DNA of 64,000 nucleotides from Candidatus Latescibacterota bacterium (GCA_965207885.1 OZ242311.1:2784001-2848000); one strand, 5' to 3'; shown: positions 1 through 64,000, counted from the stretch's first letter. Notes: generated by a model from the letters alone, not told the origin. Program-made: numbers and translations.

Positions 1-166
1 TAGGGTCAGTGGCGCCTCCTTCCAGAGCACCGTCTATGAGGGCGTTGATCTCCAGAGTGGCCAGATATTTTGCCTGTTCGTTGTCGCGCCCTCCGTCGTA
101 AGTCTGAGTTTTGAAATCTACGACGCCAGCAGTGCCTTCCAAATCGCACAAGATAAGAATTCTCAT
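1..166 (-). CDS. M55-family (DppA-like) D-aminopeptidase, 5' part only (runs off window)
   Basis: Hand translation, not in ORF track: MRILILCDLEGTAGVVDF...LEINALIDGALEGGATD; DxEG metal motif; AGGAG RBS at 174-178. Confidence 0.8.
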   Translation of the reverse strand, partial: MRILILCDLEGTAGVVDFKTQTYDGGRDNEQAKYLATLEINALIDGALEGGATDP

Positions 167-368
167 GGAAAGTCTCCTGATGAAATTGACGATGTTTTAC
201 GTTGCCAAAATACATGATTGTGGGGCGCTCCTGCAAGCAGAGATGCGCCCGCCTCTCTTCCGAAAGATGCTTCGCCCAATTGCGTTTGACTTCGGCATGG
301 TCACTTTCTATCTTGCCCCTGAAAGATATTTTGCTATTTGGGCTGATTTTTTTTGGAGGATTGGACGG

Positions 369-1634
369 ATGGCGGCTAAACCAGAGTTTCGCAAGCCAGC
401 ACCGGAAGGGGTGGTGGAGCAGACCGGCATTGGTACCGGTACAGGCAATGGGATGGTGGTCTTAGACGACGGCTCCCTGATGATGGTTGTGGGGAGTCGT
501 TTTCATATCTCGACAGATGGCGGACAGACCTGGGGCGAGTCGCGGCCGCTGAACTGCGAGGCGATGGGAAGTTCGTCCAACCTGTCGTGTATAAAGCTAC
601 AGTCGGGCAAGCTGGCACTGGCGCACCGGGGCAAGGAGGAGGCGGGGTGGGGGACGGAGATATTCAACTGGAATCCCTTTTATTTTTCATTGTCTGAAGA
701 CGAGGGCCAGACCTGGACGGGTGCGTGGCCGATGAATCTGCTGGGCGGGCCTTACCACGATGTGATGATTCAGCTGTCGAGCGGGCGGTTGCTGATGCCC
801 AGCCGGATCTGTCACAGCAACAGACGGCACCCTGGTTTGGAATACGAGCGGGTGAGCAGTTACGGGATCTGGAAGGGGCTGCGGTTGCAGGTGAGCGGAC
901 ATTATCACTATCCTGAGGTAGATATCGCCGCGGTGAGTTATTCGGACGACGAGGGAAAGACGTGGCAGCAGTGCCAGGGGCAGTTGATGGGCTGGTTCGA
1001 CGCGGAGGGCATTCCCAACGGGCGCGGAGGAATCACGGCGGTGGATGAACCGAGTGTGGCGGAATGCGCGGATGGGCGAGTGATGCTGCTGGCGCGATCT
1101 ACGGTGGGGCGGCTGGTGCAGAGTATCAGCGAAGACGGCGGAGAGACCTGGACGCCGATTTTGCCGAGCGATCTGGCGAGTTCGTACTCGCCGCCGAGGC
1201 TGCGGCAGATTCCGAGCACGGGCGACTTGCTGTGTGTGTGGAACCAGGTGTCGCGGGATGAGATCAAACGGGGCTATCGGCGGGGGAGACTGTCGGTGGC
1301 GATTTCCAGGGATAGTGGCGCGAGCTGGGAGCGGTTCAAGACAATCGAGGTGAGCGAGGGGATGGAGGACGTGGAGCGGGTGGTGCCGCAGGAGCCGATT
1401 ACGCCGGTGATCGGGCTACCCGAAGTGGGTACGTTGCCGGAGGGTTTCGCTACCTTCGACTATCCCAATGTGTGGTTTGCGGGTGATGAGGTGTACCTGA
1501 CATACCACCGGAGCTGGGTGGAAGTGGATGAGGATGCCGGTGAAGCGGTGACACTGGGGGAACGGAAAGGGAAGACGAGAAAGCCACGCGAGATGGTGTT
1601 GCGCATTTATCCACTGGCGGAGTTTTACCGCTGA
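369..1634 (+). CDS. BNR/Asp-box sialidase-like beta-propeller glycosidase
   Basis: Five Asp boxes (STDGGQTW, SEDEGQTW, SDDEGKTW, SEDGGETW, SRDSGASW), DEP and DYP motifs; start moved to ATG 369 behind GGAGGA. Confidence 0.8.
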   Translation: MAAKPEFRKPAPEGVVEQTGIGTGTGNGMVVLDDGSLMMVVGSRFHISTDGGQTWGESRPLNCEAMGSSSNLSCIKLQSGKLALAHRGKEEAGWGTEIFNWNPFYFSLSEDEGQTWTGAWPMNLLGGPYHDVMIQLSSGRLLMPSRICHSNRRHPGLEYERVSSYGIWKGLRLQVSGHYHYPEVDIAAVSYSDDEGKTWQQCQGQLMGWFDAEGIPNGRGGITAVDEPSVAECADGRVMLLARSTVGRLVQSISEDGGETWTPILPSDLASSYSPPRLRQIPSTGDLLCVWNQVSRDEIKRGYRRGRLSVAISRDSGASWERFKTIEVSEGMEDVERVVPQEPITPVIGLPEVGTLPEGFATFDYPNVWFAGDEVYLTYHRSWVEVDEDAGEAVTLGERKGKTRKPREMVLRIYPLAEFYR

Positions 1635-1642
1635 AATGTCGT

Positions 1643-2881
1643 TTATTCTATTTCTGTATAGTCGGAGGTGAGGGTTAGATCACCCGACTTTATGTTAATA
1701 AAGCAGGCGGTTGTTCCTTCTGGCTGCGTGGCGGTTACTACCCAATGCTCGGCCCTCTTCCTCAGCTTTGCAGGTGATTCGATCCACTTCCTTTTGCCGG
1801 TGATTCCGGTATCAGTCGTTGATATCAGAAAGGCCTCATCCAAGGGCCTTGATGATCCAAAAATCACTGTGAACTGTCCGCTCTCAGTCCCGGACGAAAT
1901 TTGCTCGGCCCAGGGTTTGCCCTCTTTGACAACGCTGTCTGCGAAGGCATAGCTATCCGGAGGTTTCATACCGGCTTGGTGTCCGTGTTTCATGCCGGGG
2001 ATCAGACATACCATGTAGGGCCCGGATACAGTGCGATAGCAGGAGGCCTGCTTGTCCAATGGAAAGTGCTGGTCTCCCGGCCAGGAGAGCCAGAGAGTTG
2101 GAATTTCCACATTCTTTAAGCGCAGCACAGGATCCCAGACCTCTTTGTAAAGGTCATTATTTCCAAGCGCCCTGCCGTATTGATTGACCGCCTGGGATAG
2201 GTTCCCGCATCCGTACGTGGGAATGGCAAAAGCAAAGCGGTCGTCGATACCGATAACCGTGCTTGCAATAATGCCTCCCCAGGAGATACCCATCAGGCCG
2301 ACGCTCGTACTATCTACCTGCGACAGGGAACGAAGTAGTGAGTTCGCCAGGATTGCATCGGCAACGGCGTGATACATCCACTGTTCTTCAATCGGTTTGT
2401 CGGAGTCACCGTAAATACCTGTGCGAACTGGTCCCGACCAGGGATGTTTTTTCCACCTGTTGCGCCTGGTGTCGCCGGGTTTCCCTGGCTCCCGTTCATC
2501 TATCTGTCCTTCTACTGCGATACTGATTGCCGCGTATCCGCGGGCATTCCACTTTTCAACCCACTCCTTAAAGGCGGTTCCGCCACCGCCATGGATTAAC
2601 ACGATTCCCGGGACCTTGTGGCTCGACGATGCCTCCTCAGGGATACCGAGCCATGCATAGACGCGGGTTGGTTTTCCCTCGTACATAAGTGCATCAAAGT
2701 AGATCGTTTTCAACTCACCAGCACCAATACTGACGATTTGCTCATTTTCATTGCGGACAACCGGCGCATTTGTCAGTTCTGCCAGTGCGCGTATTCTCGA
2801 TTCCTCAGTGCGGTAATCAGCTTGCACGCTCAAAGTCCTCAGCATTGCTGCGAAAATAACTGTCCATTTAATTATTCTCAT
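1643..2881 (-). CDS. Secreted alpha/beta hydrolase (acetylxylan esterase/dienelactone hydrolase-like)
   Basis: Signal peptide, HGGGG, nucleophile GISWGG, HGH. Confidence 0.75.
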   Translation of the reverse strand: MRIIKWTVIFAAMLRTLSVQADYRTEESRIRALAELTNAPVVRNENEQIVSIGAGELKTIYFDALMYEGKPTRVYAWLGIPEEASSSHKVPGIVLIHGGGGTAFKEWVEKWNARGYAAISIAVEGQIDEREPGKPGDTRRNRWKKHPWSGPVRTGIYGDSDKPIEEQWMYHAVADAILANSLLRSLSQVDSTSVGLMGISWGGIIASTVIGIDDRFAFAIPTYGCGNLSQAVNQYGRALGNNDLYKEVWDPVLRLKNVEIPTLWLSWPGDQHFPLDKQASCYRTVSGPYMVCLIPGMKHGHQAGMKPPDSYAFADSVVKEGKPWAEQISSGTESGQFTVIFGSSRPLDEAFLISTTDTGITGKRKWIESPAKLRKRAEHWVVTATQPEGTTACFINIKSGDLTLTSDYTEIE

Positions 2882-2921
2882 CGTATTGTATTTCTCAGGT
2901 TCTCCAAAAGTCTTGATCGCC

Positions 2922-4382
2922 CTATCTATTGAAGGGCTTCCGCCTCATCGAAGAATAGACGCCTTCCAGAGTCCCGGCCTTTTTATGCCATACCAGTGCC
3001 TGCTCATTGGCGTCTTTGACATACTTGAGTGCCTCGGTAATAGGCTCTCCCATAGGATCGAAATACCCGGTCTGGGACTTACCCGTAGCGTCATGCGTTC
3101 CGGTCCAGGTTTCGATATACCCACATGTCTGCCAGCCCAGCATAAAGGGCAGGTTCATGATTCCCTTTAAATATACGGCGTACTGTTTGCCTTTATCCTC
3201 GATTGTGGGGACTTCCACCCCCTTCACCCTATCCATTTGGGGGCGCAGGAATCCATAGGCGTGGTCGCCGTTGATGATGGGCTTTCCCGTCTTTTCATAA
3301 ATTCTCCGCAGTTTTTGTTCGTGAGCCGGCGTATAGAAATCGTAATCCTGGATCAGCACCACATCTACGTAATTTTTCACAATATCCCACACCCAATCGG
3401 GTTGGGGCCTCGCATTTTGTATTTTATCGCCAAAAATCAAATGATTGGGGTCGTGTTTCCTGATGGCATCGTGGTGAGCCTTGAGATAAGCGTCAACGAT
3501 TTTTGCATTCATAAGTGCCTGATCGGTAAATCCCCTTTTGGGATCCCTGGGCATCCCATACTCGCTTATTTCGAAAAAATCCTCCCACGTATTGACATTT
3601 AATCCGTACATTTTCCCAGCCTCAGCAGCGGAAGAATACTGACCCTGTAACACTCCAATCCAAACTCTCTTCCCTGGTGTCTTGCCAGGGCGAGACAAGA
3701 TGTCCATGATCCAGGGATGGTGCTCAAAGCTTCTAATCGGCTTTCCCAAATTGTAAATTGTGTAAGCGGGTAGATCCTCGTAACTGTATCCTAACAAGTA
3801 CTTTGAGTCCCTGTGCTTTGAAGTGTAGGCTTTGACAAAATGGTCGAGTTTTTGTTTCCATGCAGGATCAAACACGTCGGGGAAGCGTTTGTCGGCTGAC
3901 CACTGTTTGACCCGTTTGGGGTGAACATGGCTCATTCGCAGTTTGCCAAAATAATACAACTTCAATTCGTTGCAATAATCTGTGGGCATTACGTGCGGAT
4001 GATGAAAGGATAGGGTATTGAAACCGTAATCTTTATGATCCTTAGCTATAATCTCCAGCCAGGTCCTGGCTCCTTCGGACTTAAAATCGACTCTTTTCCC
4101 CTTCATAATCCCGCCGCCGATTTTTTCGATCCAGTGTTCTTTGTTGTAACTGGCAAATCTGTGCAGGGGTCCCACGTGATTCATTCCAAGAGGAATAAAG
4201 GGTTCGCCATCACCGTTAACCATGGTCCAGATTTCGCCTACCTCTTCCAGGTGGACAAAATCTTTGTTCCCAATGATTCTAACTGCGTCTTCCTTGTCGA
4301 TCTGAGCAAACGAATGACTAAATACGGCTGTACAAAACAAGACGAGCGTTGTTGCTCTGAATAGAGCTTGTGAAAGCATCAT
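2922..4382 (-). CDS. Secreted clan GH-A glycoside hydrolase (beta-agarase/GH50-like)
   Basis: Signal peptide; FPDVFDP, LLGY, AIRKHDPNHLIFG, TGKPII segments typical of agarase-like TIM barrels. Confidence 0.6.
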   Translation of the reverse strand: MMLSQALFRATTLVLFCTAVFSHSFAQIDKEDAVRIIGNKDFVHLEEVGEIWTMVNGDGEPFIPLGMNHVGPLHRFASYNKEHWIEKIGGGIMKGKRVDFKSEGARTWLEIIAKDHKDYGFNTLSFHHPHVMPTDYCNELKLYYFGKLRMSHVHPKRVKQWSADKRFPDVFDPAWKQKLDHFVKAYTSKHRDSKYLLGYSYEDLPAYTIYNLGKPIRSFEHHPWIMDILSRPGKTPGKRVWIGVLQGQYSSAAEAGKMYGLNVNTWEDFFEISEYGMPRDPKRGFTDQALMNAKIVDAYLKAHHDAIRKHDPNHLIFGDKIQNARPQPDWVWDIVKNYVDVVLIQDYDFYTPAHEQKLRRIYEKTGKPIINGDHAYGFLRPQMDRVKGVEVPTIEDKGKQYAVYLKGIMNLPFMLGWQTCGYIETWTGTHDATGKSQTGYFDPMGEPITEALKYVKDANEQALVWHKKAGTLEGVYSSMRRKPFNR

Positions 4383-4411
4383 AACGGTTTCCTCTTTCTC
4401 TTAAACCTGAA

Positions 4412-5449
4412 TTAGTCGAGTTTTCCCTGATAGCAGGCATCGTCCCACAGGGTCGCACGGAAGCGTGGCTCATTACCCTTTATCACCGCAACCGCATCTT
4501 TGCACGCATCGGTGAAACAACGTCGGTGGCAGAAATCCGTGCCCCCTGCGATGTGGGGGGTTGCCAGCACGTTGGGATGCCGACGAAACCAGGCATCTGG
4601 TGGGGGAGGTTCCGGTGCGAACACGTCAATCGCCGCAGCAATCTCTCCAGCCTCAATGCGTTCCCACAGCGGATCTTGCTCAACCACTGCCATGCGCGTG
4701 ACAAGGACAAACAGAGCACCCCGTGGCAAGGCGTTGATGACTTCTCTGCTGATAATCTGCTGGGTTGTTGGCGTCGGAGGTAGGCCGACGACAAAGATTT
4801 CGCTGGACGCAGCCAGTTCCACAAGTGACGGGGCACGCTCGACACCGTGTGCTGCAAGTGTGGCATCTGCGACATAGGGGTCGTAGGTTCTCGTGGCGCA
4901 CCTGAATGGGGCAATCAGTTCGGCGTAACGCTGATTGATGCTGCCGAATCCGGCGAGTCCTACACGCCTACCTGTCAGGTCCCCATAGACAAAGCCTGGT
5001 TTTTTCCACATGTGAGATTTCCATTTGCCCTGGCGTGCGAGGTAGAGTGATTCGGGAATATCGCGGATGAGATTGAGTGTCATGGCGAGCGCAAACTCGG
5101 CAACCGATGGCGTCATGCTGCGCGACGTATCAATAAGCGGGATGTCGCGGTCTGCCAACTCCTGCAGGTCAACCCAACCATCGAAGCGATTGTCAAACGT
5201 CCCGGCTAAGACCTTCATCCGCTCGGCAGATTGCCAGTCTTGAGGGGTGGTTGCAGGACGGTGCCAGGGACCTATCACAATGCCATCCGCAACGGGAACA
5301 CGCTCGAGGAATCGCGTGAATGCTTCTTTGTCCTGTTGATCAATCTGGCGGATGATTTCGACTTCACCCTGCGTCTCAAGGAATGCACAACCTTCCTCGG
5401 TGCATTGCCGCTGTCGATGGGAATCCGTTTCGAACACAAGAATGTGCAT
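4412..5449 (-). CDS. D-isomer-specific 2-hydroxyacid dehydrogenase
   Basis: SVAEFAL, GFGSI Rossmann, DVFAPEP, TPHIAG. Confidence 0.85.
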   Translation of the reverse strand: MHILVFETDSHRQRQCTEEGCAFLETQGEVEIIRQIDQQDKEAFTRFLERVPVADGIVIGPWHRPATTPQDWQSAERMKVLAGTFDNRFDGWVDLQELADRDIPLIDTSRSMTPSVAEFALAMTLNLIRDIPESLYLARQGKWKSHMWKKPGFVYGDLTGRRVGLAGFGSINQRYAELIAPFRCATRTYDPYVADATLAAHGVERAPSLVELAASSEIFVVGLPPTPTTQQIISREVINALPRGALFVLVTRMAVVEQDPLWERIEAGEIAAAIDVFAPEPPPPDAWFRRHPNVLATPHIAGGTDFCHRRCFTDACKDAVAVIKGNEPRFRATLWDDACYQGKLD

Positions 5450-5478
5450 GGGCTTTCCTCCAAATACTTTTGCTACTA

Positions 5479-5684
5479 TCAGTTTTGTGGAAAATGAGCA
5501 ACGGTCTCGCCGCTTTCATCAAGAAATTCTAATCTGGCCGTGCCTTCTGGTTCAACAGAAAGTCTGATTCGGATCTTTGAATCTTCATTACAGTCGTGCG
5601 CTGTACTTCGAGGAGTTCTCCTACCGTTTGATACAGACAATCTATATGCTGCCACACACGATCCAATGTTTCACTCGATGTCAT
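5479..5684 (-). pseudogene. Internally deleted hypothetical gene remnant
   Basis: AAGGAG plus ATG (MTSSETLDRVW...) joined out of frame to a protein-like C-terminus RIRLSVEPEGTARLEFLDESGETVAHFPQN*. Confidence 0.4.
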
Positions 5685-5777
5685 GGAATGCTCTCCTTTC
5701 AAATTGTTTCACAAGATAGTCGGCAGATAAGGCACACAAGTCCTTCTTCACTCATTTCAGACTCTTCAGATCTCTCC

Positions 5778-6332
5778 CTACGAGGCTATGGCAAGGCGTT
5801 TCGATCTGATTCCTGCCTTGATCGCTTCGTAGGCCAGGGGTGAGAGAAAGGGCTTTCCTCGCTCAACTTTGGCCTCGAATGTGTCAAGTTCCTCAACCGT
5901 GAAATGGGATCTCGGCATGAATTCCAGATAATTGGCAACCTCCATTTCGATGAGGTCGCGAAGATCCGCTTGCGTGATGGGTGTGTGCTCTTCGTGAACA
6001 CGGTTCCACACAGTTGCCCCCTCCTTTCCTATCCCTTCGAAAAACCCACTGCGGATCGAAACGCTGAAGAGAAAAGCCAATCGCTCGGCCTTCTCGCCAA
6101 TCACTTCGCGGATGCGTTGCCGATCTTCAAGGGACGCTGACTCTGTCTTGTAGGATTGCGTGCCGTAGATGCTATGAAACAAACCTCCAAGACACACGGC
6201 CTGGTCGTTGCCCCAGGCCTGGAGAAAGTCGTGTGTTCCCCGAAGATGGTCTAATAGATCCCCGCCGCTGTGAGGGTTTTCGTCAGTGTTCAGGTCGAGT
6301 AAAAGTTCCAGGTGATTCTGTTCGATCATCAT
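5778..6332 (-). CDS. DUF6817-like HD-fold protein
   Basis: HSGGDLLDHL and GLFHSIYGT motifs; AAGGAGG RBS. Confidence 0.7.
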   Translation of the reverse strand: MMIEQNHLELLLDLNTDENPHSGGDLLDHLRGTHDFLQAWGNDQAVCLGGLFHSIYGTQSYKTESASLEDRQRIREVIGEKAERLAFLFSVSIRSGFFEGIGKEGATVWNRVHEEHTPITQADLRDLIEMEVANYLEFMPRSHFTVEELDTFEAKVERGKPFLSPLAYEAIKAGIRSKRLAIAS

Positions 6333-6344
6333 GGCCTCCTTCGC

Positions 6345-6363
6345 AATCTACATATCGATCTCA
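6345..6363. repeat. 19-bp direct repeat copy 1 (AATCTACATATCGATCTCA)
   Basis: Exact match to 8549-8567. Confidence 0.9.
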
Positions 6364-6390
6364 GCTTGCGTATTTAATATAAAAAATAAA

Positions 6391-6418
6391 GGAGACTACG
6401 AGTTCTTCCGTAGCCTCC
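6391..6418 (-). terminator. Intrinsic terminator
   Basis: GGAGGCTACG/CGTAGTCTCC stem then T-rich run on minus strand, after the hydrolase stop. Confidence 0.7.
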
Positions 6419-6441
6419 ACTGATGATCTTGCCAATGCGTT

Positions 6442-7584
6442 TCACTTTTTTAAATAGAACTTTTGATCCATTGAAACGGGCTTTGTTTTCAAGAGGGGGA
6501 CGGCAAAGCTGTGAATATCCTCTATCATAGCTACAACAAATGCTTCATCCACTCGTCTGCCCCAGTAGAAGCCGTGGTCTTTTCCCGGATAAATTTTCAC
6601 TTCGATCGTCTTTCCACCATCCCTAATCGCAGGAATAATATAATCCATATTGAAGTGTTTTAAAGGATGGACATCTCCGTGAAGGACGAGTAGGGGAGTT
6701 TGAAAACGGCTTACTTTGTCTTGAACTTTGGCAATAATATCTGGTGTTCAAAACTTCGCAGGGTCGTTGATTGGCTCATATCGAACCGCCTGGTCGGCTG
6801 CGGGTTTTGTCAACATCTCAGCAAAAATAATCGAAGCAGGTTCTCCAGCAACTGCCGCGCTTACAGAGGTTCGACTGATCAGTTCCAGCGTCATACTGCC
6901 ACCTCCACTGCCCCCCATTACGACAATACTTTCGGAATCCACCTGATCGAGCTTTCGCACAGCTTCTACAATGGCCAGAAAATCCAGAATTGGCCCTTCA
7001 GCCTGTGGATTGTCGGTATAATCCCGACGCGTAGCCTGAACTGTAACATAGCCCAGTGCTAAAAATCGGGTTTGAATGGGGCCTCCTGTCAGATTTTCCT
7101 GTCGTCTTTCCTGGCTCTGGTATCCGAGACCACCGTGCATAAAGACAATTGCAGGAAATGGTCCATCGCCTGGTGGTACGCGATAAGATGCTTCCGCAAT
7201 TGCTCCATCGCCAGAAGGTGTGCGTAGTTCGTGAACGGGTGAAATAGATAATGGTATTGACACCGGTTTTACGCCCTCAGCCAATGGAGAATTTTCATTG
7301 TCACCAGTCATCATGCGCTGTTCTTCTTCAGTATATTCCCTTTCAGGAGGTGTTGGGTTCAAGCCAAACTCCTCTCGAGAAATAAAACCGTCTTTGTTCG
7401 AATCCCGTCTATCGAAATTCGCCGCATTACCACTAAACTCTTCTCTGGAAATCCGACCATCCTTATTTGTATCACGCTGCGCAAAGTTCCTCTCACGTCG
7501 TTGTTCCCTGCTTTCATTGGCATCCTGAGCCAGGACAGGCACAATAAAAAGAAGCACTAACAAAACACTCCGTACGAGGGTCAT
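6442..7584 (-). pseudogene. Secreted EF-hand plus alpha/beta hydrolase with one in-frame TGA (6748-6750)
   Basis: Signal peptide, two EF hands (DTNKDGRISREE, DSNKDGFISREE), GGSGGG; frame continues PAKF*TPDII...LHGD...DHGF. Confidence 0.8.
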
Positions 7585-7868
7585 TTTTTTCCTATGGCGT
7601 CCAATGTGCAATTCGAAAAATAAGAGACTTGTAGAATATATTACGGTGGCTCTTATATGTCAAAGCCTACCAATATACGCTCGAAGCAGGGTATGGTCGT
7701 GATAGATATATGATGTGGAATGCCTTCAATCGCTAATCAGACTGAAGTCAGGTCAAGAGCAAAGTGACCATCTTGACGGAGGCGCCAGGCGATGGTCATC
7801 TGGGCGAGGGTCTGGCCGCGGGCGTATATAGACGTGCAAACGCACCCTCGTTTTTTATATTTCTTCGC

Positions 7869-8153
7869 TCACAGTCGATCTGCTTGGAGCGGCTCCAGTT
7901 CAATATTTAAGTCAAGCGCATGGCACACTTTCAAAAAGGTCGTCATATTACAATTGATCCCATTCTCCACCTTCGATAACTGCTGCTGAGTGATCGTCGC
8001 GCGTCTGGCAACTTCCTTTTGGGAAAGGCCCATCTGTTCGCGTAGGTGATAGATCTTCAGCGATAGCTCTGCCAGTTGCTTCTCCTCCTTGTAAATTCGC
8101 CGGAAACGCTCGTCTTTTAGCTTTTCCTTAAGATGGTTCCTAAAACTCCTCAT
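7869..8153 (-). CDS. XRE-family HTH antitoxin
   Basis: LREQMGLSQKEVA...QQQLSKVENG; overlaps end of toxin remnant. Confidence 0.85.
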   Translation of the reverse strand: MRSFRNHLKEKLKDERFRRIYKEEKQLAELSLKIYHLREQMGLSQKEVARRATITQQQLSKVENGINCNMTTFLKVCHALDLNIELEPLQADRL

Positions 8154-8365
8154 TGAATTCCTCCTTTAATTTCTGTTCGTCATAGCGAGCCAGAAAATCA
8201 GTTCGATACTTTTTGGATAAATCAATTTCAGATTGAGGCACACGCCCTGTTCGCTTCACAAACCCATGGGTCAAGACAATAAAATCTCTGAAGCAAAAGA
8301 AATAGAGAATCCTTACTTGATCTCCAGATAGTCTCACTCTCAGTTCATGTATCCCATCTTCTCAT
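8140..8365 (-). pseudogene. RelE/ParE (gp49-like) toxin with N-terminal half deleted
   Basis: EDGIHELRV...RILYFF...LTHGFVKRT retained; ATG at 8365 reads MRRWDT* out of frame. Confidence 0.75.
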
Positions 8366-8370
8366 ATAAA

Positions 8371-8399
8371 ATAATACATCATAAATGATGTGAATTCAA
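8371..8399 (-). promoter_or_regulatory. Sigma70 promoter with palindromic operator of the TA operon
   Basis: TTGAAT-17-TATTAT; ACATCAT-AA-ATGATGT palindrome at 8376-8391. Confidence 0.7.
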
Positions 8400-8548
8400 G
8401 CCTAAAAATTGAGCAACACATTTTGTTTTTCCAGATAGATGTCGTTTCCAGGACAATGCGTTGAACCCCCAATTCTTTAGCCTCTTGACCGAGATTTGCT
8501 GTGCATCCATTATTTTCAGTTTACCTCAGCCGGTAAAGTCCTTCCTGG

Positions 8549-8567
8549 AATCTACATATCGATCTCA
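8549..8567. repeat. 19-bp direct repeat copy 2
   Basis: Exact match to 6345-6363; spans last codons and stop (EIDM*) of the fragment at 8552-8735. Confidence 0.9.
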
Positions 8568-8735
8568 ACGATGGACCACATGACCAGTTCATCTACGCTG
8601 ATCTTTATTGCCTCCTCCGTGGCACCATATTCAAGTTTCTTCGGTTCTCTGCCGGGGGCGTGAAAGGTTATCTTGTACGGACCTGGACCACACAGCAAAT
8701 CGTTCCTTGCCGTGAGTTCAATATTCTCTTGCGCT
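8552..8735 (-). pseudogene. C-terminal fragment of a larger protein (beta-sandwich-like tail)
   Basis: Startless frame QENIELTARN...KITFHAPGREPKKL...ELVMWSIVEIDM*. Confidence 0.5.
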
Positions 8736-8914
8736 GATCACATCTGAACGTTCAAGAACCGGCCCTGACAAGCCAATAACGAATGCTAATACAACTGTCG
8801 AAAACGAAAAAGACTATCCACTGCTCTGCCCCTGCAGGATGTCTGCCGCCAAAAAGGAGCGTAGCGACTGAAGCACGGACACATGGTTAAGCGTCCGTGT
8901 TGTTTTTTGTCATC

Positions 8915-9191
8915 TTATTTTTGGGTGGGAAATAAGTGTTGCAGAGAATCCTTGGCAGATAGCGTATCATCAAATGGTTCGATTTTATTATTCTCAACAA
9001 TAACTGATGAACGATCTATTGGAGCAACGTCAATTTCAACAACTAATATCTTTGGATCGTTGGTGTAAAAAACATTGTTCACAACAGTGTTATCCCTCCC
9101 TGTTGGAGCAGGGATATTTTTCTGATCAAGATAGTCCACCCTTACTGGATCGTCCGTTTTTTTATTTAAAATCTGAATATATCGAGTCAGG
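8915..9191 (-). pseudogene. C-terminal gene fragment (beta-helix-like) cut by IS3
   Basis: Frame open up to the IS end (LTRYIQILNKK...DNTVVNNVFY...ENNKI). Confidence 0.55.
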
Positions 9192-9196
9192 TGGAG

Positions 9197-10095
9197 TTAC
9201 CCCGTTTTAGTGGATAGTGTAGAACTTTCAACCCCGTCACCTTTTGCCATCAGTTTTTCATAGGTGATGGGCGATTGGTACCTGATCGCAGAGTGTCTGC
9301 GGTGTGGGTTATACCACCCTTCAATATACTCGAAGATAGACAGTTTGGCCTGATTATGATTGGGGAAGCTATGCCGGTCTATCAACTCGCATTCAAGGGT
9401 AGCAAAGAAGCTTTCACACAAGGCATTGTCAAAGCAATCGCCAACCGATCCGACAGAGGGTTTGACCCCCATTCTTGCACAGCGTTGACCAAAGGCATAA
9501 GAGGTATATTGAGCGCCTTGATCTGAATGATGGATGACCCCATCTGGTCGTCGGTTCCAAAGTGCCATATCCAAGGCATCTAAGACCAGTTGGGTCTTCA
9601 GATGCGAGGCCATTGCCCAACCAACTACGCGTCTGGAGAAGGCGTCGAGAACAACAGAGAGATACAAAAAGCCAGACCAGGTTTTTATGTAGGTAATATC
9701 AGCGACCCACAGCTTGTTGGGCTTATCAACCCTAAAGTCTCGCTTAACCAGATCAGGGGCTTTCTCGTCTGTGATAGACCGGTATGTAGTCAGGATACCT
9801 TTTCTTCGGCTCACACCACATATATTGGCTTGTCGCATCAGTCTTGCGACCCGTTTCTTGCTGATGTGGACACCTACTTCGCGCAGATCCTGAAAGATAC
9901 GCGGTGCGCCATAGGTTCCATTAGAACGCTGATGAAAGGTGCTTATTTGTTCTGTTAACTTTTCATCGTCCTTTGCCCGTTTAGATAAAGGTCTATTACA
10001 CCAGGCATAATACCCACTGGTGGAGACACCCAGCACGCGGCATAGCATGGTGATCGGATGGATGGCCTGATGCGCCTTTATGTATCTGAAGATTT
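9197..10095 (-). CDS. IS3 transposase OrfB (DDE), -1 frame relative to OrfA
   Basis: WVADITY, HSDQG, ESFF motifs; C-CCA-AAA slippery heptamer at 10093-10099. Confidence 0.9.
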
Positions 10096-10389
10096 TGGGG
10101 GTATCGCATCGGTCTCCGCTGCGAACCAGGCCGCGGCTTTTGCAAGGATCTCACGCTCTTGACGCAAGCGTTTATTTTCTTTGCGAAGCCGCTGAAGTTC
10201 TTCTCGCTCACGACTGGTCAACCCATCGTCCCGACGGCCTTCATCGCGGTCTGCTTGACGCACCCAGGCACTGATCGTCTGAGCGGTCGGCTCAAACTCT
10301 TTGGCCAAATCGCTGGCACTACGGCCTGATCTGACCAGCGCGACCATTTGCTGGCGAAATGCTGATGGATATGATCTTTTTCTTCCCAT
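10078..10389 (-). CDS. IS3 transposase OrfA (HTH plus leucine zipper)
   Basis: YPSAFRQQMV...ELQRLRKENKRLRQEREILAKAAAWFA. Confidence 0.9.
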   Translation of the reverse strand: MGRKRSYPSAFRQQMVALVRSGRSASDLAKEFEPTAQTISAWVRQADRDEGRRDDGLTSREREELQRLRKENKRLRQEREILAKAAAWFAAETDAIPPKSSDT

Positions 10390-10470
10390 TGCGGACTCCT
10401 TTCTCTGAAAGAGATAAGTTGTCCACTAAAACGGGTCAAGTCCACTTGTCCCCTTTTTCAAACTGAGACA

Positions 10471-10698
10471 CTACCGAAGGAATAAAAAAACGACTTGTAG
10501 CTCTTGCTGTTTCTCTATCTCTTCATCTGAAAGGGTTAATAAAGATTCAAGCACAACAGGTGATGGAATCATAATTTGTTCGCCCTTTTCAGAAATATCT
10601 TTCAGGAAGACTCGTGTGCGATTGATCATCGCTTCTTGTCCCTCAGACGCAAATGCTTGAATCCCCCAAAGCACGGTCTGTGTATCGAGACAGATCAC
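10471..10698 (-). pseudogene. PIN-domain protein, C-terminally truncated
   Basis: MICLDTQ start, IPSPVVLE; ends 26 bp from the IS. Confidence 0.7.
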
Positions 10699-11087
10699 AA
10701 TTCGTTCTCTCTATACCTCATTCCTTCCATAAATCGCTCAACATCTATGCCTTTCCATTTTTCTCCTACCATCTCACCGAGTTCTTTGAATGCTTGCAAT
10801 GGTGTTCCACTTTGGATATTCACTACAGACGTCGCTCTAAAATTGACAATAAACCAGGTATCTCGTTCCCACGTTGCTTCACCTGTCATTGCAACATTGT
10901 CATACAAGTTTCTCGCAAGTCTTCTCGCCATCTCCTCGGTCACTTCCACATGCAAAAGTCTCGATCTGTTTGGCAATCTAACATCGACTTTGGGTTCGAC
11001 CCCACCCACCCTGATACATCTTCCGAAAATTGTAGAAGTACCTTTAACATAAGGAGATACAGGATTAGAGAACCGAGATTTATCCAT
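10695..11087 (-). CDS. Hypothetical protein coupled to PIN gene (possibly internally deleted)
   Basis: GAGGA RBS plus ATG 11087; 4-nt overlap with PIN start. Confidence 0.55.
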   Translation of the reverse strand: MDKSRFSNPVSPYVKGTSTIFGRCIRVGGVEPKVDVRLPNRSRLLHVEVTEEMARRLARNLYDNVAMTGEATWERDTWFIVNFRATSVVNIQSGTPLQAFKELGEMVGEKWKGIDVERFMEGMRYRENEL

Positions 11088-11126
11088 TGTAAGATTCCTC
11101 AAAAAATAATGTCATACCTCTACAAT

Positions 11127-11155
11127 ACTATACAAATGTTTGCATCGCCTGTCAA
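11127..11155 (-). promoter_or_regulatory. Near-consensus sigma70 promoter
   Basis: TTGACA-17-TATAGT upstream of the hypothetical/PIN pair. Confidence 0.7.
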
Positions 11156-11185
11156 AGGTTTGCCGGGAATTTCCATTGATATCGC

Positions 11186-12559
11186 TCATCGCTCATAAAT
11201 ATCGGGCGACCAGTCAACGACATCGAGTTCCTGCTTGACGAGCACGGCTTTATACGGCGGCGCGTTTTTCATCAGCACCACACCCGCGCCCACCATCGCA
11301 CATGGTCCCACAATGCGACCGGGCATAATCATTGCACCGATACCCGTACGCGAGTAATCCCCAAATAACACGCCGGTAAAACCGGGGGCTTTTCGGCGAA
11401 TGCCCTGCACTTCGACCTCAATCTCCGCATCGTCAAAGCGCAGCGTGCCCACCTGTGTACCCGCGCCTATTTCCGCGCGCTCGCCAAAAATGCCCGAAAG
11501 CTGAATCTGATGGGTCACGCGCCCCTCTTCCAGCATAATACCGCCAAACTCGCCCAAATAAGTAATATGGCAGTTGGTATCTACTGTACCCGATACTTTG
11601 GCAAAAGGACCTATTTTGCAGCGATCGCCGATCACAGTACGGGATGCGATGTGAGAGCCTTCCAATATCTCCGTATCTTTCCCGATCCAGACCGGCCCCT
11701 CAATATAAGCATCCCGGGCAATCGTGGTATTTTCATCGACAAAGATGGGACCGCGAATGCGGGCGTCGGGATCGACCGTAGCCGTTGGCGCAACAACCGC
11801 TTCTGTAAGTCCATCAGCCATTTCAGCAAGTGCCATAAGCGAGACATTTTTCGGATGCCAGGGCAGGTCCATATCGAACCACGGCCCGGGTAAATCGACC
11901 GCAATAAGTGCGCGTCCTTCACCGTAGAGCAATGGGATAACATCGCAAATTTCCTGGCCCTCAGGCGGAAAGATACCATATTGGGTTCGCGGCACAAAAT
12001 CGGAGGTATTACCCATATCGGATAAAATTTCATTTTTAAAAACATAGAGACCAGACAGTGCCTGTCCCGATCCGCCTCGGGGCTTATAGGTATAGGAAGA
12101 CAAGCTCTGGTCCTTTTCAACGTGTGTGCGTATATGAGATGTGAGATCGTCAACCTGGACAATACCAGCGACGCCAGAACAGTTTCTATCTCTAAACGCA
12201 TCTAACAGGCGTGGGACTGCATCCGCACCAAAGAAAACATCTCCGAAAATGACCAGAACATCATCAGTGCCAATAAAATCAGACGCCAGCCCCACCGCAT
12301 GCGCCGTGCCTTTTGGCTGCGGTTGCTCAATATAAGTAATTTTACAGCCGAATCGTTGCCCACCGCCAAAATAATTGCGCGCCCGACCACCTCTATGCCC
12401 CACCACAATGCCAATATCCGTAATACCCGCATCGACCAGACGCGAAACCGTCCACTCCAAAAGCGGACGATTGCATATTGGAAACATCGGCTTGGGACGA
12501 AAGACATTAAATGGAAAAAATCGCTCGCCTTTTCCTGCCGCAAGAATAAGTGCTTTCAT
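11186..12559 (-). CDS. Sugar-1-phosphate nucleotidyltransferase/acetyltransferase (archaeal GlmU-like)
   Basis: LAAGKGER...PKPM, QPKGTAHA, hexapeptide repeats, LRFD...GDYSRTGIG tail. Confidence 0.8.
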   Translation of the reverse strand: MKALILAAGKGERFFPFNVFRPKPMFPICNRPLLEWTVSRLVDAGITDIGIVVGHRGGRARNYFGGGQRFGCKITYIEQPQPKGTAHAVGLASDFIGTDDVLVIFGDVFFGADAVPRLLDAFRDRNCSGVAGIVQVDDLTSHIRTHVEKDQSLSSYTYKPRGGSGQALSGLYVFKNEILSDMGNTSDFVPRTQYGIFPPEGQEICDVIPLLYGEGRALIAVDLPGPWFDMDLPWHPKNVSLMALAEMADGLTEAVVAPTATVDPDARIRGPIFVDENTTIARDAYIEGPVWIGKDTEILEGSHIASRTVIGDRCKIGPFAKVSGTVDTNCHITYLGEFGGIMLEEGRVTHQIQLSGIFGERAEIGAGTQVGTLRFDDAEIEVEVQGIRRKAPGFTGVLFGDYSRTGIGAMIMPGRIVGPCAMVGAGVVLMKNAPPYKAVLVKQELDVVDWSPDIYER

Positions 12560-12678
12560 AGAAACTCCGGAATGAAGTTTGAAGTGCCCAACTCCCAGCC
12601 CCCCGCCTTTTGTATCTTGACATTGCGTGCATTATGGACTACAATTTTTTTCAGGACCTCATCGCAAAGGCTTTCACA

Positions 12679-14856
12679 ATGCCATTTTTCAAAAACGAAT
12701 TAGTGAGTCGTATCGCGTTATTCGCTTTCCCCTTTATCGCCGTATTTGTAATAGTTGGCTATTTGGGAATAGGAGAACAACGCGATCCCATTTTTCGGGT
12801 TGCAGAACTAATTGCACAGCAAAAATTTACCGAAGCATTATCTGCACTCGACAATATGGATACTACCCAGCGCGATGCCTGGGATACGCACACCGCCGCG
12901 TTACAACGCGCGATTTGTCTGATGCACCTGGGCAAATACTCAGACGCATTGACAATTCTTCAGTCTTCAGGCACCACGCGCAAAGAAATTGCCGATTACG
13001 TAACCTTTTGGATGGGACAATGCGCCGAGGCTTTGGGGCAAGCCAAAGACGCTGAAAATCACTATGCAAAAACTCTGCACATGAAACCAGTGAGTTTGCT
13101 CGGCGATCAGGCGACACTCAATGCCGCGCGGGCCTCGCTTGCCCAGGGCAATGCAGAAGGTGCTATCGCATATTATCAAACACTTGTTGGCAAGCATCCA
13201 CGCGAAAGCGATGCACTTGCAGGAATGGTTGAGGCCTGGACGGCTCTGGGCGATTCTGTTGCTGCGCGCGAGACCCGCTTGAAATTGATCAAAAATTATC
13301 CCAAACATCCATCCGCTTACAAAATGCTCTCCGCGCTCAGTGATATGCGCGATGCTGAAGAACTGTTTTACGCTGGTGTGGCCTGTATGCACGCCGGAAA
13401 ATATCAACAGGCTATTGTTTTATTGCGCCACGTGATCGATGAATCCCAAGATGCCACATGGCGGGGGAAAGCGCAATACGAACTGGGCCATGTATATTAT
13501 CGCAGTCGAAAATATCTCAAAGCCGAAAACACATTTGATCGCGCCTTCAAAGTGTATCACAGACCCGAAGCACTTTTTTATCTGGGCCGATGTGCCATCA
13601 AGCGCGGGCACGATTTAACGGGAACAACGCGGTTTCGAGAATTTGTGCGCCGCTATCCCAATGCAAAGACCGCACCCGAAGCACTCTGGCAGGCCGCCAT
13701 GGCCTACGAGCGACGGGGGCGGCACAGCGATGCTCGCAAACTGTTTATAGCACTGGCAAAAGCCTACCCCAAAAGCACTTATGCCGACCAGGCGGCGTGG
13801 CGCGCGAGATTCGCGCTTTATCAAACGCGGCAATACACGGCTGCTTCCAAAGCCTTTTTACATCTATCGCGCCAGACCACTGCGAGCCATCTGCGCGATC
13901 AGGGGTATTACTGGGCGGGCAAGTGTTATCAAAAATTGGGACAAAAAGCAGAAGCGCGATTCTGGATTGAACGCGCCTCAGAAGGTTTCCCCACCTCTTA
14001 TTACTCGGCACGCGCGCATGCGGTCCTGGGCAAAACAGAACATGCCTATATCGAAGCGCCCCAACCGGGCGAACACCTATCGATTGGTCAATCCTATACG
14101 CCTTCGGTGCATATCCCAAAAGGAGATGTATTGGCGTCTATTGGGTTGTATCGAGATGCCGAGCGAGAATACGATCGCGCGCGGCGGATTCTCGGGCGCA
14201 ATTTATTCGCGCTGGATGATTTGAAGCCGCGCTATGAGCGCGTTCGCGCCATGCACAAGGCACTTCAAATTTCCGCACAGATTGTAATGTTAGAACGCGC
14301 ACAGGGGATATCCATGACGCGGGCCTCATTCCGTCGATTGTATCCAACGTATTATTGGGGCGAGATCAACCAGATAGCGCAAAAAATGAATCTTGATCCC
14401 AATCTCATGATCGCCATCATGCGACAGGAAAGCGCGTTTAATACAACCGCTGTATCTCGCGCTGGCGCACGTGGACTGATGCAGGTGATGCCACAAACGG
14501 GACGGGACATGGCCCGACTTGTCAAGCTCAAAAATTTTTCAACCGAAGACCTCCACGATCCCCAAACGTCAATTTTATTGGGCGGAAAACATCTCTCCGA
14601 CCACATGAGGGCATTTCGAAAAGATAAACACAGGCAACTCAGTTTGGCACTATCGGCTTATAATGCGGGTCTGGATGCTGCAAAGCGATGGGCAAAAGCC
14701 CTGACAAGGCACGACGTCGATGAATTTATAGAGCGCATTCCCTATAAAGAAACCCGCAATTATGTGAAACTCGTATATCGAAATTATCGCGTTTATTCTT
14801 ACCTCAATAATGCGCAGTCAGAGGTAGAAATATCATTGGGATATGGAAATGAATGA
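12679..14856 (+). CDS. TPR-containing soluble lytic murein transglycosylase (Slt-like)
   Basis: RQESAF, GARGLMQVMP, AYNAG, ETRNYVK; TPR helices; N-terminal TM anchor. Confidence 0.9.
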   Translation: MPFFKNELVSRIALFAFPFIAVFVIVGYLGIGEQRDPIFRVAELIAQQKFTEALSALDNMDTTQRDAWDTHTAALQRAICLMHLGKYSDALTILQSSGTTRKEIADYVTFWMGQCAEALGQAKDAENHYAKTLHMKPVSLLGDQATLNAARASLAQGNAEGAIAYYQTLVGKHPRESDALAGMVEAWTALGDSVAARETRLKLIKNYPKHPSAYKMLSALSDMRDAEELFYAGVACMHAGKYQQAIVLLRHVIDESQDATWRGKAQYELGHVYYRSRKYLKAENTFDRAFKVYHRPEALFYLGRCAIKRGHDLTGTTRFREFVRRYPNAKTAPEALWQAAMAYERRGRHSDARKLFIALAKAYPKSTYADQAAWRARFALYQTRQYTAASKAFLHLSRQTTASHLRDQGYYWAGKCYQKLGQKAEARFWIERASEGFPTSYYSARAHAVLGKTEHAYIEAPQPGEHLSIGQSYTPSVHIPKGDVLASIGLYRDAEREYDRARRILGRNLFALDDLKPRYERVRAMHKALQISAQIVMLERAQGISMTRASFRRLYPTYYWGEINQIAQKMNLDPNLMIAIMRQESAFNTTAVSRAGARGLMQVMPQTGRDMARLVKLKNFSTEDLHDPQTSILLGGKHLSDHMRAFRKDKHRQLSLALSAYNAGLDAAKRWAKALTRHDVDEFIERIPYKETRNYVKLVYRNYRVYSYLNNAQSEVEISLGYGNE

Positions 14857-15049
14857 GCGACCACTGTGGCTAATTCTGGAAGACGCATTTATCATCCTGT
14901 GCATTGGAGCACTCTGGCCGGGTATCCTGGGCTGGCAGGGTTGGATCTGGGATATGGTGCAATATATCGCACTCATTGGACTGGTGTGGATTTTGATACG
15001 GCGGATTGGTCGCTATCGGATGAGACGGGATGAGGGTGACGACGATTAA
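14849..15049 (+). CDS. Small two-TM membrane protein
   Basis: Overlaps Slt stop; two hydrophobic segments, basic tail. Confidence 0.6.
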   Translation: MNERPLWLILEDAFIILCIGALWPGILGWQGWIWDMVQYIALIGLVWILIRRIGRYRMRRDEGDDD

Positions 15050-15085
15050 GGGACCTTCTCACCAAACCAAATAGGACTCACGAAC

Positions 15086-15892
15086 ATGGACGAACACGAA
15101 AAATTCTTCTTTGACCTCAACGGCTACCTCGTCGTCGAAAACGCTCTAACACCCGCCGAAATTGCCGCGTGTAACAAAGCCATTGACAACAACCCCGACA
15201 GGATGCGCATCCGCCCGCCAGAGCAATCCCTCTCCGGCGAGTCCAAAACACTCAAGGGCAAACACGGGCGCACCGATTTGGGCGGCATGCTCACCTGGCC
15301 CAAACCCTGGTGCCAACCCTTCCGCGATTTACTCGCCCACCCAAATATCGTGCCCTACCTCGCGGAATTGCTACGCGAAGACTGTCGCCTCGACCACCTC
15401 TATGGCATCATCATGGAAAAAGGATCCGAGGGCCATGTCATCCATGGCGGGGGCACGGCTGACGACCTGACGCACTTCTACCAATTTCACAACGGGCGCA
15501 TGCGCTGTGGCCTCACCGTCGTCTCGTGGGTACTCACCGATTGCAACCCCGGCGAGGGCGGATTTGCCTGCATTCCCGGCAGCCACAAATCCAATTACAA
15601 AACACCCCGCGATGTCGCACTTCTCGACCGGAATATGGGTGTTGTACAACAGGTCTCGGCAAAAGCGGGATCGGCAGTCATCTTCACAGAAGCACTCGCA
15701 CATGGCACGCTCCCCTGGACAGCCGACCATCAACGCAGATCCATTCTCTACAAATACTCGCCTGGCACCCTGACCTATTCAGCGCGGTATTTGCCGCCGG
15801 ATGTTGAAAACGCGCTCGACGAATTCACACCCACACAACGCGCGCTGCTCGAGCCGCCTTACCGCACAAATCGCCCGCGCGTCACTCAATAA
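15086..15892 (+). CDS. PhyH-family Fe(II)/2OG dioxygenase-like protein
   Basis: FDLNGYLV, IPGSHK, FTEALAHG, RRSILYKY. Confidence 0.85.
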   Translation: MDEHEKFFFDLNGYLVVENALTPAEIAACNKAIDNNPDRMRIRPPEQSLSGESKTLKGKHGRTDLGGMLTWPKPWCQPFRDLLAHPNIVPYLAELLREDCRLDHLYGIIMEKGSEGHVIHGGGTADDLTHFYQFHNGRMRCGLTVVSWVLTDCNPGEGGFACIPGSHKSNYKTPRDVALLDRNMGVVQQVSAKAGSAVIFTEALAHGTLPWTADHQRRSILYKYSPGTLTYSARYLPPDVENALDEFTPTQRALLEPPYRTNRPRVTQ

Positions 15893-15896
15893 TCCC

Positions 15897-16622
15897 ATGA
15901 ACATCCTCATCCTCGGTGGCAATGGTTTTCTCGGTCCTTATGTCGTCAAAACCCTCGAAGACCACCACCAGCTTCGCGTCACCGACCTCATGCCCATCGA
16001 TACACCGCACGACACGCGGCAGGTCGATGTATCCGATTTTGCTCAAGTCAGGTCCGCTGCAGAGGGCATGGACGTCATCATCAACTGCTCTGTTCAGCGC
16101 ACCCATCGCAAAATTGCTTTTGGCGTGAACACAATGGGAACGCACAACGCACTCCGCGCCGCAGTTGCGTATGGCATGAAACGCTTTATCAACACGGGAC
16201 CGCGCTTCTCACTCGTCGGCCCTTCCTACCTCGATTACGACCATACCATTTCTGAAAAAATCCCCCCACAACCCGGCACGGAACTCTATGCGATGAGCAA
16301 AGGCCTCGGCCTTGAAATCTGCCGACTCTTCAGCGAACACCATCCGCTACACGTCCTCTCGCTCATCTTCTCGCGCTTTCGAGAGCCCACCGCCGATCCG
16401 CACAACACCGATGACAGCACCCTCAGCATATCGGCTAGAGATGCCGCACAAGCCGTTAAGTCCGCCATAGAAGTCGATCTTCAAACGCTCCCATCGCGCT
16501 TTGAAGTCTTCTTTATCACCACAGACCTGCCGCACAACCGCTTCCCAAACGCGCGCGCGCGCACAATACTCGGTTTTGAGCCCCAGGACAAACTCGAATC
16601 CTACTGGACAAAGCCTACCTAA
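15897..16622 (+). CDS. NAD-dependent epimerase/dehydratase (uronate dehydrogenase-like)
   Basis: GGNGFLG, YAMSK. Confidence 0.8.
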   Translation: MNILILGGNGFLGPYVVKTLEDHHQLRVTDLMPIDTPHDTRQVDVSDFAQVRSAAEGMDVIINCSVQRTHRKIAFGVNTMGTHNALRAAVAYGMKRFINTGPRFSLVGPSYLDYDHTISEKIPPQPGTELYAMSKGLGLEICRLFSEHHPLHVLSLIFSRFREPTADPHNTDDSTLSISARDAAQAVKSAIEVDLQTLPSRFEVFFITTDLPHNRFPNARARTILGFEPQDKLESYWTKPT

Positions 16623-17623
16623 ATCGCCACCTGCTGTCCCGTCTTTGCCGATTCAAAAATCGCGTCAATCAATCCCATTGAGGCGCGCAATTGATCGGGC
16701 GTCACATTGGGCTTTGCCTCCCCCCGGCACGCAGCGATCAAATTTTCATAGAGCTGATCGCGTTCGTGAATCACCTCCATTGTCTCGGCTGCATCCATAT
16801 CTTCCGTCTGCACAGTAATTTGGCTATTGACCCCCTGCGCGGTAATACATCCCTTCGTACCCACCACATACCAGTGAGGCGCGGGAAGAATCGTCATATT
16901 GCTCGCCTCCAGATACGCTGTCGCACCCCCTTCAAACCGCATCAAACATGAAAAATGGTCATCTACTTCATCGCTGAACACAATACCGCGCGCATCTGCC
17001 GACACAGCCGTTAACGGACGATCGACGAGCCGAAGCACCTGATCGCCACAATGAGGCGCGTAATCGTACACCATTCCACCGCCGTAATCGCGCTGAATGC
17101 GCCACGTCGGATTAAAGCCCTCAATCCCCCATTTGGTCCATCCTTCGCCGTATTGCGACCACACCCGGCGCACGTGCTGTACCTCCCCGATGCGCCCACT
17201 TTCCACACACTTCACGATCGCCCGATACTCCCCGTCATATCGCCGCGACTGATGGCAATGAATCACCACACCGGCCTGCTCGGCAGCATCAATCATTTGT
17301 TCGGCTTCGGCGCGCGTCATCGCAAACGGCTTATCCACAAACACATGCTTACCCGCCTCGGCCGCCTGCACCGCGAGTTCGCAATGCGTATTCGGCGGTG
17401 TGGTCACAACAATCAGCTGAACGCCATCATCCGATAGCAAATCGCCAAAATGCTCGTAAATCGCCGCCTCGGTATTATCTTTTGCAGCCGCCTGGCGGCG
17501 CACCTCGGTCATATCGCACACGGCGGCCAACCGCGTATCCTCCCGGTTGTTAATCCAGTTCCTGTGTGCCCCCGTAGCAACTTTTCCATACCCGACAATA
17601 CCAACACCCATTTCGCGACTCAT
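16619..17623 (-). CDS. Gfo/Idh/MocA oxidoreductase
   Basis: GIVGYG, GKHVFVDKP, GGGMVYD. Confidence 0.9.
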   Translation of the reverse strand: MSREMGVGIVGYGKVATGAHRNWINNREDTRLAAVCDMTEVRRQAAAKDNTEAAIYEHFGDLLSDDGVQLIVVTTPPNTHCELAVQAAEAGKHVFVDKPFAMTRAEAEQMIDAAEQAGVVIHCHQSRRYDGEYRAIVKCVESGRIGEVQHVRRVWSQYGEGWTKWGIEGFNPTWRIQRDYGGGMVYDYAPHCGDQVLRLVDRPLTAVSADARGIVFSDEVDDHFSCLMRFEGGATAYLEASNMTILPAPHWYVVGTKGCITAQGVNSQITVQTEDMDAAETMEVIHERDQLYENLIAACRGEAKPNVTPDQLRASMGLIDAIFESAKTGQQVAI

Positions 17624-17641
17624 TTTTTTCTCCTATATTCA

Positions 17642-19258
17642 TCACCCGGGCAAATCCCGGCCATTTATACAACCGGGTCCACCGGCCGCCATATATCCAG
17701 AACTCGCCCCATTGGGATCATCCGTAACCCAAAACGAAAATAATCGCCCTGACCGCAAATAAAACCTGAACACCACAGGACGCCCAACAATCGAAGACAG
17801 ATTTTTGCCAGAAGTCCACAAAACCTCGCAACAGGTGCGATCCACACAAAGGGGTACACACTGATCCGCACTTAAACCCTCGACCAGCCGCCCATTTTCT
17901 TCCAGCACTTCCACCCGCAATTCACCCTTCGGCACCTCCGCATTCACAAATAATCGATGCCCCTTAAAAACCACAGGGCGCGTGGTTAGCACACCGCCTT
18001 CCGTCCCTGCATCCATAGATGCAAAACCATCCCTCCGAATAGTTGCCAACCCCGTACTCGCGCCCGCATACATCACGCGCCGACTTCGCCCGATCGCTCC
18101 CGCATCTGTCTTGCCGAGCTTTGGCGACTGGCCGGAGAAACCTGTGAAATAAATCCACACCTTATCCCCCACCACCATACAAACGCCGCCCACCGCGTGC
18201 AAATACGCCCGATTCCAATCGCCAATACGACGCGACGAGGCGAGAAAAGGCGTGCGATTTGGGCGGCTAAAATGAAACCCATCGCGACTATACCCCAGTT
18301 CCAAGTCCATTGTTTTGGGCACGCCCTTTTCCGCACAAATATCATTTTCAGGCCCGCGAAAAATTGCGAACATCCCCAGCATCAAACTCTCATAAGGCGT
18401 TGCATTCACATCGTAAAGCGCGACCCGGTGATCCGGCAGTGCAGGATCGGGCAAAGCGAGACTGTCGATGCGCTGCCAGAGAACCTCATCTCGATCCCGA
18501 TCCCACGTAGGCAAAAAATCATCGCACTCCCGATAAAATCGCGCGCGTAAATTGGCACTCTGCCGCCGAATGCTCATACACCACTTTTTGCGAAATGGAT
18601 TGTAAAAAAATGACGTATTATCGCCCACGGGTGTGGTCACAACGGGATCAGACCAGTGAATCCCATCGGGTGAAGTGTGCAACCAGCCCTCTGAGGCAGT
18701 CGCGTTTCTCCCTGTGTCATACCGATAATACTGAAACATCTTAAAGCGTTCTTCGGGTCTTTCTGCGTCATAGTCCAGCCACACCAGACACCCGTCTCAA
18801 TCGTATCCATCCCGATTGGGCCATACGAGATTCGTACCGCGCACAACATCGAGATCTGGACGATCCCAGTGAATACCATCTCGGCTTATTGCCAGTGCCG
18901 TACTGTGAAACCAGCCCGGCATGTACCACAGCTTAAACAACCCATCTTCGGGATCGTACCACGCGCCGTCATTAAACGGTGCAGCCATTGGACAATACCC
19001 ATTGTCCATTTCCTCATCCGTCTCGGGACTCAGGACGGGACTCGCCTCATGGATTTTTGCCTCGCCAAAACCCCTCGTTAGAGAAGTAGATGCAATCAGA
19101 AAATCATCCACAAACAACTGCCTGCCCAGATCGATGCAAATCACCTTTGGCGGATCGTCCAAATAGGGAACGGGAACAGGTGCCGTGCCGCCTTCATCCA
19201 CATCGCGAGGAGGCCAGGTCTCTGGCAACACAATCCCATTGTACAGCAATGCATTCAT
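17642..19258 (-). pseudogene. GH32-like beta-propeller glycosidase with in-frame TGA (18797-18799)
   Basis: Both ORFs share a frame (RDGYD*DGCLVWLD); GRQLFVDD, SRDGIHW, SPDGIHW, RRDGFAS motifs. Confidence 0.8.
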
Positions 19259-19274
19259 AATCTCATCCCATATT

Positions 19275-20213
19275 CTATTTCAGCGTCACAACCCCTTTGA
19301 TATAGCTCTCATCACCCGCCAAAATTTGCGCCATCAAAGCAGGATAATCTTCGAGCATTGCCGTATGTGTCACCAGCGGTTTGAGATCAATAATACCTTT
19401 GTGAATAAGGCGAATCGCAGGGCCAAAAGTATCTCGCAATTTTGAAGCCGGCGCGGAATTGACAACGGTAAATCCCCCCAAATGCCACTTCGTGGGATCA
19501 AAAGAGGCGGTCTGACCTTTGAGCCAGCCAAAAAGATTGATGCGCCCGCCGCGTTTCACAATATCGGTAGATAGATCCAGACCGGCCTGACTGCCAGAGG
19601 TATCGACAACCACGTCAATCTCTCTGCTCTTGAGTTCGCGCGATAGTTCTTGTAGATCAGCCTCTGCCGTGTTATACACCTCGCCGACGCCGAGTTGTTG
19701 TGCCAAATCCAGACGGCTTTGAACAATATCCAGAACGATCAAATCGTCGAGAGGATAGCGCAGAAGCCCTTGCAGGATTAACAAGCCCATAAATCCACAG
19801 CCGACGACTACAATGCGATTCCCGGGCAGAATCTGGCAATGGTCAATACCAGTGACGGCACAGGACACGGGTTCGACAATCCAGTATTCGTCCGGCAAAT
19901 CGGATTCCGGAATTTTGAAAACGCGCTGAGCGGATAAGTTGCGGATATTGGCAAAACCACCGCCAGCGACCCGGTCACCCTCTTTGAAATCCGTGACACC
20001 AGCACCGATTTTGGCGATATAACCAACGCCTTCGTGTCCCGGCGGTGCCATGGGATGCATCTGATTGCCGAGTTTGGCCGTAACCACATCCCACGAACAT
20101 ATCCCACACGCGCCGCCTTCAATTTGAACTTCGTTCTCTCCGGGATCGAGCACTTCCCTTTCAAACAGTTCAATACTGCCATCGTCTAAGTAACGAAGCG
20201 TTTTGTTTGACAT
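19275..20213 (-). CDS. Zinc-binding (MDR) dehydrogenase
   Basis: CGICSWD, GHEG, EPVSC, GCGFMG. Confidence 0.85.
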   Translation of the reverse strand: MSNKTLRYLDDGSIELFEREVLDPGENEVQIEGGACGICSWDVVTAKLGNQMHPMAPPGHEGVGYIAKIGAGVTDFKEGDRVAGGGFANIRNLSAQRVFKIPESDLPDEYWIVEPVSCAVTGIDHCQILPGNRIVVVGCGFMGLLILQGLLRYPLDDLIVLDIVQSRLDLAQQLGVGEVYNTAEADLQELSRELKSREIDVVVDTSGSQAGLDLSTDIVKRGGRINLFGWLKGQTASFDPTKWHLGGFTVVNSAPASKLRDTFGPAIRLIHKGIIDLKPLVTHTAMLEDYPALMAQILAGDESYIKGVVTLK

Positions 20214-20229
20214 TGTCTTCTCCTGTTAT

Positions 20230-21156
20230 TTACACACCCCGTTGATCAAACCAGGCGCGGTAAGCCCGCACGCCGGATTCGAGGTCGTATTTGGGTTCGT
20301 AACCGAGTTGGTCTTTGGCAAGGGTAATATCGAGTGGCGCGCCGCGCTCGAGATTGACGCCCGGTCCAACTTCATACCGGGGATTGCCCGGCGAATGCCG
20401 CTGCACGACTTCGATAATTTCGTCAACGGGATTGTACGTACCCGTGGCAATATTAAAAGATCGACTGGCGACATTTGTCGCCCTGAGCATGAGCAAAACA
20501 CCCCGCGCGGCATCTTCGATATAAGTCCAATCGGCCTTTTGCTCGCGGCCTTTGGGCAGACTTACATCCTGTCCACTCAGCCCGGCAAAAATGCGCGTAT
20601 TAAAGCCCGCGTCCGGACCGGGGGCATTGGGAGGACCATATAAAAAAAAGAGGCGAGCACACAGAACATCGACGCCATAAGTCGCATAATACTGGTGGCA
20701 AAGATGTTCCGACATAGCCTTGGTTGCGCCATAGGGATCGCTGGGAATCATGGGCGTGTCTTCCGTCAGCGGTCCGTCTTGCTTGCCATAAACCGCGCCG
20801 CTGGATACATATACCACTTTCAGCCCGCCCACCTGTCGCGCAACTTCGAGAATATTGTGTGTCCCCCCCACATTGACCTGTGTCGCAAAATGGGGATTAT
20901 CGCGCACATCTCCCCCCAAAAGCGCGGCCGTGTGAACAATACCCGTGAGATCCGGATTATTGCGCACAATTTCATTGATATGTGCAAACCCCAGAATATT
21001 GCCTTCAACAAAGGTGATGCGATCAGACACATGTGACAAAAAATCATCGCGCCGTTCGAACATATCAAAAGCGATGACGTCTTCGCCCTCTTCCGCGAGG
21101 AGTTTGGCGACCCATGAACCGACAAAGCCAGAGCCTCCAGTGACGAGAATGGACAT
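20230..21156 (-). CDS. NAD-dependent epimerase/dehydratase (GalE-like)
   Basis: TGGSGFVG, SSGAVYG, YGATK; start at MSILV behind GGAG. Confidence 0.85.
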   Translation of the reverse strand: MSILVTGGSGFVGSWVAKLLAEEGEDVIAFDMFERRDDFLSHVSDRITFVEGNILGFAHINEIVRNNPDLTGIVHTAALLGGDVRDNPHFATQVNVGGTHNILEVARQVGGLKVVYVSSGAVYGKQDGPLTEDTPMIPSDPYGATKAMSEHLCHQYYATYGVDVLCARLFFLYGPPNAPGPDAGFNTRIFAGLSGQDVSLPKGREQKADWTYIEDAARGVLLMLRATNVASRSFNIATGTYNPVDEIIEVVQRHSPGNPRYEVGPGVNLERGAPLDITLAKDQLGYEPKYDLESGVRAYRAWFDQRGV

Positions 21157-21317
21157 ATTAATCTCCAGAAGGGTTAAAAATGACGGTTTTTCGACTCTAT
21201 GATAATTGCCCCCATGGGGGATGTCAACGGCTTTGTGCGAAAGGCTTGACTTTGGCAATGGATTTCGTAACCTCATACGCGACATGTATTCTTATATCAC
21301 TATTACGGAGGACAACA

Positions 21318-22487
21318 ATGGCAACAGTAAAACTAACTGTTCACGCAGGCCCTCACAATCGGATCAACTGTCCGGTTTCAGCGTTGGTCGAAACGCCAGA
21401 AAGCGTGACAACGGCGGCCTTGAGCGCGGGAAATGGCGCAGTTCCCTGTCAGGTGACACCCGCGGGCGATGGTTTGCAGGTCAATTTCATTGTCGAGCAT
21501 CTCGAAGCGGGCAAAACCGCCGAGTACGAACTCACACTGGGAAAAGAACCAGCAGACTCCGGACGCGGTGTAGAAGTCACACAAGGTGAAAATGAAGTAT
21601 CTGTCTCGATTGGCGGCCAGCATTTTACGACCTATTGTCATGGCACAGAACTCGCGCGACCACTTTTGTATCCCGTCATCGGGCCTTATGGCGATCCGGT
21701 AACGCGACGGTTGGCTACGCCAGCAGACGGACGGGAAATGGATCACCATCACCACCGATCAATCTGGATTGCACACGGAGAAGTGAACGGTGCGGACAAC
21801 TGGTCAGAAGGTGAATCTCACGGACGGATCTTGCACCGTGACTTTGAATTGCTCGAAAGCGGACCTGTCCTGGGGCGCATTGTATCAAATAGCGATTGGG
21901 TGGGCATGGATGGTTGGACAGGGCCTCCGGGCAGAAATCGCGAGATTTTGGATCAGCGTGCAGAGTGGGTTGTGTACAACACACCCTCTTCTGTGCGAAT
22001 CATGGATTTGCACCTCACGCTCATCGCCCGAAATATGGATGTGTTATTCGGTGACACAAAAGAAGGCGGTCTGGCGTCTATTCGCGTGGAAGAGACAATG
22101 GAGGTAAAACGCGACCTGGGCGGCAAAATCGAGAACGGCATTGGCGGCATTGATGAAGATGAGACCTGGGGAAAACGCGCGCCGTGGTGCCATTATTCAG
22201 GTCCAGTAAATGGCAATATAACGGGCGTTGCCATCATGGATCATCCCAACAGCTTTCGACATCCCACGCACTGGCACGTACGCAATTACGGGTTGATGAC
22301 AGCCAATCCTTTTGGACACTCGTATTTTTACGGCGATGAAAGCCGGCGTGGGCATCACACACTCTCGCAGGGCGAGTCACTCGTCGGCATTTATCGCTAT
22401 TATTTTCACAAAGGCGACGCCACCGATGGCAATATCCGCGAGCGGTATCACGACTTCGCCCACCCACCGAAGGTTGAACAGGATTGA
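21318..22487 (+). CDS. DUF6807/PF14100 (so-called PmoA-like) protein
   Basis: RPLLYP, DHHHHRSIW, DTKEGG, DHPNS, WHVRNYGLM. Confidence 0.7.
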   Translation: MATVKLTVHAGPHNRINCPVSALVETPESVTTAALSAGNGAVPCQVTPAGDGLQVNFIVEHLEAGKTAEYELTLGKEPADSGRGVEVTQGENEVSVSIGGQHFTTYCHGTELARPLLYPVIGPYGDPVTRRLATPADGREMDHHHHRSIWIAHGEVNGADNWSEGESHGRILHRDFELLESGPVLGRIVSNSDWVGMDGWTGPPGRNREILDQRAEWVVYNTPSSVRIMDLHLTLIARNMDVLFGDTKEGGLASIRVEETMEVKRDLGGKIENGIGGIDEDETWGKRAPWCHYSGPVNGNITGVAIMDHPNSFRHPTHWHVRNYGLMTANPFGHSYFYGDESRRGHHTLSQGESLVGIYRYYFHKGDATDGNIRERYHDFAHPPKVEQD

Positions 22488-22498
22488 AGGAATTAATC

Positions 22499-23278
22499 AT
22501 GGACCTCAATCTCACCAATAAAGTCGCCCTCATCACCGGGGGCAGTCGCGGCATTGGTCGCGCAACCGCATTGCGATTTGCCGCAGAAGGTTGCAACATC
22601 GCCTTGTGTGCGCGCGGGCAAGCGGGCATAGACAAAACACTCGAAGAAATTCGCGCACACGACGTCGAGGCATTCGGACTCGCGCTCGATGTAGCCGAAC
22701 CCGGCGAAACCGAGCGATTCGTCAATGCATCCGCAGATGCTCTCAGCGGCGTTGATATCCTCGTCAACAATGTAGGCGGCACAGCCGGATCGCGCGAACT
22801 GCTCACCTCCACAGACGCCGACTGGCAACAAACCTTTGACCTCAACCTTTTTCACGCGGTTCGCGCCAGCCGCGCAGCTATTCCCCACATGACCAAAAGA
22901 AATGGCGGCAGTATTGTCACCATCTCTTCTATCTCCGGTTGGAAACCCGCAAACAGGGGCGCGCAATACGGCGCAACCAAAGCGGCTGAAATATTTCTCG
23001 CTGGCGCACTCGCGTGGGAATTGGCAGCACACAACATTCGCGTCAACACCGTCTGCCCGGGCTCGCTCCTTTTCCCTGGCGGCGGTTGGGAACGCTTCCA
23101 AAACGAAACACCAGAAGAATACGAAATATTCCGCACGCGCGAATTTCCCACACAGCGACTCGGCACGGACTTTGAAGTCGCCGATGTCGTCGTATTTCTC
23201 TCATCAGACCGCGCGAGTTGGATCAACGGCGCATCCATTCCCGTTGACGGCGCGCAGGGAAGACCCACGGCTTTTTGA
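22499..23278 (+). CDS. Short-chain dehydrogenase/reductase
   Basis: TGGSRGIG, NNVG, YGATK, VDG. Confidence 0.9.
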   Translation: MDLNLTNKVALITGGSRGIGRATALRFAAEGCNIALCARGQAGIDKTLEEIRAHDVEAFGLALDVAEPGETERFVNASADALSGVDILVNNVGGTAGSRELLTSTDADWQQTFDLNLFHAVRASRAAIPHMTKRNGGSIVTISSISGWKPANRGAQYGATKAAEIFLAGALAWELAAHNIRVNTVCPGSLLFPGGGWERFQNETPEEYEIFRTREFPTQRLGTDFEVADVVVFLSSDRASWINGASIPVDGAQGRPTAF

Positions 23279-23303
23279 ATGCAATAAGCTGTTGTACAAT
23301 GAT

Positions 23304-23340
23304 AAATCGGGCATATCAAGTCATACGATATGCCCGATTT
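23304..23340. terminator. 14-bp stem-loop, likely terminator
   Basis: AAATCGGGCATATC / GATATGCCCGATTT right after SDR stop. Confidence 0.7.
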
Positions 23341-23429
23341 CGTGTTTAATAGGTAAATTTAAAGCCTGTGTAAAACTTGAAGGTTGCTATCGCGCAAGAA
23401 ATTTCTCTTGCCCTTTATGAAGTATAAAT

Positions 23430-23455
23430 ATATTTTTAGCTATAACTAAAAATAT
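23430..23455. promoter_or_regulatory. Palindromic operator, DtxR/MntR-like
   Basis: ATATTTTTAG-N6-CTAAAAATAT perfect 10-bp arms in AT-rich leader. Confidence 0.6.
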
Positions 23456-23498
23456 TTTAATTCTTACAAAAATTTAAAATTATATCAGAGTAAAAGTT

Positions 23499-24713
23499 AT
23501 GACTCGCCCTCTCTATTTTTCTGATCTTGCCCGTGGCGTAACGCCCTTTCTCATCTATTTATTATTCGTTGGATGCGGCAAATTGTTAACAACGGCACCT
23601 GATGATACAACAGATGCCCCTATGGACAATCCTCCTTCTATTATGGCGGCATTCGCCCGAGGCGACGAACAATTTGCCCGAATTTTTACCATTTCAGATG
23701 GGTTGGGCCCAATTTTTAATCAGCCGAGTTGTGAGACCTGTCATCCAGGTGATGGTCGAGGCACGCCAGCAACGGCACTGACACGTTTTAGCATTGATGG
23801 AGATCTCGTGCCGACGCTGGGTGGACCGCAACTTCAGGATCGCAGCATTCCCGGGGTAGATCCCGAGACGATTCCACCTGGTGCTGAAACTTCGGTGCGA
23901 ATGCCTCCCCCGGTTTTTGCACGGGGTTTAATGGAGTTTATCCCAGATGAAACAATTATCGCGCTTGCCGATCCCGAAGATGCAGACGGCGATGGGATTT
24001 CCGGACGTGTGAATTGGGTAAAACCACCCGATTTTGTTCCGCCTTATATGAATGGATCAGGACCTGGCATGGCAGTCGGTCGGTTCGGCCTTAAGGCCAA
24101 TGTCGCATCCCTGTTGCACCAGATTGTGGCAGCTTATCACGACGACATAGGTATTACGACTGATTATATACCCGAAGAATCACTACATCCACGGGTAGCT
24201 GATTTGTCTTTGAGCGATATTGCGCCAGACCCCGAGGTACCCGCGACTGAAGTGCTGGATGTATTGATGTACATTCGCACATTGGCTGTGCCCAAACGCG
24301 GCGATATTACCCCTCAGGTTCACCGAGGGGATGCACTTTTCAATCAGATAGGGTGTGCATCTTGCCATGTGCCCGTGTTAAAAACAGGTCCGAGCGAAAT
24401 ACCCTCTCTCAATTTTGTTGACGCGCCGCTTTATACTGATATGCTGTTGCACGACATGGGGCCAGGTCTAGCTGACAACAGAGCCGATTGGACTGCCAAT
24501 GGACGCGAGTGGCGCACTCCTCCTCTTGTGGGTTTGCGCCTGGCAGCTGATAATTTGGGTGGCACCGTTCACTATTTGCACGATGGCCGCACAACCAATT
24601 TGAGTGAAGCTATTTTGACGCATGGCGGCGAAGCACAGGCTTCACGCGAGCGGTTTGCGGGATTGAGCGCAGAGGATAAAGAAGCACTGCTTGCGTTTTT
24701 GCTTTCGCTATAG
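23499..24713 (+). CDS. DHOR-family di-haem oxidoreductase lipoprotein
   Basis: Lipobox-like FVGC; CETCH and CASCH; DGLGP, DPEDADGDGISGR, LLHDMG, WRTPPL, HDGR. Confidence 0.9.
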   Translation: MTRPLYFSDLARGVTPFLIYLLFVGCGKLLTTAPDDTTDAPMDNPPSIMAAFARGDEQFARIFTISDGLGPIFNQPSCETCHPGDGRGTPATALTRFSIDGDLVPTLGGPQLQDRSIPGVDPETIPPGAETSVRMPPPVFARGLMEFIPDETIIALADPEDADGDGISGRVNWVKPPDFVPPYMNGSGPGMAVGRFGLKANVASLLHQIVAAYHDDIGITTDYIPEESLHPRVADLSLSDIAPDPEVPATEVLDVLMYIRTLAVPKRGDITPQVHRGDALFNQIGCASCHVPVLKTGPSEIPSLNFVDAPLYTDMLLHDMGPGLADNRADWTANGREWRTPPLVGLRLAADNLGGTVHYLHDGRTTNLSEAILTHGGEAQASRERFAGLSAEDKEALLAFLLSL

Positions 24714-24724
24714 GCACTATTATT

Positions 24725-25159
24725 ATGAGTCGATCCGAATGCGAATCTCATCTGACGCGTCGCGAGTTCCTGGCGACTTCACATGTGCTGGTTGCCAGTG
24801 TGGCTTCTGCGTGTGCAACCGCGTCTGTTTACCGGATTGGCACTACAGATGGTCGGGTACTGATCAATCCGACAGACTACCCCGAACTGAGACATTCGGG
24901 AGGGATGATTCAGCTTCGTGTCAATGGGATTGCAGATCCTCTCATCCTTATCCGACAAAAAGACGCTTATCAGACGTTTTCAGCTGTTTGCACGCACTTG
25001 CGCTGTTTTGTTAGACCCTCAAGCCACTTCCTATTGTGTCCCTGTCATGGATCGATGTTTGATTTGGAAGGCAATGCCGTTCGCGGTCCTGCAGACCAAC
25101 CTCTGGCGCGTTATAAAACAAAAATGTCTGCTGAAGGCATTGAGATTTCTATTGGATAA
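24725..25159 (+). CDS. Tat-exported Rieske [2Fe-2S] protein
   Basis: TRREFL; CTHLRC and CPCHGS. Confidence 0.9.
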   Translation: MSRSECESHLTRREFLATSHVLVASVASACATASVYRIGTTDGRVLINPTDYPELRHSGGMIQLRVNGIADPLILIRQKDAYQTFSAVCTHLRCFVRPSSHFLLCPCHGSMFDLEGNAVRGPADQPLARYKTKMSAEGIEISIG

Positions 25160-25172
25160 AGGCGGTATAGTG

Positions 25173-26348
25173 ATGAAACGACTCTGTCAATCTTTGTTGG
25201 CATTGGCCATTTGTTTGGGTGCGCGTGTCGATGCCCAAACAGAAGATGAAAACGCACCACCACCCTTTGTAAAAGGTGGATCTTACGACAAACCCCATCT
25301 GTTTAAGCTCGCTTCAGGTAGGGCAAATTTTGGTGGATATGCCGAGGCGCATTTTCGATTTGAGAAGACAAATGGTATTGTGGAAGAGCGCACATTTGTC
25401 CCCAAGCGGTTCAATATGTTTTTTCACTCTTTTGTATCTGAGCGTTTCAGGATGGCGGCTGAGTTGGAGTTTGAGGAAGGTACTGAGGAGATTTTGCTCG
25501 AGTTGGCTATTCTCGATTTTGAACTTCATCCAGCCCTCACATTTCGAGCAGGCATGTTGCTCTCGCCGCTGGGAAAATTCAATTTGGCCCACGATAGCCC
25601 ATCCAATAAGATGACAGATCGCCCCCTGGTGAGTACCCAGATCATTCCAACGGCGTTATCAGAACCCGGCGCAGGGATTTTTGGCGCATTTTATCCTTCA
25701 CCTTCAACGCGCCTGACGTATGAGCTGTATGCTGTAAATGGTCTGGATAGTGATCTGGTAGGAGAGAGCGATGAGGGGACGCGCATTGCCGAAGGACGCC
25801 ATAATGTCGAAGACAACAATAACAGCCCGGCACTTACCGGACGATTAGGCATTAGCCCAATACCCAAAGCAGATTTTGGGATCTCTTTTCACCGGGGGCA
25901 ATATAACACGACGTTTTTAGAAGATATTTCGATAGATGAAGCCCGACATGTGACGATTTTTGCACTCGACGCTGATTATGCGTGGAACGCGTTTCAATTT
26001 TTGGGAGAATACGCTCGGGCATCCATAGATCTGCCTCCTGGATTGATTGGATCGATTTATGCGTCCAGGCAGCAAGGTTTTTATATTCAAGGTAGTGCAT
26101 CGTTTTTCAAAGATGCACTACCGACGATTCCAGATGGTTATTTTGAAGGTGTTGTTCGCTGCGATTGGGTCGATTTTGATGCCGACCTGGTAGGGGATCA
26201 CCAAACACGCCTGACCTTGGGGCTCAACTTCAGACCTTCACCGGATTCGGTATTCAAATTCAACTATCTCTACAATTGGAGCCGCGATCGCAACAATGTC
26301 GAAGAACCTGGTGCGGGTGTACTGTGCAGTGTTGCGACATATTTTTAG
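25173..26348 (+). CDS. Outer-membrane beta-barrel porin (OprO/P-like)
   Basis: Signal peptide, alternating beta strands, C-terminal YF. Confidence 0.7.
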   Translation: MKRLCQSLLALAICLGARVDAQTEDENAPPPFVKGGSYDKPHLFKLASGRANFGGYAEAHFRFEKTNGIVEERTFVPKRFNMFFHSFVSERFRMAAELEFEEGTEEILLELAILDFELHPALTFRAGMLLSPLGKFNLAHDSPSNKMTDRPLVSTQIIPTALSEPGAGIFGAFYPSPSTRLTYELYAVNGLDSDLVGESDEGTRIAEGRHNVEDNNNSPALTGRLGISPIPKADFGISFHRGQYNTTFLEDISIDEARHVTIFALDADYAWNAFQFLGEYARASIDLPPGLIGSIYASRQQGFYIQGSASFFKDALPTIPDGYFEGVVRCDWVDFDADLVGDHQTRLTLGLNFRPSPDSVFKFNYLYNWSRDRNNVEEPGAGVLCSVATYF

Positions 26349-26430
26349 AACTTTGTGATTTTTCAGGTGTTGCTTATATTAAACATATGTTGCGGACAGC
26401 ATTACTGACCCTGTCACAAGGAAAGACATC

Positions 26431-28356
26431 ATGTCTCTTCTCGAAACGATCAATTCACCTGACGACTTAAAGTCCCTGTCAATAGAAGAATTGCACCAGG
26501 TCTGTGCGGAATTGCGGCAATATATCATTGACGTAGTGACTGAGATTGGTGGACATTTTGGATCCAGCCTGGGGGCGGCAGAATTGACGGTGGCTTTGCA
26601 CCATCTATACAACACGCCTCAGGACAAAATTGTGTGGGATGTGGGGCATCAGGCGTACGGGCACAAAGTGCTTACCGGGCGGCGCGAAGCACTCAAAACC
26701 ATTCGCCAGCCGGGCGGCATTAGCGGGTTCCCGATGCGATCAGAGAGCCCGTACGACACATTTGCCGTGGGACATGCGGGCACATCGATCTCCGCAGCAC
26801 TGGGATTTGCGACACAGCGCGATTTGATGGGCGAAAAGCACAAAGTAGTCGCCGTTATTGGCGACGGCGCCATAACAAGCGGAATCGCGCTTGAGGGATT
26901 GAACAATGCCGGTGCATCCAATCGCGATCTGCTGGTCATTCTCAATGACAATCGCATGTCAATCTCGCCCAATGTCGGTGCTATTTCGCATTATTTGACG
27001 CGCATTATCACCGATCCGATTTACAATCGCGTGAGAGATCGGATCACAAACGATCCGCTTTACAAAAAAATCAAAAGAGAAGTCTGGAATTTGGCCGGAC
27101 GCATTCCCGTCGTAGGCGAAAATCTGCGCCGCGCGCTGAGCGGATTCGAAGAGGGATTAAAGGGCCTGCTGGTACCGGGTATTCTTTTTGAAGAACTGGG
27201 ATTTTTGTACCTGGGACCTCTGGATGGCAATGATCTGGAAGAGATGGTAAAAACCCTGAAAAATGTGCGGGATCTGAAGGGCCCTGTGCTATTACACGTA
27301 CACACCATCAAGGGCAAGGGCGCAATTCAAGAAGATGAGGAAGACCCGTATGGTGCCGATTCGATAAAATATCACTCGATCAGCCCGCCATCGCCCAAGA
27401 CGCCGCTGCCCAAATATCAGACGGTTTTTGGCGAGGCAATGATCGAGCTTGCCAATAATGACAGCCGCATTGTAGGCGTAACAGCCGCGATGTCCGAAGG
27501 CACGAGTCTGGATATTTTTTCCGAAGCGCATCCCGACCGCTTTTTTGATGTCGGCATTGCCGAACAGCACGCCGTGACATTTTCAACCGGAATGGCGCTT
27601 GAGGGCATGCGCCCCGTCGCAGCGATTTATTCCACCTTCTTGCAACGGGCTTACGACCAGATCATCCACGATGTCGCCCTGCAATCGGCACCGGTGATTT
27701 TCTGTATGGATCGCGCCGGACTGGTGGGTGCAGATGGTCCCACGCATCACGGCGATTTTGATCTGTCCTACTTAACCTGTGTGCCCAATATGATCGTAAG
27801 CGCGCCAAAAGACGGCGACGAATTGCGCGATTTGTTATACACGGCGGTGCAGCAAGTTGATAACCCATTTGCCATTCGGTATCCCCGCGGCAACGTGCAT
27901 ACCCCGCTTACAGGGCGCGAACCCGAAGTCTTGAAAATCGGTTCGTGGGAGGCATTGGCCGATGGCGAGGATCTGGTATTCCTCGCAGTAGGCACAATGG
28001 TAGATCACGCCTGCCAGGCGCGAGAAAAACTCCTGGAAGCTGGCATCTCTGCCGCTGTGATCAATTGCCGATTTGTCAAACCCATGGACCTGGAAATGCT
28101 CGACGATCTGGCCGACCGCTATCAGGTGTTGATCACCGTTGAAGAAAATACCATCGAAGGCGGGTTCGGATCGGGCGTTGCGCGCTATTTGAGCGACCAG
28201 ATGCGAGAGGGCCAGCGCATACACACCCTGGGCATTCCCGATCGCTTTTTCCAACACGGTTCACAGGGCGCGCTGCGCGACGAAGCGGGCATCTCACCCG
28301 AAGCAATTGCCGCAACTGCCCAGCGCGTTGTTGCGCGAGAACCCGTTGAATATTGA
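26431..28356 (+). CDS. dxs: 1-deoxy-D-xylulose-5-phosphate synthase
   Basis: WDVGHQAY, GDGA...LNDN, FDVGIAEQHA, DRAGLVGADGPTH, IRYPRG. Confidence 0.97.
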   Translation: MSLLETINSPDDLKSLSIEELHQVCAELRQYIIDVVTEIGGHFGSSLGAAELTVALHHLYNTPQDKIVWDVGHQAYGHKVLTGRREALKTIRQPGGISGFPMRSESPYDTFAVGHAGTSISAALGFATQRDLMGEKHKVVAVIGDGAITSGIALEGLNNAGASNRDLLVILNDNRMSISPNVGAISHYLTRIITDPIYNRVRDRITNDPLYKKIKREVWNLAGRIPVVGENLRRALSGFEEGLKGLLVPGILFEELGFLYLGPLDGNDLEEMVKTLKNVRDLKGPVLLHVHTIKGKGAIQEDEEDPYGADSIKYHSISPPSPKTPLPKYQTVFGEAMIELANNDSRIVGVTAAMSEGTSLDIFSEAHPDRFFDVGIAEQHAVTFSTGMALEGMRPVAAIYSTFLQRAYDQIIHDVALQSAPVIFCMDRAGLVGADGPTHHGDFDLSYLTCVPNMIVSAPKDGDELRDLLYTAVQQVDNPFAIRYPRGNVHTPLTGREPEVLKIGSWEALADGEDLVFLAVGTMVDHACQAREKLLEAGISAAVINCRFVKPMDLEMLDDLADRYQVLITVEENTIEGGFGSGVARYLSDQMREGQRIHTLGIPDRFFQHGSQGALRDEAGISPEAIAATAQRVVAREPVEY

Positions 28357-28373
28357 GCGGAGATAAAAAATAA

Positions 28374-29048
28374 ATGCCTAAACCATACCAGGCCGTCATA
28401 TTTGATATGGACGGCCTGATAGTTGATACGGAAAATATTTATTACAACACCTATAACCAGACACTCAACGAGTTGGGGATTGACATACCGCGCGAAGGTT
28501 ATGTGCGCTGTGTTGGACATCCCGTGGAAAACAACAGCGCAGACGCCGTCAAACGCTACGACTTGCCGATCCGTCCCGAAGACTTCCACGAAGCCTGGAT
28601 GACCCGATTTGAAACCGCGATCGCAGACCCCGATCAAATCGACCTCATGCCCGGCTTTCTCGACCTGCTATCACACCTTCAAAACAAACACTACAAACTC
28701 GGCATCGCATCATCCACGCCGCGCCAGCGCATGCGCGCCACACTTCAAAACGGCGTCTTGCCCCATGTCAATGCCAGCGCGCTCCACGACATTTTTGGGG
28801 CTATTTTTTCGGGCAGCGACGTCACCCGCACCAAACCCGACCCGGAAATCTACCTCAAAACCGCCGCAAAACTCAATGTTTCTCCCGAAACCTGTGTCGT
28901 ATTTGAAGACAGTGCTGCAGGCGTCCAATCTGGAAAAGCCGCTGGCATGACAGTCTTCGCCGTACCCAATTTCTTCACTGCACATCAAAACCACGACAGC
29001 GCCGACCGCATACTCCCCCGCCTCGACGCGGCAATTGCGGTATTGTGA
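28374..29048 (+). CDS. HAD-IA phosphatase (beta-PGM/CbbY-like)
   Basis: FDMDG, KPDP, FEDS. Confidence 0.88.
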   Translation: MPKPYQAVIFDMDGLIVDTENIYYNTYNQTLNELGIDIPREGYVRCVGHPVENNSADAVKRYDLPIRPEDFHEAWMTRFETAIADPDQIDLMPGFLDLLSHLQNKHYKLGIASSTPRQRMRATLQNGVLPHVNASALHDIFGAIFSGSDVTRTKPDPEIYLKTAAKLNVSPETCVVFEDSAAGVQSGKAAGMTVFAVPNFFTAHQNHDSADRILPRLDAAIAVL

Positions 29049-29114
29049 GGCAGCGATCAGCGGTCAGCTATCAGCCTCAGCCCCCACCGCCCCCTTCGCT
29101 CTTCGTCGTAGCAT

Positions 29115-29138
29115 TCGCGGCAAGGATGCCGCTCCTAC
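29115..29138 (-). repeat. GTAG-type REP-like palindrome
   Basis: GTAGGAGCGGCATCCTTGCCGCGA: GTAG head plus GCGGCA/TGCCGC stem. Confidence 0.6.
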
Positions 29139-29179
29139 GGCGTAATTATTCATACTTCTCCCTTCACACTTCACACTTC

Positions 29180-29975
29180 CTACGCCTTCTCCCACGTCTC
29201 ATACCACTTCCGGTACCCCGTCTCCACGGGTTCGATATCGCCCACCTCAAACTCCAGTGCATAGTCCCGATCGTAGCCCAGTGCTTCTACCTGATCCCAC
29301 ACCCAGTGATAATCGATAATACCGTCACCGAGCATGCAACGCTCCCACTTCCCTTCCGAGTTGTAATCGCCATCCTTGATATGCACATGCACGATATAAT
29401 CCTTAAACACTTCGAAAGCGGACTTATAATCTGCACCTGCAGCCATCAAATTGCACGGCTCGTACAAAATTCCAAAATACTCTGAATCGACCTTCTCACA
29501 AATCTCCTGACAAGCCTCTGGATTACCAGAAATTTCAGTGCCGTGATTCTCAATCCCCATGTAAATACCCAATTTCTCGGCGTACTCCGCGGATTCCTGA
29601 AAATAGGGCACTATCGTATCAATCGAAGCGCGTTTGCCATCACCCGGCATAATGCGAATGGACTTTGAACCAAACGCCTTCCCCCACATCCAGCGTCTTT
29701 TTCATCTCATCCATTGCAGCCTGCCTGTCATCTTCCGAATCGGCGACAAAATCTCGCCCGCAGTACGACCCGATATTTGCCAACACCACGCCGTACTTAT
29801 CGCATACCCGACGCAGTTCGTCCATATCGTAATCGGGGTCCGTCACCGAAAAGTGCGGCATGCGCCCCACCAGATCAATTTTGTCAAACCCCGCTTCGGC
29901 AATCACCTTAAACGTATAATCCAGATCGCTTTCCCGAAGCGGAAAACTACACGCTGAAATGCGCGTCACATCCAT
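29180..29975 (-). pseudogene. Sugar phosphate isomerase/epimerase, frameshifted at a G5 run (29681-29685)
   Basis: Removing one G joins KKTLDVG to KAFGSKSIR; ENH, HVHIKD, LEFE motifs. Confidence 0.8.
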
Positions 29976-29976
29976 T

Positions 29977-32220
29977 TCAATCCTCCTCCACGGCATAATC
30001 CACAAAAATTGGACTGCTCCAGGCCATCTCCATATCGGTTTGCACCACGCGAACATAATACGGATTGATACCCGGCTTTGCGTCTTCATCAGTAAAATCG
30101 AACGACACCTCTCCCGCGGCCTGTGCCTCGGGTGCGAAATCAATGGTCACGCGCCGATTCAATGGACCGAGTTCCATTGTCACCGGACCATTTTCCAGAT
30201 CACTTGTCCCAACGTGAAATCCGACCTTTTCAGCCGGCGCATAAGACATGCGCCTCGGCGGTTTGATACCCTGATCGCCGAATAAGGGACCGGTAATAAC
30301 CGAAGTATTCACCACGCATTCAATATCCACATCGCCATCGCCCGGCAAGTCGAGAATAAGACCACTGCGATACCCACACGCCACAGAATACCAGCGCAAC
30401 CCCTCATCGGTCACATCAAAAACGCGAGATCGCGGACTGTCAAACCGAATCTTTTCAACACCATTAATCGCGCGCCCCGAAACCCTCAGAGTCCCCTCCC
30501 AGATCACGCCGGAATAACTGCTCTTGCGACTCGCGCCCTCCCACAAAATACGCACGCGATTGCGGTCTTTTGCCCCTTCAGTCGGATGGCTGTAAATCCG
30601 TTCCAATCCGCGGTACAATTCTACAGATTCATACGGCGCAGTACCCGCTACAAAAGCCGAGATACGCGGTGTATTTCCCGTTGTGAACTCCTCCCCCATC
30701 CAATGGTCCTCACACGAAGTATGCAGCAAAATTCGCGCACCTGTCGTCGCGTAAATGCGCCTCGCTTTGTACGCGTCCAGAACACTTTCAATCGTCAACT
30801 CGGGCGCGTAAACCGCAGCCAATCCCGCCTTGGCATAACGCCGGTGCTGAAAACCCGGCGTATCCCCGCCTGGTCGTCCGTTGTGGCTATCACTCCCGCC
30901 GAAAAATCCCATGCGATAATTGCGCTCAAGTGTCTCCTGCAAAATCCACTCAAATGTCCCGTGATCCGAAGTTACTTCCACAGCGGGTTCCAGATAGGGA
31001 TCGTGGTATTGCAAATCGGAATGCTCGCCGCCCACATGAGCCGTAATCACCGTATCCGTCCCGCGATACGCTTCATAGACCTCTGTAATATGCCTCAAAT
31101 CCGTATCTTCGTCCGACTTGTCAGCCAGGCCCTCATGTCCAGACCGACGGATGGGCTGATCGTGCCGCCGAAAATACACGTTGTGATGTCCACCCCGCGT
31201 GGTTTGTGCCGACCACTCAAAGCCCGGCAAAGCGACAAATTGCCCCGGCTGATTATACGCGCGTTCCGTCTCTTGCTGCAACACCCAATCGCGTTTGCTC
31301 AAAACGTGATCATTGCGCTGATACCCCGCAAAGTGGATCGCTGCAACATCTCGCGCATACCTGAAAAAATCGGGAATCTTCTCCGCCATAGCCACCTGAC
31401 CGCCGTGTGAGTCTCCCCAATACAGCGCGAATTGCGGTGCTGCATTGCGGCACGCAATCGGATTGCTCTGCGCGACCAGCGTACCATCATCGGCATCGAC
31501 ACGGTGAATCCCACCGCGCTCTACCACACATTCATCCACCCACCGCACACCCCCTTCTGCATCGCCAAAACTCGCGGTTTGCGGCACGCGCACATCATTG
31601 CCATTGAGTGCCACATCCCCGCGATAAGAGACCGCTGGATTACCCCAGGCATCTTCGGCCTTGACCTGAATGCGAAACGGTTTGCCAGACTCGACAATAG
31701 ACGGCGCATTGATCACCAGCTTTACAGCCTCGCCCCCCACAATGCGCAAAGACGGCGGATTGGGCAATATCGCGGCCTCGCCATCTCCCGCATCGACAGC
31801 CACCCAGAAAAAGTGCTGCGCCTCGGCAAAAGTCTGCGACCGAAACCCCGGTCCGCCACCTGTCGTATCGCCATAAGTCACCGAAACCTGCTCGCCCTCT
31901 GCCAAAGCGCGCCCATTTACAGTCAGCAAAAGCGACATCATACTCTGCACCAGAGCACCCACACGCGCTTCTCTCGGCGCGTCAACCGTCAAATAATCTG
32001 CCCCCGCGGGATCATCCATCTGAGGGGTTGCGCGGTCTGAATCCGCATCCGTATAAATCCGAATCGTCCCTCCTTTCGCAACCCCTTTTTCCCCTGCCGT
32101 ATAAGTCAGCGTCCATGTGCCACAGGACCCGGACACCACATTTTCCGATGGACTCACTGTCGCACTCCCATATAACTTTTTTACTTCTGCACCAGACATA
32201 ATCGCACTCCCCTTTACCAA
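29977..32220 (-). CDS. DUF3604/PHP-like metallohydrolase
   Basis: YWGDSHG, GFEWS, GHHNV, GGSDSH, RRIYATTG, AWSSP. Confidence 0.75.
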   Translation of the reverse strand: MVKGSAIMSGAEVKKLYGSATVSPSENVVSGSCGTWTLTYTAGEKGVAKGGTIRIYTDADSDRATPQMDDPAGADYLTVDAPREARVGALVQSMMSLLLTVNGRALAEGEQVSVTYGDTTGGGPGFRSQTFAEAQHFFWVAVDAGDGEAAILPNPPSLRIVGGEAVKLVINAPSIVESGKPFRIQVKAEDAWGNPAVSYRGDVALNGNDVRVPQTASFGDAEGGVRWVDECVVERGGIHRVDADDGTLVAQSNPIACRNAAPQFALYWGDSHGGQVAMAEKIPDFFRYARDVAAIHFAGYQRNDHVLSKRDWVLQQETERAYNQPGQFVALPGFEWSAQTTRGGHHNVYFRRHDQPIRRSGHEGLADKSDEDTDLRHITEVYEAYRGTDTVITAHVGGEHSDLQYHDPYLEPAVEVTSDHGTFEWILQETLERNYRMGFFGGSDSHNGRPGGDTPGFQHRRYAKAGLAAVYAPELTIESVLDAYKARRIYATTGARILLHTSCEDHWMGEEFTTGNTPRISAFVAGTAPYESVELYRGLERIYSHPTEGAKDRNRVRILWEGASRKSSYSGVIWEGTLRVSGRAINGVEKIRFDSPRSRVFDVTDEGLRWYSVACGYRSGLILDLPGDGDVDIECVVNTSVITGPLFGDQGIKPPRRMSYAPAEKVGFHVGTSDLENGPVTMELGPLNRRVTIDFAPEAQAAGEVSFDFTDEDAKPGINPYYVRVVQTDMEMAWSSPIFVDYAVEED

Positions 32221-34175
32221 CCGTGAACAAAATGCCTGCTATCTGGAAACCAGATCGCATCCACAACACTCGATAGCGCAATGCCAAATAAATACCCGAC
32301 AATAGCACCATACCAGAACGGCAGCGACCGCCTGTAAAGCTGCACGCCCCCAAATCGCAACACAGCCACCTTCACCAGCCACACGAGCAACAAACAAAAC
32401 GCATATCGCCCGGGCGGAAATGCAATGGCAACCGGATGAAAAGGCCACCACGCAAACTGCGAACGCAAATAAGTCAAAACACCTGCTTCTGCAAACCCAA
32501 ACAACCACACACCGAGCTTTTGCGTATCAAAAACCGATATTTTACTGCCTTCAATATAGGGCACCCGCGAAATGAGTGAATCCATAGGCCACGACACCAG
32601 CAGCCCATTCAACCCGCCTTCGTCATAACACCGAAACAAATAAAAACCACCCGCACTCATATACCCGACCAAATACGCCAGCGGCACCATCCCCCATATC
32701 CACGGATGCCGGCGTAGCGAATTGCCAAACATGCGAAAAATATGCGGAATAGCAGCCAGACAGGTCGTTCGGATTGAGGCTCCCAAAAACACATTGCGAT
32801 TGAACAAAATCAGCATCGACTGCGACGTGGGCGAAAGTCTCGAGGTGCCAATCACGGAGTGAATCAGCGCCACGCCTTTACCACCAGCGGGATTGAGATA
32901 GGTAAATCCGGTTGCGGCCGCGTATTTCGCAATGCCGAAATAACACATAAACATCAGAATGAGTTGCCCCACCATCGCCCAGAACCCCACCCCCGAGGAC
33001 ATCATCCAGCCGCCGACACCAACCGTTGCCAATCCCAGCCCAACCCATGCCGTGCGATACGTAACGGGCACGCCATCATCAACGGTGCGGGAACGGTTTA
33101 AAGCCTTTTGCACCGTCTCCCTTAAGTGCTTCCGCGCAACCCACACCGACCACAACACCAGACACGCCAGCGCACCGTGCATCTCGAGCATCGCAATCTC
33201 ACCGGCCTTGGCGGGCTGCCCCTCTAATCCCACCGTAAAGCCCGTTCGATTCAGCAGCCCAACCTTAAAAATATTGATCACATTGTAAAACCACACACTG
33301 AACAAAATATCGGCCGGACAAAGATATGCCAGGCCCATAATCAGCGGCTGCACGCGCAAATAATACGCAGGAAAATACGGACCCAAATCCACAGCTTTGG
33401 TGAGATAATGATCAAAAATCGTAATCCGGGGCATATTTAGCTGAAAATAACCCACAATATTCCAGCAAATCACACCGCCCACACACCAGAACCCGATCCA
33501 GAAAATTTTGTCTCGCAACACAGCGGGCACGCGGCCTTCATCTGCGCCCTCGATCAAAGCCACGGGAAATTCGGACATGGGAAAAACCAGACGCTCTTTT
33601 TCCTGCCACTGCTTAAAAAAAAGCACGCTGCCAAAAAATCCCGCCATCACCGCGCTAATACAGCCAACAAACCACCAGAAAAAAGGCCGCACCCACAGCA
33701 ACCACGGCACTGGATCGCCGCGATGACGCCCGGTGTACACCGCCCGCACATCGGGTATATTGGCGTCCAAAAAGAACCACCTGGGCAAAAAGGGAATGAC
33801 TGTATCTCGCAAGCGATTTTCCGGCGAAGCGAAAAACTCGGGCGACGGAATCAGACTCACCGCATAAAACCCCCACCCCACCGCTGGCAAACTGCCGACA
33901 ATCCACATCATCGAAAAAATCGTGAGCAACTCAATGCGAGACAGCGCGAATCGCGGCGCGAAATGAATCAGCCCCACATTTATCCCCACCCACATCACAA
34001 AGGGAATCAAAGCAGCCACGGGCAAATAGCTCTTGACCAGATTCCCCGCAAAATAGCTCATATACCACGTCGCAACCGCAATGGTCACCAGCCCCAACAA
34101 AATAGACCGAAACGTTATCGTATCCGGCGCGGGAGAGGTTTCTGCTTGTATTTCAGATGAAAGGGCCATAAACAT
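32214..34175 (-). CDS. DUF6785/DUF6784-like polytopic membrane protein
   Basis: Many TM helices; QWQEKERLVFP, WWPFHPV, RFGGVQLYR motifs. Confidence 0.7.
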   Translation of the reverse strand: MFMALSSEIQAETSPAPDTITFRSILLGLVTIAVATWYMSYFAGNLVKSYLPVAALIPFVMWVGINVGLIHFAPRFALSRIELLTIFSMMWIVGSLPAVGWGFYAVSLIPSPEFFASPENRLRDTVIPFLPRWFFLDANIPDVRAVYTGRHRGDPVPWLLWVRPFFWWFVGCISAVMAGFFGSVLFFKQWQEKERLVFPMSEFPVALIEGADEGRVPAVLRDKIFWIGFWCVGGVICWNIVGYFQLNMPRITIFDHYLTKAVDLGPYFPAYYLRVQPLIMGLAYLCPADILFSVWFYNVINIFKVGLLNRTGFTVGLEGQPAKAGEIAMLEMHGALACLVLWSVWVARKHLRETVQKALNRSRTVDDGVPVTYRTAWVGLGLATVGVGGWMMSSGVGFWAMVGQLILMFMCYFGIAKYAAATGFTYLNPAGGKGVALIHSVIGTSRLSPTSQSMLILFNRNVFLGASIRTTCLAAIPHIFRMFGNSLRRHPWIWGMVPLAYLVGYMSAGGFYLFRCYDEGGLNGLLVSWPMDSLISRVPYIEGSKISVFDTQKLGVWLFGFAEAGVLTYLRSQFAWWPFHPVAIAFPPGRYAFCLLLVWLVKVAVLRFGGVQLYRRSLPFWYGAIVGYLFGIALSSVVDAIWFPDSRHFVHGW

Positions 34176-34219
34176 TGTCAGAAGCGGTGTAAAACTGGTC
34201 GATTTCCAGACCAGTTCAT

Positions 34220-34254
34220 CAGGATAAGCAGGATGAAAGGATGAACAGGATTAA
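34220..34254. repeat. Degenerate 9-mer tandem repeat (CAGGATRAR x4)
   Basis: caggataag caggatgaa aggatgaa caggattaa. Confidence 0.55.
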
Positions 34255-34397
34255 AACCCGTAGGTCAGAGTAATAAGCGGATAAAAGACCCAAAAGCCAT
34301 AAAAGACGCGAATAATTTGAGCGTCTGCACAGAAGTCAGAAAAAACGACCGCTCAATATAACACGGAATACGGGGGGATTCAAGAACGAGATTGGAG

Positions 34398-34532
34398 ATG
34401 GGATACAACTATCTGGGCAATGGACGGATGGTGGATGCACATATTCGTCGCATGCGCATAAAACTGGGCACAGCACAGGAAATGATTCGCACGGTGCGAG
34501 GCCTGGGATACTGTTTTAAGTCGATTGAGTAA
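34398..34532 (+). pseudogene. OmpR/PhoB winged-helix C-terminal fragment (44 aa)
   Basis: GYNYLGNGRMVDAHIRRMRIKLG...IRTVRGLGYCF; below ORF-track cutoff. Confidence 0.75.
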
Positions 34533-34554
34533 ACCCGTCCATCTTTCTCCCCCT

Positions 34555-34595
34555 AACGGGACGTATGTTCTTTTGAGCACACGTCCCGTTTTTTT
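34555..34595 (+). terminator. Intrinsic terminator
   Basis: AACGGGACGT...ACGTCCCGTT plus T run. Confidence 0.75.
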
Positions 34596-34639
34596 GTATA
34601 ATAAAGGTAAGGATATATCTCACTTCCACGGAGGTCGCT

Positions 34640-35170
34640 GTGTTAGATTTACAAATCTTAAAGCAATTGCCGCGAGAGACCGTATGGGAAGATGTGGCAA
34701 GTCCACTGGGACCGTTGACCGTGTTGGCCTCGGATAATGGCGTACATGCGATTGCATTTGAAGGTGATCGCACGGAACAGGCGAAGACAAATTTGCCTCG
34801 CGCTGTGAATCATCCGATCATAAATACGGCGGCCGAACAACTCGCGATGTATTTTGAGGGAACGCTGAAAGTCTTCGATTTGCCACTGGATTTACGCGGA
34901 ACAAATTTTCAGAAGCGCGTGTGGAAATTATTGCTGGATATACCCTTTGGACAAACGCGAACCTATGGTGACATCGCCCGCGCATTGGGCAATGCGGACG
35001 CATCGCAAGCCGTGGGCGCGGCCAATGGCAAAAATCCCGTGGCAATAGTGGTACCGTGTCACCGCGTAATCGGTGCATCCGGTCATCTCACGGGATATGC
35101 TGGGGGGATGGAGAAGAAAAAATTTCTGCTAACACATGAAGGCGTGATTCAACCGACGCTATTTGGATGA
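34640..35170 (+). CDS. ogt: Methylated-DNA--protein-cysteine methyltransferase
   Basis: [24 protein letters not shown]. Confidence 0.93.
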
Positions 35171-35199
35171 TTGCTGACAACTTTTTTAAGGAGCTTAAA

Positions 35200-36396
35200 A
35201 TGGCTGAAGGACATAAATTGACCATGTTGGGAACTGGACTGATCGGAATGTTTTACACCATGACCTTGCACAGACATCGGGGAATTGATCGCGTACAGGT
35301 CGTGTATTCGCGGACCGAAGAACGCGCCAGGACATTTGCGGAAGAATGGGACATCCCCAGATGGACAACGGATCTCAAAACCGCAATTGAAGACGAGGAA
35401 ACCGACGGCGTGGTAATCGGCTTACCCAACGATCTACACCTCGAAGCCGCAAAACTCGCGGCACAGGCTGGCAAAGCCGTATTTTGTACCAAACCCCTCG
35501 GCCGCACCGCTGAGGAAGCCCGGCAAATTCTGAATGCAGTGGAAAAAGCAGGTGTATTTGGCGGATATTTAGAAGACCTGGTATATCCTCCCAAAACCCT
35601 AAAAGCTCTTGAATCCGTGAAAAATGGCGCATTGGGCCGCATCTTGTGGGTGCGATCGCGCGAAACGCACCCCGGTCCCCACAGCGATTGGTTCTGGGAC
35701 ATAGACAAAGCAGGTGGCGGCGCAATTGTCGATATGGGATGTCACTGCATCGAAATCATTCGCAACTTCATCGGCAAAGGCATTCGCCCGGTCGAAGCGA
35801 TGTGCTGGTCCGACACACTCGTACATCCAGTCGAAGCAGAGGATCACGGGATTGGATTAATCAAATTTGAAAATGGATCCATGGGCCAATTCGAGGTCGG
35901 ATGGGCATTTCGCGGAGGCATGGACCTGCGGGACGAAGTCGCGGGCACAGAAGGAACAATCTGGCTCAACCACTGGTTGCGCACGGGATTTGACATGTTC
36001 ACAGCCGTGGGACAAGGGGGTTATGTAGCGGAAAAAGCCGAAGGCGATACGGGATGGCTCTTCCCCGTGGGAGACGAAGTCGCCGAACTGGGATATTCGG
36101 ACATGTTTGTAGATATGTTCAACGCCTGGGATGAAGGACGCGAACCAATGGAAACACTGTATGATGGCTATGTCGTCAATGCGATTATAGATGCGTGTTA
36201 CAAATCGGCAAAAACAAAACAATGGGAACCGATAGAAATGGAATGGCGCGGCGGTGAAGTAGATCGGGAAACCGCATCGGCCGAACCAGACGCACCATTT
36301 GTCACCCTGAAAACCGAGCGCATGCCCGATGGACGCCTGAAGCGAATTGTAAAAGACAAAGAAACCGGTGAGATCAGCGAGCGGATTGAAGAATAA
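35200..36396 (+). CDS. Gfo/Idh/MocA oxidoreductase
   Basis: [22 protein letters not shown]. Confidence 0.9.
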
Positions 36397-36398
36397 CT

Positions 36399-37223
36399 AT
36401 GGAACGCGTATTAATTGCTGATGAGGTAGCCCTGCAGGGCAAAATCGCGCAATTGAACAGCCATACGAAAACCGAACAACTGTGTGTGGTCAGCGATTGG
36501 GACCGCACATTGACAAAAGCGCGAACAGAAGATGGGCAAGATGCGACCTCCTATTCGGTAATTGCGCACGGAGCCTATTTGGGAGAGGCGTATCGCGTTG
36601 AAATGGATCGTCTGTACGCGCGGTATCGCCCCGTTGAAATATCGCAGACAATCTCGCACCGCGAAAAGCAAAAAGCCATGCGCAAATGGTGGGCAGCGGC
36701 ACTTGCGATGATGCAGAAATACGGCCTGACTGAAGATATAATAGAAGACATTGCTATCCGTGATTTCATGCGCTTGCGCGATGGTTCCATCGATCTTTTT
36801 AAAATATTGGCAGACAGAGAGATACCTCTATCAATTTTATCCGCGGGCATTGGCAACGTCATTTCAAAATTCTTAAAAGTCAGATCATTGCTCACCTCAA
36901 ATGTAACAATAACGGCAAACAAATTGATATTCGATACACACGGCGCGGTTGCGGGATTTTGCGAACCGGTAATCCACAGCTTTAACAAAGCGCGTCATGC
37001 AAATACACCACAAGGCTGCGTCCTTCTCCTGGGAGACACCATAGAAGATGCACAGATGGTGAACGACGCCGATACAGACTGTGTCATTCGCGTGGGATTT
37101 TTGAACGAATCGGTCGAAGAAAATCGCGCTGCATATCTGCGCGCTTACGATATTGTAATCTGCAACGATGCATCTATGGCACCCGTGATAGAACTGTTGA
37201 GGAAATCTCTTGACACCATTTGA
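36399..37223 (+). CDS. Pyrimidine 5'-nucleotidase (UMPH-1/cN-III-like HAD)
   Basis: VVSDWDRTLT, MRKWW, SAG, IHSFNK, LLLGD, VGFLN, YDIV. Confidence 0.75.
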   Translation: MERVLIADEVALQGKIAQLNSHTKTEQLCVVSDWDRTLTKARTEDGQDATSYSVIAHGAYLGEAYRVEMDRLYARYRPVEISQTISHREKQKAMRKWWAAALAMMQKYGLTEDIIEDIAIRDFMRLRDGSIDLFKILADREIPLSILSAGIGNVISKFLKVRSLLTSNVTITANKLIFDTHGAVAGFCEPVIHSFNKARHANTPQGCVLLLGDTIEDAQMVNDADTDCVIRVGFLNESVEENRAAYLRAYDIVICNDASMAPVIELLRKSLDTI

Positions 37224-37989
37224 AGCCATGCTCTTAGGACTATTGCAAGGGCTAACCGAATTTTTGCCCGTAAGCAGTTCGGGGCATCTCGCTTTGGGAC
37301 AAGCGGCCTGGGACATCCAAACCGGTAATATAACCTTTGAAGTGATTGTACACTTTGGGACTTTGTTGGCTATAGTAACCGCATTGCGAGTGCGAATCAG
37401 CAACCTACTCGTCGGATGTTTGCGACGCGATAGCGCATCCTGGCACACAATCTACCTGTTGATAATCGGCTCCATTCCCGCAGGCATCGTGGGAATCCTG
37501 TTCAAAGACATCCTCAAAGAGGCTTTCGCCAGTCCAGTCGCCGTATGCGGATTCTTGATCGCGACCGGCTGTATTTTGTGGAGCACGCGGTTTGCGAGGG
37601 GTGACCGCATGAAAATTACATTTTTAGACGCCATTTTAATCGGCTTTGCACAGGCCCTCGCCGTATTGCCGGGAATTTCCAGATCGGGTTCAACCATTGG
37701 CATGGGCCTGTGGCGCGGGCTGGATGGCCGCGAAGCCGCAACATTTTCTTTTTTACTCTCCATCCCCATCATTTTTGGCGCAACCGCATTAGAAGTTGGC
37801 GGCCTGCTCGCCCATCCCCCGCAAATGAACGCGCTATGGCCCCTGCTGATTGGTGCTATTGTCGCTTATGCATCCGGCGTATTTGCCATTCGATGGCTCC
37901 TAAGCTCTCTCAGTGGCGGACATTTTGCACAATTTGCCTATTATTGCTGGCTCATCGGCCTGGTGGGCATAGCGTATTTTGGAAAGTGA
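37210..37989 (+). CDS. uppP: Undecaprenyl-diphosphate phosphatase
   Basis: QGLTEFLPVSSSGHL, PGISRSG, FSFLLSIP. Confidence 0.95.
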   Translation: MTPFEAMLLGLLQGLTEFLPVSSSGHLALGQAAWDIQTGNITFEVIVHFGTLLAIVTALRVRISNLLVGCLRRDSASWHTIYLLIIGSIPAGIVGILFKDILKEAFASPVAVCGFLIATGCILWSTRFARGDRMKITFLDAILIGFAQALAVLPGISRSGSTIGMGLWRGLDGREAATFSFLLSIPIIFGATALEVGGLLAHPPQMNALWPLLIGAIVAYASGVFAIRWLLSSLSGGHFAQFAYYCWLIGLVGIAYFGK

Positions 37990-37996
37990 ATAATCC

Positions 37997-38377
37997 ATGA
38001 GATGGCTGATCGCGTGCCTTTTGCTCGGCTGTGGGGGCGTTCCCATATCGCCCGAGAACGATCTTCTTTCGGATTTTATGTCCATTGCCAACGTACACCG
38101 CGAGCCGATCCACAATTCGGCGGGTGATATTGTGGGAGTCAATATCCTGGCCGAAGTCGTTAATACGGGACCAGTACCGATAATCAGCCCTTTTATCATG
38201 ACCTGGAAATTGCGGACCGCTAACAGCGAAGAAATAGCCCGCACAACCCATCGGTTTTCCAGATTTGACGCGGGACAGGTGCAGAAAATTGCATTGACAA
38301 TGGAATTTGCCCCGCGTTCGAATCTATCGAACGTGCAGAATGTGGTGACATTTGATTTTGAGGAAATCCGTCAGTAG
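37997..38377 (+). CDS. Hypothetical lipoprotein
   Basis: LLGC lipobox; beta-rich. Confidence 0.6.
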   Translation: MRWLIACLLLGCGGVPISPENDLLSDFMSIANVHREPIHNSAGDIVGVNILAEVVNTGPVPIISPFIMTWKLRTANSEEIARTTHRFSRFDAGQVQKIALTMEFAPRSNLSNVQNVVTFDFEEIRQ

Positions 38378-38471
38378 CCAGCTAACTACTGATACCCCCC
38401 TTGCCCGATACAGTCTTGGCGTGTATATTGTTGCGTCAAACGCGCCGTATCACACAACAGAGGACACAGCG

Positions 38472-38912
38472 ATGAAATATATCATTGGGTTTTTGTCCGT
38501 CTTTTTTTTATTTGGATGTTCTAAAGACGACTCTGCTGGATCGCGGGTTTTTATTCCCGAAGATTTAGTCGTCTTGGGCAACCCATCCATTATAGGCGAG
38601 GCTGCGGGTACACCTGAAAGTCCATCGAGCTTTATTCGCATTAGTGGTAATCTTGACAGTCAATCGGGTTTGGAACTCACGGGCCTTAAGGTGAGCGTGC
38701 GTGTGTTGGGTGAAAACGACACCTTGTTGGGGATGAGCGAAGATGTATGTACACCCGCTGAAATAGCCCCTGGAGGATCGTGTACTTTTTTATCAGCCGT
38801 TGTATTGGCCAACGTGGATTTCAGGGATAGTCAATCAATTGAGATTACGCCAGCTTGCGATCAGGGCACTGGCACACTGCGACTGATTCCCGTGCTTTGG
38901 CCTGATCCATAG
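38472..38912 (+). CDS. Hypothetical lipoprotein (Ig-like)
   Basis: MKYII...LFGC lipobox; GAGG RBS; IAPGGSCTF. Confidence 0.6.
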   Translation: MKYIIGFLSVFFLFGCSKDDSAGSRVFIPEDLVVLGNPSIIGEAAGTPESPSSFIRISGNLDSQSGLELTGLKVSVRVLGENDTLLGMSEDVCTPAEIAPGGSCTFLSAVVLANVDFRDSQSIEITPACDQGTGTLRLIPVLWPDP

Positions 38913-38926
38913 AAAGGAGTATTATT

Positions 38927-39922
38927 GTGGCAGAGGTGATTTTATCGGGTTTTGCCGACGAAGGACCGGAGAGCAAGCGTGCCGAAGAGCAATTTACGAT
39001 GATGCGCGCGCTCGGCCTGTCTTATTACACCATACGGTTTATCGACGTGGGCAACGGGGTAAAGAACGCAATGGAATTGACCGCGCAGGAGATTGTACAA
39101 CTCCAAAAATTGCACGGTGAATTTGGTATTTCGGTATCGAGCATTGGTTCCCCGCTTGGAAAAGTAAAATTGCTGGACGTGGATGACGGGACCGACAATC
39201 GCTATGTGCCGTTTAAGGAGTATTTGGAGACAGATGTCAAACGCGCCATCGAACTCGCCCATGCATTCGACACAAAACTCATCCGCGGCTTTAGCTATTA
39301 CCACCCGCATGGGACCGATCCCTGGCCGCATCTAAATCAAGCGGCAGATCAGCTCTCAGAAATTGTAGCCCTGTGTGCAAGCGAAGGCCTGATCTACGGT
39401 TCTGAAGTGGAATCGCATTTAATCGGTGGAGATGGCGAAACACTGATCGCATTGCACGAAAAGATCGACAGTCCCAACACCTGCATCATCATGGATGTGG
39501 GCAACATGGAAAGCATAGGACACAGCCCGGACAGCGTTTTTGCCGAATATGAAAAAACAAAGCCCGGATTGGGATGGATCCACATTAAAGGATTTAACGC
39601 GCCTGCCAACCAGCCGATGCTGGACCGCGCAACAGAGCGAGGTCTGACGCGGTTTATCCCTGTCGATCAAGGCGATGCCGGACATGAAATGGTCCTGCGG
39701 GATTTTAAGACACTCGTGCCGCGCCTGCAAAGCCAGTTTCAGGAACTGGGGGTGCCGGGTGTATTTATCGATCTGGAACCGCATGTAAAGGGCGGTGGAC
39801 AATTTGGCGGCTTTAGTGGTATTGATGGTTTTGGCGTGGCATTCCGCGCCCTGTGCAATTTACTGGACTATATGGGATATGAATATCACCTGACGAGTTA
39901 CGAAGACTTGACCATGCCGTAA
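38927..39922 (+). CDS. Sugar phosphate isomerase/epimerase (TIM barrel)
   Basis: LSGFADE, SSIGSPLGK, IRGFS, IHIK, LEPH. Confidence 0.8.
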   Translation: MAEVILSGFADEGPESKRAEEQFTMMRALGLSYYTIRFIDVGNGVKNAMELTAQEIVQLQKLHGEFGISVSSIGSPLGKVKLLDVDDGTDNRYVPFKEYLETDVKRAIELAHAFDTKLIRGFSYYHPHGTDPWPHLNQAADQLSEIVALCASEGLIYGSEVESHLIGGDGETLIALHEKIDSPNTCIIMDVGNMESIGHSPDSVFAEYEKTKPGLGWIHIKGFNAPANQPMLDRATERGLTRFIPVDQGDAGHEMVLRDFKTLVPRLQSQFQELGVPGVFIDLEPHVKGGGQFGGFSGIDGFGVAFRALCNLLDYMGYEYHLTSYEDLTMP

Positions 39923-39935
39923 AATGGAGGTTGTA

Positions 39936-40982
39936 ATGGCAGATATTCGCATTGGTATTATTGGCGCGGGCGGTATTTTTCGCACCCGCCACTTTCCGGG
40001 ATTGGCTCAAATAGACGATGCCGAGGTCGTGGCAATTTGCAACCGCAGTGAAGAGAGTGGCGGCAAAATTGCAACTGAATTTGGATTGAGCACCGACCTC
40101 ATGACTGATCCCCACGCGCTCATTGCGCGAGATGACATCGATGCCGTGATGATTGGCACCTGGCCGTACAAACACTGCGAGTTTGTACTCGAATCGCTCA
40201 AGGCGAACAAGCATGCATTTGTGCAGGCGCGCATGGCAATGAATTTGCGCGAGGCAAAAATCATGTATGCCGCAGCAATGGAATCAGACCTCGCGCACCA
40301 GATATGTCAGCCACCGCACGCATTAAAAGGCGACTGGTTCATGCAGCGGTTGATCGCCGAAGGATATGTTGGCGATATTCGCAACATCGTCATCCGTTCA
40401 ATGACGCCTGGAGGTATTGATCCCAATACGCCGCTACATTGGCGACAGATCGGTCGCTTTTCCGGCTTAAACACCATGAGCGTGGGCATGTTGGTGGAAT
40501 TTGTACACCGCTGGTGCGGCTATACCAAATCCGTATCCGCACACGCAGAAACATATGTGACCGAACGCTCTACAGAGGACGGCACAGGATCCGTTGACCG
40601 CCCAGACACCGTGAATATCCTGGCACAAATGGAAAGCGGCGCAACTGCGGTCTATCTCTTCTCCGGTACCGCGCATCACGCGCCGGGTGAAAGCATTGAA
40701 ATTTACGGCACGGATGGCACACTCATTTACGAAACCTCCCCCGTTTTGGACGAGCAACGGATATTGGGCGCCAAATCCGGCGATGGCGCATTGCAGGAAT
40801 TGGATGTCCCCGCATCCGACATGCGCGAGTGGACGGTTGAGGCAGATTTTATCGACATGATCAAAACCGGCAAACCCGCTGAATCGACCTTCTATCAGGG
40901 CGTGAAATACATGGAATTCACCGAAGCCGTATTCCGATCTGTCGAACGCGGGGCAACAGTTCACTTGCCCATTGTTGATTGA
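39936..40982 (+). CDS. Gfo/Idh/MocA oxidoreductase (paralog A)
   Basis: GIIGAGG, IGTWPYKH, QARMAMN. Confidence 0.9.
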   Translation: MADIRIGIIGAGGIFRTRHFPGLAQIDDAEVVAICNRSEESGGKIATEFGLSTDLMTDPHALIARDDIDAVMIGTWPYKHCEFVLESLKANKHAFVQARMAMNLREAKIMYAAAMESDLAHQICQPPHALKGDWFMQRLIAEGYVGDIRNIVIRSMTPGGIDPNTPLHWRQIGRFSGLNTMSVGMLVEFVHRWCGYTKSVSAHAETYVTERSTEDGTGSVDRPDTVNILAQMESGATAVYLFSGTAHHAPGESIEIYGTDGTLIYETSPVLDEQRILGAKSGDGALQELDVPASDMREWTVEADFIDMIKTGKPAESTFYQGVKYMEFTEAVFRSVERGATVHLPIVD

Positions 40983-40990
40983 GAGGCCGT

Positions 40991-41782
40991 ATGACCACAG
41001 ACTGGAGCAAGCTGGAACAAACGGTTAAAGATTACGAATCGCCCGGCACGATCGGCGTCAGTGTGATTTCGCCTCACGGAGAGAGTTGGGCATCACGGGG
41101 TGATCATCAGTTTCCAGCGGCCAGCACAGTTAAAATTCCGATCATGATCGAGATCTACAGAGCTATTGATCGCGGCACACTGGCGCTTGACGACACATAT
41201 ATCATCCGCTCTGTGGATAAATCTCCCGGCAGTGGTGTGCTGCGACATATGCATACCGGGTTGCAACTGTCGTTTGGAGATCTTCTCTACTTGATGATGT
41301 CCATCAGCGATAACACCGCCACCAACATATTGATTGAAGCAGCCGGAATGGATCGCATCAACGCGACAATGCGAGAACTCGGTATGACCGACTCTTCTCT
41401 CGGACGTCCCATGCGCGGGCGCCTCGCGATTGAAGGGGAACAGGAAAATTGGGCTACACCCAACGACTATACTGCCGTCGTCAAGACAATTCTCGACGGA
41501 CAGGCCGCATCTCCCGCATCCTGTCAGGCCATGCTCACCACCTTGACCCAGCAACAGAATGGTCGCCGCATCGGCCGATATGTGCCGACCTCCAAAACCT
41601 ATCGCTGGGGTTCCAAAACCGGCTCGAATCGGGGAGTAATCAATGATGTCGGCTTCGTCGAATCTCCGGCAGGAACAATGGTGATTGCGCTCTACAGCCA
41701 AAAACTCGGCGATAGCGTCACCGGCGAATGCGCGCTCTCCGAGATTGCCAAAGCCGCGATGCAAGCGACGGGCATGACCTAA
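40991..41782 (+). CDS. Class A beta-lactamase-like serine hydrolase (PBP-A type)
   Basis: STVK, SDN, KTG; no signal peptide, no obvious E166 equivalent. Confidence 0.8.
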   Translation: MTTDWSKLEQTVKDYESPGTIGVSVISPHGESWASRGDHQFPAASTVKIPIMIEIYRAIDRGTLALDDTYIIRSVDKSPGSGVLRHMHTGLQLSFGDLLYLMMSISDNTATNILIEAAGMDRINATMRELGMTDSSLGRPMRGRLAIEGEQENWATPNDYTAVVKTILDGQAASPASCQAMLTTLTQQQNGRRIGRYVPTSKTYRWGSKTGSNRGVINDVGFVESPAGTMVIALYSQKLGDSVTGECALSEIAKAAMQATGMT

Positions 41783-41789
41783 GGAGAAG

Positions 41790-43142
41790 GTGACTATGGC
41801 AAATCACGAGTCACTTGAGGCAAAAGTCGATCGTGTATTCGCGGAATGGGACAAGCCAGATTCCCCTGGCGCGGCTCTGGCAATTATCAGAGATGGTGAG
41901 ATTATCTACAAACGCGGATACGGGATGGCGAATCTGGAATACGACATACCGATTGCGCCGACAACCATCTTCGACATTGCTTCGGTCTCCAAGCAATTTG
42001 CGGGCTTTGCCATCGCCACGTTGTTACACGAAGGGAAACTCGCGCTGGATGACGATATTCGGATGCACTTGCCCGATGTCCCGGATTTTGGAACAAAAAT
42101 AACGATTCGACATCTGGTGCATCACACGAGTGGATTGCGGGATTGGGTACAGGCACTCGTCATCGCGGGCGGAGAGATGGATGACGTGATTTCGTTTAAG
42201 CACATTCTGAAAATGGTAAGGCGTCAGAAAGAACTCAATTTCGAGCCTGGAGCAACGTTTTTATACTCAAATACGGGGTATAATCTGCTGGTAGAAATCG
42301 TTGAAAAAATAACGGGAGATTCATTTCGCGAATGGACGGACGCCAACATCTTTAAGCCCCTCGCCATGACCAGCACCCATTTTCACGATGACCACGAGAT
42401 GATCGTGAAGAACCGGGCGTATTCCTACTTGTCCGTGAAAGATGATGGGTTCAAGAATGCCGTGAACAATTTAACCGCTCTCGGTTCGAGTTCGCTCTAT
42501 TCAACAGTAGAAGATCTATCAAAGTGGATACTGAACTTTGACGATGCACAGATAGGCGGACAGGCAGTGGTTGGGCAGATGCATCAGCGAGGGGTTCTCA
42601 ATAATGGGAAACAGATCAGTTACGCCTTCGGATTGGACATCGGCGAGTACAGAGCACTGAAAACGGCCGGACACGGCGGATCATGGCGGGGATTTCGCAG
42701 CCATCTCATACGTTTTCCGGCTCAGAAATTTGGCATTGTCATATTGTGCAATCTGGAGACCTTCACCCCACTTAATCTGGCGAAAAAGATCGCTGATATC
42801 TATCTCGCTGATGTCCTCGCCCCCGAAGCACCCGAGCCGGATAAGCAACCCTCTGAACGCATCGAGCCTGACCCCCTGACACCAGAACAGTTGTCAGAAT
42901 TCGAAGGCGATTATTACACTGAAGAACTCGATACGACCTATACCATTGGTGTGCAAGGAGACCGGCTTGTGGCGCAACACAGGCGACATGACGACATATC
43001 CCTAACCTGTGCCGACGGTCATTTCGTCGGGGATGCGTGGTTTTTTCCAGAAGTTTATTTTACGCGAAACGATGCGGGACGAGTTACAGGGTTCAGGCTG
43101 ACAGGAAACCGGGTCAAAAACTTGCGTTTTAAAAAAAGATAA
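41790..43142 (+). CDS. Serine hydrolase, AmpC/D-aminopeptidase family
   Basis: SVSK, HHTSG, YSN, HGG. Confidence 0.85.
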   Translation: MTMANHESLEAKVDRVFAEWDKPDSPGAALAIIRDGEIIYKRGYGMANLEYDIPIAPTTIFDIASVSKQFAGFAIATLLHEGKLALDDDIRMHLPDVPDFGTKITIRHLVHHTSGLRDWVQALVIAGGEMDDVISFKHILKMVRRQKELNFEPGATFLYSNTGYNLLVEIVEKITGDSFREWTDANIFKPLAMTSTHFHDDHEMIVKNRAYSYLSVKDDGFKNAVNNLTALGSSSLYSTVEDLSKWILNFDDAQIGGQAVVGQMHQRGVLNNGKQISYAFGLDIGEYRALKTAGHGGSWRGFRSHLIRFPAQKFGIVILCNLETFTPLNLAKKIADIYLADVLAPEAPEPDKQPSERIEPDPLTPEQLSEFEGDYYTEELDTTYTIGVQGDRLVAQHRRHDDISLTCADGHFVGDAWFFPEVYFTRNDAGRVTGFRLTGNRVKNLRFKKR

Positions 43143-43150
43143 GAGTAACC

Positions 43151-44461
43151 ATGAACCGAATCCTATTGAAACTAATGCTGCTCGCTGTGCTTTTTCCCAT
43201 ATTTTCAGTTTTGGCCGATGAATGGCCGCAGTGGCGGGGACCACACCGGGACGGTGTTTGGAGCGAAACCGGGATATTGGAGGCATTTGACGGACCGGAG
43301 ATCCCGATTCGTTGGCGAGTGCCAATAGGCAGCGGCTATAGCGGCCCGAGCGTCGCTGACGGGCGCGTTTACGTTACTGACCGTCTCGCGAAACCGAAAC
43401 AGGTCGAACGCGTTCACTGTTTCGACTGGGAAACAGGTGAATCAATTTGGTCCTTCACCTACGATTGTGAATACCGAATTGACTATACCGCCGGGCCTCG
43501 AGCCAATGTTATCATTCATGACGGACTCGCTTACACCTTAGGGGCGATGGGGCATCTCCACTGCTTTGATGCTGCAACCGGCACGTTGAAGTGGAAAAAA
43601 GACCTCAACGCCGAATACAATATTGAGATGCCAACCTGGGGGATTGCGAGCGCGCCGATTGTCGAGGGTTCACACCTCATCGTACAAATCGGCGGCACGC
43701 CCGGAGCATGCATCGTCGCTTTCGATCGCGAAACCGGAGTCGAAAAATGGAAAGCCCTTGAAGACAACGCATCTTACTCAGCTCCAATTGTGATTACACA
43801 GGGTGGCGAGCGGGTGCTCGTCTGTTGGACAGGTAGAAATATCGCTGGGCTCAACCCGCAGACAGGCAGCATGCATTGGCGCCATCCATTTCCACCGACT
43901 CGCATGGAGATCGGGATCGCAAGTCCCGTTTTTTATCAAAATGAATTGTTTATCACCGATTTCTTTGAAGGCTCGCTGCTGCTGAAACTGAATCCAGATA
44001 AACCGATAATGCAATTCGGTTGGCACCGTAAGGGAAGAAATGAACGGAACACAGATGCGCTCCATTCCACGATGTCAACCCCGATCCGGCTCGGCGATTA
44101 CATTTACGGTGTGGATAGCTATGGGGAACTCCGCTGTCTCGACGCCCGCAACGGCGATCGGATTTGGGAAGACCTCACCGCGGTTCCGAAAGCGCGCTGG
44201 AGCAACATCCATTTTATCAAAAATGGCGATAAGGTCTGGATGTTCAATGAGCGCGGCGAACTCCTGATTACAACGCTTTCGCCGGACGGGCTGAATATCA
44301 TCAGCCGCGCGAAACTGATCGAACCGACGCGCGACCAGTTGAACCGAAGAGGTGGTGTCACGTGGGCACATCCTGCGTTTGCCTATAAACATGTGTTCGC
44401 CCGAAATGACAAAGAACTGGTTTGTGCCAGTTTGGCGAAAAGCGAAAACAGGAATGATTAA
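43151..44461 (+). CDS. Secreted PQQ-like beta-propeller protein
   Basis: Signal peptide, WPQWRGP, repeated TG..W blades, WAHP. Confidence 0.85.
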   Translation: MNRILLKLMLLAVLFPIFSVLADEWPQWRGPHRDGVWSETGILEAFDGPEIPIRWRVPIGSGYSGPSVADGRVYVTDRLAKPKQVERVHCFDWETGESIWSFTYDCEYRIDYTAGPRANVIIHDGLAYTLGAMGHLHCFDAATGTLKWKKDLNAEYNIEMPTWGIASAPIVEGSHLIVQIGGTPGACIVAFDRETGVEKWKALEDNASYSAPIVITQGGERVLVCWTGRNIAGLNPQTGSMHWRHPFPPTRMEIGIASPVFYQNELFITDFFEGSLLLKLNPDKPIMQFGWHRKGRNERNTDALHSTMSTPIRLGDYIYGVDSYGELRCLDARNGDRIWEDLTAVPKARWSNIHFIKNGDKVWMFNERGELLITTLSPDGLNIISRAKLIEPTRDQLNRRGGVTWAHPAFAYKHVFARNDKELVCASLAKSENRND

Positions 44462-45301
44462 ATGAGATACTACTTCCGTGAAAATATTCGGCGATACGAA
44501 ATCATGACGCGGATGAGTCTGGAGAATTGGGCAAAAAGGACGTATGGAGGCACGGACTTCCACGACTTTTCATCTCGCAACTTTCTCGAAGCGGCCTTGC
44601 CGAGGCTCCGGTTTGAGACACCGAATCCAACGGCTCTCGAACTTGGAACCGGTGTGGGCCCAGGCGCATTATTTCTGGCCGAGCGGGGTTACCAGGTCAC
44701 CGGTTACGACTTGATACCTGAAGCGATTCACACTGCCCGGGAAATAGCTACTCTTCGAGGTTTGTCCATTCAGTATGAGGTGATGGACGTAACCCAAATC
44801 CCGCACAATGGAAACCGGTTCGATTTGATCGTCGACAGCTACTGCATCAATCACATCGTATTTGTAGAAGAGCGCAGATCTGTCTTCGAAAGCGTCAAGG
44901 CGCGACTGAAGCCTGAGGGCTACTATCTCGTGAGTTCCTCGGTTTACGAGTCCTCCCGACATACTCCGGACATGAAAGTCATCGACAGATCAACTGGCCA
45001 AACCTATGACATCTATGACAACGACTGTCTTTACGATCCGTCAACAGATTACTACTACGAACCGCTCGAAAAATACCCGTCCGAACGGGAGCGGATCGAA
45101 GCGTGCGAGGACACAATTGTTGTGAATGGCAGGACCTACATTCCAAAGCGGTGTTATCGGGATTGGAGACGGCTCCAGGCCGAAGTCGGATCCTATGGAT
45201 TCGAGCCCATCTTTCGTCATGGCGAATATGGCGAGAGTTCGATCTTTATCCACAGAGGGAGTGGCGTCAACCTTGTTCCCTATGAAAGATATACCGTATA
45301 G
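44462..45301 (+). CDS. Class I SAM-dependent methyltransferase
   Basis: LELGTGVG, FDLIVD, LKPEG. Confidence 0.8.
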   Translation: MRYYFRENIRRYEIMTRMSLENWAKRTYGGTDFHDFSSRNFLEAALPRLRFETPNPTALELGTGVGPGALFLAERGYQVTGYDLIPEAIHTAREIATLRGLSIQYEVMDVTQIPHNGNRFDLIVDSYCINHIVFVEERRSVFESVKARLKPEGYYLVSSSVYESSRHTPDMKVIDRSTGQTYDIYDNDCLYDPSTDYYYEPLEKYPSERERIEACEDTIVVNGRTYIPKRCYRDWRRLQAEVGSYGFEPIFRHGEYGESSIFIHRGSGVNLVPYERYTV

Positions 45302-45415
45302 CCTGAGGCCGTGACCGATTCATTTGCTAATTGACAAAAACTGTGATACATTCGCACTATAGTTTCTGCACCCCTGAACATTGGGGAAAACAACGACAAC
45401 ACAGCGAGGTAAAAA

Positions 45416-46453
45416 ATGGCAGATAAAATTCGCATTGGCATCATTGGTGCGGGTGGTATTTTTCGGAGCCGACATTTTCCGGGACTGGCAAAAATTGACG
45501 ACGCCGAAGTCGTGGCAATATGCAACCGCAGCATAGAAAGCGGTGAAAAGGTAATAGCCGAACAGGGCTTATCAGCCGAAACCCTGACCGACCCACAGGC
45601 CCTGTTACACCGGGACGATATCGACGCGGTAATGATCGGCACCTGGCCGTACAAACACTGTGAATTCGTCCTCGCATCCTTAGACGCGGGCAAACACACC
45701 TTTGTACAGGCGCGCATGGCAATGAACTTGCGCGAAGCCCGATTGATGTATGCCAGAAGTCGAGAATCCAATCTCGTAACCCAAATTTGTCCAGCCCCCC
45801 CGTGGAAAGGCGGGCGTTTCTTGAGACGACTCATAGATGAAGGATATTTGGGCGATATTTTCCACGTATATGTCCGCGATCTGGGCGGGCGTTATTGGGA
45901 TATCGAAGAGCCATTGCACTGGCGGCAAATGCGCCGGTATTCCGGTCTGAATATCCTGGGAATGGGCATTACCGTCGAGCGCGTCGCACGCGTATTTGGC
46001 TATATGTCAACCATAACGGCAGAAACTGAAATTTTTACCAGAGAGCGACCTCTACCCGATGGGTCTGGCAATGGACCGGTTGAAACACCTGATATGGCAC
46101 ATATCATAGGCAAAATGGAAAATGGTGCGCGTGCGGCATTTCTGTTTTCGGGCGTCGCGCAATTTGGCGGAAGCTCCGTCATTGAAGCTTATGGCACTGA
46201 CGGCACATTGACCTACGACATGGGAACGCAAATCCGCGGTGCAAAAACGGGTGATCGACGACCGCAACAAATTCCCATCCCCGAAGATGAAGCCGCCGAA
46301 TGGACTGTCGAAGCCGATTTCATCAATGCCATCAAGGGTGGACCTCAGGGCGATACCAGCTTTTACGAAGGGATGAGATATATGGAATTTACCGAAGCGG
46401 TTCATCGCTCGGCAGAGCGCGGCGGAACCGTTCGATTGCCCCTGGTTGATTAG
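45416..46453 (+). CDS. Gfo/Idh/MocA oxidoreductase (paralog B)
   Basis: N-terminus nearly the same as 39936 paralog. Confidence 0.9.
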   Translation: MADKIRIGIIGAGGIFRSRHFPGLAKIDDAEVVAICNRSIESGEKVIAEQGLSAETLTDPQALLHRDDIDAVMIGTWPYKHCEFVLASLDAGKHTFVQARMAMNLREARLMYARSRESNLVTQICPAPPWKGGRFLRRLIDEGYLGDIFHVYVRDLGGRYWDIEEPLHWRQMRRYSGLNILGMGITVERVARVFGYMSTITAETEIFTRERPLPDGSGNGPVETPDMAHIIGKMENGARAAFLFSGVAQFGGSSVIEAYGTDGTLTYDMGTQIRGAKTGDRRPQQIPIPEDEAAEWTVEADFINAIKGGPQGDTSFYEGMRYMEFTEAVHRSAERGGTVRLPLVD

Positions 46454-47327
46454 AGGAGATGCCGTGATCAGACTTGTGGCATTTGATCTGGATGGAACGA
46501 TCTTAAATCACAACAACACCCCATCGGATGCTTCGATGGCGGCGATTTGCGATTTATTGGATCGCGGCGTAGCTGTAGCGTCTATGAGTGGGCGCAATTT
46601 CGAACGCAACCAAATTCCGTTTGTAAGCAACCCCAGCGTGGCCGACGCCCTCTATGCCGGATGTTATAATGGCGCAATGGTTTTTGCTCCCAAAATAAAT
46701 GGCACACGCCAACTCATGCACGAACAGCGTTTGCCCGATGACATATTCTTATCGCTGATCCAATATGCCGATGACCGGCTCATGAATTTTGTATATTGTC
46801 GCTGCGACATGAATAGCGAAGGCCCCTGCGAAGTCTATATCACCGACCGCATGACAAAAATGAGCCGCGCGGTAGCCACAATGACCAATATGGTCTATGA
46901 AGTCGATGCCGATCTCGCGCAGCGAGTACGCACAAAAGAATTGGCCTCGCCCCCCAAAATAATGCTCTTGCCCGAACCCGGGCATGCCGATGAAACAGTT
47001 GATGAATTAAAAAATATATTCGGCGATCAAATTTACATGGCCTGGGCCGTGGCGGGTCGCATCGAAATCATGCACCCGGATGTGAACAAAGGCGCGGCAC
47101 TCACAGCGATAGCCAACCACATTGGCGGCAACCTCGATGAGGTGATGGCCGTGGGCGATGGCAATAATGATCTGCCCATGTTGCGCGCAGCCGGAACCGG
47201 TGTATTGATGCACAACGCAGATGCAGCAACCCATCGCGCAGTGGCCGGGGAAAATATTCTACAAACCGACCACATTGAAAACGATGGATTTGCCAAAGCC
47301 GTGCGTCGATATGTGCTTGATAGGTAA
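46446..47327 (+). CDS. Cof-type HAD-IIB hydrolase
   Basis: FDLDGT, SGR, NKG, GDGNNDLPM. Confidence 0.9.
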   Translation: MIRGDAVIRLVAFDLDGTILNHNNTPSDASMAAICDLLDRGVAVASMSGRNFERNQIPFVSNPSVADALYAGCYNGAMVFAPKINGTRQLMHEQRLPDDIFLSLIQYADDRLMNFVYCRCDMNSEGPCEVYITDRMTKMSRAVATMTNMVYEVDADLAQRVRTKELASPPKIMLLPEPGHADETVDELKNIFGDQIYMAWAVAGRIEIMHPDVNKGAALTAIANHIGGNLDEVMAVGDGNNDLPMLRAAGTGVLMHNADAATHRAVAGENILQTDHIENDGFAKAVRRYVLDR

Positions 47328-47341
47328 GGGGAAGGATTCTC

Positions 47342-47971
47342 ATGGGACAGACATTAGACATAGGTCGGCGAATAGAATTGGTGCCAATGGATGTCCATTT
47401 TCACGACATCACAATTGGGCTATACCGGCAAGAAAACGCACAGGGCACGACTTTTCGCGTTCACACATACAGCCAGATAGACGGGGCACAAGCGCGTATT
47501 GACTCCGTGAACCATGCAATGCGCGTCCTGGGAGGCATGGAAGACACAGGCGAGGGATTATTGCGCTTTCCGTGTGGCGCCACACATCTGCTCTCTGTAA
47601 AACGACTATTCCTGGAAGCGTGTAAACTCGGCATGGATGACGACGTATCTATGCGTCCGTTGACCATCCTGGACAAAAAATCGGGATTGCACATTTCCGC
47701 AACGCCCCAATCTAATGGCGCATACAAAATCACGGCTGATAGCGATGAAAAAGGCGCAGACCGGCGCATTCGATTGGTGGCCGGAGGGCTTGCAAAACTG
47801 GGCGAACTGGAACAAGTGGAAGAAGACCAGGTGCGCTTTGATTGCGGCATGACACACGATCCCCTTATAGGTGTCCTACTCGTACGCGCCCCCAATGTGC
47901 GATCCGTCATGCGAGAATTGGAACAGGCTGCCAGCCGGGGCGTGCTCGCAGCCCCGAGCGCGCAAAATTAG
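47342..47971 (+). CDS. Hypothetical protein with internal duplication and two C-x3-H motifs
   Basis: RFPCGATH and RFDCGMTH; AAGGA RBS; operon position. Confidence 0.75.
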   Translation: MGQTLDIGRRIELVPMDVHFHDITIGLYRQENAQGTTFRVHTYSQIDGAQARIDSVNHAMRVLGGMEDTGEGLLRFPCGATHLLSVKRLFLEACKLGMDDDVSMRPLTILDKKSGLHISATPQSNGAYKITADSDEKGADRRIRLVAGGLAKLGELEQVEEDQVRFDCGMTHDPLIGVLLVRAPNVRSVMRELEQAASRGVLAAPSAQN

Positions 47972-47986
47972 GAACTGGAGTCACAT

Positions 47987-49039
47987 ATGAACGACCAGAC
48001 AACAAAACCAATGAAACCACGCGACCGCGTATTGGCCGCACTCAATCGGGCGCCTGTGGATCGCACACCGACCTGTAACCCGACTTCGGTTGCAACCGTA
48101 GAATTGATGGATCTCGTCGAGGCGCCATTTCCGCAGGCAAATCGCGAACCAGAACTCATGGCACGGCTGGCGGCAACGAGCTATACCGAACTCGGTTTTG
48201 ACACGATCATGCCCGTATTTACAATCATCCAGGAATCATCCGCACTCGGGTGCAAAATCCAGTGGGAACAAAAAGACAACTGGCCCACAGTGCAAATGAG
48301 AGAACCGATCTGGCACAAGGCAGATGATATTGAAATCCCATCGAACTTATTGACCCATCCCGATACAAAATGCGTGCTGGACGCGATTGGCATATTGCGA
48401 AAAGAATACGGCGATGAAGTGGCGATTATCGGCAAAACAATGGGACCCTGGTCTCTGGCGTATCACTGCTTTGGCGTAGAGGATTTTTTGCTCCTATCAT
48501 TGGACGACCCGGATCACACGCGGCAAATTCTGGACAAATTAAAAGAAGTAACCGTCGCATTTGGCGTAGCGCAAATTGAAGCGGGCGCCGACGCCCTGAC
48601 CCTGCCCGATCACGCAACGGGGGATCTGGTCAGCGGCGATTATTACGACCGGTATTTGCGCGAATTGCACATCGAATTTGCCGATCGCATACCCATTCCG
48701 CTAATTTTGCATATATGCGGACGCACCGTTGATCGGATGGAATACATCGCGCAAACGGGCATGGCGGCATTTCACTACGACTCCAAAAACGATCCAGATG
48801 AGTCAATCGATATTGTAAAGGAACGAATCGCGCTGGTCGGCAATATCAACAATCCGGAAACACTATTTTCAAAAGAGCCGGAAACCGTAAAAGAAGAAGT
48901 GTATAAAAACCTGAGTGCAGGAGTACATCTGGTGGGGCCTGAATGTGCGATTCCCTTGCAAACATCAATCGAAAATCTGAAAGAAATCCCAAAAGCAGTC
49001 GTGGATTGGCATGCGGAGGCAGAGAGCGTTAATGGCTGA
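47987..49039 (+). CDS. MtaA/CmuA-family (URO-D fold) corrinoid methyltransferase
   Basis: MGPWSLA, Zn motif LHICG...PEC, LVGNI. Confidence 0.85.
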   Translation: MNDQTTKPMKPRDRVLAALNRAPVDRTPTCNPTSVATVELMDLVEAPFPQANREPELMARLAATSYTELGFDTIMPVFTIIQESSALGCKIQWEQKDNWPTVQMREPIWHKADDIEIPSNLLTHPDTKCVLDAIGILRKEYGDEVAIIGKTMGPWSLAYHCFGVEDFLLLSLDDPDHTRQILDKLKEVTVAFGVAQIEAGADALTLPDHATGDLVSGDYYDRYLRELHIEFADRIPIPLILHICGRTVDRMEYIAQTGMAAFHYDSKNDPDESIDIVKERIALVGNINNPETLFSKEPETVKEEVYKNLSAGVHLVGPECAIPLQTSIENLKEIPKAVVDWHAEAESVNG

Positions 49040-49793
49040 ATTATCCGATGTTCAAAATGAGTTTATCAAAGAGGAAATAGAAGAATTTTTAGAACGCCCC
49101 GATGAGATACAACGCAATATCGATCTGTTCGCAAACGCGAGTCCCGAGATGCAGGCAATTGCCGCCGCATTGATCGATGGCGCGCATCACGATGTCGATC
49201 AATTGACGCGCGAAGCCCTGGATGCAGGCGTGGGTGCGCTGGAAATTATGGACGATGGGTTGATCGCTGGCATGGGCATTGTGGGAATTAAATTTCGAGA
49301 AAATTTTATTTTTGTACCCGAAGTCCTCGCGTGCGCCCGGGCAATGAAAGCGGGGATGGCGCATATTGAACCCATCTTGTCAGCCTCGGGCGTCGAGCCG
49401 GTAGGCACGGTCATTATGGGCACGGTGAAAGGCGATTTGCACGATATTGGCAAAAATTTGTGTATCATGATGTTGCGCGGCGCCGGGTTTGTCGTCCACG
49501 ACCTCGGCGTGGATACATCCGAAGACGAATTTATGGATGCCGTCGAAGAACACGAAGCCAAATTGCTCGGCATGTCCGCACTGTTGACCACGACAATGCC
49601 GAATATGGGCAAGACAATTGAAGCATTTATCGACGAAGACTTGCGCGACGATGTGAAAATCATGGTGGGCGGTGCCCCTGTGACACAGGAATTTGCCGAC
49701 GACATGGGGGCGGATGGATACGGTGAAAACGCCCTGGACTGCGTGGAACTGGCTGTACAATTGTTGAAGGAGTGGGAGGAGGAGAATGAGTGA
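49032..49793 (+). CDS. Corrinoid (B12-binding) methyl-carrier protein
   Basis: Cap domain FVPEVL; GDLHDIGKN, SALLTTT, VGGAP. Confidence 0.92.
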   Translation: MAELSDVQNEFIKEEIEEFLERPDEIQRNIDLFANASPEMQAIAAALIDGAHHDVDQLTREALDAGVGALEIMDDGLIAGMGIVGIKFRENFIFVPEVLACARAMKAGMAHIEPILSASGVEPVGTVIMGTVKGDLHDIGKNLCIMMLRGAGFVVHDLGVDTSEDEFMDAVEEHEAKLLGMSALLTTTMPNMGKTIEAFIDEDLRDDVKIMVGGAPVTQEFADDMGADGYGENALDCVELAVQLLKEWEEENE

Positions 49794-51714
49794 GCGTGAA
49801 AAAATAGATCGAGAAGCCTATCAAAAGCGGCTGGACCGCATGTCTGAAATTTTTTCAGATATTGTCCAGCATGCCGACGAACAGGCGCAAATGCGCTGTC
49901 CCTACAAAAACAAGGACAACGAGTGCACCGCCAAATTTGGCTGTAAATTCCAGCGAAAACCAGCGCCCAACCGGGCGCTTTTTCAATGTGCCAGCAACGA
50001 TAACCTCGACTATCGCACGGCCTGGGAAACAGAGCCAGATGCCTATCGTGAGATGAAGACCGCGCTCAAAGCCCAAAAAGGTCGTCGCCGAAAAAAGGGA
50101 ACGGGCACAATTACACACATGGGCAAGGTGCAACAACTCGAAGCGCGAAAGACTATATTTGATTATGCCGATGATCTGGCCGTTCAGGTTCCAACATCGT
50201 GTTTTCGGTCGGGAATATGCCATGAATGCGTGGTAGAAATTGCAAAAGGTGAAGAGAGCCTGTGCCCCAAAACCGAAGCTGAAGCCTTCTTAAAAGATAA
50301 TTACCGACTGGCCTGTCAGGCCGAAGTAGTAGATTTAGATGCAGAAGTTGAATTTGTGCCCCTGCGCCGCGAACCTCAAATTTTGACCTTGAGCCAAGAA
50401 AAGGAAATTGATCGTGATCCCGTGGTAATGCGCCGTGGCGATCGGGTATTCTACGACGGAGAAGACATCGATCGCTTTCGGGGACACATCTACGGACTGG
50501 CAATTGATGTGGGCACCACGACAATTGTGATGGATCTCGTAGATCTGGAATCTGGCGAAAGTATTGCGATTGCATCTTATGAAAATCCCCAGCGCTTTGG
50601 CGGCAGCGATATCATGTATCGCATTTCCTATGATGGCGAATATCCAAATGAGTTGTGGAAGGCACTGGTAAATGCGATCAACCACGAAATTCTCGTGCTA
50701 TGTGAAAAATTGGGTTTTGAGCGACAAGAAATTTACGAAATTGTCGTCGCTGGCAATGCCACCATGCGGGATATGTTCTTCAGGCTCGATGTGCAGAGTA
50801 TTGGACAAAAGCCCTATAAATCTCAAATAGAACACGAATATCTGACCGGAAAACGCAAAACAACCGCCCTTTATGAAAGCAGCAGGCGGTTGGGCATTCG
50901 GGCAAATCCCAAAGCGCGGGTATATGGCATGCCCCTTATTGCAAGCCATGTGGGCGGCGATGTCGCAGCGGATATGCTGGCCGTGGAAATGGGTAACCAA
51001 GACGAGATATTCATGCTCGTCGATGTAGGCACCAATACCGAAGTCGTAGTGGGCAACCGAGACAGGTTGGTGGCAGCTTCTTGTCCGGCGGGACCCGCAT
51101 TTGAAGGCGGCGGTATCGCCTGTGGCATGCCCGGACAAGATGGGGCGATCGAATCGATGGCGTGGGAAAATGGCCAGTTCAATTACCGCGTAATCGGCAA
51201 CGGCGCGCCCCAGGGGTTGTGCGGCTCTGGACTGATCGATTTGTTGGCCGAACTTCGGCGGCATGATTTGATGACAGAAAAGGGCGTATTTTCCGACCGC
51301 AAGCAATATGAAATGATTGTAGTGCCCGAACACGGCATTGCGCTATCGCGCGAAGATGCGAGCAATCTGGCTCAGGCCAAGGCCGCAAATTACTGTGGGC
51401 AGTTACTTGTCATGCGCGAATTTGGCATCACACCCGACCAGATCCATCGACTTTATCTATCTGGCGGATTTGCCAATTACGTCAATGTGCAAAATGCGAT
51501 TGACATCGGTTTTCTCGCACCCGTGCCAAAAGAGCGCATCGAAAAGGTGGGAAATGCCGCGATATTGGGCGCGAGAACAACCCTTCTCTCGCGGAAACGA
51601 CGCGATGAGTTAGAACGTCTGGTAAAACGAATTGAACATGTAGAACTGGAGACAAAGCCAGACTTTTTTGACGTATTTGTCGAAGGATGCCAATTTAAGA
51701 GGATGACGGTATGA
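49786..51714 (+). CDS. RACo/RamA-type ASKHA reductive activator of corrinoids (DUF4445) with [2Fe-2S]
   Basis: CFRSGICHEC...RLACQ, DVGTTT, DVGTNTE, AGPAFEG, GLCGSG, GNAA. Confidence 0.9.
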   Translation: MSEREKIDREAYQKRLDRMSEIFSDIVQHADEQAQMRCPYKNKDNECTAKFGCKFQRKPAPNRALFQCASNDNLDYRTAWETEPDAYREMKTALKAQKGRRRKKGTGTITHMGKVQQLEARKTIFDYADDLAVQVPTSCFRSGICHECVVEIAKGEESLCPKTEAEAFLKDNYRLACQAEVVDLDAEVEFVPLRREPQILTLSQEKEIDRDPVVMRRGDRVFYDGEDIDRFRGHIYGLAIDVGTTTIVMDLVDLESGESIAIASYENPQRFGGSDIMYRISYDGEYPNELWKALVNAINHEILVLCEKLGFERQEIYEIVVAGNATMRDMFFRLDVQSIGQKPYKSQIEHEYLTGKRKTTALYESSRRLGIRANPKARVYGMPLIASHVGGDVAADMLAVEMGNQDEIFMLVDVGTNTEVVVGNRDRLVAASCPAGPAFEGGGIACGMPGQDGAIESMAWENGQFNYRVIGNGAPQGLCGSGLIDLLAELRRHDLMTEKGVFSDRKQYEMIVVPEHGIALSREDASNLAQAKAANYCGQLLVMREFGITPDQIHRLYLSGGFANYVNVQNAIDIGFLAPVPKERIEKVGNAAILGARTTLLSRKRRDELERLVKRIEHVELETKPDFFDVFVEGCQFKRMTV

Positions 51715-52709
51715 AGTCTTTTGCAGAACGCCTCGCAGATGACCAGCCAATGGTGTATGACGGCGGATTTGGGTCTCAATTATTTGCACACGGGGTAAAC
51801 CTGGCAAACAGTTCCATCGCCAATCTATCGCATCCCAAAGAGGTTGTAGCAGTACATCGCGCGTATATCGATGCGGGCGCAAACGCCATTGGCACAAACA
51901 CATTTGTGGTATCCCCCCTGCATCTCGAGATGGCCGATGCCGATGAGGATGATGCCGAGCACTTGACAGAATTAGCTGTCCAACACGCGCGGCAAGCCGT
52001 TGAAGAAAGCGGGAAGGATGTTTATGTGGGTGGCTCCATCGGTCCCTCCCCCGGTGCTATCGAAGCCGATGCTGGCGATACGGTTTTTGGCATTCCCAAT
52101 GTAGATGTGCGATCAGCCCACGAGCGCGTGATCTCTGCCATGGTCAAAGGCGGTGTCGATTTTTTTGTCATAGAAACGCAGTTTTCCGCCAAAGAAGCGG
52201 CAATCGCCGTTGACATTGCACGACAGACAGGCTTGCCCATCGCCGTGAATATGACGTATAAATTCACAAAGGATCGCAAAACGGGCGAATTGATCTATCG
52301 CACGGACTGGGGGGTTTCACCCAGCGACCTACTGGACATTTTGGCAAGTGGCGATTTTTCAAACGGCGATAATCTGCTCGGCGACGTGCAACTCCTGGGC
52401 CTGAACTGCGGCGCTGAAACGCGCAATACAGATCACACGGGCATGCCCTATGCAATTGAGGGCACAGTGCAGATGCAAAAAGCGCTTGTGGATCGCGGCA
52501 TTGAAAACAAGCGATTGATGGCCTATCCCAATGCGGGCTTACCCACCCTGGACAAAGTCACCAAACAGGCGTCGTATTCACAAGGCCCAGAAGACATGGC
52601 CCAACACGTCGAAGACTTGTTGGACGCCGGTGGATTCTTGATAGGCGGATGTTGCGGCACAACGCCCGATCACATTCGAGCATTTCGCAATATCGTAGAT
52701 GCACAATAG
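51711..52709 (+). CDS. Stand-alone homocysteine S-methyltransferase domain protein
   Basis: DGGFGS, AGA...TNTF, IET, GLNCG, YPNAGLP, GGCCGTTP. Confidence 0.9.
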   Translation: MKSFAERLADDQPMVYDGGFGSQLFAHGVNLANSSIANLSHPKEVVAVHRAYIDAGANAIGTNTFVVSPLHLEMADADEDDAEHLTELAVQHARQAVEESGKDVYVGGSIGPSPGAIEADAGDTVFGIPNVDVRSAHERVISAMVKGGVDFFVIETQFSAKEAAIAVDIARQTGLPIAVNMTYKFTKDRKTGELIYRTDWGVSPSDLLDILASGDFSNGDNLLGDVQLLGLNCGAETRNTDHTGMPYAIEGTVQMQKALVDRGIENKRLMAYPNAGLPTLDKVTKQASYSQGPEDMAQHVEDLLDAGGFLIGGCCGTTPDHIRAFRNIVDAQ

Positions 52710-52752
52710 AGGCTCTTGTATTTTTTCACCGATTAAACTTGAGGTTTGAATT

Positions 52753-53760
52753 ATGGCTGATTATTGGGACGACGATATAGAAGACATCGAGGTCGAGGAT
52801 ATGTTTGTAGGTGCTCTACTGGGCGGCGCAATAGGCGATGCCCTGGGCTGTTTTTGCGAGGGATGGGACCGGGATCGGATCAAAGCGGTAGAAGGCTTGA
52901 CAGACCACTATCGAGGTCGAGTCAACCGGGAAGGCGTATTGACCCGACCGGCTGGAGAATATACAGACGATACCCAGCAGACCCTCGTTCTCGTTGAGTC
53001 AATTATAGCGTGCGAAAAGGTCGATCCCGAAGATCTGAGCAATCGATTTTTGGCGATGTGGCGCGAGGGGCTCCTGCAAATGTATGGCAGGGCTTTTAAG
53101 GAGACTCTGGAACGCCTCGATCAGGGCCTGGCGTGGTCCGAAGCCGCATCGAAAGACCACCCCTCCAACGGGGCGGTCATGAAAATCGCGCCAGTGGGCT
53201 TGTGGCACTGGGCAACCGGTGAAAATATCCTGGACGATGCAATTGCAGCGAGCCATGTGACACACCAGGACCCACGCGCGGTTGCACCTGCAGTCGCAAT
53301 GGCCCATGTGGTGGGGCATCTGGTAACACATCGCCCGCTGGACGGAAGTGAGGTGCTGGACGTAGCCGAGTGGTCGGCCAGGCCGATTTGCGAATCCACA
53401 GGCGAGTTGATCGCACAGGTGGGGACATTGCTGACAATGAACGAGGAAGATGCGTGGGCGGCCATGGTAAAGATGCCCGAAGCTGCGCGAGAAAAGGCCA
53501 TTCCAAGCGAAGCCCAGGCCACAATTGTCGTGGCTTTGGAGGCATTTTTGCGCGCAGAAGGCGAATTTATCCCCACTGTCGAACGCGCCCTACTCACGGG
53601 TGGAGATGTAGATACATTTGCAGCCATTGCCGGCACATTGAGCGGTTTGTATCACGGCACAGCGGGTTTGCCGCAACATCTCGTAGAGACACTGGTTGAA
53701 CGCACAGAAATCGAATCACTATCCCGCGAGCTTTATGAAAAAACAGGAGGCGCCCTGTGA
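52753..53760 (+). CDS. ADP-ribosylglycohydrolase family
   Basis: GDALG, YTDDT, SNGAVM, GGDVDT. Confidence 0.9.
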   Translation: MADYWDDDIEDIEVEDMFVGALLGGAIGDALGCFCEGWDRDRIKAVEGLTDHYRGRVNREGVLTRPAGEYTDDTQQTLVLVESIIACEKVDPEDLSNRFLAMWREGLLQMYGRAFKETLERLDQGLAWSEAASKDHPSNGAVMKIAPVGLWHWATGENILDDAIAASHVTHQDPRAVAPAVAMAHVVGHLVTHRPLDGSEVLDVAEWSARPICESTGELIAQVGTLLTMNEEDAWAAMVKMPEAAREKAIPSEAQATIVVALEAFLRAEGEFIPTVERALLTGGDVDTFAAIAGTLSGLYHGTAGLPQHLVETLVERTEIESLSRELYEKTGGAL

Positions 53761-54647
53761 TACTCGACGGTTTTAAGGGCATGTATCCCGCACTGGTCAG
53801 CCCCAGAGATGGGGCGGGTGCATTTAGCGTCTCGGCGTACGAAAAACTCATGGCGCGTATTTACGAACAGGGATCACACGGCGTGTATGTAGCGGGCAAT
53901 ACGGGCGAAGGCTATTTGATGACAATGGCCGAGCGCAAGTTGGCCACAGAGATTGCCGTCAAAGCATCAAAAGGACATGGCCGAGTCGTAGTACACGTTG
54001 GTGCCCCCTCTGAGCGCGATGCGGTTGAACTCGCCAAACACGCAGCAAATGCAGGATCCGATGGCATTTCGAGTTTGCCCCCTTATGTCCAGGGGTATCG
54101 TTTTGACGACATATTGGCGTATTACAGCGCGCTGAGTTCTGCGGCAAACTTGCCGGTCTTTGTGTATTACATCCCGGTGGTCACGCATCAGGAATATTCG
54201 TTTGAACAAATCAACCAGATGCTCGCACTCGAAGGCGTGGTGGGCATTAAATTCACAAATTTCAACCTGTTCTTAATGGAACGCATACTCAATGGACCAC
54301 ATAAACCGCATATTTTTAATGGACATGACGAAGTAGCCCTATCGGGCATTGCGGTAGGTGCTCAGGGGGGAATCGGCACATTTTACAATGTGATGCCCGC
54401 GCATTTTGTGGGCATTTACGAAGCGGTGAACAAGTGCGATCTGGACACGGCACGCACATTGCAAGCAGACGTGAATGAACTAATTCGGATTTGTCAAAAA
54501 TACAGTGGACACGGCAGCGTACGCGCCGTATTGCGCTGGCAGGGAATCGAGTGCGGCGATCCCGTCAAGCCTACACGTCCGCTCGACGAGGAAGGAGAGA
54601 AAGCATTGCGAAAAGAGATCGAAGCAGCGGCATTGGATGTGTTCTAA
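53757..54647 (+). CDS. DapA/NanA-family aldolase (N-acetylneuraminate lyase-like)
   Basis: GNTGE, YYIP, Schiff-base KFT, GGIGTFYN. Confidence 0.8.
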   Translation: MILDGFKGMYPALVSPRDGAGAFSVSAYEKLMARIYEQGSHGVYVAGNTGEGYLMTMAERKLATEIAVKASKGHGRVVVHVGAPSERDAVELAKHAANAGSDGISSLPPYVQGYRFDDILAYYSALSSAANLPVFVYYIPVVTHQEYSFEQINQMLALEGVVGIKFTNFNLFLMERILNGPHKPHIFNGHDEVALSGIAVGAQGGIGTFYNVMPAHFVGIYEAVNKCDLDTARTLQADVNELIRICQKYSGHGSVRAVLRWQGIECGDPVKPTRPLDEEGEKALRKEIEAAALDVF

Positions 54648-55327
54648 TCACCTCTCACAATCTCATACACTGTCGCCCCTTCCCGCTCGGTTATAGTGGA
54701 AAACGCCCAGCCCGCATTGCACAAACGATCAAAAAAAGGTCTGCCCAAGATGCGATTGGGTTCAGAAAATAAAACGCGCCCTCCCGGTGCGAGAAGGGCG
54801 TCGAATGTGGCGATAAGAGGATCGAAAAAACGCGGTTCGTACACGAGATCTGCACCCAACAAGGTGGCATAGTGTTGATCCTGCGGTGGAGAACGCCAGT
54901 CGATGAGCATTGTCCTGGGAACAATGCCCGCAATTTGCAACCCGTTGAGTTGCGCAAACTTGAGTGCATCGGGCTGGTAATCCGTGGCCGTGACACGCGC
55001 GCGTTTGAGACAGGCAATAGATGAGACAAGGCCCAATCCACAGCCGAGTTCAAGCACGGATTCGCCCGGCGCGATCAGATTATCCGCGAGCAGAACATCG
55101 GACAAAACAAGCGCAGAATCCCAAAGCGTTGCCCAATAAGGCAGGCGTTCGTCCCGCACCTCAAAGCTATCGGGATCAGCCATTCCCAGTTTGTCAAAGA
55201 GTGCTTCGGCATCTTCAACACACGTCACACCTATTTTACGCCCACAAATATTGTGGTGTTCTTCGCCGAGTTGATAGCGCGCGGCGAGTTCGCGTTTGAG
55301 GGCGTAAATTTCTTTTTGTACGCTCAT
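54644..55327 (-). CDS. Methyltransf_16-like protein methyltransferase
   Basis: LPYWATLWDS, LELGCGLG, ADLVYE. Confidence 0.8.
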   Translation of the reverse strand: MSVQKEIYALKRELAARYQLGEEHHNICGRKIGVTCVEDAEALFDKLGMADPDSFEVRDERLPYWATLWDSALVLSDVLLADNLIAPGESVLELGCGLGLVSSIACLKRARVTATDYQPDALKFAQLNGLQIAGIVPRTMLIDWRSPPQDQHYATLLGADLVYEPRFFDPLIATFDALLAPGGRVLFSEPNRILGRPFFDRLCNAGWAFSTITEREGATVYEIVRGD

Positions 55328-55346
55328 TAGAAGGGACGGAGCCTAC

Positions 55347-56108
55347 CTACTGATACGCTTCCCACAACGCCTTGTAATATCGCAGCAGACGCTCGGCATC
55401 TGTACTGCCAGAGATTTCGGCCAGCGTATATCCCGCATAGCCTTCGGCATTGAGGAGCGAGAAGAGTTCGCGCCATGGATAGGCCGGATTGCACAATTCA
55501 TTGATGTGTACCAGACCGATTTTGTGTTTGAGCAGGTCAAAATTGGCTTTGATAGAACCGTCTTCCACTTCGCCCAAATTCGAGTTCCAGCATACCTTTG
55601 CACTGTCGTGATCTGCCCAATCCATGATGGTGCGCATATGCGCTGGCTCTTGCGTTTCTCGCCCGTGTACTTCCAACCGGATTTGCACTCCCAGATCAGC
55701 AGCGGCAATCGCGCATTCGCGCACGGATTTGCCAATTTGTTCGAGTGTTTGATCCACCGAAATACCTTTGTCGGTTTGCAGGCCATTGGGCCGCACCTTA
55801 ACGCCCGGGCAACCCAGGTCGGCGGCGAGTTTGGCGTATTCAATCGTGCCATCAATATTTTCGCGCACAGCGCCGGGATCATCCGAATGGTATTCAAATG
55901 CCGAGCCCAAACCCGCGATTTCGACACCGCCATCTTCAAATTTTTTGCGGATATCCTGCCTTTGTCCCGCCGAAAGGTCTGATTCAACGCCATGAGCATG
56001 CGTGGTGCGCAGTTCGGCACCGCTATAACCGAGTTCGGAACAGGTTTCGATAATAGTGTCAACATCCCAGTCCGCGGCGATTTGATACGTGACAATACCC
56101 AACTTCAT
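55347..56108 (-). CDS. Sugar phosphate isomerase/epimerase
   Basis: ELRTTHAHGVE, LEVHG, VHINE. Confidence 0.8.
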   Translation of the reverse strand: MKLGIVTYQIAADWDVDTIIETCSELGYSGAELRTTHAHGVESDLSAGQRQDIRKKFEDGGVEIAGLGSAFEYHSDDPGAVRENIDGTIEYAKLAADLGCPGVKVRPNGLQTDKGISVDQTLEQIGKSVRECAIAAADLGVQIRLEVHGRETQEPAHMRTIMDWADHDSAKVCWNSNLGEVEDGSIKANFDLLKHKIGLVHINELCNPAYPWRELFSLLNAEGYAGYTLAEISGSTDAERLLRYYKALWEAYQ

Positions 56109-56339
56109 TTTTATCTCCCAATTGGTAGCTCTCAGCCGCTATCGGTCGGCAAAACAAAGGGCCAAAAGCTGAAAGTGGATGAACTTGTAGTTGCCGACCG
56201 CATCTGAAGATAGGACTTGCACTGAGAATGTCAATGCCTTTGAAGTATCTCCCATAAGACATACAAAATAACTTGACGCCCATCAAACATTTCTACATAT
56301 CTACACAGGTACAAACCGCTATTCGCAGGAGTATTTGAG

Positions 56340-56801
56340 ATGCATATTCAGCGTGCCGAGACGCGCGATTTTTTGGAAATCGCAAAATTAGATCGCGAAG
56401 CATGGGCACAAAACCGAAATTCTGAGTACATTCCCGATGGCGAGCACGTCTGGCGATTGTGGACAGAGCACGCACTGGTATTTTGTGCAAGAGAAGGCGA
56501 AAAACTAATCGGTGCTGTGCTGGCATTTCCCACGAGGACGGATAGGCTGTATTGTCTGCACAAAGTATTTGTGGATCATCCCTTTCGCGGCAAAGGCATT
56601 GGTTCCGCTTTGTTCGACGCGATTTTGGCCGCCTGCGATCAAATCGGTGTGGATTGTTTTTTGACAGTAGATCCTGAAAATGAAAGTGCTATTTCCCTGT
56701 ACGAAAAATGGGGATTTAGCGAGAAAAACTTTGTGAAAGGTTATTATCGCGCCTCAGAAGACCGGTATGTACTGACGCGACGCTGCAAAACAAAGACCTG
56801 A
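56340..56801 (+). CDS. GNAT acetyltransferase
   Basis: RGKGIG, N..AISLYEKWGF. Confidence 0.88.
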   Translation: MHIQRAETRDFLEIAKLDREAWAQNRNSEYIPDGEHVWRLWTEHALVFCAREGEKLIGAVLAFPTRTDRLYCLHKVFVDHPFRGKGIGSALFDAILAACDQIGVDCFLTVDPENESAISLYEKWGFSEKNFVKGYYRASEDRYVLTRRCKTKT

Positions 56802-56817
56802 GATAAGGAGCCAAACA

Positions 56818-57663
56818 ATGCACCCCAAATGTCTCGATTATTGTCTGACAGAAGAAGAAGCACGCAAATTTAAACGGGATGGCTACTTCATCGTTCCGGA
56901 TGCCCTACCACCCGACATGGTCAGCGATCTCGTCGTCGCAGTAGATCGCGTAGATAAAGAAGAACGCGCTCGAATGGGCAAAAACGCCACAGCGCGCATC
57001 AACCACTACGACTTCATAGGCAAGGACGACCGCTTCTTGCCCTTGCTCGACTGGTACAAAACATTTCCCAGAGTGTGGGGTATTCTGGGCTGGCACATCC
57101 AGCTCTACCACACCCACATGACCGTGACACCCCCTGCAGAACCGCACAAAACACTCGAAAAAGACGGACCCGGTCTCGGCTTCCACCAGGACAGCGGCCG
57201 CATCAATCAGGATTTCGACATGAATCCGCGTCCCATGATCTCACTCAAAATCGGCTTTTTTCTCACTGATACAACTGAACCGGGCCGCGGCAATTTCTAC
57301 GTCCTTCCCAAGAGCCAAACGCAAAACACATTTCCCGGAGAAGATCGCCAGGCGCTGCACAAAGACGCTATCCCGGTGCTCGTACCACCCGGATCAGCCG
57401 TATTTTTCGATCGCCGCTTATGGCACTCCGCCAGTACCAACTACTGGAAGGAACCCCGCCGCGTACTCTTCTACGGCTACTCCTACCGCTGGCTTCGCCC
57501 CCGCGACGACATGCGCGTAGAACACTACCTCGACCGCTGCACGCCCATCCAAAAACAACTCCTCGGCGTCAGCTACTCCGGCGGTCGAGGCTACACCTCC
57601 CCCACACCCGAAGACGCGCCCCTCAAAACCTGGCTCGACGAACACGGGATCAGCAGTGAATAG
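56818..57663 (+). CDS. PhyH-family Fe(II)/2OG dioxygenase
   Basis: HQD, FFDRRLWH, RRVLFYGY. Confidence 0.88.
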   Translation: MHPKCLDYCLTEEEARKFKRDGYFIVPDALPPDMVSDLVVAVDRVDKEERARMGKNATARINHYDFIGKDDRFLPLLDWYKTFPRVWGILGWHIQLYHTHMTVTPPAEPHKTLEKDGPGLGFHQDSGRINQDFDMNPRPMISLKIGFFLTDTTEPGRGNFYVLPKSQTQNTFPGEDRQALHKDAIPVLVPPGSAVFFDRRLWHSASTNYWKEPRRVLFYGYSYRWLRPRDDMRVEHYLDRCTPIQKQLLGVSYSGGRGYTSPTPEDAPLKTWLDEHGISSE

Positions 57664-57809
57664 TCACTAAAAATTTTATCTGTATTCCTGCTCTACCGCC
57701 TACCCTTATCTGTCTTGGCGAGGCAATTGACTTTTTTCTTTTTATACGATACTTTCCTGAGTGAACTGGCTGGGCAACGCATCCTCGATGCCGGGCACAT
57801 CGCGCCGTT

Positions 57810-57865
57810 ATTGAAATATTATTCATAGGACATCGTTAAATTGGAGTCTAAGCGATATGGACAAT
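57810..57865 (+). repeat. 56-bp leader/start repeat, second copy at 59224-59279
   Basis: ATTGAAATATTATTCAT...GGAGTCTAAGCGATATGGACAAT; 4 mismatches by hand count. Confidence 0.85.
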
Positions 57866-58102
57866 GGAAATTATCGAGGCAGGATTGCGGTTGATCCCCA
57901 AATTCATTTTGGTAAGCCTTGTGTTGCAGGAACCCGGATCCCCGTGGTTGATGTTCTCGAATTGGTGCGTGAGGGAATCTCGTTTAAGACGATCCTCTCT
58001 GATTATTTTCCCGACCTTCAAGAAGACGACATTCGCGCTTGCATCCATTATGCGATTAATTTAGTGCAGGTCGAAGATATTCATATTTCAGAGGTGAGAT
58101 AG
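57857..58102 (+). CDS. DUF433 antitoxin-like protein (no partner toxin)
   Basis: DPQIHFGKPCVAGTRIPV...DIRACIHYA. Confidence 0.88.
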   Translation: MDNGNYRGRIAVDPQIHFGKPCVAGTRIPVVDVLELVREGISFKTILSDYFPDLQEDDIRACIHYAINLVQVEDIHISEVR

Positions 58103-58145
58103 GGAATAGATGTCACCCACCATCCATTTATCATTACGTTAACGC

Positions 58146-58427
58146 ATGATCAAGAGTTTTGCAGACAAGCGCACCGCGGCTATTTTTGCGGGCCATACTG
58201 TTCGCGGCCTGCCTCTGCAACTCCAGCAACGAGCACGGGCGAAGCTTCTGGCCATTGATGCTGCTAATCGGCTCAACGACCTGCATACTCCACCTGGCAA
58301 TCGTCTCGAGGCTTTGCGAGCTGATCGCAGAGGGCAATATAGTATTCGCGTCAATGACCGATGGCGCATCTGCTTCGTTTGGCGCGATGGTGAATCATGG
58401 GAAGTCGAGATCGTTGATTATCATTGA
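58146..58427 (+). CDS. higB: HigB (RelE-like plasmid-killer) toxin
   Basis: MIKSF, PPGNRLEAL, SIRVNDRWRICF, VDYH. Confidence 0.92.
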   Translation: MIKSFADKRTAAIFAGHTVRGLPLQLQQRARAKLLAIDAANRLNDLHTPPGNRLEALRADRRGQYSIRVNDRWRICFVWRDGESWEVEIVDYH

Positions 58428-58435
58428 GGAGATAA

Positions 58436-58822
58436 ATGATGACCATTAAACGCGAAGAACTGGACCGGCGAAAAGTTGACTTCTCGGAAGTCACAACCGG
58501 GCAGCTACTGTCTCCGGTACATCCTGGCGAGATCCTGCGCGATGAGTTCCTCATTCCGATGAATCTCAGTGTGACTCGCCTTGCTCAGGGGATCAAGGTT
58601 TCGGAGAAGGACTTAGACGCTATCGTGCATGGAATTAATGGGATTACAATCGATACCGCGCTACGCCTTGGTCACTACTTTGGCATGACGCCTGAGTTCT
58701 GGATCAATCTTCAGACCCGCTACGAGCTCGATGTCGCCGAGCACACCGTACGTCGCCAAATTGAGCGGGAAATAGAACCGCTAATTGCATCCTCCGTAGC
58801 AGGACAGACTGGCACAACATAA
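58436..58822 (+). CDS. higA: HigA antitoxin
   Basis: HPGEILRDEFL, ALRL, FWINLQ. Confidence 0.92.
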   Translation: MMTIKREELDRRKVDFSEVTTGQLLSPVHPGEILRDEFLIPMNLSVTRLAQGIKVSEKDLDAIVHGINGITIDTALRLGHYFGMTPEFWINLQTRYELDVAEHTVRRQIEREIEPLIASSVAGQTGTT

Positions 58823-58957
58823 TGTACAAAGTTGATCCGCCATCGCTGAAAATTCATGACATCAAAAAAAGAGGCGGTTTCTGATTCAAACCAAATGGCA
58901 ACAAGCAAGATCACTTCGTCAAAGCTGACCAGTCGCCCACCAAACCACAAAGTCCTA

Positions 58958-59152
58958 TATCGCTGGCTTCGTCCCCGCGACGACATGCGAATTGAACACT
59001 ATCTCGACCACTGCACGCCCATCCAAAAACAACTCCTCGGCGTCAGCTATTCCGGTGGTCGAGGCTACACCTCCCCCACTCCCGAAGACGTGCCCCTCAA
59101 AGCCTGGCTCGACGAACACGAGATTAGTAGTGAATAGTCACTAAAAATTTTA
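58958..59152 (+). repeat. 195-bp diverged duplicate of the PhyH gene 3' end (57484-57678)
   Basis: Ungapped alignment, 15 mismatches by hand count; includes stop and 15 nt beyond. Confidence 0.95.
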
Positions 59153-59419
59153 ATGAAGTGTAATGCTGTGGATTCGAATAGGCAGGCATGTTTGTATCGA
59201 TCAGGTCGGTTATTGATTGACTGATTGAAATATTATTCATCGTGCATTGTTAAATTGGAGTCTAAGCGATATGGACAATACACCACTGGCAACACCACCC
59301 TGAACATCGCACCTCGCTCAGTCTTCCGGCGTTAGTAGAAGATGTACTGCTCCCTGCTTACCACATGCAGGGACAGGCATCGCAATTGTACTGGTATAAA
59401 AAAGTTAAGTAAATAGAAT

Positions 59420-59477
59420 TTGATTTTCTTACATAAGGGCGATATATTGTCTCTATTGGACTATATATCGCCCTTAT
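59420..59477 (+). promoter_or_regulatory. Promoter overlapped by a 14-bp inverted repeat upstream of the ankyrin gene
   Basis: TTGATT-17-TATATT; ATAAGGGCGATATA (59433-59446) / TATATCGCCCTTAT (59464-59477). Confidence 0.55.
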
Positions 59478-59495
59478 TTTGTGAAGGGAGACACC

Positions 59496-61835
59496 ATGCA
59501 GAGCGTGAGCAGAAATTTTTTCGTTCTATTTTCACTGGGATTCTTCACGGTTGCATCCGCCCAACTGCCGCCAGAGATCAGGGCAGACGCCTATCTGCTG
59601 CAAGCAGAACAGGCTATTCGTGATGGCGACCTTGATCGCACTCGGACCGTGATACAAAACATTCGCAACCTACAGGAGCAGCACGAACTGGACCTGCCGA
59701 ATGAGTTTCACTTCAGGTACGCGAAAGCAGCGAACTCAGTAGATTTGTCCGACCAGGCACTCGAATCCGTTGTGAAGTATCTAACGGTATCAGGACGCGA
59801 AGGACAGTACTATCTTGAAGCTCTGGAGTTGATGAACAAGGTGCAAATGGTGGTGAGTTGTAAGGGGTGGGGCACGGAAGAATATTTCAAGACAGCGACA
59901 CTTGAAGAGGTGACTGCCTGCCTTGACACTGGCGTTGACCTGAAGGCGCAGGATGATTCAGGCATTACGCCCTTACATCACGCAGTGAAAAATACCGAAA
60001 ATCAGGATGTTATTAAGGCCCTGATCAATGCCGGAGCAGACAAGGATGCGCGGGACATTGGTAAAAGGACACCTCTACATGGGGCAGTTGCATTCAACAA
60101 TCTGGTTGCTGTCAAGGCTCTGATTGAGGCCGGAGCCGATCTGGATGTACAGGACAAAGATGAACAGACCCCTCTGGGTTATGCAGTCTCCATTGAGCAT
60201 TCGGCCGCTATCAAAATTCTGATTGAGGCCGGGGCTAACAGGGAACTGTCAGAATATACATGGACCCCTCTGCATTGGGCGGTTACGTACAATGAGAATC
60301 CGGTCGCTATCAAGGCTTTGCTTAATGCTGGAGCCGATCCCAAAGCTAGGGACGGCACTAAACAGACGCCCCTACATATAGCAGCTAGATTCGGGAATCT
60401 GGTCGCTGTCAAGGCTCTGCTCAATGCTGGAGCCGATCCCAAAGCCCAAGATGATGATAAATGGACACCCTTGCATTGGGCGGCTGCGACCAATGAAAAT
60501 TCGGAAAACCTCAAGGTACTGATTGAAGCTGGAGCCGATCCCAAAGCCAAGGACTATGATAAACGGACGCCACTGCATAATGCGGCTCGGTTTAACGAGA
60601 ATCCGGCCGTCGTCAAAGTCTTGACCAATGCGGGTGCTAACTTGGATGCGCAGAGCAACGATAAATGGACACCCCTGCATGTGGCGGCGAGATACAACAA
60701 GAATCCGGACGTCGTCGAAGTCCTGATTGAGGCGGGAGCCGACTTGAAGAAACGGACTGATGAGAACTTCAGGCCCTTGCATTATGCGGCTGCGAACAAC
60801 GAGAATCCGGATGTCCTCAAGGTCCTGCTTGATGCCGGGGCGGACCTGAAGGCGACGGATAAAACCTTCATGGCTAGGGATATCTACTTTATGTGGACAC
60901 CCCTGCATATGGCAGCCAGAACCAACAAGAATCCGAATGTTCTCAAGGTCCTGCTTGATGCCGGAGCCGACCCGAATAGGCAGTCCCTACATGGCACGCC
61001 CTTACATCTGGCGGCTGGAAATGCCGAGAATCCAGACGTTCTCAAGGTCTTGCTTGATGCTGGAGCTGACTTGGAGAATAGAGCAAAGGGATTTATGGAT
61101 GGCGAAACGCCTCTGCATTTTGCGGCCAAGTACAACAATCCAGACGTCATCAAATTCCTGCTTGATGTTGGAGCCGACCTGAAGGCGACGGATAAAAACA
61201 AATGGACACCCTTGCATTATGCAGCTGCGAACAACGAGAATCCGGATGTCGTCAAAACCCTACTCAATGCCGGGGCTGCCCTGAATGTGCAGAATAAGAA
61301 GGGCTCCACGCCTCTGGATCTGGCAGTTGAAAAAAACGAGAATCCGGACGTTGCTGGGGTCTTGCACGCTGCTGGAGCGAGGAAATTACAAAAGAAAGAA
61401 AGCGGCTTGGGCCTGGGTAAGACAGCCATCGCACTTTTAGGCGGTGCGGCGATTACATATGCTGGCAAGGATGCTGCAGACCAGGAGGCTGTCGCAGAAG
61501 CTGCACGCCAGTTCATGGAAGGTGTGATAAACGAGCAACCTGTTGGGAATATCAACCCGGTTGAGACGTCCTCGCAAACTCAGGGTGGGCAATCGCAAGA
61601 TCCGATGCAACAGGCACTTCAAAATCTCGAAAATGTGTGCGGGGAAAAATATCAGGGTAATTTTTCGGTCGATGATCACGCCCGGTTCTACTGCCTGGCT
61701 GCTTTCAATGACTATTGCGCACTCAAGAGAGCGCAAAGTAGCGAAGCCATAAGTAAATTGCGTGCGAGCCTGCAACAGAATTGTGCGGCTTTAAAAAAAG
61801 ATGGTTTAGATAGTAAGTGTTCGTATTGCAAATAA
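59496..61835 (+). CDS. Secreted ankyrin-repeat protein (14 repeats) with helical N-module and Cys-rich C-terminus
   Basis: Signal peptide; TPLH...AGAD repeats; six C-terminal Cys. Confidence 0.92.
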   Translation: MQSVSRNFFVLFSLGFFTVASAQLPPEIRADAYLLQAEQAIRDGDLDRTRTVIQNIRNLQEQHELDLPNEFHFRYAKAANSVDLSDQALESVVKYLTVSGREGQYYLEALELMNKVQMVVSCKGWGTEEYFKTATLEEVTACLDTGVDLKAQDDSGITPLHHAVKNTENQDVIKALINAGADKDARDIGKRTPLHGAVAFNNLVAVKALIEAGADLDVQDKDEQTPLGYAVSIEHSAAIKILIEAGANRELSEYTWTPLHWAVTYNENPVAIKALLNAGADPKARDGTKQTPLHIAARFGNLVAVKALLNAGADPKAQDDDKWTPLHWAAATNENSENLKVLIEAGADPKAKDYDKRTPLHNAARFNENPAVVKVLTNAGANLDAQSNDKWTPLHVAARYNKNPDVVEVLIEAGADLKKRTDENFRPLHYAAANNENPDVLKVLLDAGADLKATDKTFMARDIYFMWTPLHMAARTNKNPNVLKVLLDAGADPNRQSLHGTPLHLAAGNAENPDVLKVLLDAGADLENRAKGFMDGETPLHFAAKYNNPDVIKFLLDVGADLKATDKNKWTPLHYAAANNENPDVVKTLLNAGAALNVQNKKGSTPLDLAVEKNENPDVAGVLHAAGARKLQKKESGLGLGKTAIALLGGAAITYAGKDAADQEAVAEAARQFMEGVINEQPVGNINPVETSSQTQGGQSQDPMQQALQNLENVCGEKYQGNFSVDDHARFYCLAAFNDYCALKRAQSSEAISKLRASLQQNCAALKKDGLDSKCSYCK

Positions 61836-62187
61836 ACTGGCCTGTTTTGAGGGCAAGCATGTTGTTAGATAATATGTGGGCAGCGATAGAATCCGACAAT
61901 GGGTCGTGCGTGAACTGGATGTAACCACTTGGACAGAGCCCTTTGAACAGCCGTAGGCAGTGGACGGATTAGCCTTTACAGAAGACTCCAGATCGCGTTT
62001 GTAGAAAAGAAAATCGTCCATACCCTGGATCAAGCGTTGCTGTATCCCTGTTTCATGATGTTCAGAGAATACACACTCAAGCACAGGAGGATCGAAAATG
62101 GAGATATAGAAGATAGGTACTGAGTATCCCGAAGAGCTAATCGATCAGCAAGAGGCGGACACAAAGTTCGAGGAACGTACTCAGGAT

Positions 62188-62661
62188 ATGGAAGAAACTG
62201 GGTGGAGCAGCGCGGCAGGCTGGGCTGAAGGATATTTTCTCTCTTCGATCAAACGAGTCGGACAAGCGCTAGAAACGCGGGTTGTATTGGATAAGATTTT
62301 CAACTGCAATGCAGATGCGAAGGTGCTGGTGTGCGGTGACTTTAATGCGGAGCCCGGCGAGGTTCCGGTCGAAGCTATCTGCGGACGTGTTGAAAACACC
62401 AGCAATCCCGATTTAAGGGAACGTGTTTTGATTCCCTGTAGTAACACAGTAGCTGAGTCGCTACGATTCAGCCATTACCATCACGGAAAGGGCAATCTAC
62501 TGGATCATATATTGATCTCCTTCTCACTACTCTCTCATTTTAGACACGCGCAAATCTACAATGAGAATCTCCATGACGAGAGTCTGCGGTATGCCTACGA
62601 TACCAAGTATCCAGAATCGGATCACGCAGCGTTCGTGGCAGAACTTGACCTATCTCTTTAA
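62188..62661 (+). pseudogene. Endonuclease/exonuclease/phosphatase family, C-terminal half
   Basis: GDFN, LDHIL, SDH present; N-terminal N/E motifs absent. Confidence 0.7.
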
Positions 62662-62834
62662 ACTATGATTATGGCCTTATTTATCCGATAGGGACGGATG
62701 CGGCATCGGCGGGAGTTGACCGACTGTGGAGATCATTATTGCGGAGGATGGCTGCCTAACGAAGGCGGTCCCAGTGCCGCAACAGACGGTGAAGAACGAC
62801 GCGAAAACGGATTAAACCATTGATTGTCCTTATC

Positions 62835-62876
62835 AAAAGCCCGACTTGATCTAATCAGATCGGGCTTTTTGTTTTT
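62835..62876. terminator. Bidirectional intrinsic terminator
   Basis: AAAAGCCCGA...TCGGGCTTTT plus T run. Confidence 0.8.
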
Positions 62877-62912
62877 GTGAAGCTGTTTAAGGCGCAAGAT
62901 TGGAAAATCGTA

Positions 62913-63068
62913 TCACTCTTCTGACATATTACTAAATGCCTCCAAGCTGGACACTTGAACCGCCGCACGGTGCAACTGATTGAGGCGTTTCAAATCTTCG
63001 ATGGCCGCAATGCGAGTGGCTAAGGGATCTGATTCCCACAGATCAAATCGAATCTCCAACACGTCAAG
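62913..63068 (-). pseudogene. C-terminal fragment resembling Rpn/DUF4351-type tail
   Basis: LDVLEIRF...RIAAIEDLKRLNQLHRAAVQVSSLEAF...*. Confidence 0.55.
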
Positions 63069-63083
63069 GGGGCCTTCATTCGT

Positions 63084-63800
63084 TCATATCGACGCGCTAC
63101 ACCTATCCATCACTGGCAACACAACTCTAAAAGTCGTCCCCAATCCCTCCTCATTCTCCACAGTAATCTGCCCATCGTGATTGCGAACAATGGCATAAAT
63201 AATCGACAATCCCAAACCCGTGCCACGGTCTGCATCTTTTGTCGTAAAAAAAGGCTCAAAAAGACGTTGCCGCGTCGCCTCATCCATCCCTACCCCATTA
63301 TCCTCTACTTCGATAACAACCGCATCGTTTTCAACGCGCGTTCGAATATCGACGGTACCTGCCATCCTATCCACCACACCTCGAATATTCTCCATCATTT
63401 CCCTCAACTCGTCTGTCTCAAGCGGCATACCCTCCATCAGCCGCAAGCAAATGTCGCCAGCGGTTGTCTCGACGACGGTCAGCGGCTGGTTGAGTTCGTG
63501 CGCCACGCCCGCGGCCATCTGCCCCAGCGACACCAGACGTGTGGACTGCAGGAGCTACATTTCGAGTTCGCGTGCTTCCAGTATTCGCGCAAGCTGTCCC
63601 GCGGTCTCGTCCAAGAGCGCCCTCTCCTGCCCCTCTGTGAGTTCAATTCCGCAGCGGAGTCCCAACTCCCCGGCCTCTGCAATAGAGATCGCCCGTGTAT
63701 AGCTTCTCAGCCCATTCTGAATCCCATCTCCAAATTCCCATTGCTGTCCATCGAAAGAGACGCAGACGGCTGCGTTAGTCGCGCCGTTCAGAACGATCAT
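63084..63800 (-). pseudogene. NtrB-type sensor histidine kinase remnant
   Basis: In-frame TAG at 63555-63557 (ELEM*LLQSTRLVSLG); AHELNQP joined directly to DNGVG/FFTTK/GTGLGL with the N-box region missing. Confidence 0.8.
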
Positions 63801-63857
63801 GAGGCGCGATATATCTGTGTGAGATACTGACGCCCTTCACAATGAGAACCCCATAGA

Positions 63858-63885
63858 TGCCTGCCTGTTGGCAGACAGGTAGGCA
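63858..63885. repeat. CCTGCCTG-type palindromic element
   Basis: TGCCTGCCTGT-N6-ACAGGTAGGCA hairpin. Confidence 0.45.
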
Positions 63886-64000
63886 CAGAACAAAGAAAAG
63901 TTTTGACTTCCAAATAGATAGCGAAAGCGGTATAATACTGTATCGAGCAGGGCGACCGTACTGACATCACAATCTGGAGATGAGAGATGGGCATATCAGA

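Follow-up and report, generated by a model that had tools for sequence, protein, structure and literature searches.

In MetH-type chemistry, the methyl group leaves by transfer from a methyl-corrinoid to homocysteine. Genetic proof of the hub logic of corrinoid-dependent methyl transfer, with one corrinoid protein serving separate methyltransferases, exists for Ruegeria pomeroyi (Mausz et al. 2025, PMC12478193) and Phaeobacter inhibens (Price et al. 2018, PMC5764234). As described for R. pomeroyi, the system consists of MtgBCDE in association with MetF2, RamA, and DUF1638, and its homologues are present in Sinorhizobium and marine Proteobacteria (PMC12478193). With respect to the donor side, the His-Cys-Cys site is described as the mark of S/Se-methyltransferases within the UroD superfamily, the cysteines being replaced in O-demethylases (Kountz & Balskus, PMC10418091), and the haloalkane enzyme CdmB is described as zinc-free (PMC13222342). 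The five-gene operon examined here probably encodes a corrinoid methyl relay to homocysteine, that is, a hub of the MtgBCDE or split-MetH type equipped with a different donor module.

Organization of the operon

The window analysed is a stretch of 64,000 nucleotides from Candidatus Latescibacterota bacterium (a sponge-associated organism), the genome of which is 6.23 Mb in size and 97% complete. As originally predicted from the nucleotide sequence, five co-oriented genes are closely packed on the plus strand, the last four overlapping each other (Table 1). As calculated from the coordinates, genes 1 and 2 are spaced by 15 bases, and the overlaps are 29 bases for genes 2/3, eight bases for genes 3/4, and four bases for genes 4/5. 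An alternative start of gene 3 is possible at the ATG at 49032. The gene content named in that prediction was reproduced by the Pfam and NCBIfam searches, which gave matches to genes 2–5 and none to gene 1, and the motifs it had listed were found in the translations of gene 2 (LHICG...GPEC), gene 3 (DLHDIG, conforming to DxHxxG), and gene 5 (LNCG and GGCCG).

Table 1. Genes of the predicted corrinoid methyl-transfer operon. Positions are counted from the first base of the window.
Gene	Position	Strand	Basis
unk209 (gene 1)	47342..47971	+	ORF call
MtaA/CmuA-family zinc methyltransferase (gene 2)	47987..49039	+	ORF, Pfam URO-D
Corrinoid protein (gene 3)	49011..49793	+	ORF, B12-binding_2 + B12-binding
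RACo/RamA-type activase (gene 4)	49786..51714	+	ORF, Fer2 + Raco_middle + RACo_C_ter
Homocysteine S-methyltransferase (gene 5)	51711..52709	+	ORF, PF02574 S-methyl_trans

The claim that the organism also encodes O2-dependent dioxygenases agrees with a Pfam-identified PhyH gene at 56818-57663 of the window; PhyH genes lie in and near the cluster, and a COX1 haem-copper oxidase was identified in the genome by profile search. In four runs from a single study labelled as sponge metagenome, RNA-library contigs of 95–99% identity covered parts of all five genes and spanned the junctions of genes 2/3 and 4/5, but these contigs may include DNA and do not prove transcription of the operon.

The donor-side pair: MtaA-like enzyme and unk209

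The gene 2 product matched Pfam URO-D at 1.2e-64 and, in NCBIfam, exceeded the curated thresholds of TIGR01463 (MtaA/CmuA; 257 bits against 235.4) and PRK06252 (264.6 bits against 244) and stayed below the equivalog cut-offs of MtaA (NF040654; 239.5 against 400 bits) and MtbA (NF041608; 202.7 against 600 bits). It is about 32% identical to Methanosarcina mazei MtaA (PDB 4ay7) over 326 aligned residues, as counted by hand on the alignment, and its H242-x-C244 and C320 align with the zinc ligands of that enzyme. These three residues were invariant among 30 sequences of the gene 2 family, for which the mean column identity was 85%. The predicted His-Cys-Cys zinc site points to a donor carrying methyl-sulfur or methyl-selenium, and the gene 2 enzyme is proposed, from its sequence, to load the corrinoid protein from such a methyl donor. 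Gene 2 is the sole MtaA-like gene of the genome; the remaining URO-D match is HemE-like (425 bits). The methyltransferase and the corrinoid domain are encoded by separate genes in the window, unlike in the fused CmuA, but three proteins of 619–634 aa (74–77% identical) are natural fusions of a gene 2 relative with a corrinoid domain.

The 209-aa product of gene 1, referred to as unk209, belongs to no Pfam family and has no NCBIfam match. A total of 989 relatives with E <= 0.001 were found among 1470 candidates, and 273 representatives at the same threshold among 1.84 billion sequences. An AF2 model (pLDDT 86.1) showed two beta-beta-beta-alpha-beta-alpha repeats, forming an internal tandem repeat; comparison of this model with PDB by Foldseek gave no match with E <= 0.001, and the best VIA-align Z of 7.4 lies inside the stated background of that tool. 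C78, H82, C168, and H172 were invariant among 30 aligned sequences, whereas this Cys/His motif is missing from the most remote relatives. In all of 80 homologous loci, for which genes were counted within 8 kb of the pair, the unk209 gene adjoins the MtaA-like gene. The protein, originally listed as unknown, is thus no bystander but an obligate neighbour of this methyltransferase; presumably it serves the donor-side enzyme as a subunit or accessory, and it would form a physical complex with that enzyme.

Corrinoid protein, activase, and homocysteine enzyme

The gene 3 product, the only stand-alone corrinoid protein of the genome, was closest in NCBIfam to the MtgC-type family NF047996 (195 bits, under the cut-off of 370). 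All the Pfam domains of the gene 4 product, including RACo_C_ter (ASKHA), scored above the cut-offs, and this gene gave the sole RACo_C_ter match in the genome, while its score against AcsV was 316.5 bits, under the NCBIfam cut-off of 800. In addition to a 2Fe-2S ferredoxin domain, the activase has a Cys-rich N-terminal extension of about 85 aa; a free-standing ORF of about 100 aa (L057:10536-10844) shares 60% identity with this segment, and the family of that ORF was seen in 14 of the 80 loci. The gene 5 product (S-methyl_trans, 1.3e-51) stayed under the cut-off of every NCBIfam equivalog, its best match being the N-terminal half of YitJ-type PRK08645 (172 bits), with 126 bits against NF005718 (Bmt type; cut-off 338). 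Its DGG, NTF, ET, C233, and C314-C315 were invariant among 16 sequences, and the enzyme is proposed, on these sequence features, to be the methyl exit forming methionine.

Folate partners in the genome and in related loci

The original prediction noted the lack of a pterin-binding methyltransferase in the window, and this holds beyond MetH for the whole 6.23-Mb genome, where the Pterin_bind profile detected no stand-alone enzyme of this type. The only matches of the profile were a frame of 307 aa, FolP-like as judged from its score (276 bits) and length, and a MetH of 1222 aa, complete with its reactivation domain and containing the only Met_synt_B12 match. Likewise, among 20 other genomes with homocysteine-only loci, 18 gave only FolP-like and MetH-length matches. 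No MTTB (PF06253) match was obtained from the whole genome, which is 97% complete. The operon encodes separate proteins and, as judged by Pfam, is devoid of the pterin and SAM-reactivation modules of MetH. MetF is encoded elsewhere as a single frame of 298 aa. The simplest flow, from the donor via the MtaA-like enzyme and the corrinoid protein to homocysteine, retains the predicted modular methionine synthase with direct methyl input, but because the genome carries a complete MetH together with MetF, the five-gene relay is an auxiliary side route, not the methionine synthase of the cell.

In the synteny comparison, besides the pair (80/80), the corrinoid protein gene was present in 67, the RACo gene in 65, and the homocysteine methyltransferase gene in 42 of the 80 loci, the last at three different positions relative to the pair. 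The loci were classified into 32 homocysteine-only, 22 with folate genes (pterin-binding and/or MTHFR), 11 with corrinoid protein and RACo only, 13 with the pair alone, and two with the corrinoid protein only. A pterin-binding gene was found in 17 of the 80 and MTHFR plus DUF5981 in 19. In a tree of the unk209/MtaA-like pair, the homocysteine-only arrangement formed two separate supported clades. No conserved transporter or substrate-specific catabolic gene was found beside the core in the related loci.

Folate-independence, as originally proposed, does not extend to the family as a whole, because folate genes lie within 8 kb of the pair in 22 loci, and because in four of five pair-alone genomes the corrinoid protein and activase belong to a cluster that includes MTHFR and pterin-binding genes. 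The refuting observation named in the original prediction, a pterin-binding partner in homologous clusters or elsewhere, was thus made for part of the family. Since the core is joined to folate genes in 22/80 loci, whereas in 32/80 it has the homocysteine enzyme alone, the system follows the hub logic of MtgBCDE and split MetH in marine Alphaproteobacteria with a different donor-side module.

Co-occurrence with SelA

The selenocysteine synthase SelA, counted at E <= 1e-60, was detected in all of 26 cluster-bearing genomes. Within the phylum of this bacterium, 124 of 125 carriers but only seven of 43 non-carriers have SelA; counted by genus, the numbers are 28/28 for carriers and 5/21 for non-carriers. 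In a sample of Opitutales, SelA was present in three of five carriers, the other two lacking both SelA and SelD, and in one of 76 non-carriers, while all 31 carriers of a third order have it. The SelD gene of the present genome contains an in-frame TGA. Neither SelA nor SelD was located beside the module in the 80 loci, in five extra loci, or in the window. The carriers are kin and come mostly from similar host-associated sources, so that ancestry or habitat may be the cause of the co-occurrence. The link adds methylated selenium, absent from the originally predicted donors, as a candidate donor.

Proposed relay and alternative readings

In the following scheme, the direction of flow, the identity of the donor, and the physiological role are what we infer. 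The RACo-type activase would hold the corrinoid protein at Co(I) by means of ATP and its 2Fe-2S domain. The MtaA-type zinc enzyme, together with unk209, would then demethylate a small methylated substrate, forming the CH3-Co(III)-corrinoid protein. Because the genome has one MtaA-like gene, one corrinoid protein, and one RACo, and neither a stand-alone pterin methyltransferase nor MttB, the pair is the only candidate entry among the families searched. The donor would have a soft leaving atom, most likely as a thioether or thiol, or a selenoether or selenol, such as dimethyl sulfide, methanethiol, methylmercaptopropionate, dimethyl selenide, or methaneselenol. Finally, the stand-alone homocysteine methyltransferase would move the methyl group to homocysteine, yielding methionine; the core found in related lineages may instead, or also, unload to tetrahydrofolate via the pterin-binding methyltransferase and an MTHFR-type reductase. 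Since an ordinary MetH is present, the relay probably does not serve bulk methionine supply, and the cell probably gains from it either the demethylated product or the methyl group thus harvested, as in salvage or detoxification of sulfide or selenide.

The same relay, running in the same direction, could draw on CH3Cl, CH3Br, or CH3I; aerobic methylotrophs use a methyl halide in this way through CmuA/CmuB. Methyl halides, the first donor option of the original prediction, are good donors thermodynamically; gene 2 is a member of the MtaA/CmuA family, its corrinoid-fused relatives have the architecture of CmuA, and related clusters with the pterin-binding methyltransferase and MTHFR resemble cmuB/metF2. 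MtgC-type corrinoid proteins are also described by Mausz et al. (PMC12478193) as grouping near CmuA, but CdmB, the only halide-specific MTI of UroD type for which there is a structure, is reported to be free of zinc (PMC13222342), whereas His-Cys-Cys is invariant here. With a halide donor, moreover, there is no obvious reason for the co-occurrence of SelA, and such a donor appears unlikely. It is also improbable that the pair represents an exit, methylating a thiol or selenol (or sulfide or selenide) from the methyl-corrinoid as a biosynthetic or detoxifying branch on a split MetH, with methyl-THF as the source via a pterin-binding enzyme. The characterised MtaA and MtbA of methanogens do work in the exit direction, and 22 of the 80 loci have MTHFR and/or pterin-binding genes that might supply methyl-THF, so that an exit role of this kind is conceivable there for the MtaA-like enzyme; ClMlp2 was likewise assayed in the methylating direction in the study describing it (PMC10418091). 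Without a stand-alone pterin-binding methyltransferase, however, as here and in 18 of the 20 similar genomes, such an exit leaves the corrinoid protein with no donor, the homocysteine enzyme not being plausibly reversible from methionine. The homocysteine-only arrangement is also stable in two clades.

The operon holds every module of MetH except the folate barrel, and some methyltransferases of the UroD superfamily are reported to use pterins. The MtaA-like barrel and unk209 might accordingly replace the folate barrel, accepting methyl-THF or another pterin in a second, RACo-reactivated methionine synthase. This is very unlikely: judging from the chemistry described for the superfamily (PMC10418091), pterin methyl transfer offers no role for a soft His-Cys-Cys zinc site. 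Many related clusters combine the pair with a genuine pterin-binding enzyme, which would then be redundant, and a complete MetH already exists in the genome. Least credible of all is that the five genes are neighbours without common function, gene 5 for instance encoding a corrinoid-free enzyme of MmuM/BHMT type that uses S-methylmethionine or betaine. PF02574 does include corrinoid-independent enzymes, gene 5 falls under every equivalog cut-off, and it is absent within 8 kb in 38 of the 80 loci. Against this, gene 5 overlaps the RACo gene by four bases, a distinct BHMT-like gene, next to one of the DAO family, is encoded away from the operon, and the position of gene 5 beside the core at three places in different lineages speaks for selection for linkage.

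Comparison with known systems

The relay to homocysteine favoured here resembles MtgBCDE, in which an aerobic bacterium likewise uses one corrinoid protein as the hub (PMC12478193). The likeness includes a Fer2 + DUF4445 activase, a stand-alone PF02574 homocysteine enzyme (MtgE) as one exit, gene 5 being the same module although orthology is not shown, and another exit made up of a pterin-binding enzyme with a second MTHFR, which on the present side occurs only in related loci. The donor enzyme differs, being an MtaA-type zinc enzyme with unk209 instead of an MttB-family protein (PF06253 is absent from the genome), and the genome has no MtgD-type pterin enzyme, MetF2, or DUF1638; the corrinoid protein and the homocysteine enzyme score under the MtgC and Bmt-type cut-offs, and the presence of MetH makes the hub unnecessary for methionine prototrophy. 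The three-part split MetH of P. inhibens, as described, shares the separate PF02574 and corrinoid proteins and the reactivation by Fer2 + DUF4445 instead of the SAM-dependent MetH domain (PMC5764234), but its pterin-binding part is replaced here by the MtaA-like enzyme and unk209.

Like the present operon, type 1 mlp clusters and Methanococcus SdmABC combine MtaA-like His-Cys-Cys proteins with a corrinoid protein and with an activase of the bacterial Ram/RACE type, according to the descriptions available (PMC10418091, PMC11097638). As reported for the mlp clusters, they lack an H4folate methyltransferase, co-occur strongly with the selenocysteine machinery, and were proposed to recycle methyl groups to methionine (PMC10418091). 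These clusters differ, as described therein, in having two or more Mlp paralogues (Mlp2 and Mlp3) against a single MtaA-like gene in the whole genome here, in the lack of unk209 and a PF02574 gene, and in being reported only from obligate anaerobes, whereas COX1 and PhyH genes are present here.

CmuA/CmuB of the chloromethane pathway and CdmBCA of Acetobacterium dehalogenans resemble the present system in that a UroD-fold donor methyltransferase loads the corrinoid (PMC13222342), and for CmuA/CmuB the likeness extends to the fused relatives of gene 2 and to the pterin enzyme and MTHFR downstream in related loci. The genes are separate here, however, and no CmuB-type enzyme is encoded in the genome, whereas 17 of the 80 related loci have a partner of this kind; CdmB differs in its reported lack of zinc (PMC13222342). 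With MtaA, MtbA, and MtsA, the methylcobamide:CoM methyltransferases of Methanosarcina, gene 2 shares the zinc ligands, the level of identity given above for 4ay7, and a TIGR01463 score above the cut-off, but it is bacterial and under both equivalog cut-offs, and use of coenzyme M is not expected; MtsA-like two-way chemistry is proposed. The concept of such a relay is not without precedent, having been put forward for MtgBCDE (PMC12478193) and also for type 1 mlp clusters (PMC10418091).

Organization of the operon

The five ORFs share one orientation across 47342-52709 and are listed below. The original prediction had described five co-oriented genes with zinc, B12 and homocysteine-site motifs; the gene set was borne out by ORFs, Pfam and NCBIfam, and the motifs were found in the translations. 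Genes 2 and 3 overlap by 29 bases, genes 3 and 4 by 8, and genes 4 and 5 by 4; a gap of 15 bases separates genes 1 and 2, both of which are preceded by purine-rich Shine-Dalgarno-like stretches. Gene 2 scored above the curated NCBIfam cut-off of the MtaA/CmuA subfamily (257 vs 235.4 bits) and below the MtaA and MtbA equivalog cut-offs, and its H-x-C...C motif matches up with the same residues of M. mazei MtaA (4ay7), the identity counted on the alignment being about 32%. No B12 or SAM riboswitch was detected between 38000 and 58000 (no Rfam match with E <= 0.1). Promoter-like sites did not exceed shuffled sequences (10 found vs 12.9 +/- 3.5 expected), and no operon boundaries were inferred from them.

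Features of the operon, its flanks, the window's genome (G000, contig C1) and related loci (L numbers)
Feature	Positions	Strand	Domain or match
Beta-lactamase-family genes, then beta-propeller gene	40979-44461		PF13354, PF00144; PQQ_2
SAM-dependent methyltransferase	44462-45301		Methyltransf_25/11
Gene 1, unk209	47342-47971	+	no Pfam family; nothing in NCBIfam
Gene 2, MtaA-like	47987-49039	+	URO-D
Gene 3, corrinoid protein	49011-49793	+	B12-binding_2 + B12-binding
Gene 4, RACo-type activase	49786-51714	+	Fer2 + Raco_middle + RACo_C_ter
Cys-rich segment of gene 4	49786-50040		no Pfam domain
Gene 5, homocysteine enzyme	51711-52709	+	S-methyl_trans
ADP-ribosylglycohydrolase-family and DHDPS/NanA-like genes	52753-54647		
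Core-MetE-like matches	G000:C1:981346-982401 and 2143846-2144793		Meth_synt_2
Third PF02574 protein	G000:C1 ~3944833-3945951 (L005:1354-2472)		PF02574
SelD	G000:C1:5699275-5700198		
PF13769 small protein, examples	L052:13748-14026, L027 ~13713, L049 ~7628		PF13769 ("Virulence_fact")
HNH endonuclease gene and 123-aa ORF, example	L040:9751-10533		

The Cys-rich segment, about 85 aa, is fused to the N-terminus of RACo here; in 14 of the 80 related loci described below it has an ORF of its own, about 100 aa long and placed between the genes for the corrinoid protein and RACo. It may be a further conserved part of the module. Upstream of the operon, the SAM-dependent methyltransferase gene is a strain-variable insertion: it is present in only one of the 80 related loci (L013), and contigs from three of four RNA-library runs bypass it, passing from 44461 to 45309 with 11 other letters between. 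The beta-lactamase-family genes, one class A-like (267 aa) and one of PF00144 (450 aa), and the PQQ_2 gene are part of the operon's co-oriented run. Downstream, after a 43-base gap, lie the ADP-ribosylglycohydrolase-family and DHDPS/NanA-like genes, which overlap by 4 bases and are kept in the closest relatives only (15 and 13 of the 80 loci, respectively).

Each of the five genes is matched in part, at 95-99% identity, by contigs of the four RNA-library runs, all from one study and labelled sponge metagenome; the contigs also span the gene 2/3 and 4/5 junctions. RNA libraries may contain DNA and these contigs do not prove a single transcript, and the stretches that they leave uncovered are not evidence of anything; expression of a close relative's operon in a sponge is only hinted at.

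Methyl metabolism of the window's genome

The genome is a single contig of 6.23 Mb, 97% complete, with Candidatus Latescibacterota MAGs as its nearest relatives. The proposal that the operon is the cell's methionine synthase was contradicted by one complete MetH, whose frame of 1222 aa contains the homocysteine, pterin, B12 and SAM-reactivation modules, and a single MetF-like frame of 298 aa elsewhere in the genome; the organism synthesises methionine by the usual route and has the operon in addition. Only weak core-MetE-like matches were found, two Meth_synt_2 stretches within frames 528 and 367 aa long, which could be relatives of the folate-independent "core" methionine synthase. DUF1638 gave no match in the genome, and Pterin_bind was matched only by MetH and a FolP-like frame of 307 aa. 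A putative folate-less corrinoid route to methionine, as originally proposed, stands for this genome.

The sole RACo, the sole stand-alone corrinoid protein and the sole MtaA-like gene of the genome are all inside the operon. A third PF02574 protein (372 aa, 25% identity to gene 5) is encoded next to a DAO-family FAD oxidoreductase, a BHMT-like context. A haem-copper oxidase is also encoded, and the organism therefore respires oxygen.

Distribution and arrangement of related loci

A scan of contigs from one genome per species gave 348 matching stretches; 311 of these encode a relative, and the best 80 of the 311 loci were retained, each with 8 kb on either side. By their titles, the 80 come from Latescibacterota, Poribacteria, three Gemmatimonadota, one Opitutales and unclassified bacteria. 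Neighbours were counted by tblastn (>= 50% coverage, within 8 kb, n = 80 loci). The MtaA-like gene lies directly 3' of unk209 in all 80 loci, accompanied by the corrinoid protein in 67, RACo in 65, the homocysteine enzyme in 42, a divergent GntR/FCD regulator in 31, the PF13769 small protein in 23, an MTHFR+DUF5981 reductase in 19, a pterin-binding methyltransferase in 17 and PhyH in 15. The homocysteine enzyme gene is found right after RACo, about 4-5 kb downstream, or just upstream of the pair formed by unk209 and the MtaA-like enzyme. Clustering of all ORFs from the 80 loci gave no conserved neighbour family beyond those named; several ORF "families" were rejected as antisense ORFs of real genes, including a 616-aa ORF of locus L046. 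The PF13769 protein accompanies a homocysteine or pterin-binding gene and has no tblastn match in the window's genome. Some Poribacteria loci have an insertion that separates the MtaA-like gene from the corrinoid gene and consists of an HNH endonuclease gene and a 123-aa ORF.

When the loci were classified at >= 40% coverage, with counts that are lower bounds since some loci are incomplete, 32 of the 80 carry the corrinoid protein, RACo and the homocysteine enzyme without folate genes, 22 carry folate genes (the homocysteine enzyme being present as well in 10 of the 22), 11 the corrinoid protein and RACo only, two the corrinoid protein only, and 13 the pair alone. The pair is set apart in five Poribacteria genomes with exactly one RACo elsewhere in each, located in four of the five within a corrinoid protein-RACo-MTHFR-pterin-PF13769 cluster. 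Among 20 genomes with the homocysteine-only arrangement, 18 have just FolP-like and MetH-length Pterin_bind matches; one of the remaining two adds a weak match of 367 aa, and the other has only a weak match of 350 aa.

A tree built from the concatenated pair places the homocysteine-only arrangement in two supported clades apart from each other, one of 20 rows including the window (SH-aLRT 99) and the other with 13 of 14 rows (support 96). At least two changes of arrangement are forced on this tree, for which no polarity is claimed because of its midpoint root. In three natural fusion proteins, a corrinoid domain is joined with an MtaA-like domain that is 74-77% identical. The sequence of gene 2 shows unusual conservation, with a mean column identity of 85% across phyla; the values for unk209 and the homocysteine enzyme are 71% and 77%.

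The orphan protein unk209

A total of 989 proteins among 1470 candidates and 273 representatives among 1.84 billion were related to unk209 with E <= 0.001. Judged from these sequences, the family is compact and well conserved, with a length close to 210 aa in nearly all members. The AF2 model, a confident one (pLDDT 86.1, pTM 0.83), consists of two similar alpha/beta repeats, and a Cys-x3-His opens the long helix of each. The corresponding residues C78, H82, C168 and H172 do not vary across 30 sequences but are gone in the most remote relatives (24-31% identity). Remote members of the family are without Pfam domains. Foldseek against the PDB gave no match at E <= 0.001, the wide VIA-align search gave a best Z of 7.4 over half of the protein, which equals the tool's stated background, and the ESM Atlas search gave no usable match; such empty searches do not make the fold new. 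As to fused forms of unk209, one longer protein (509 aa, 45% identical) is without MtaA similarity or Pfam domains, and a 345-aa representative joining an N-part of unk209 to an N-part of URO-D was set aside as a probable gene-call artefact.

Association with selenium metabolism

Carriers were scored by unk209 at E <= 1e-10, and SelA was counted at E <= 1e-60, where for scale its model matched two of 14 named control genomes. SelA was present in all 26 cluster-bearing genomes, in one of them in two pieces. Within the phylum of the window's genome (168 genomes), SelA was detected in 124 of 125 carriers vs seven of 43 non-carriers, or, by genus, in 28/28 vs 5/21. The corresponding values were 3/5 vs 1/76 in an Opitutales sample of 81 genomes and 31/31 vs 1/2 in a third order of 33 genomes. 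The sole carrier of the phylum without SelA is an 80% complete genome whose SelD has an in-frame TGA, and three genera within carrier-rich families of the phylum have neither trait. Of the two non-carriers in the third order, one has a weaker SelA match and the other lacks both traits. Both SelA and SelD are missing from two Opitutales carriers. The SelD of the window's genome contains one in-frame TGA, which suggests that the organism decodes selenocysteine and that SelD itself is a selenoprotein. No SelA or SelD gene was found within 85 loci (80 plus 5) or the window. Against a selenium link speak the two Opitutales carriers that lack SelA and SelD, the absence of these genes from the loci, and the kinship and similar sources of the carriers, and we read the association of unk209 with SelA as real but confounded. 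It lifts methylated selenium to a serious candidate and does not establish it.

Direction of methyl flow and the methyl donor

We infer both the direction of methyl flow and the donor. The corrinoid protein has only two methyltransferases in the window's genome; because of this, and with the homocysteine reaction as the exit, the pair must be the entry, the alternative being a relay without any methyl source. The invariant soft zinc site of the MtaA-like enzyme points to a leaving group that is a thiolate or selenolate, in keeping with the precedent of MtsA. SdmB-type enzymes, as described in PMC11097638 and PMC10418091, are a further precedent.

The original prediction had the methyl group come directly from a halomethane or a methyl sulfide. 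The invariant zinc site of the MtaA-like enzyme agrees less well with CdmB, presented in PMC13222342 as a zinc-free halide enzyme; a methyl halide is a less likely candidate. Searched by tblastn with gene 2, 72,556 plasmid records yielded 10 matching records, all 24-27% identical; the annotated ones are of the HemE or UroD family, and CmuA is not among them. An O-demethylase using a methoxy donor is less likely by an argument made in PMC10418091, both zinc cysteines being retained, and methylamine or betaine is unlikely in view of the absence of any MttB match in the genome. As for a thiolate or selenolate leaving group, a more specific proposal would be that the pair, in an aerobic lineage, demethylates methylated selenium such as dimethyl selenide or methaneselenol, freeing selenide for the synthesis of selenoproteins, with the methyl parked on homocysteine or folate and unk209 acting as a new metal- or selenium-handling subunit; taken as a whole, this proposal is rather unlikely.

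With a methyl-sulfur or methyl-selenium compound as the donor, the system would be an unrecognised sink for volatile S/Se in marine host-associated communities and also a folate-independent route to methionine; should the selenium reading be true, sponge and seawater bacteria of several phyla would recycle volatile organoselenium via vitamin B12. All five proteins are small and soluble and lend themselves to assays, and therefore the role of bacterial MtaA homologues outside methanogens, a long-standing gap, is directly testable, as is the link of the system to selenium or sulfur cycling.

Comparison with known corrinoid systems

Corrinoid methyl relays have long been regarded as an anaerobe trait. 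In 2025, such a relay was shown to tie betaine breakdown to methionine synthesis in aerobic marine bacteria (PMC12478193). In Ruegeria pomeroyi, as described there, a corrinoid protein serves as the hub: it is charged from glycine betaine by MtgB (MttB family), MtgD (pterin-binding) moves the methyl to or from folate, MetF2 oxidises methyl-THF, and MtgE (PF02574) forms methionine (Mausz et al. 2025). The three-part MetH of Phaeobacter inhibens was shown to depend on a Fer2-DUF4445 (RamA-like) protein and DUF1638 (Price et al. 2018, PMC5764234). For type 1 mlp clusters, methyl-sulfur or methyl-selenium substrates were argued in PMC10418091 from the zinc site (His-Cys-Cys), the context of the genes and a single assay, and selenocysteine machinery was given for 87% of carrier species.

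Literature searches turned up no account of the pair in Latescibacterota, Poribacteria or sponge symbionts, nor of a homocysteine hub there that is served by an MtaA-like donor; the supplements of PMC12478193 (Dataset S2) and PMC10418091 may list such genomes, and the accessible text of PMC9999580 mentions only MttB homologues. The operon cannot be claimed as a stand-alone novelty, the corrinoid hub being known from PMC12478193. What is undescribed is the donor module, in which an MtaA-type zinc enzyme is tied to an orphan partner; with one genome taken per species, the module was found at no fewer than 311 sites, in several phyla. As far as these sources describe their systems, the operon is the MtgBCDE-type hub of PMC12478193 with its donor enzyme swapped for one of the PMC10418091 type and an orphan partner added; its folate branch is found in some related lineages and is missing in the window's genome.
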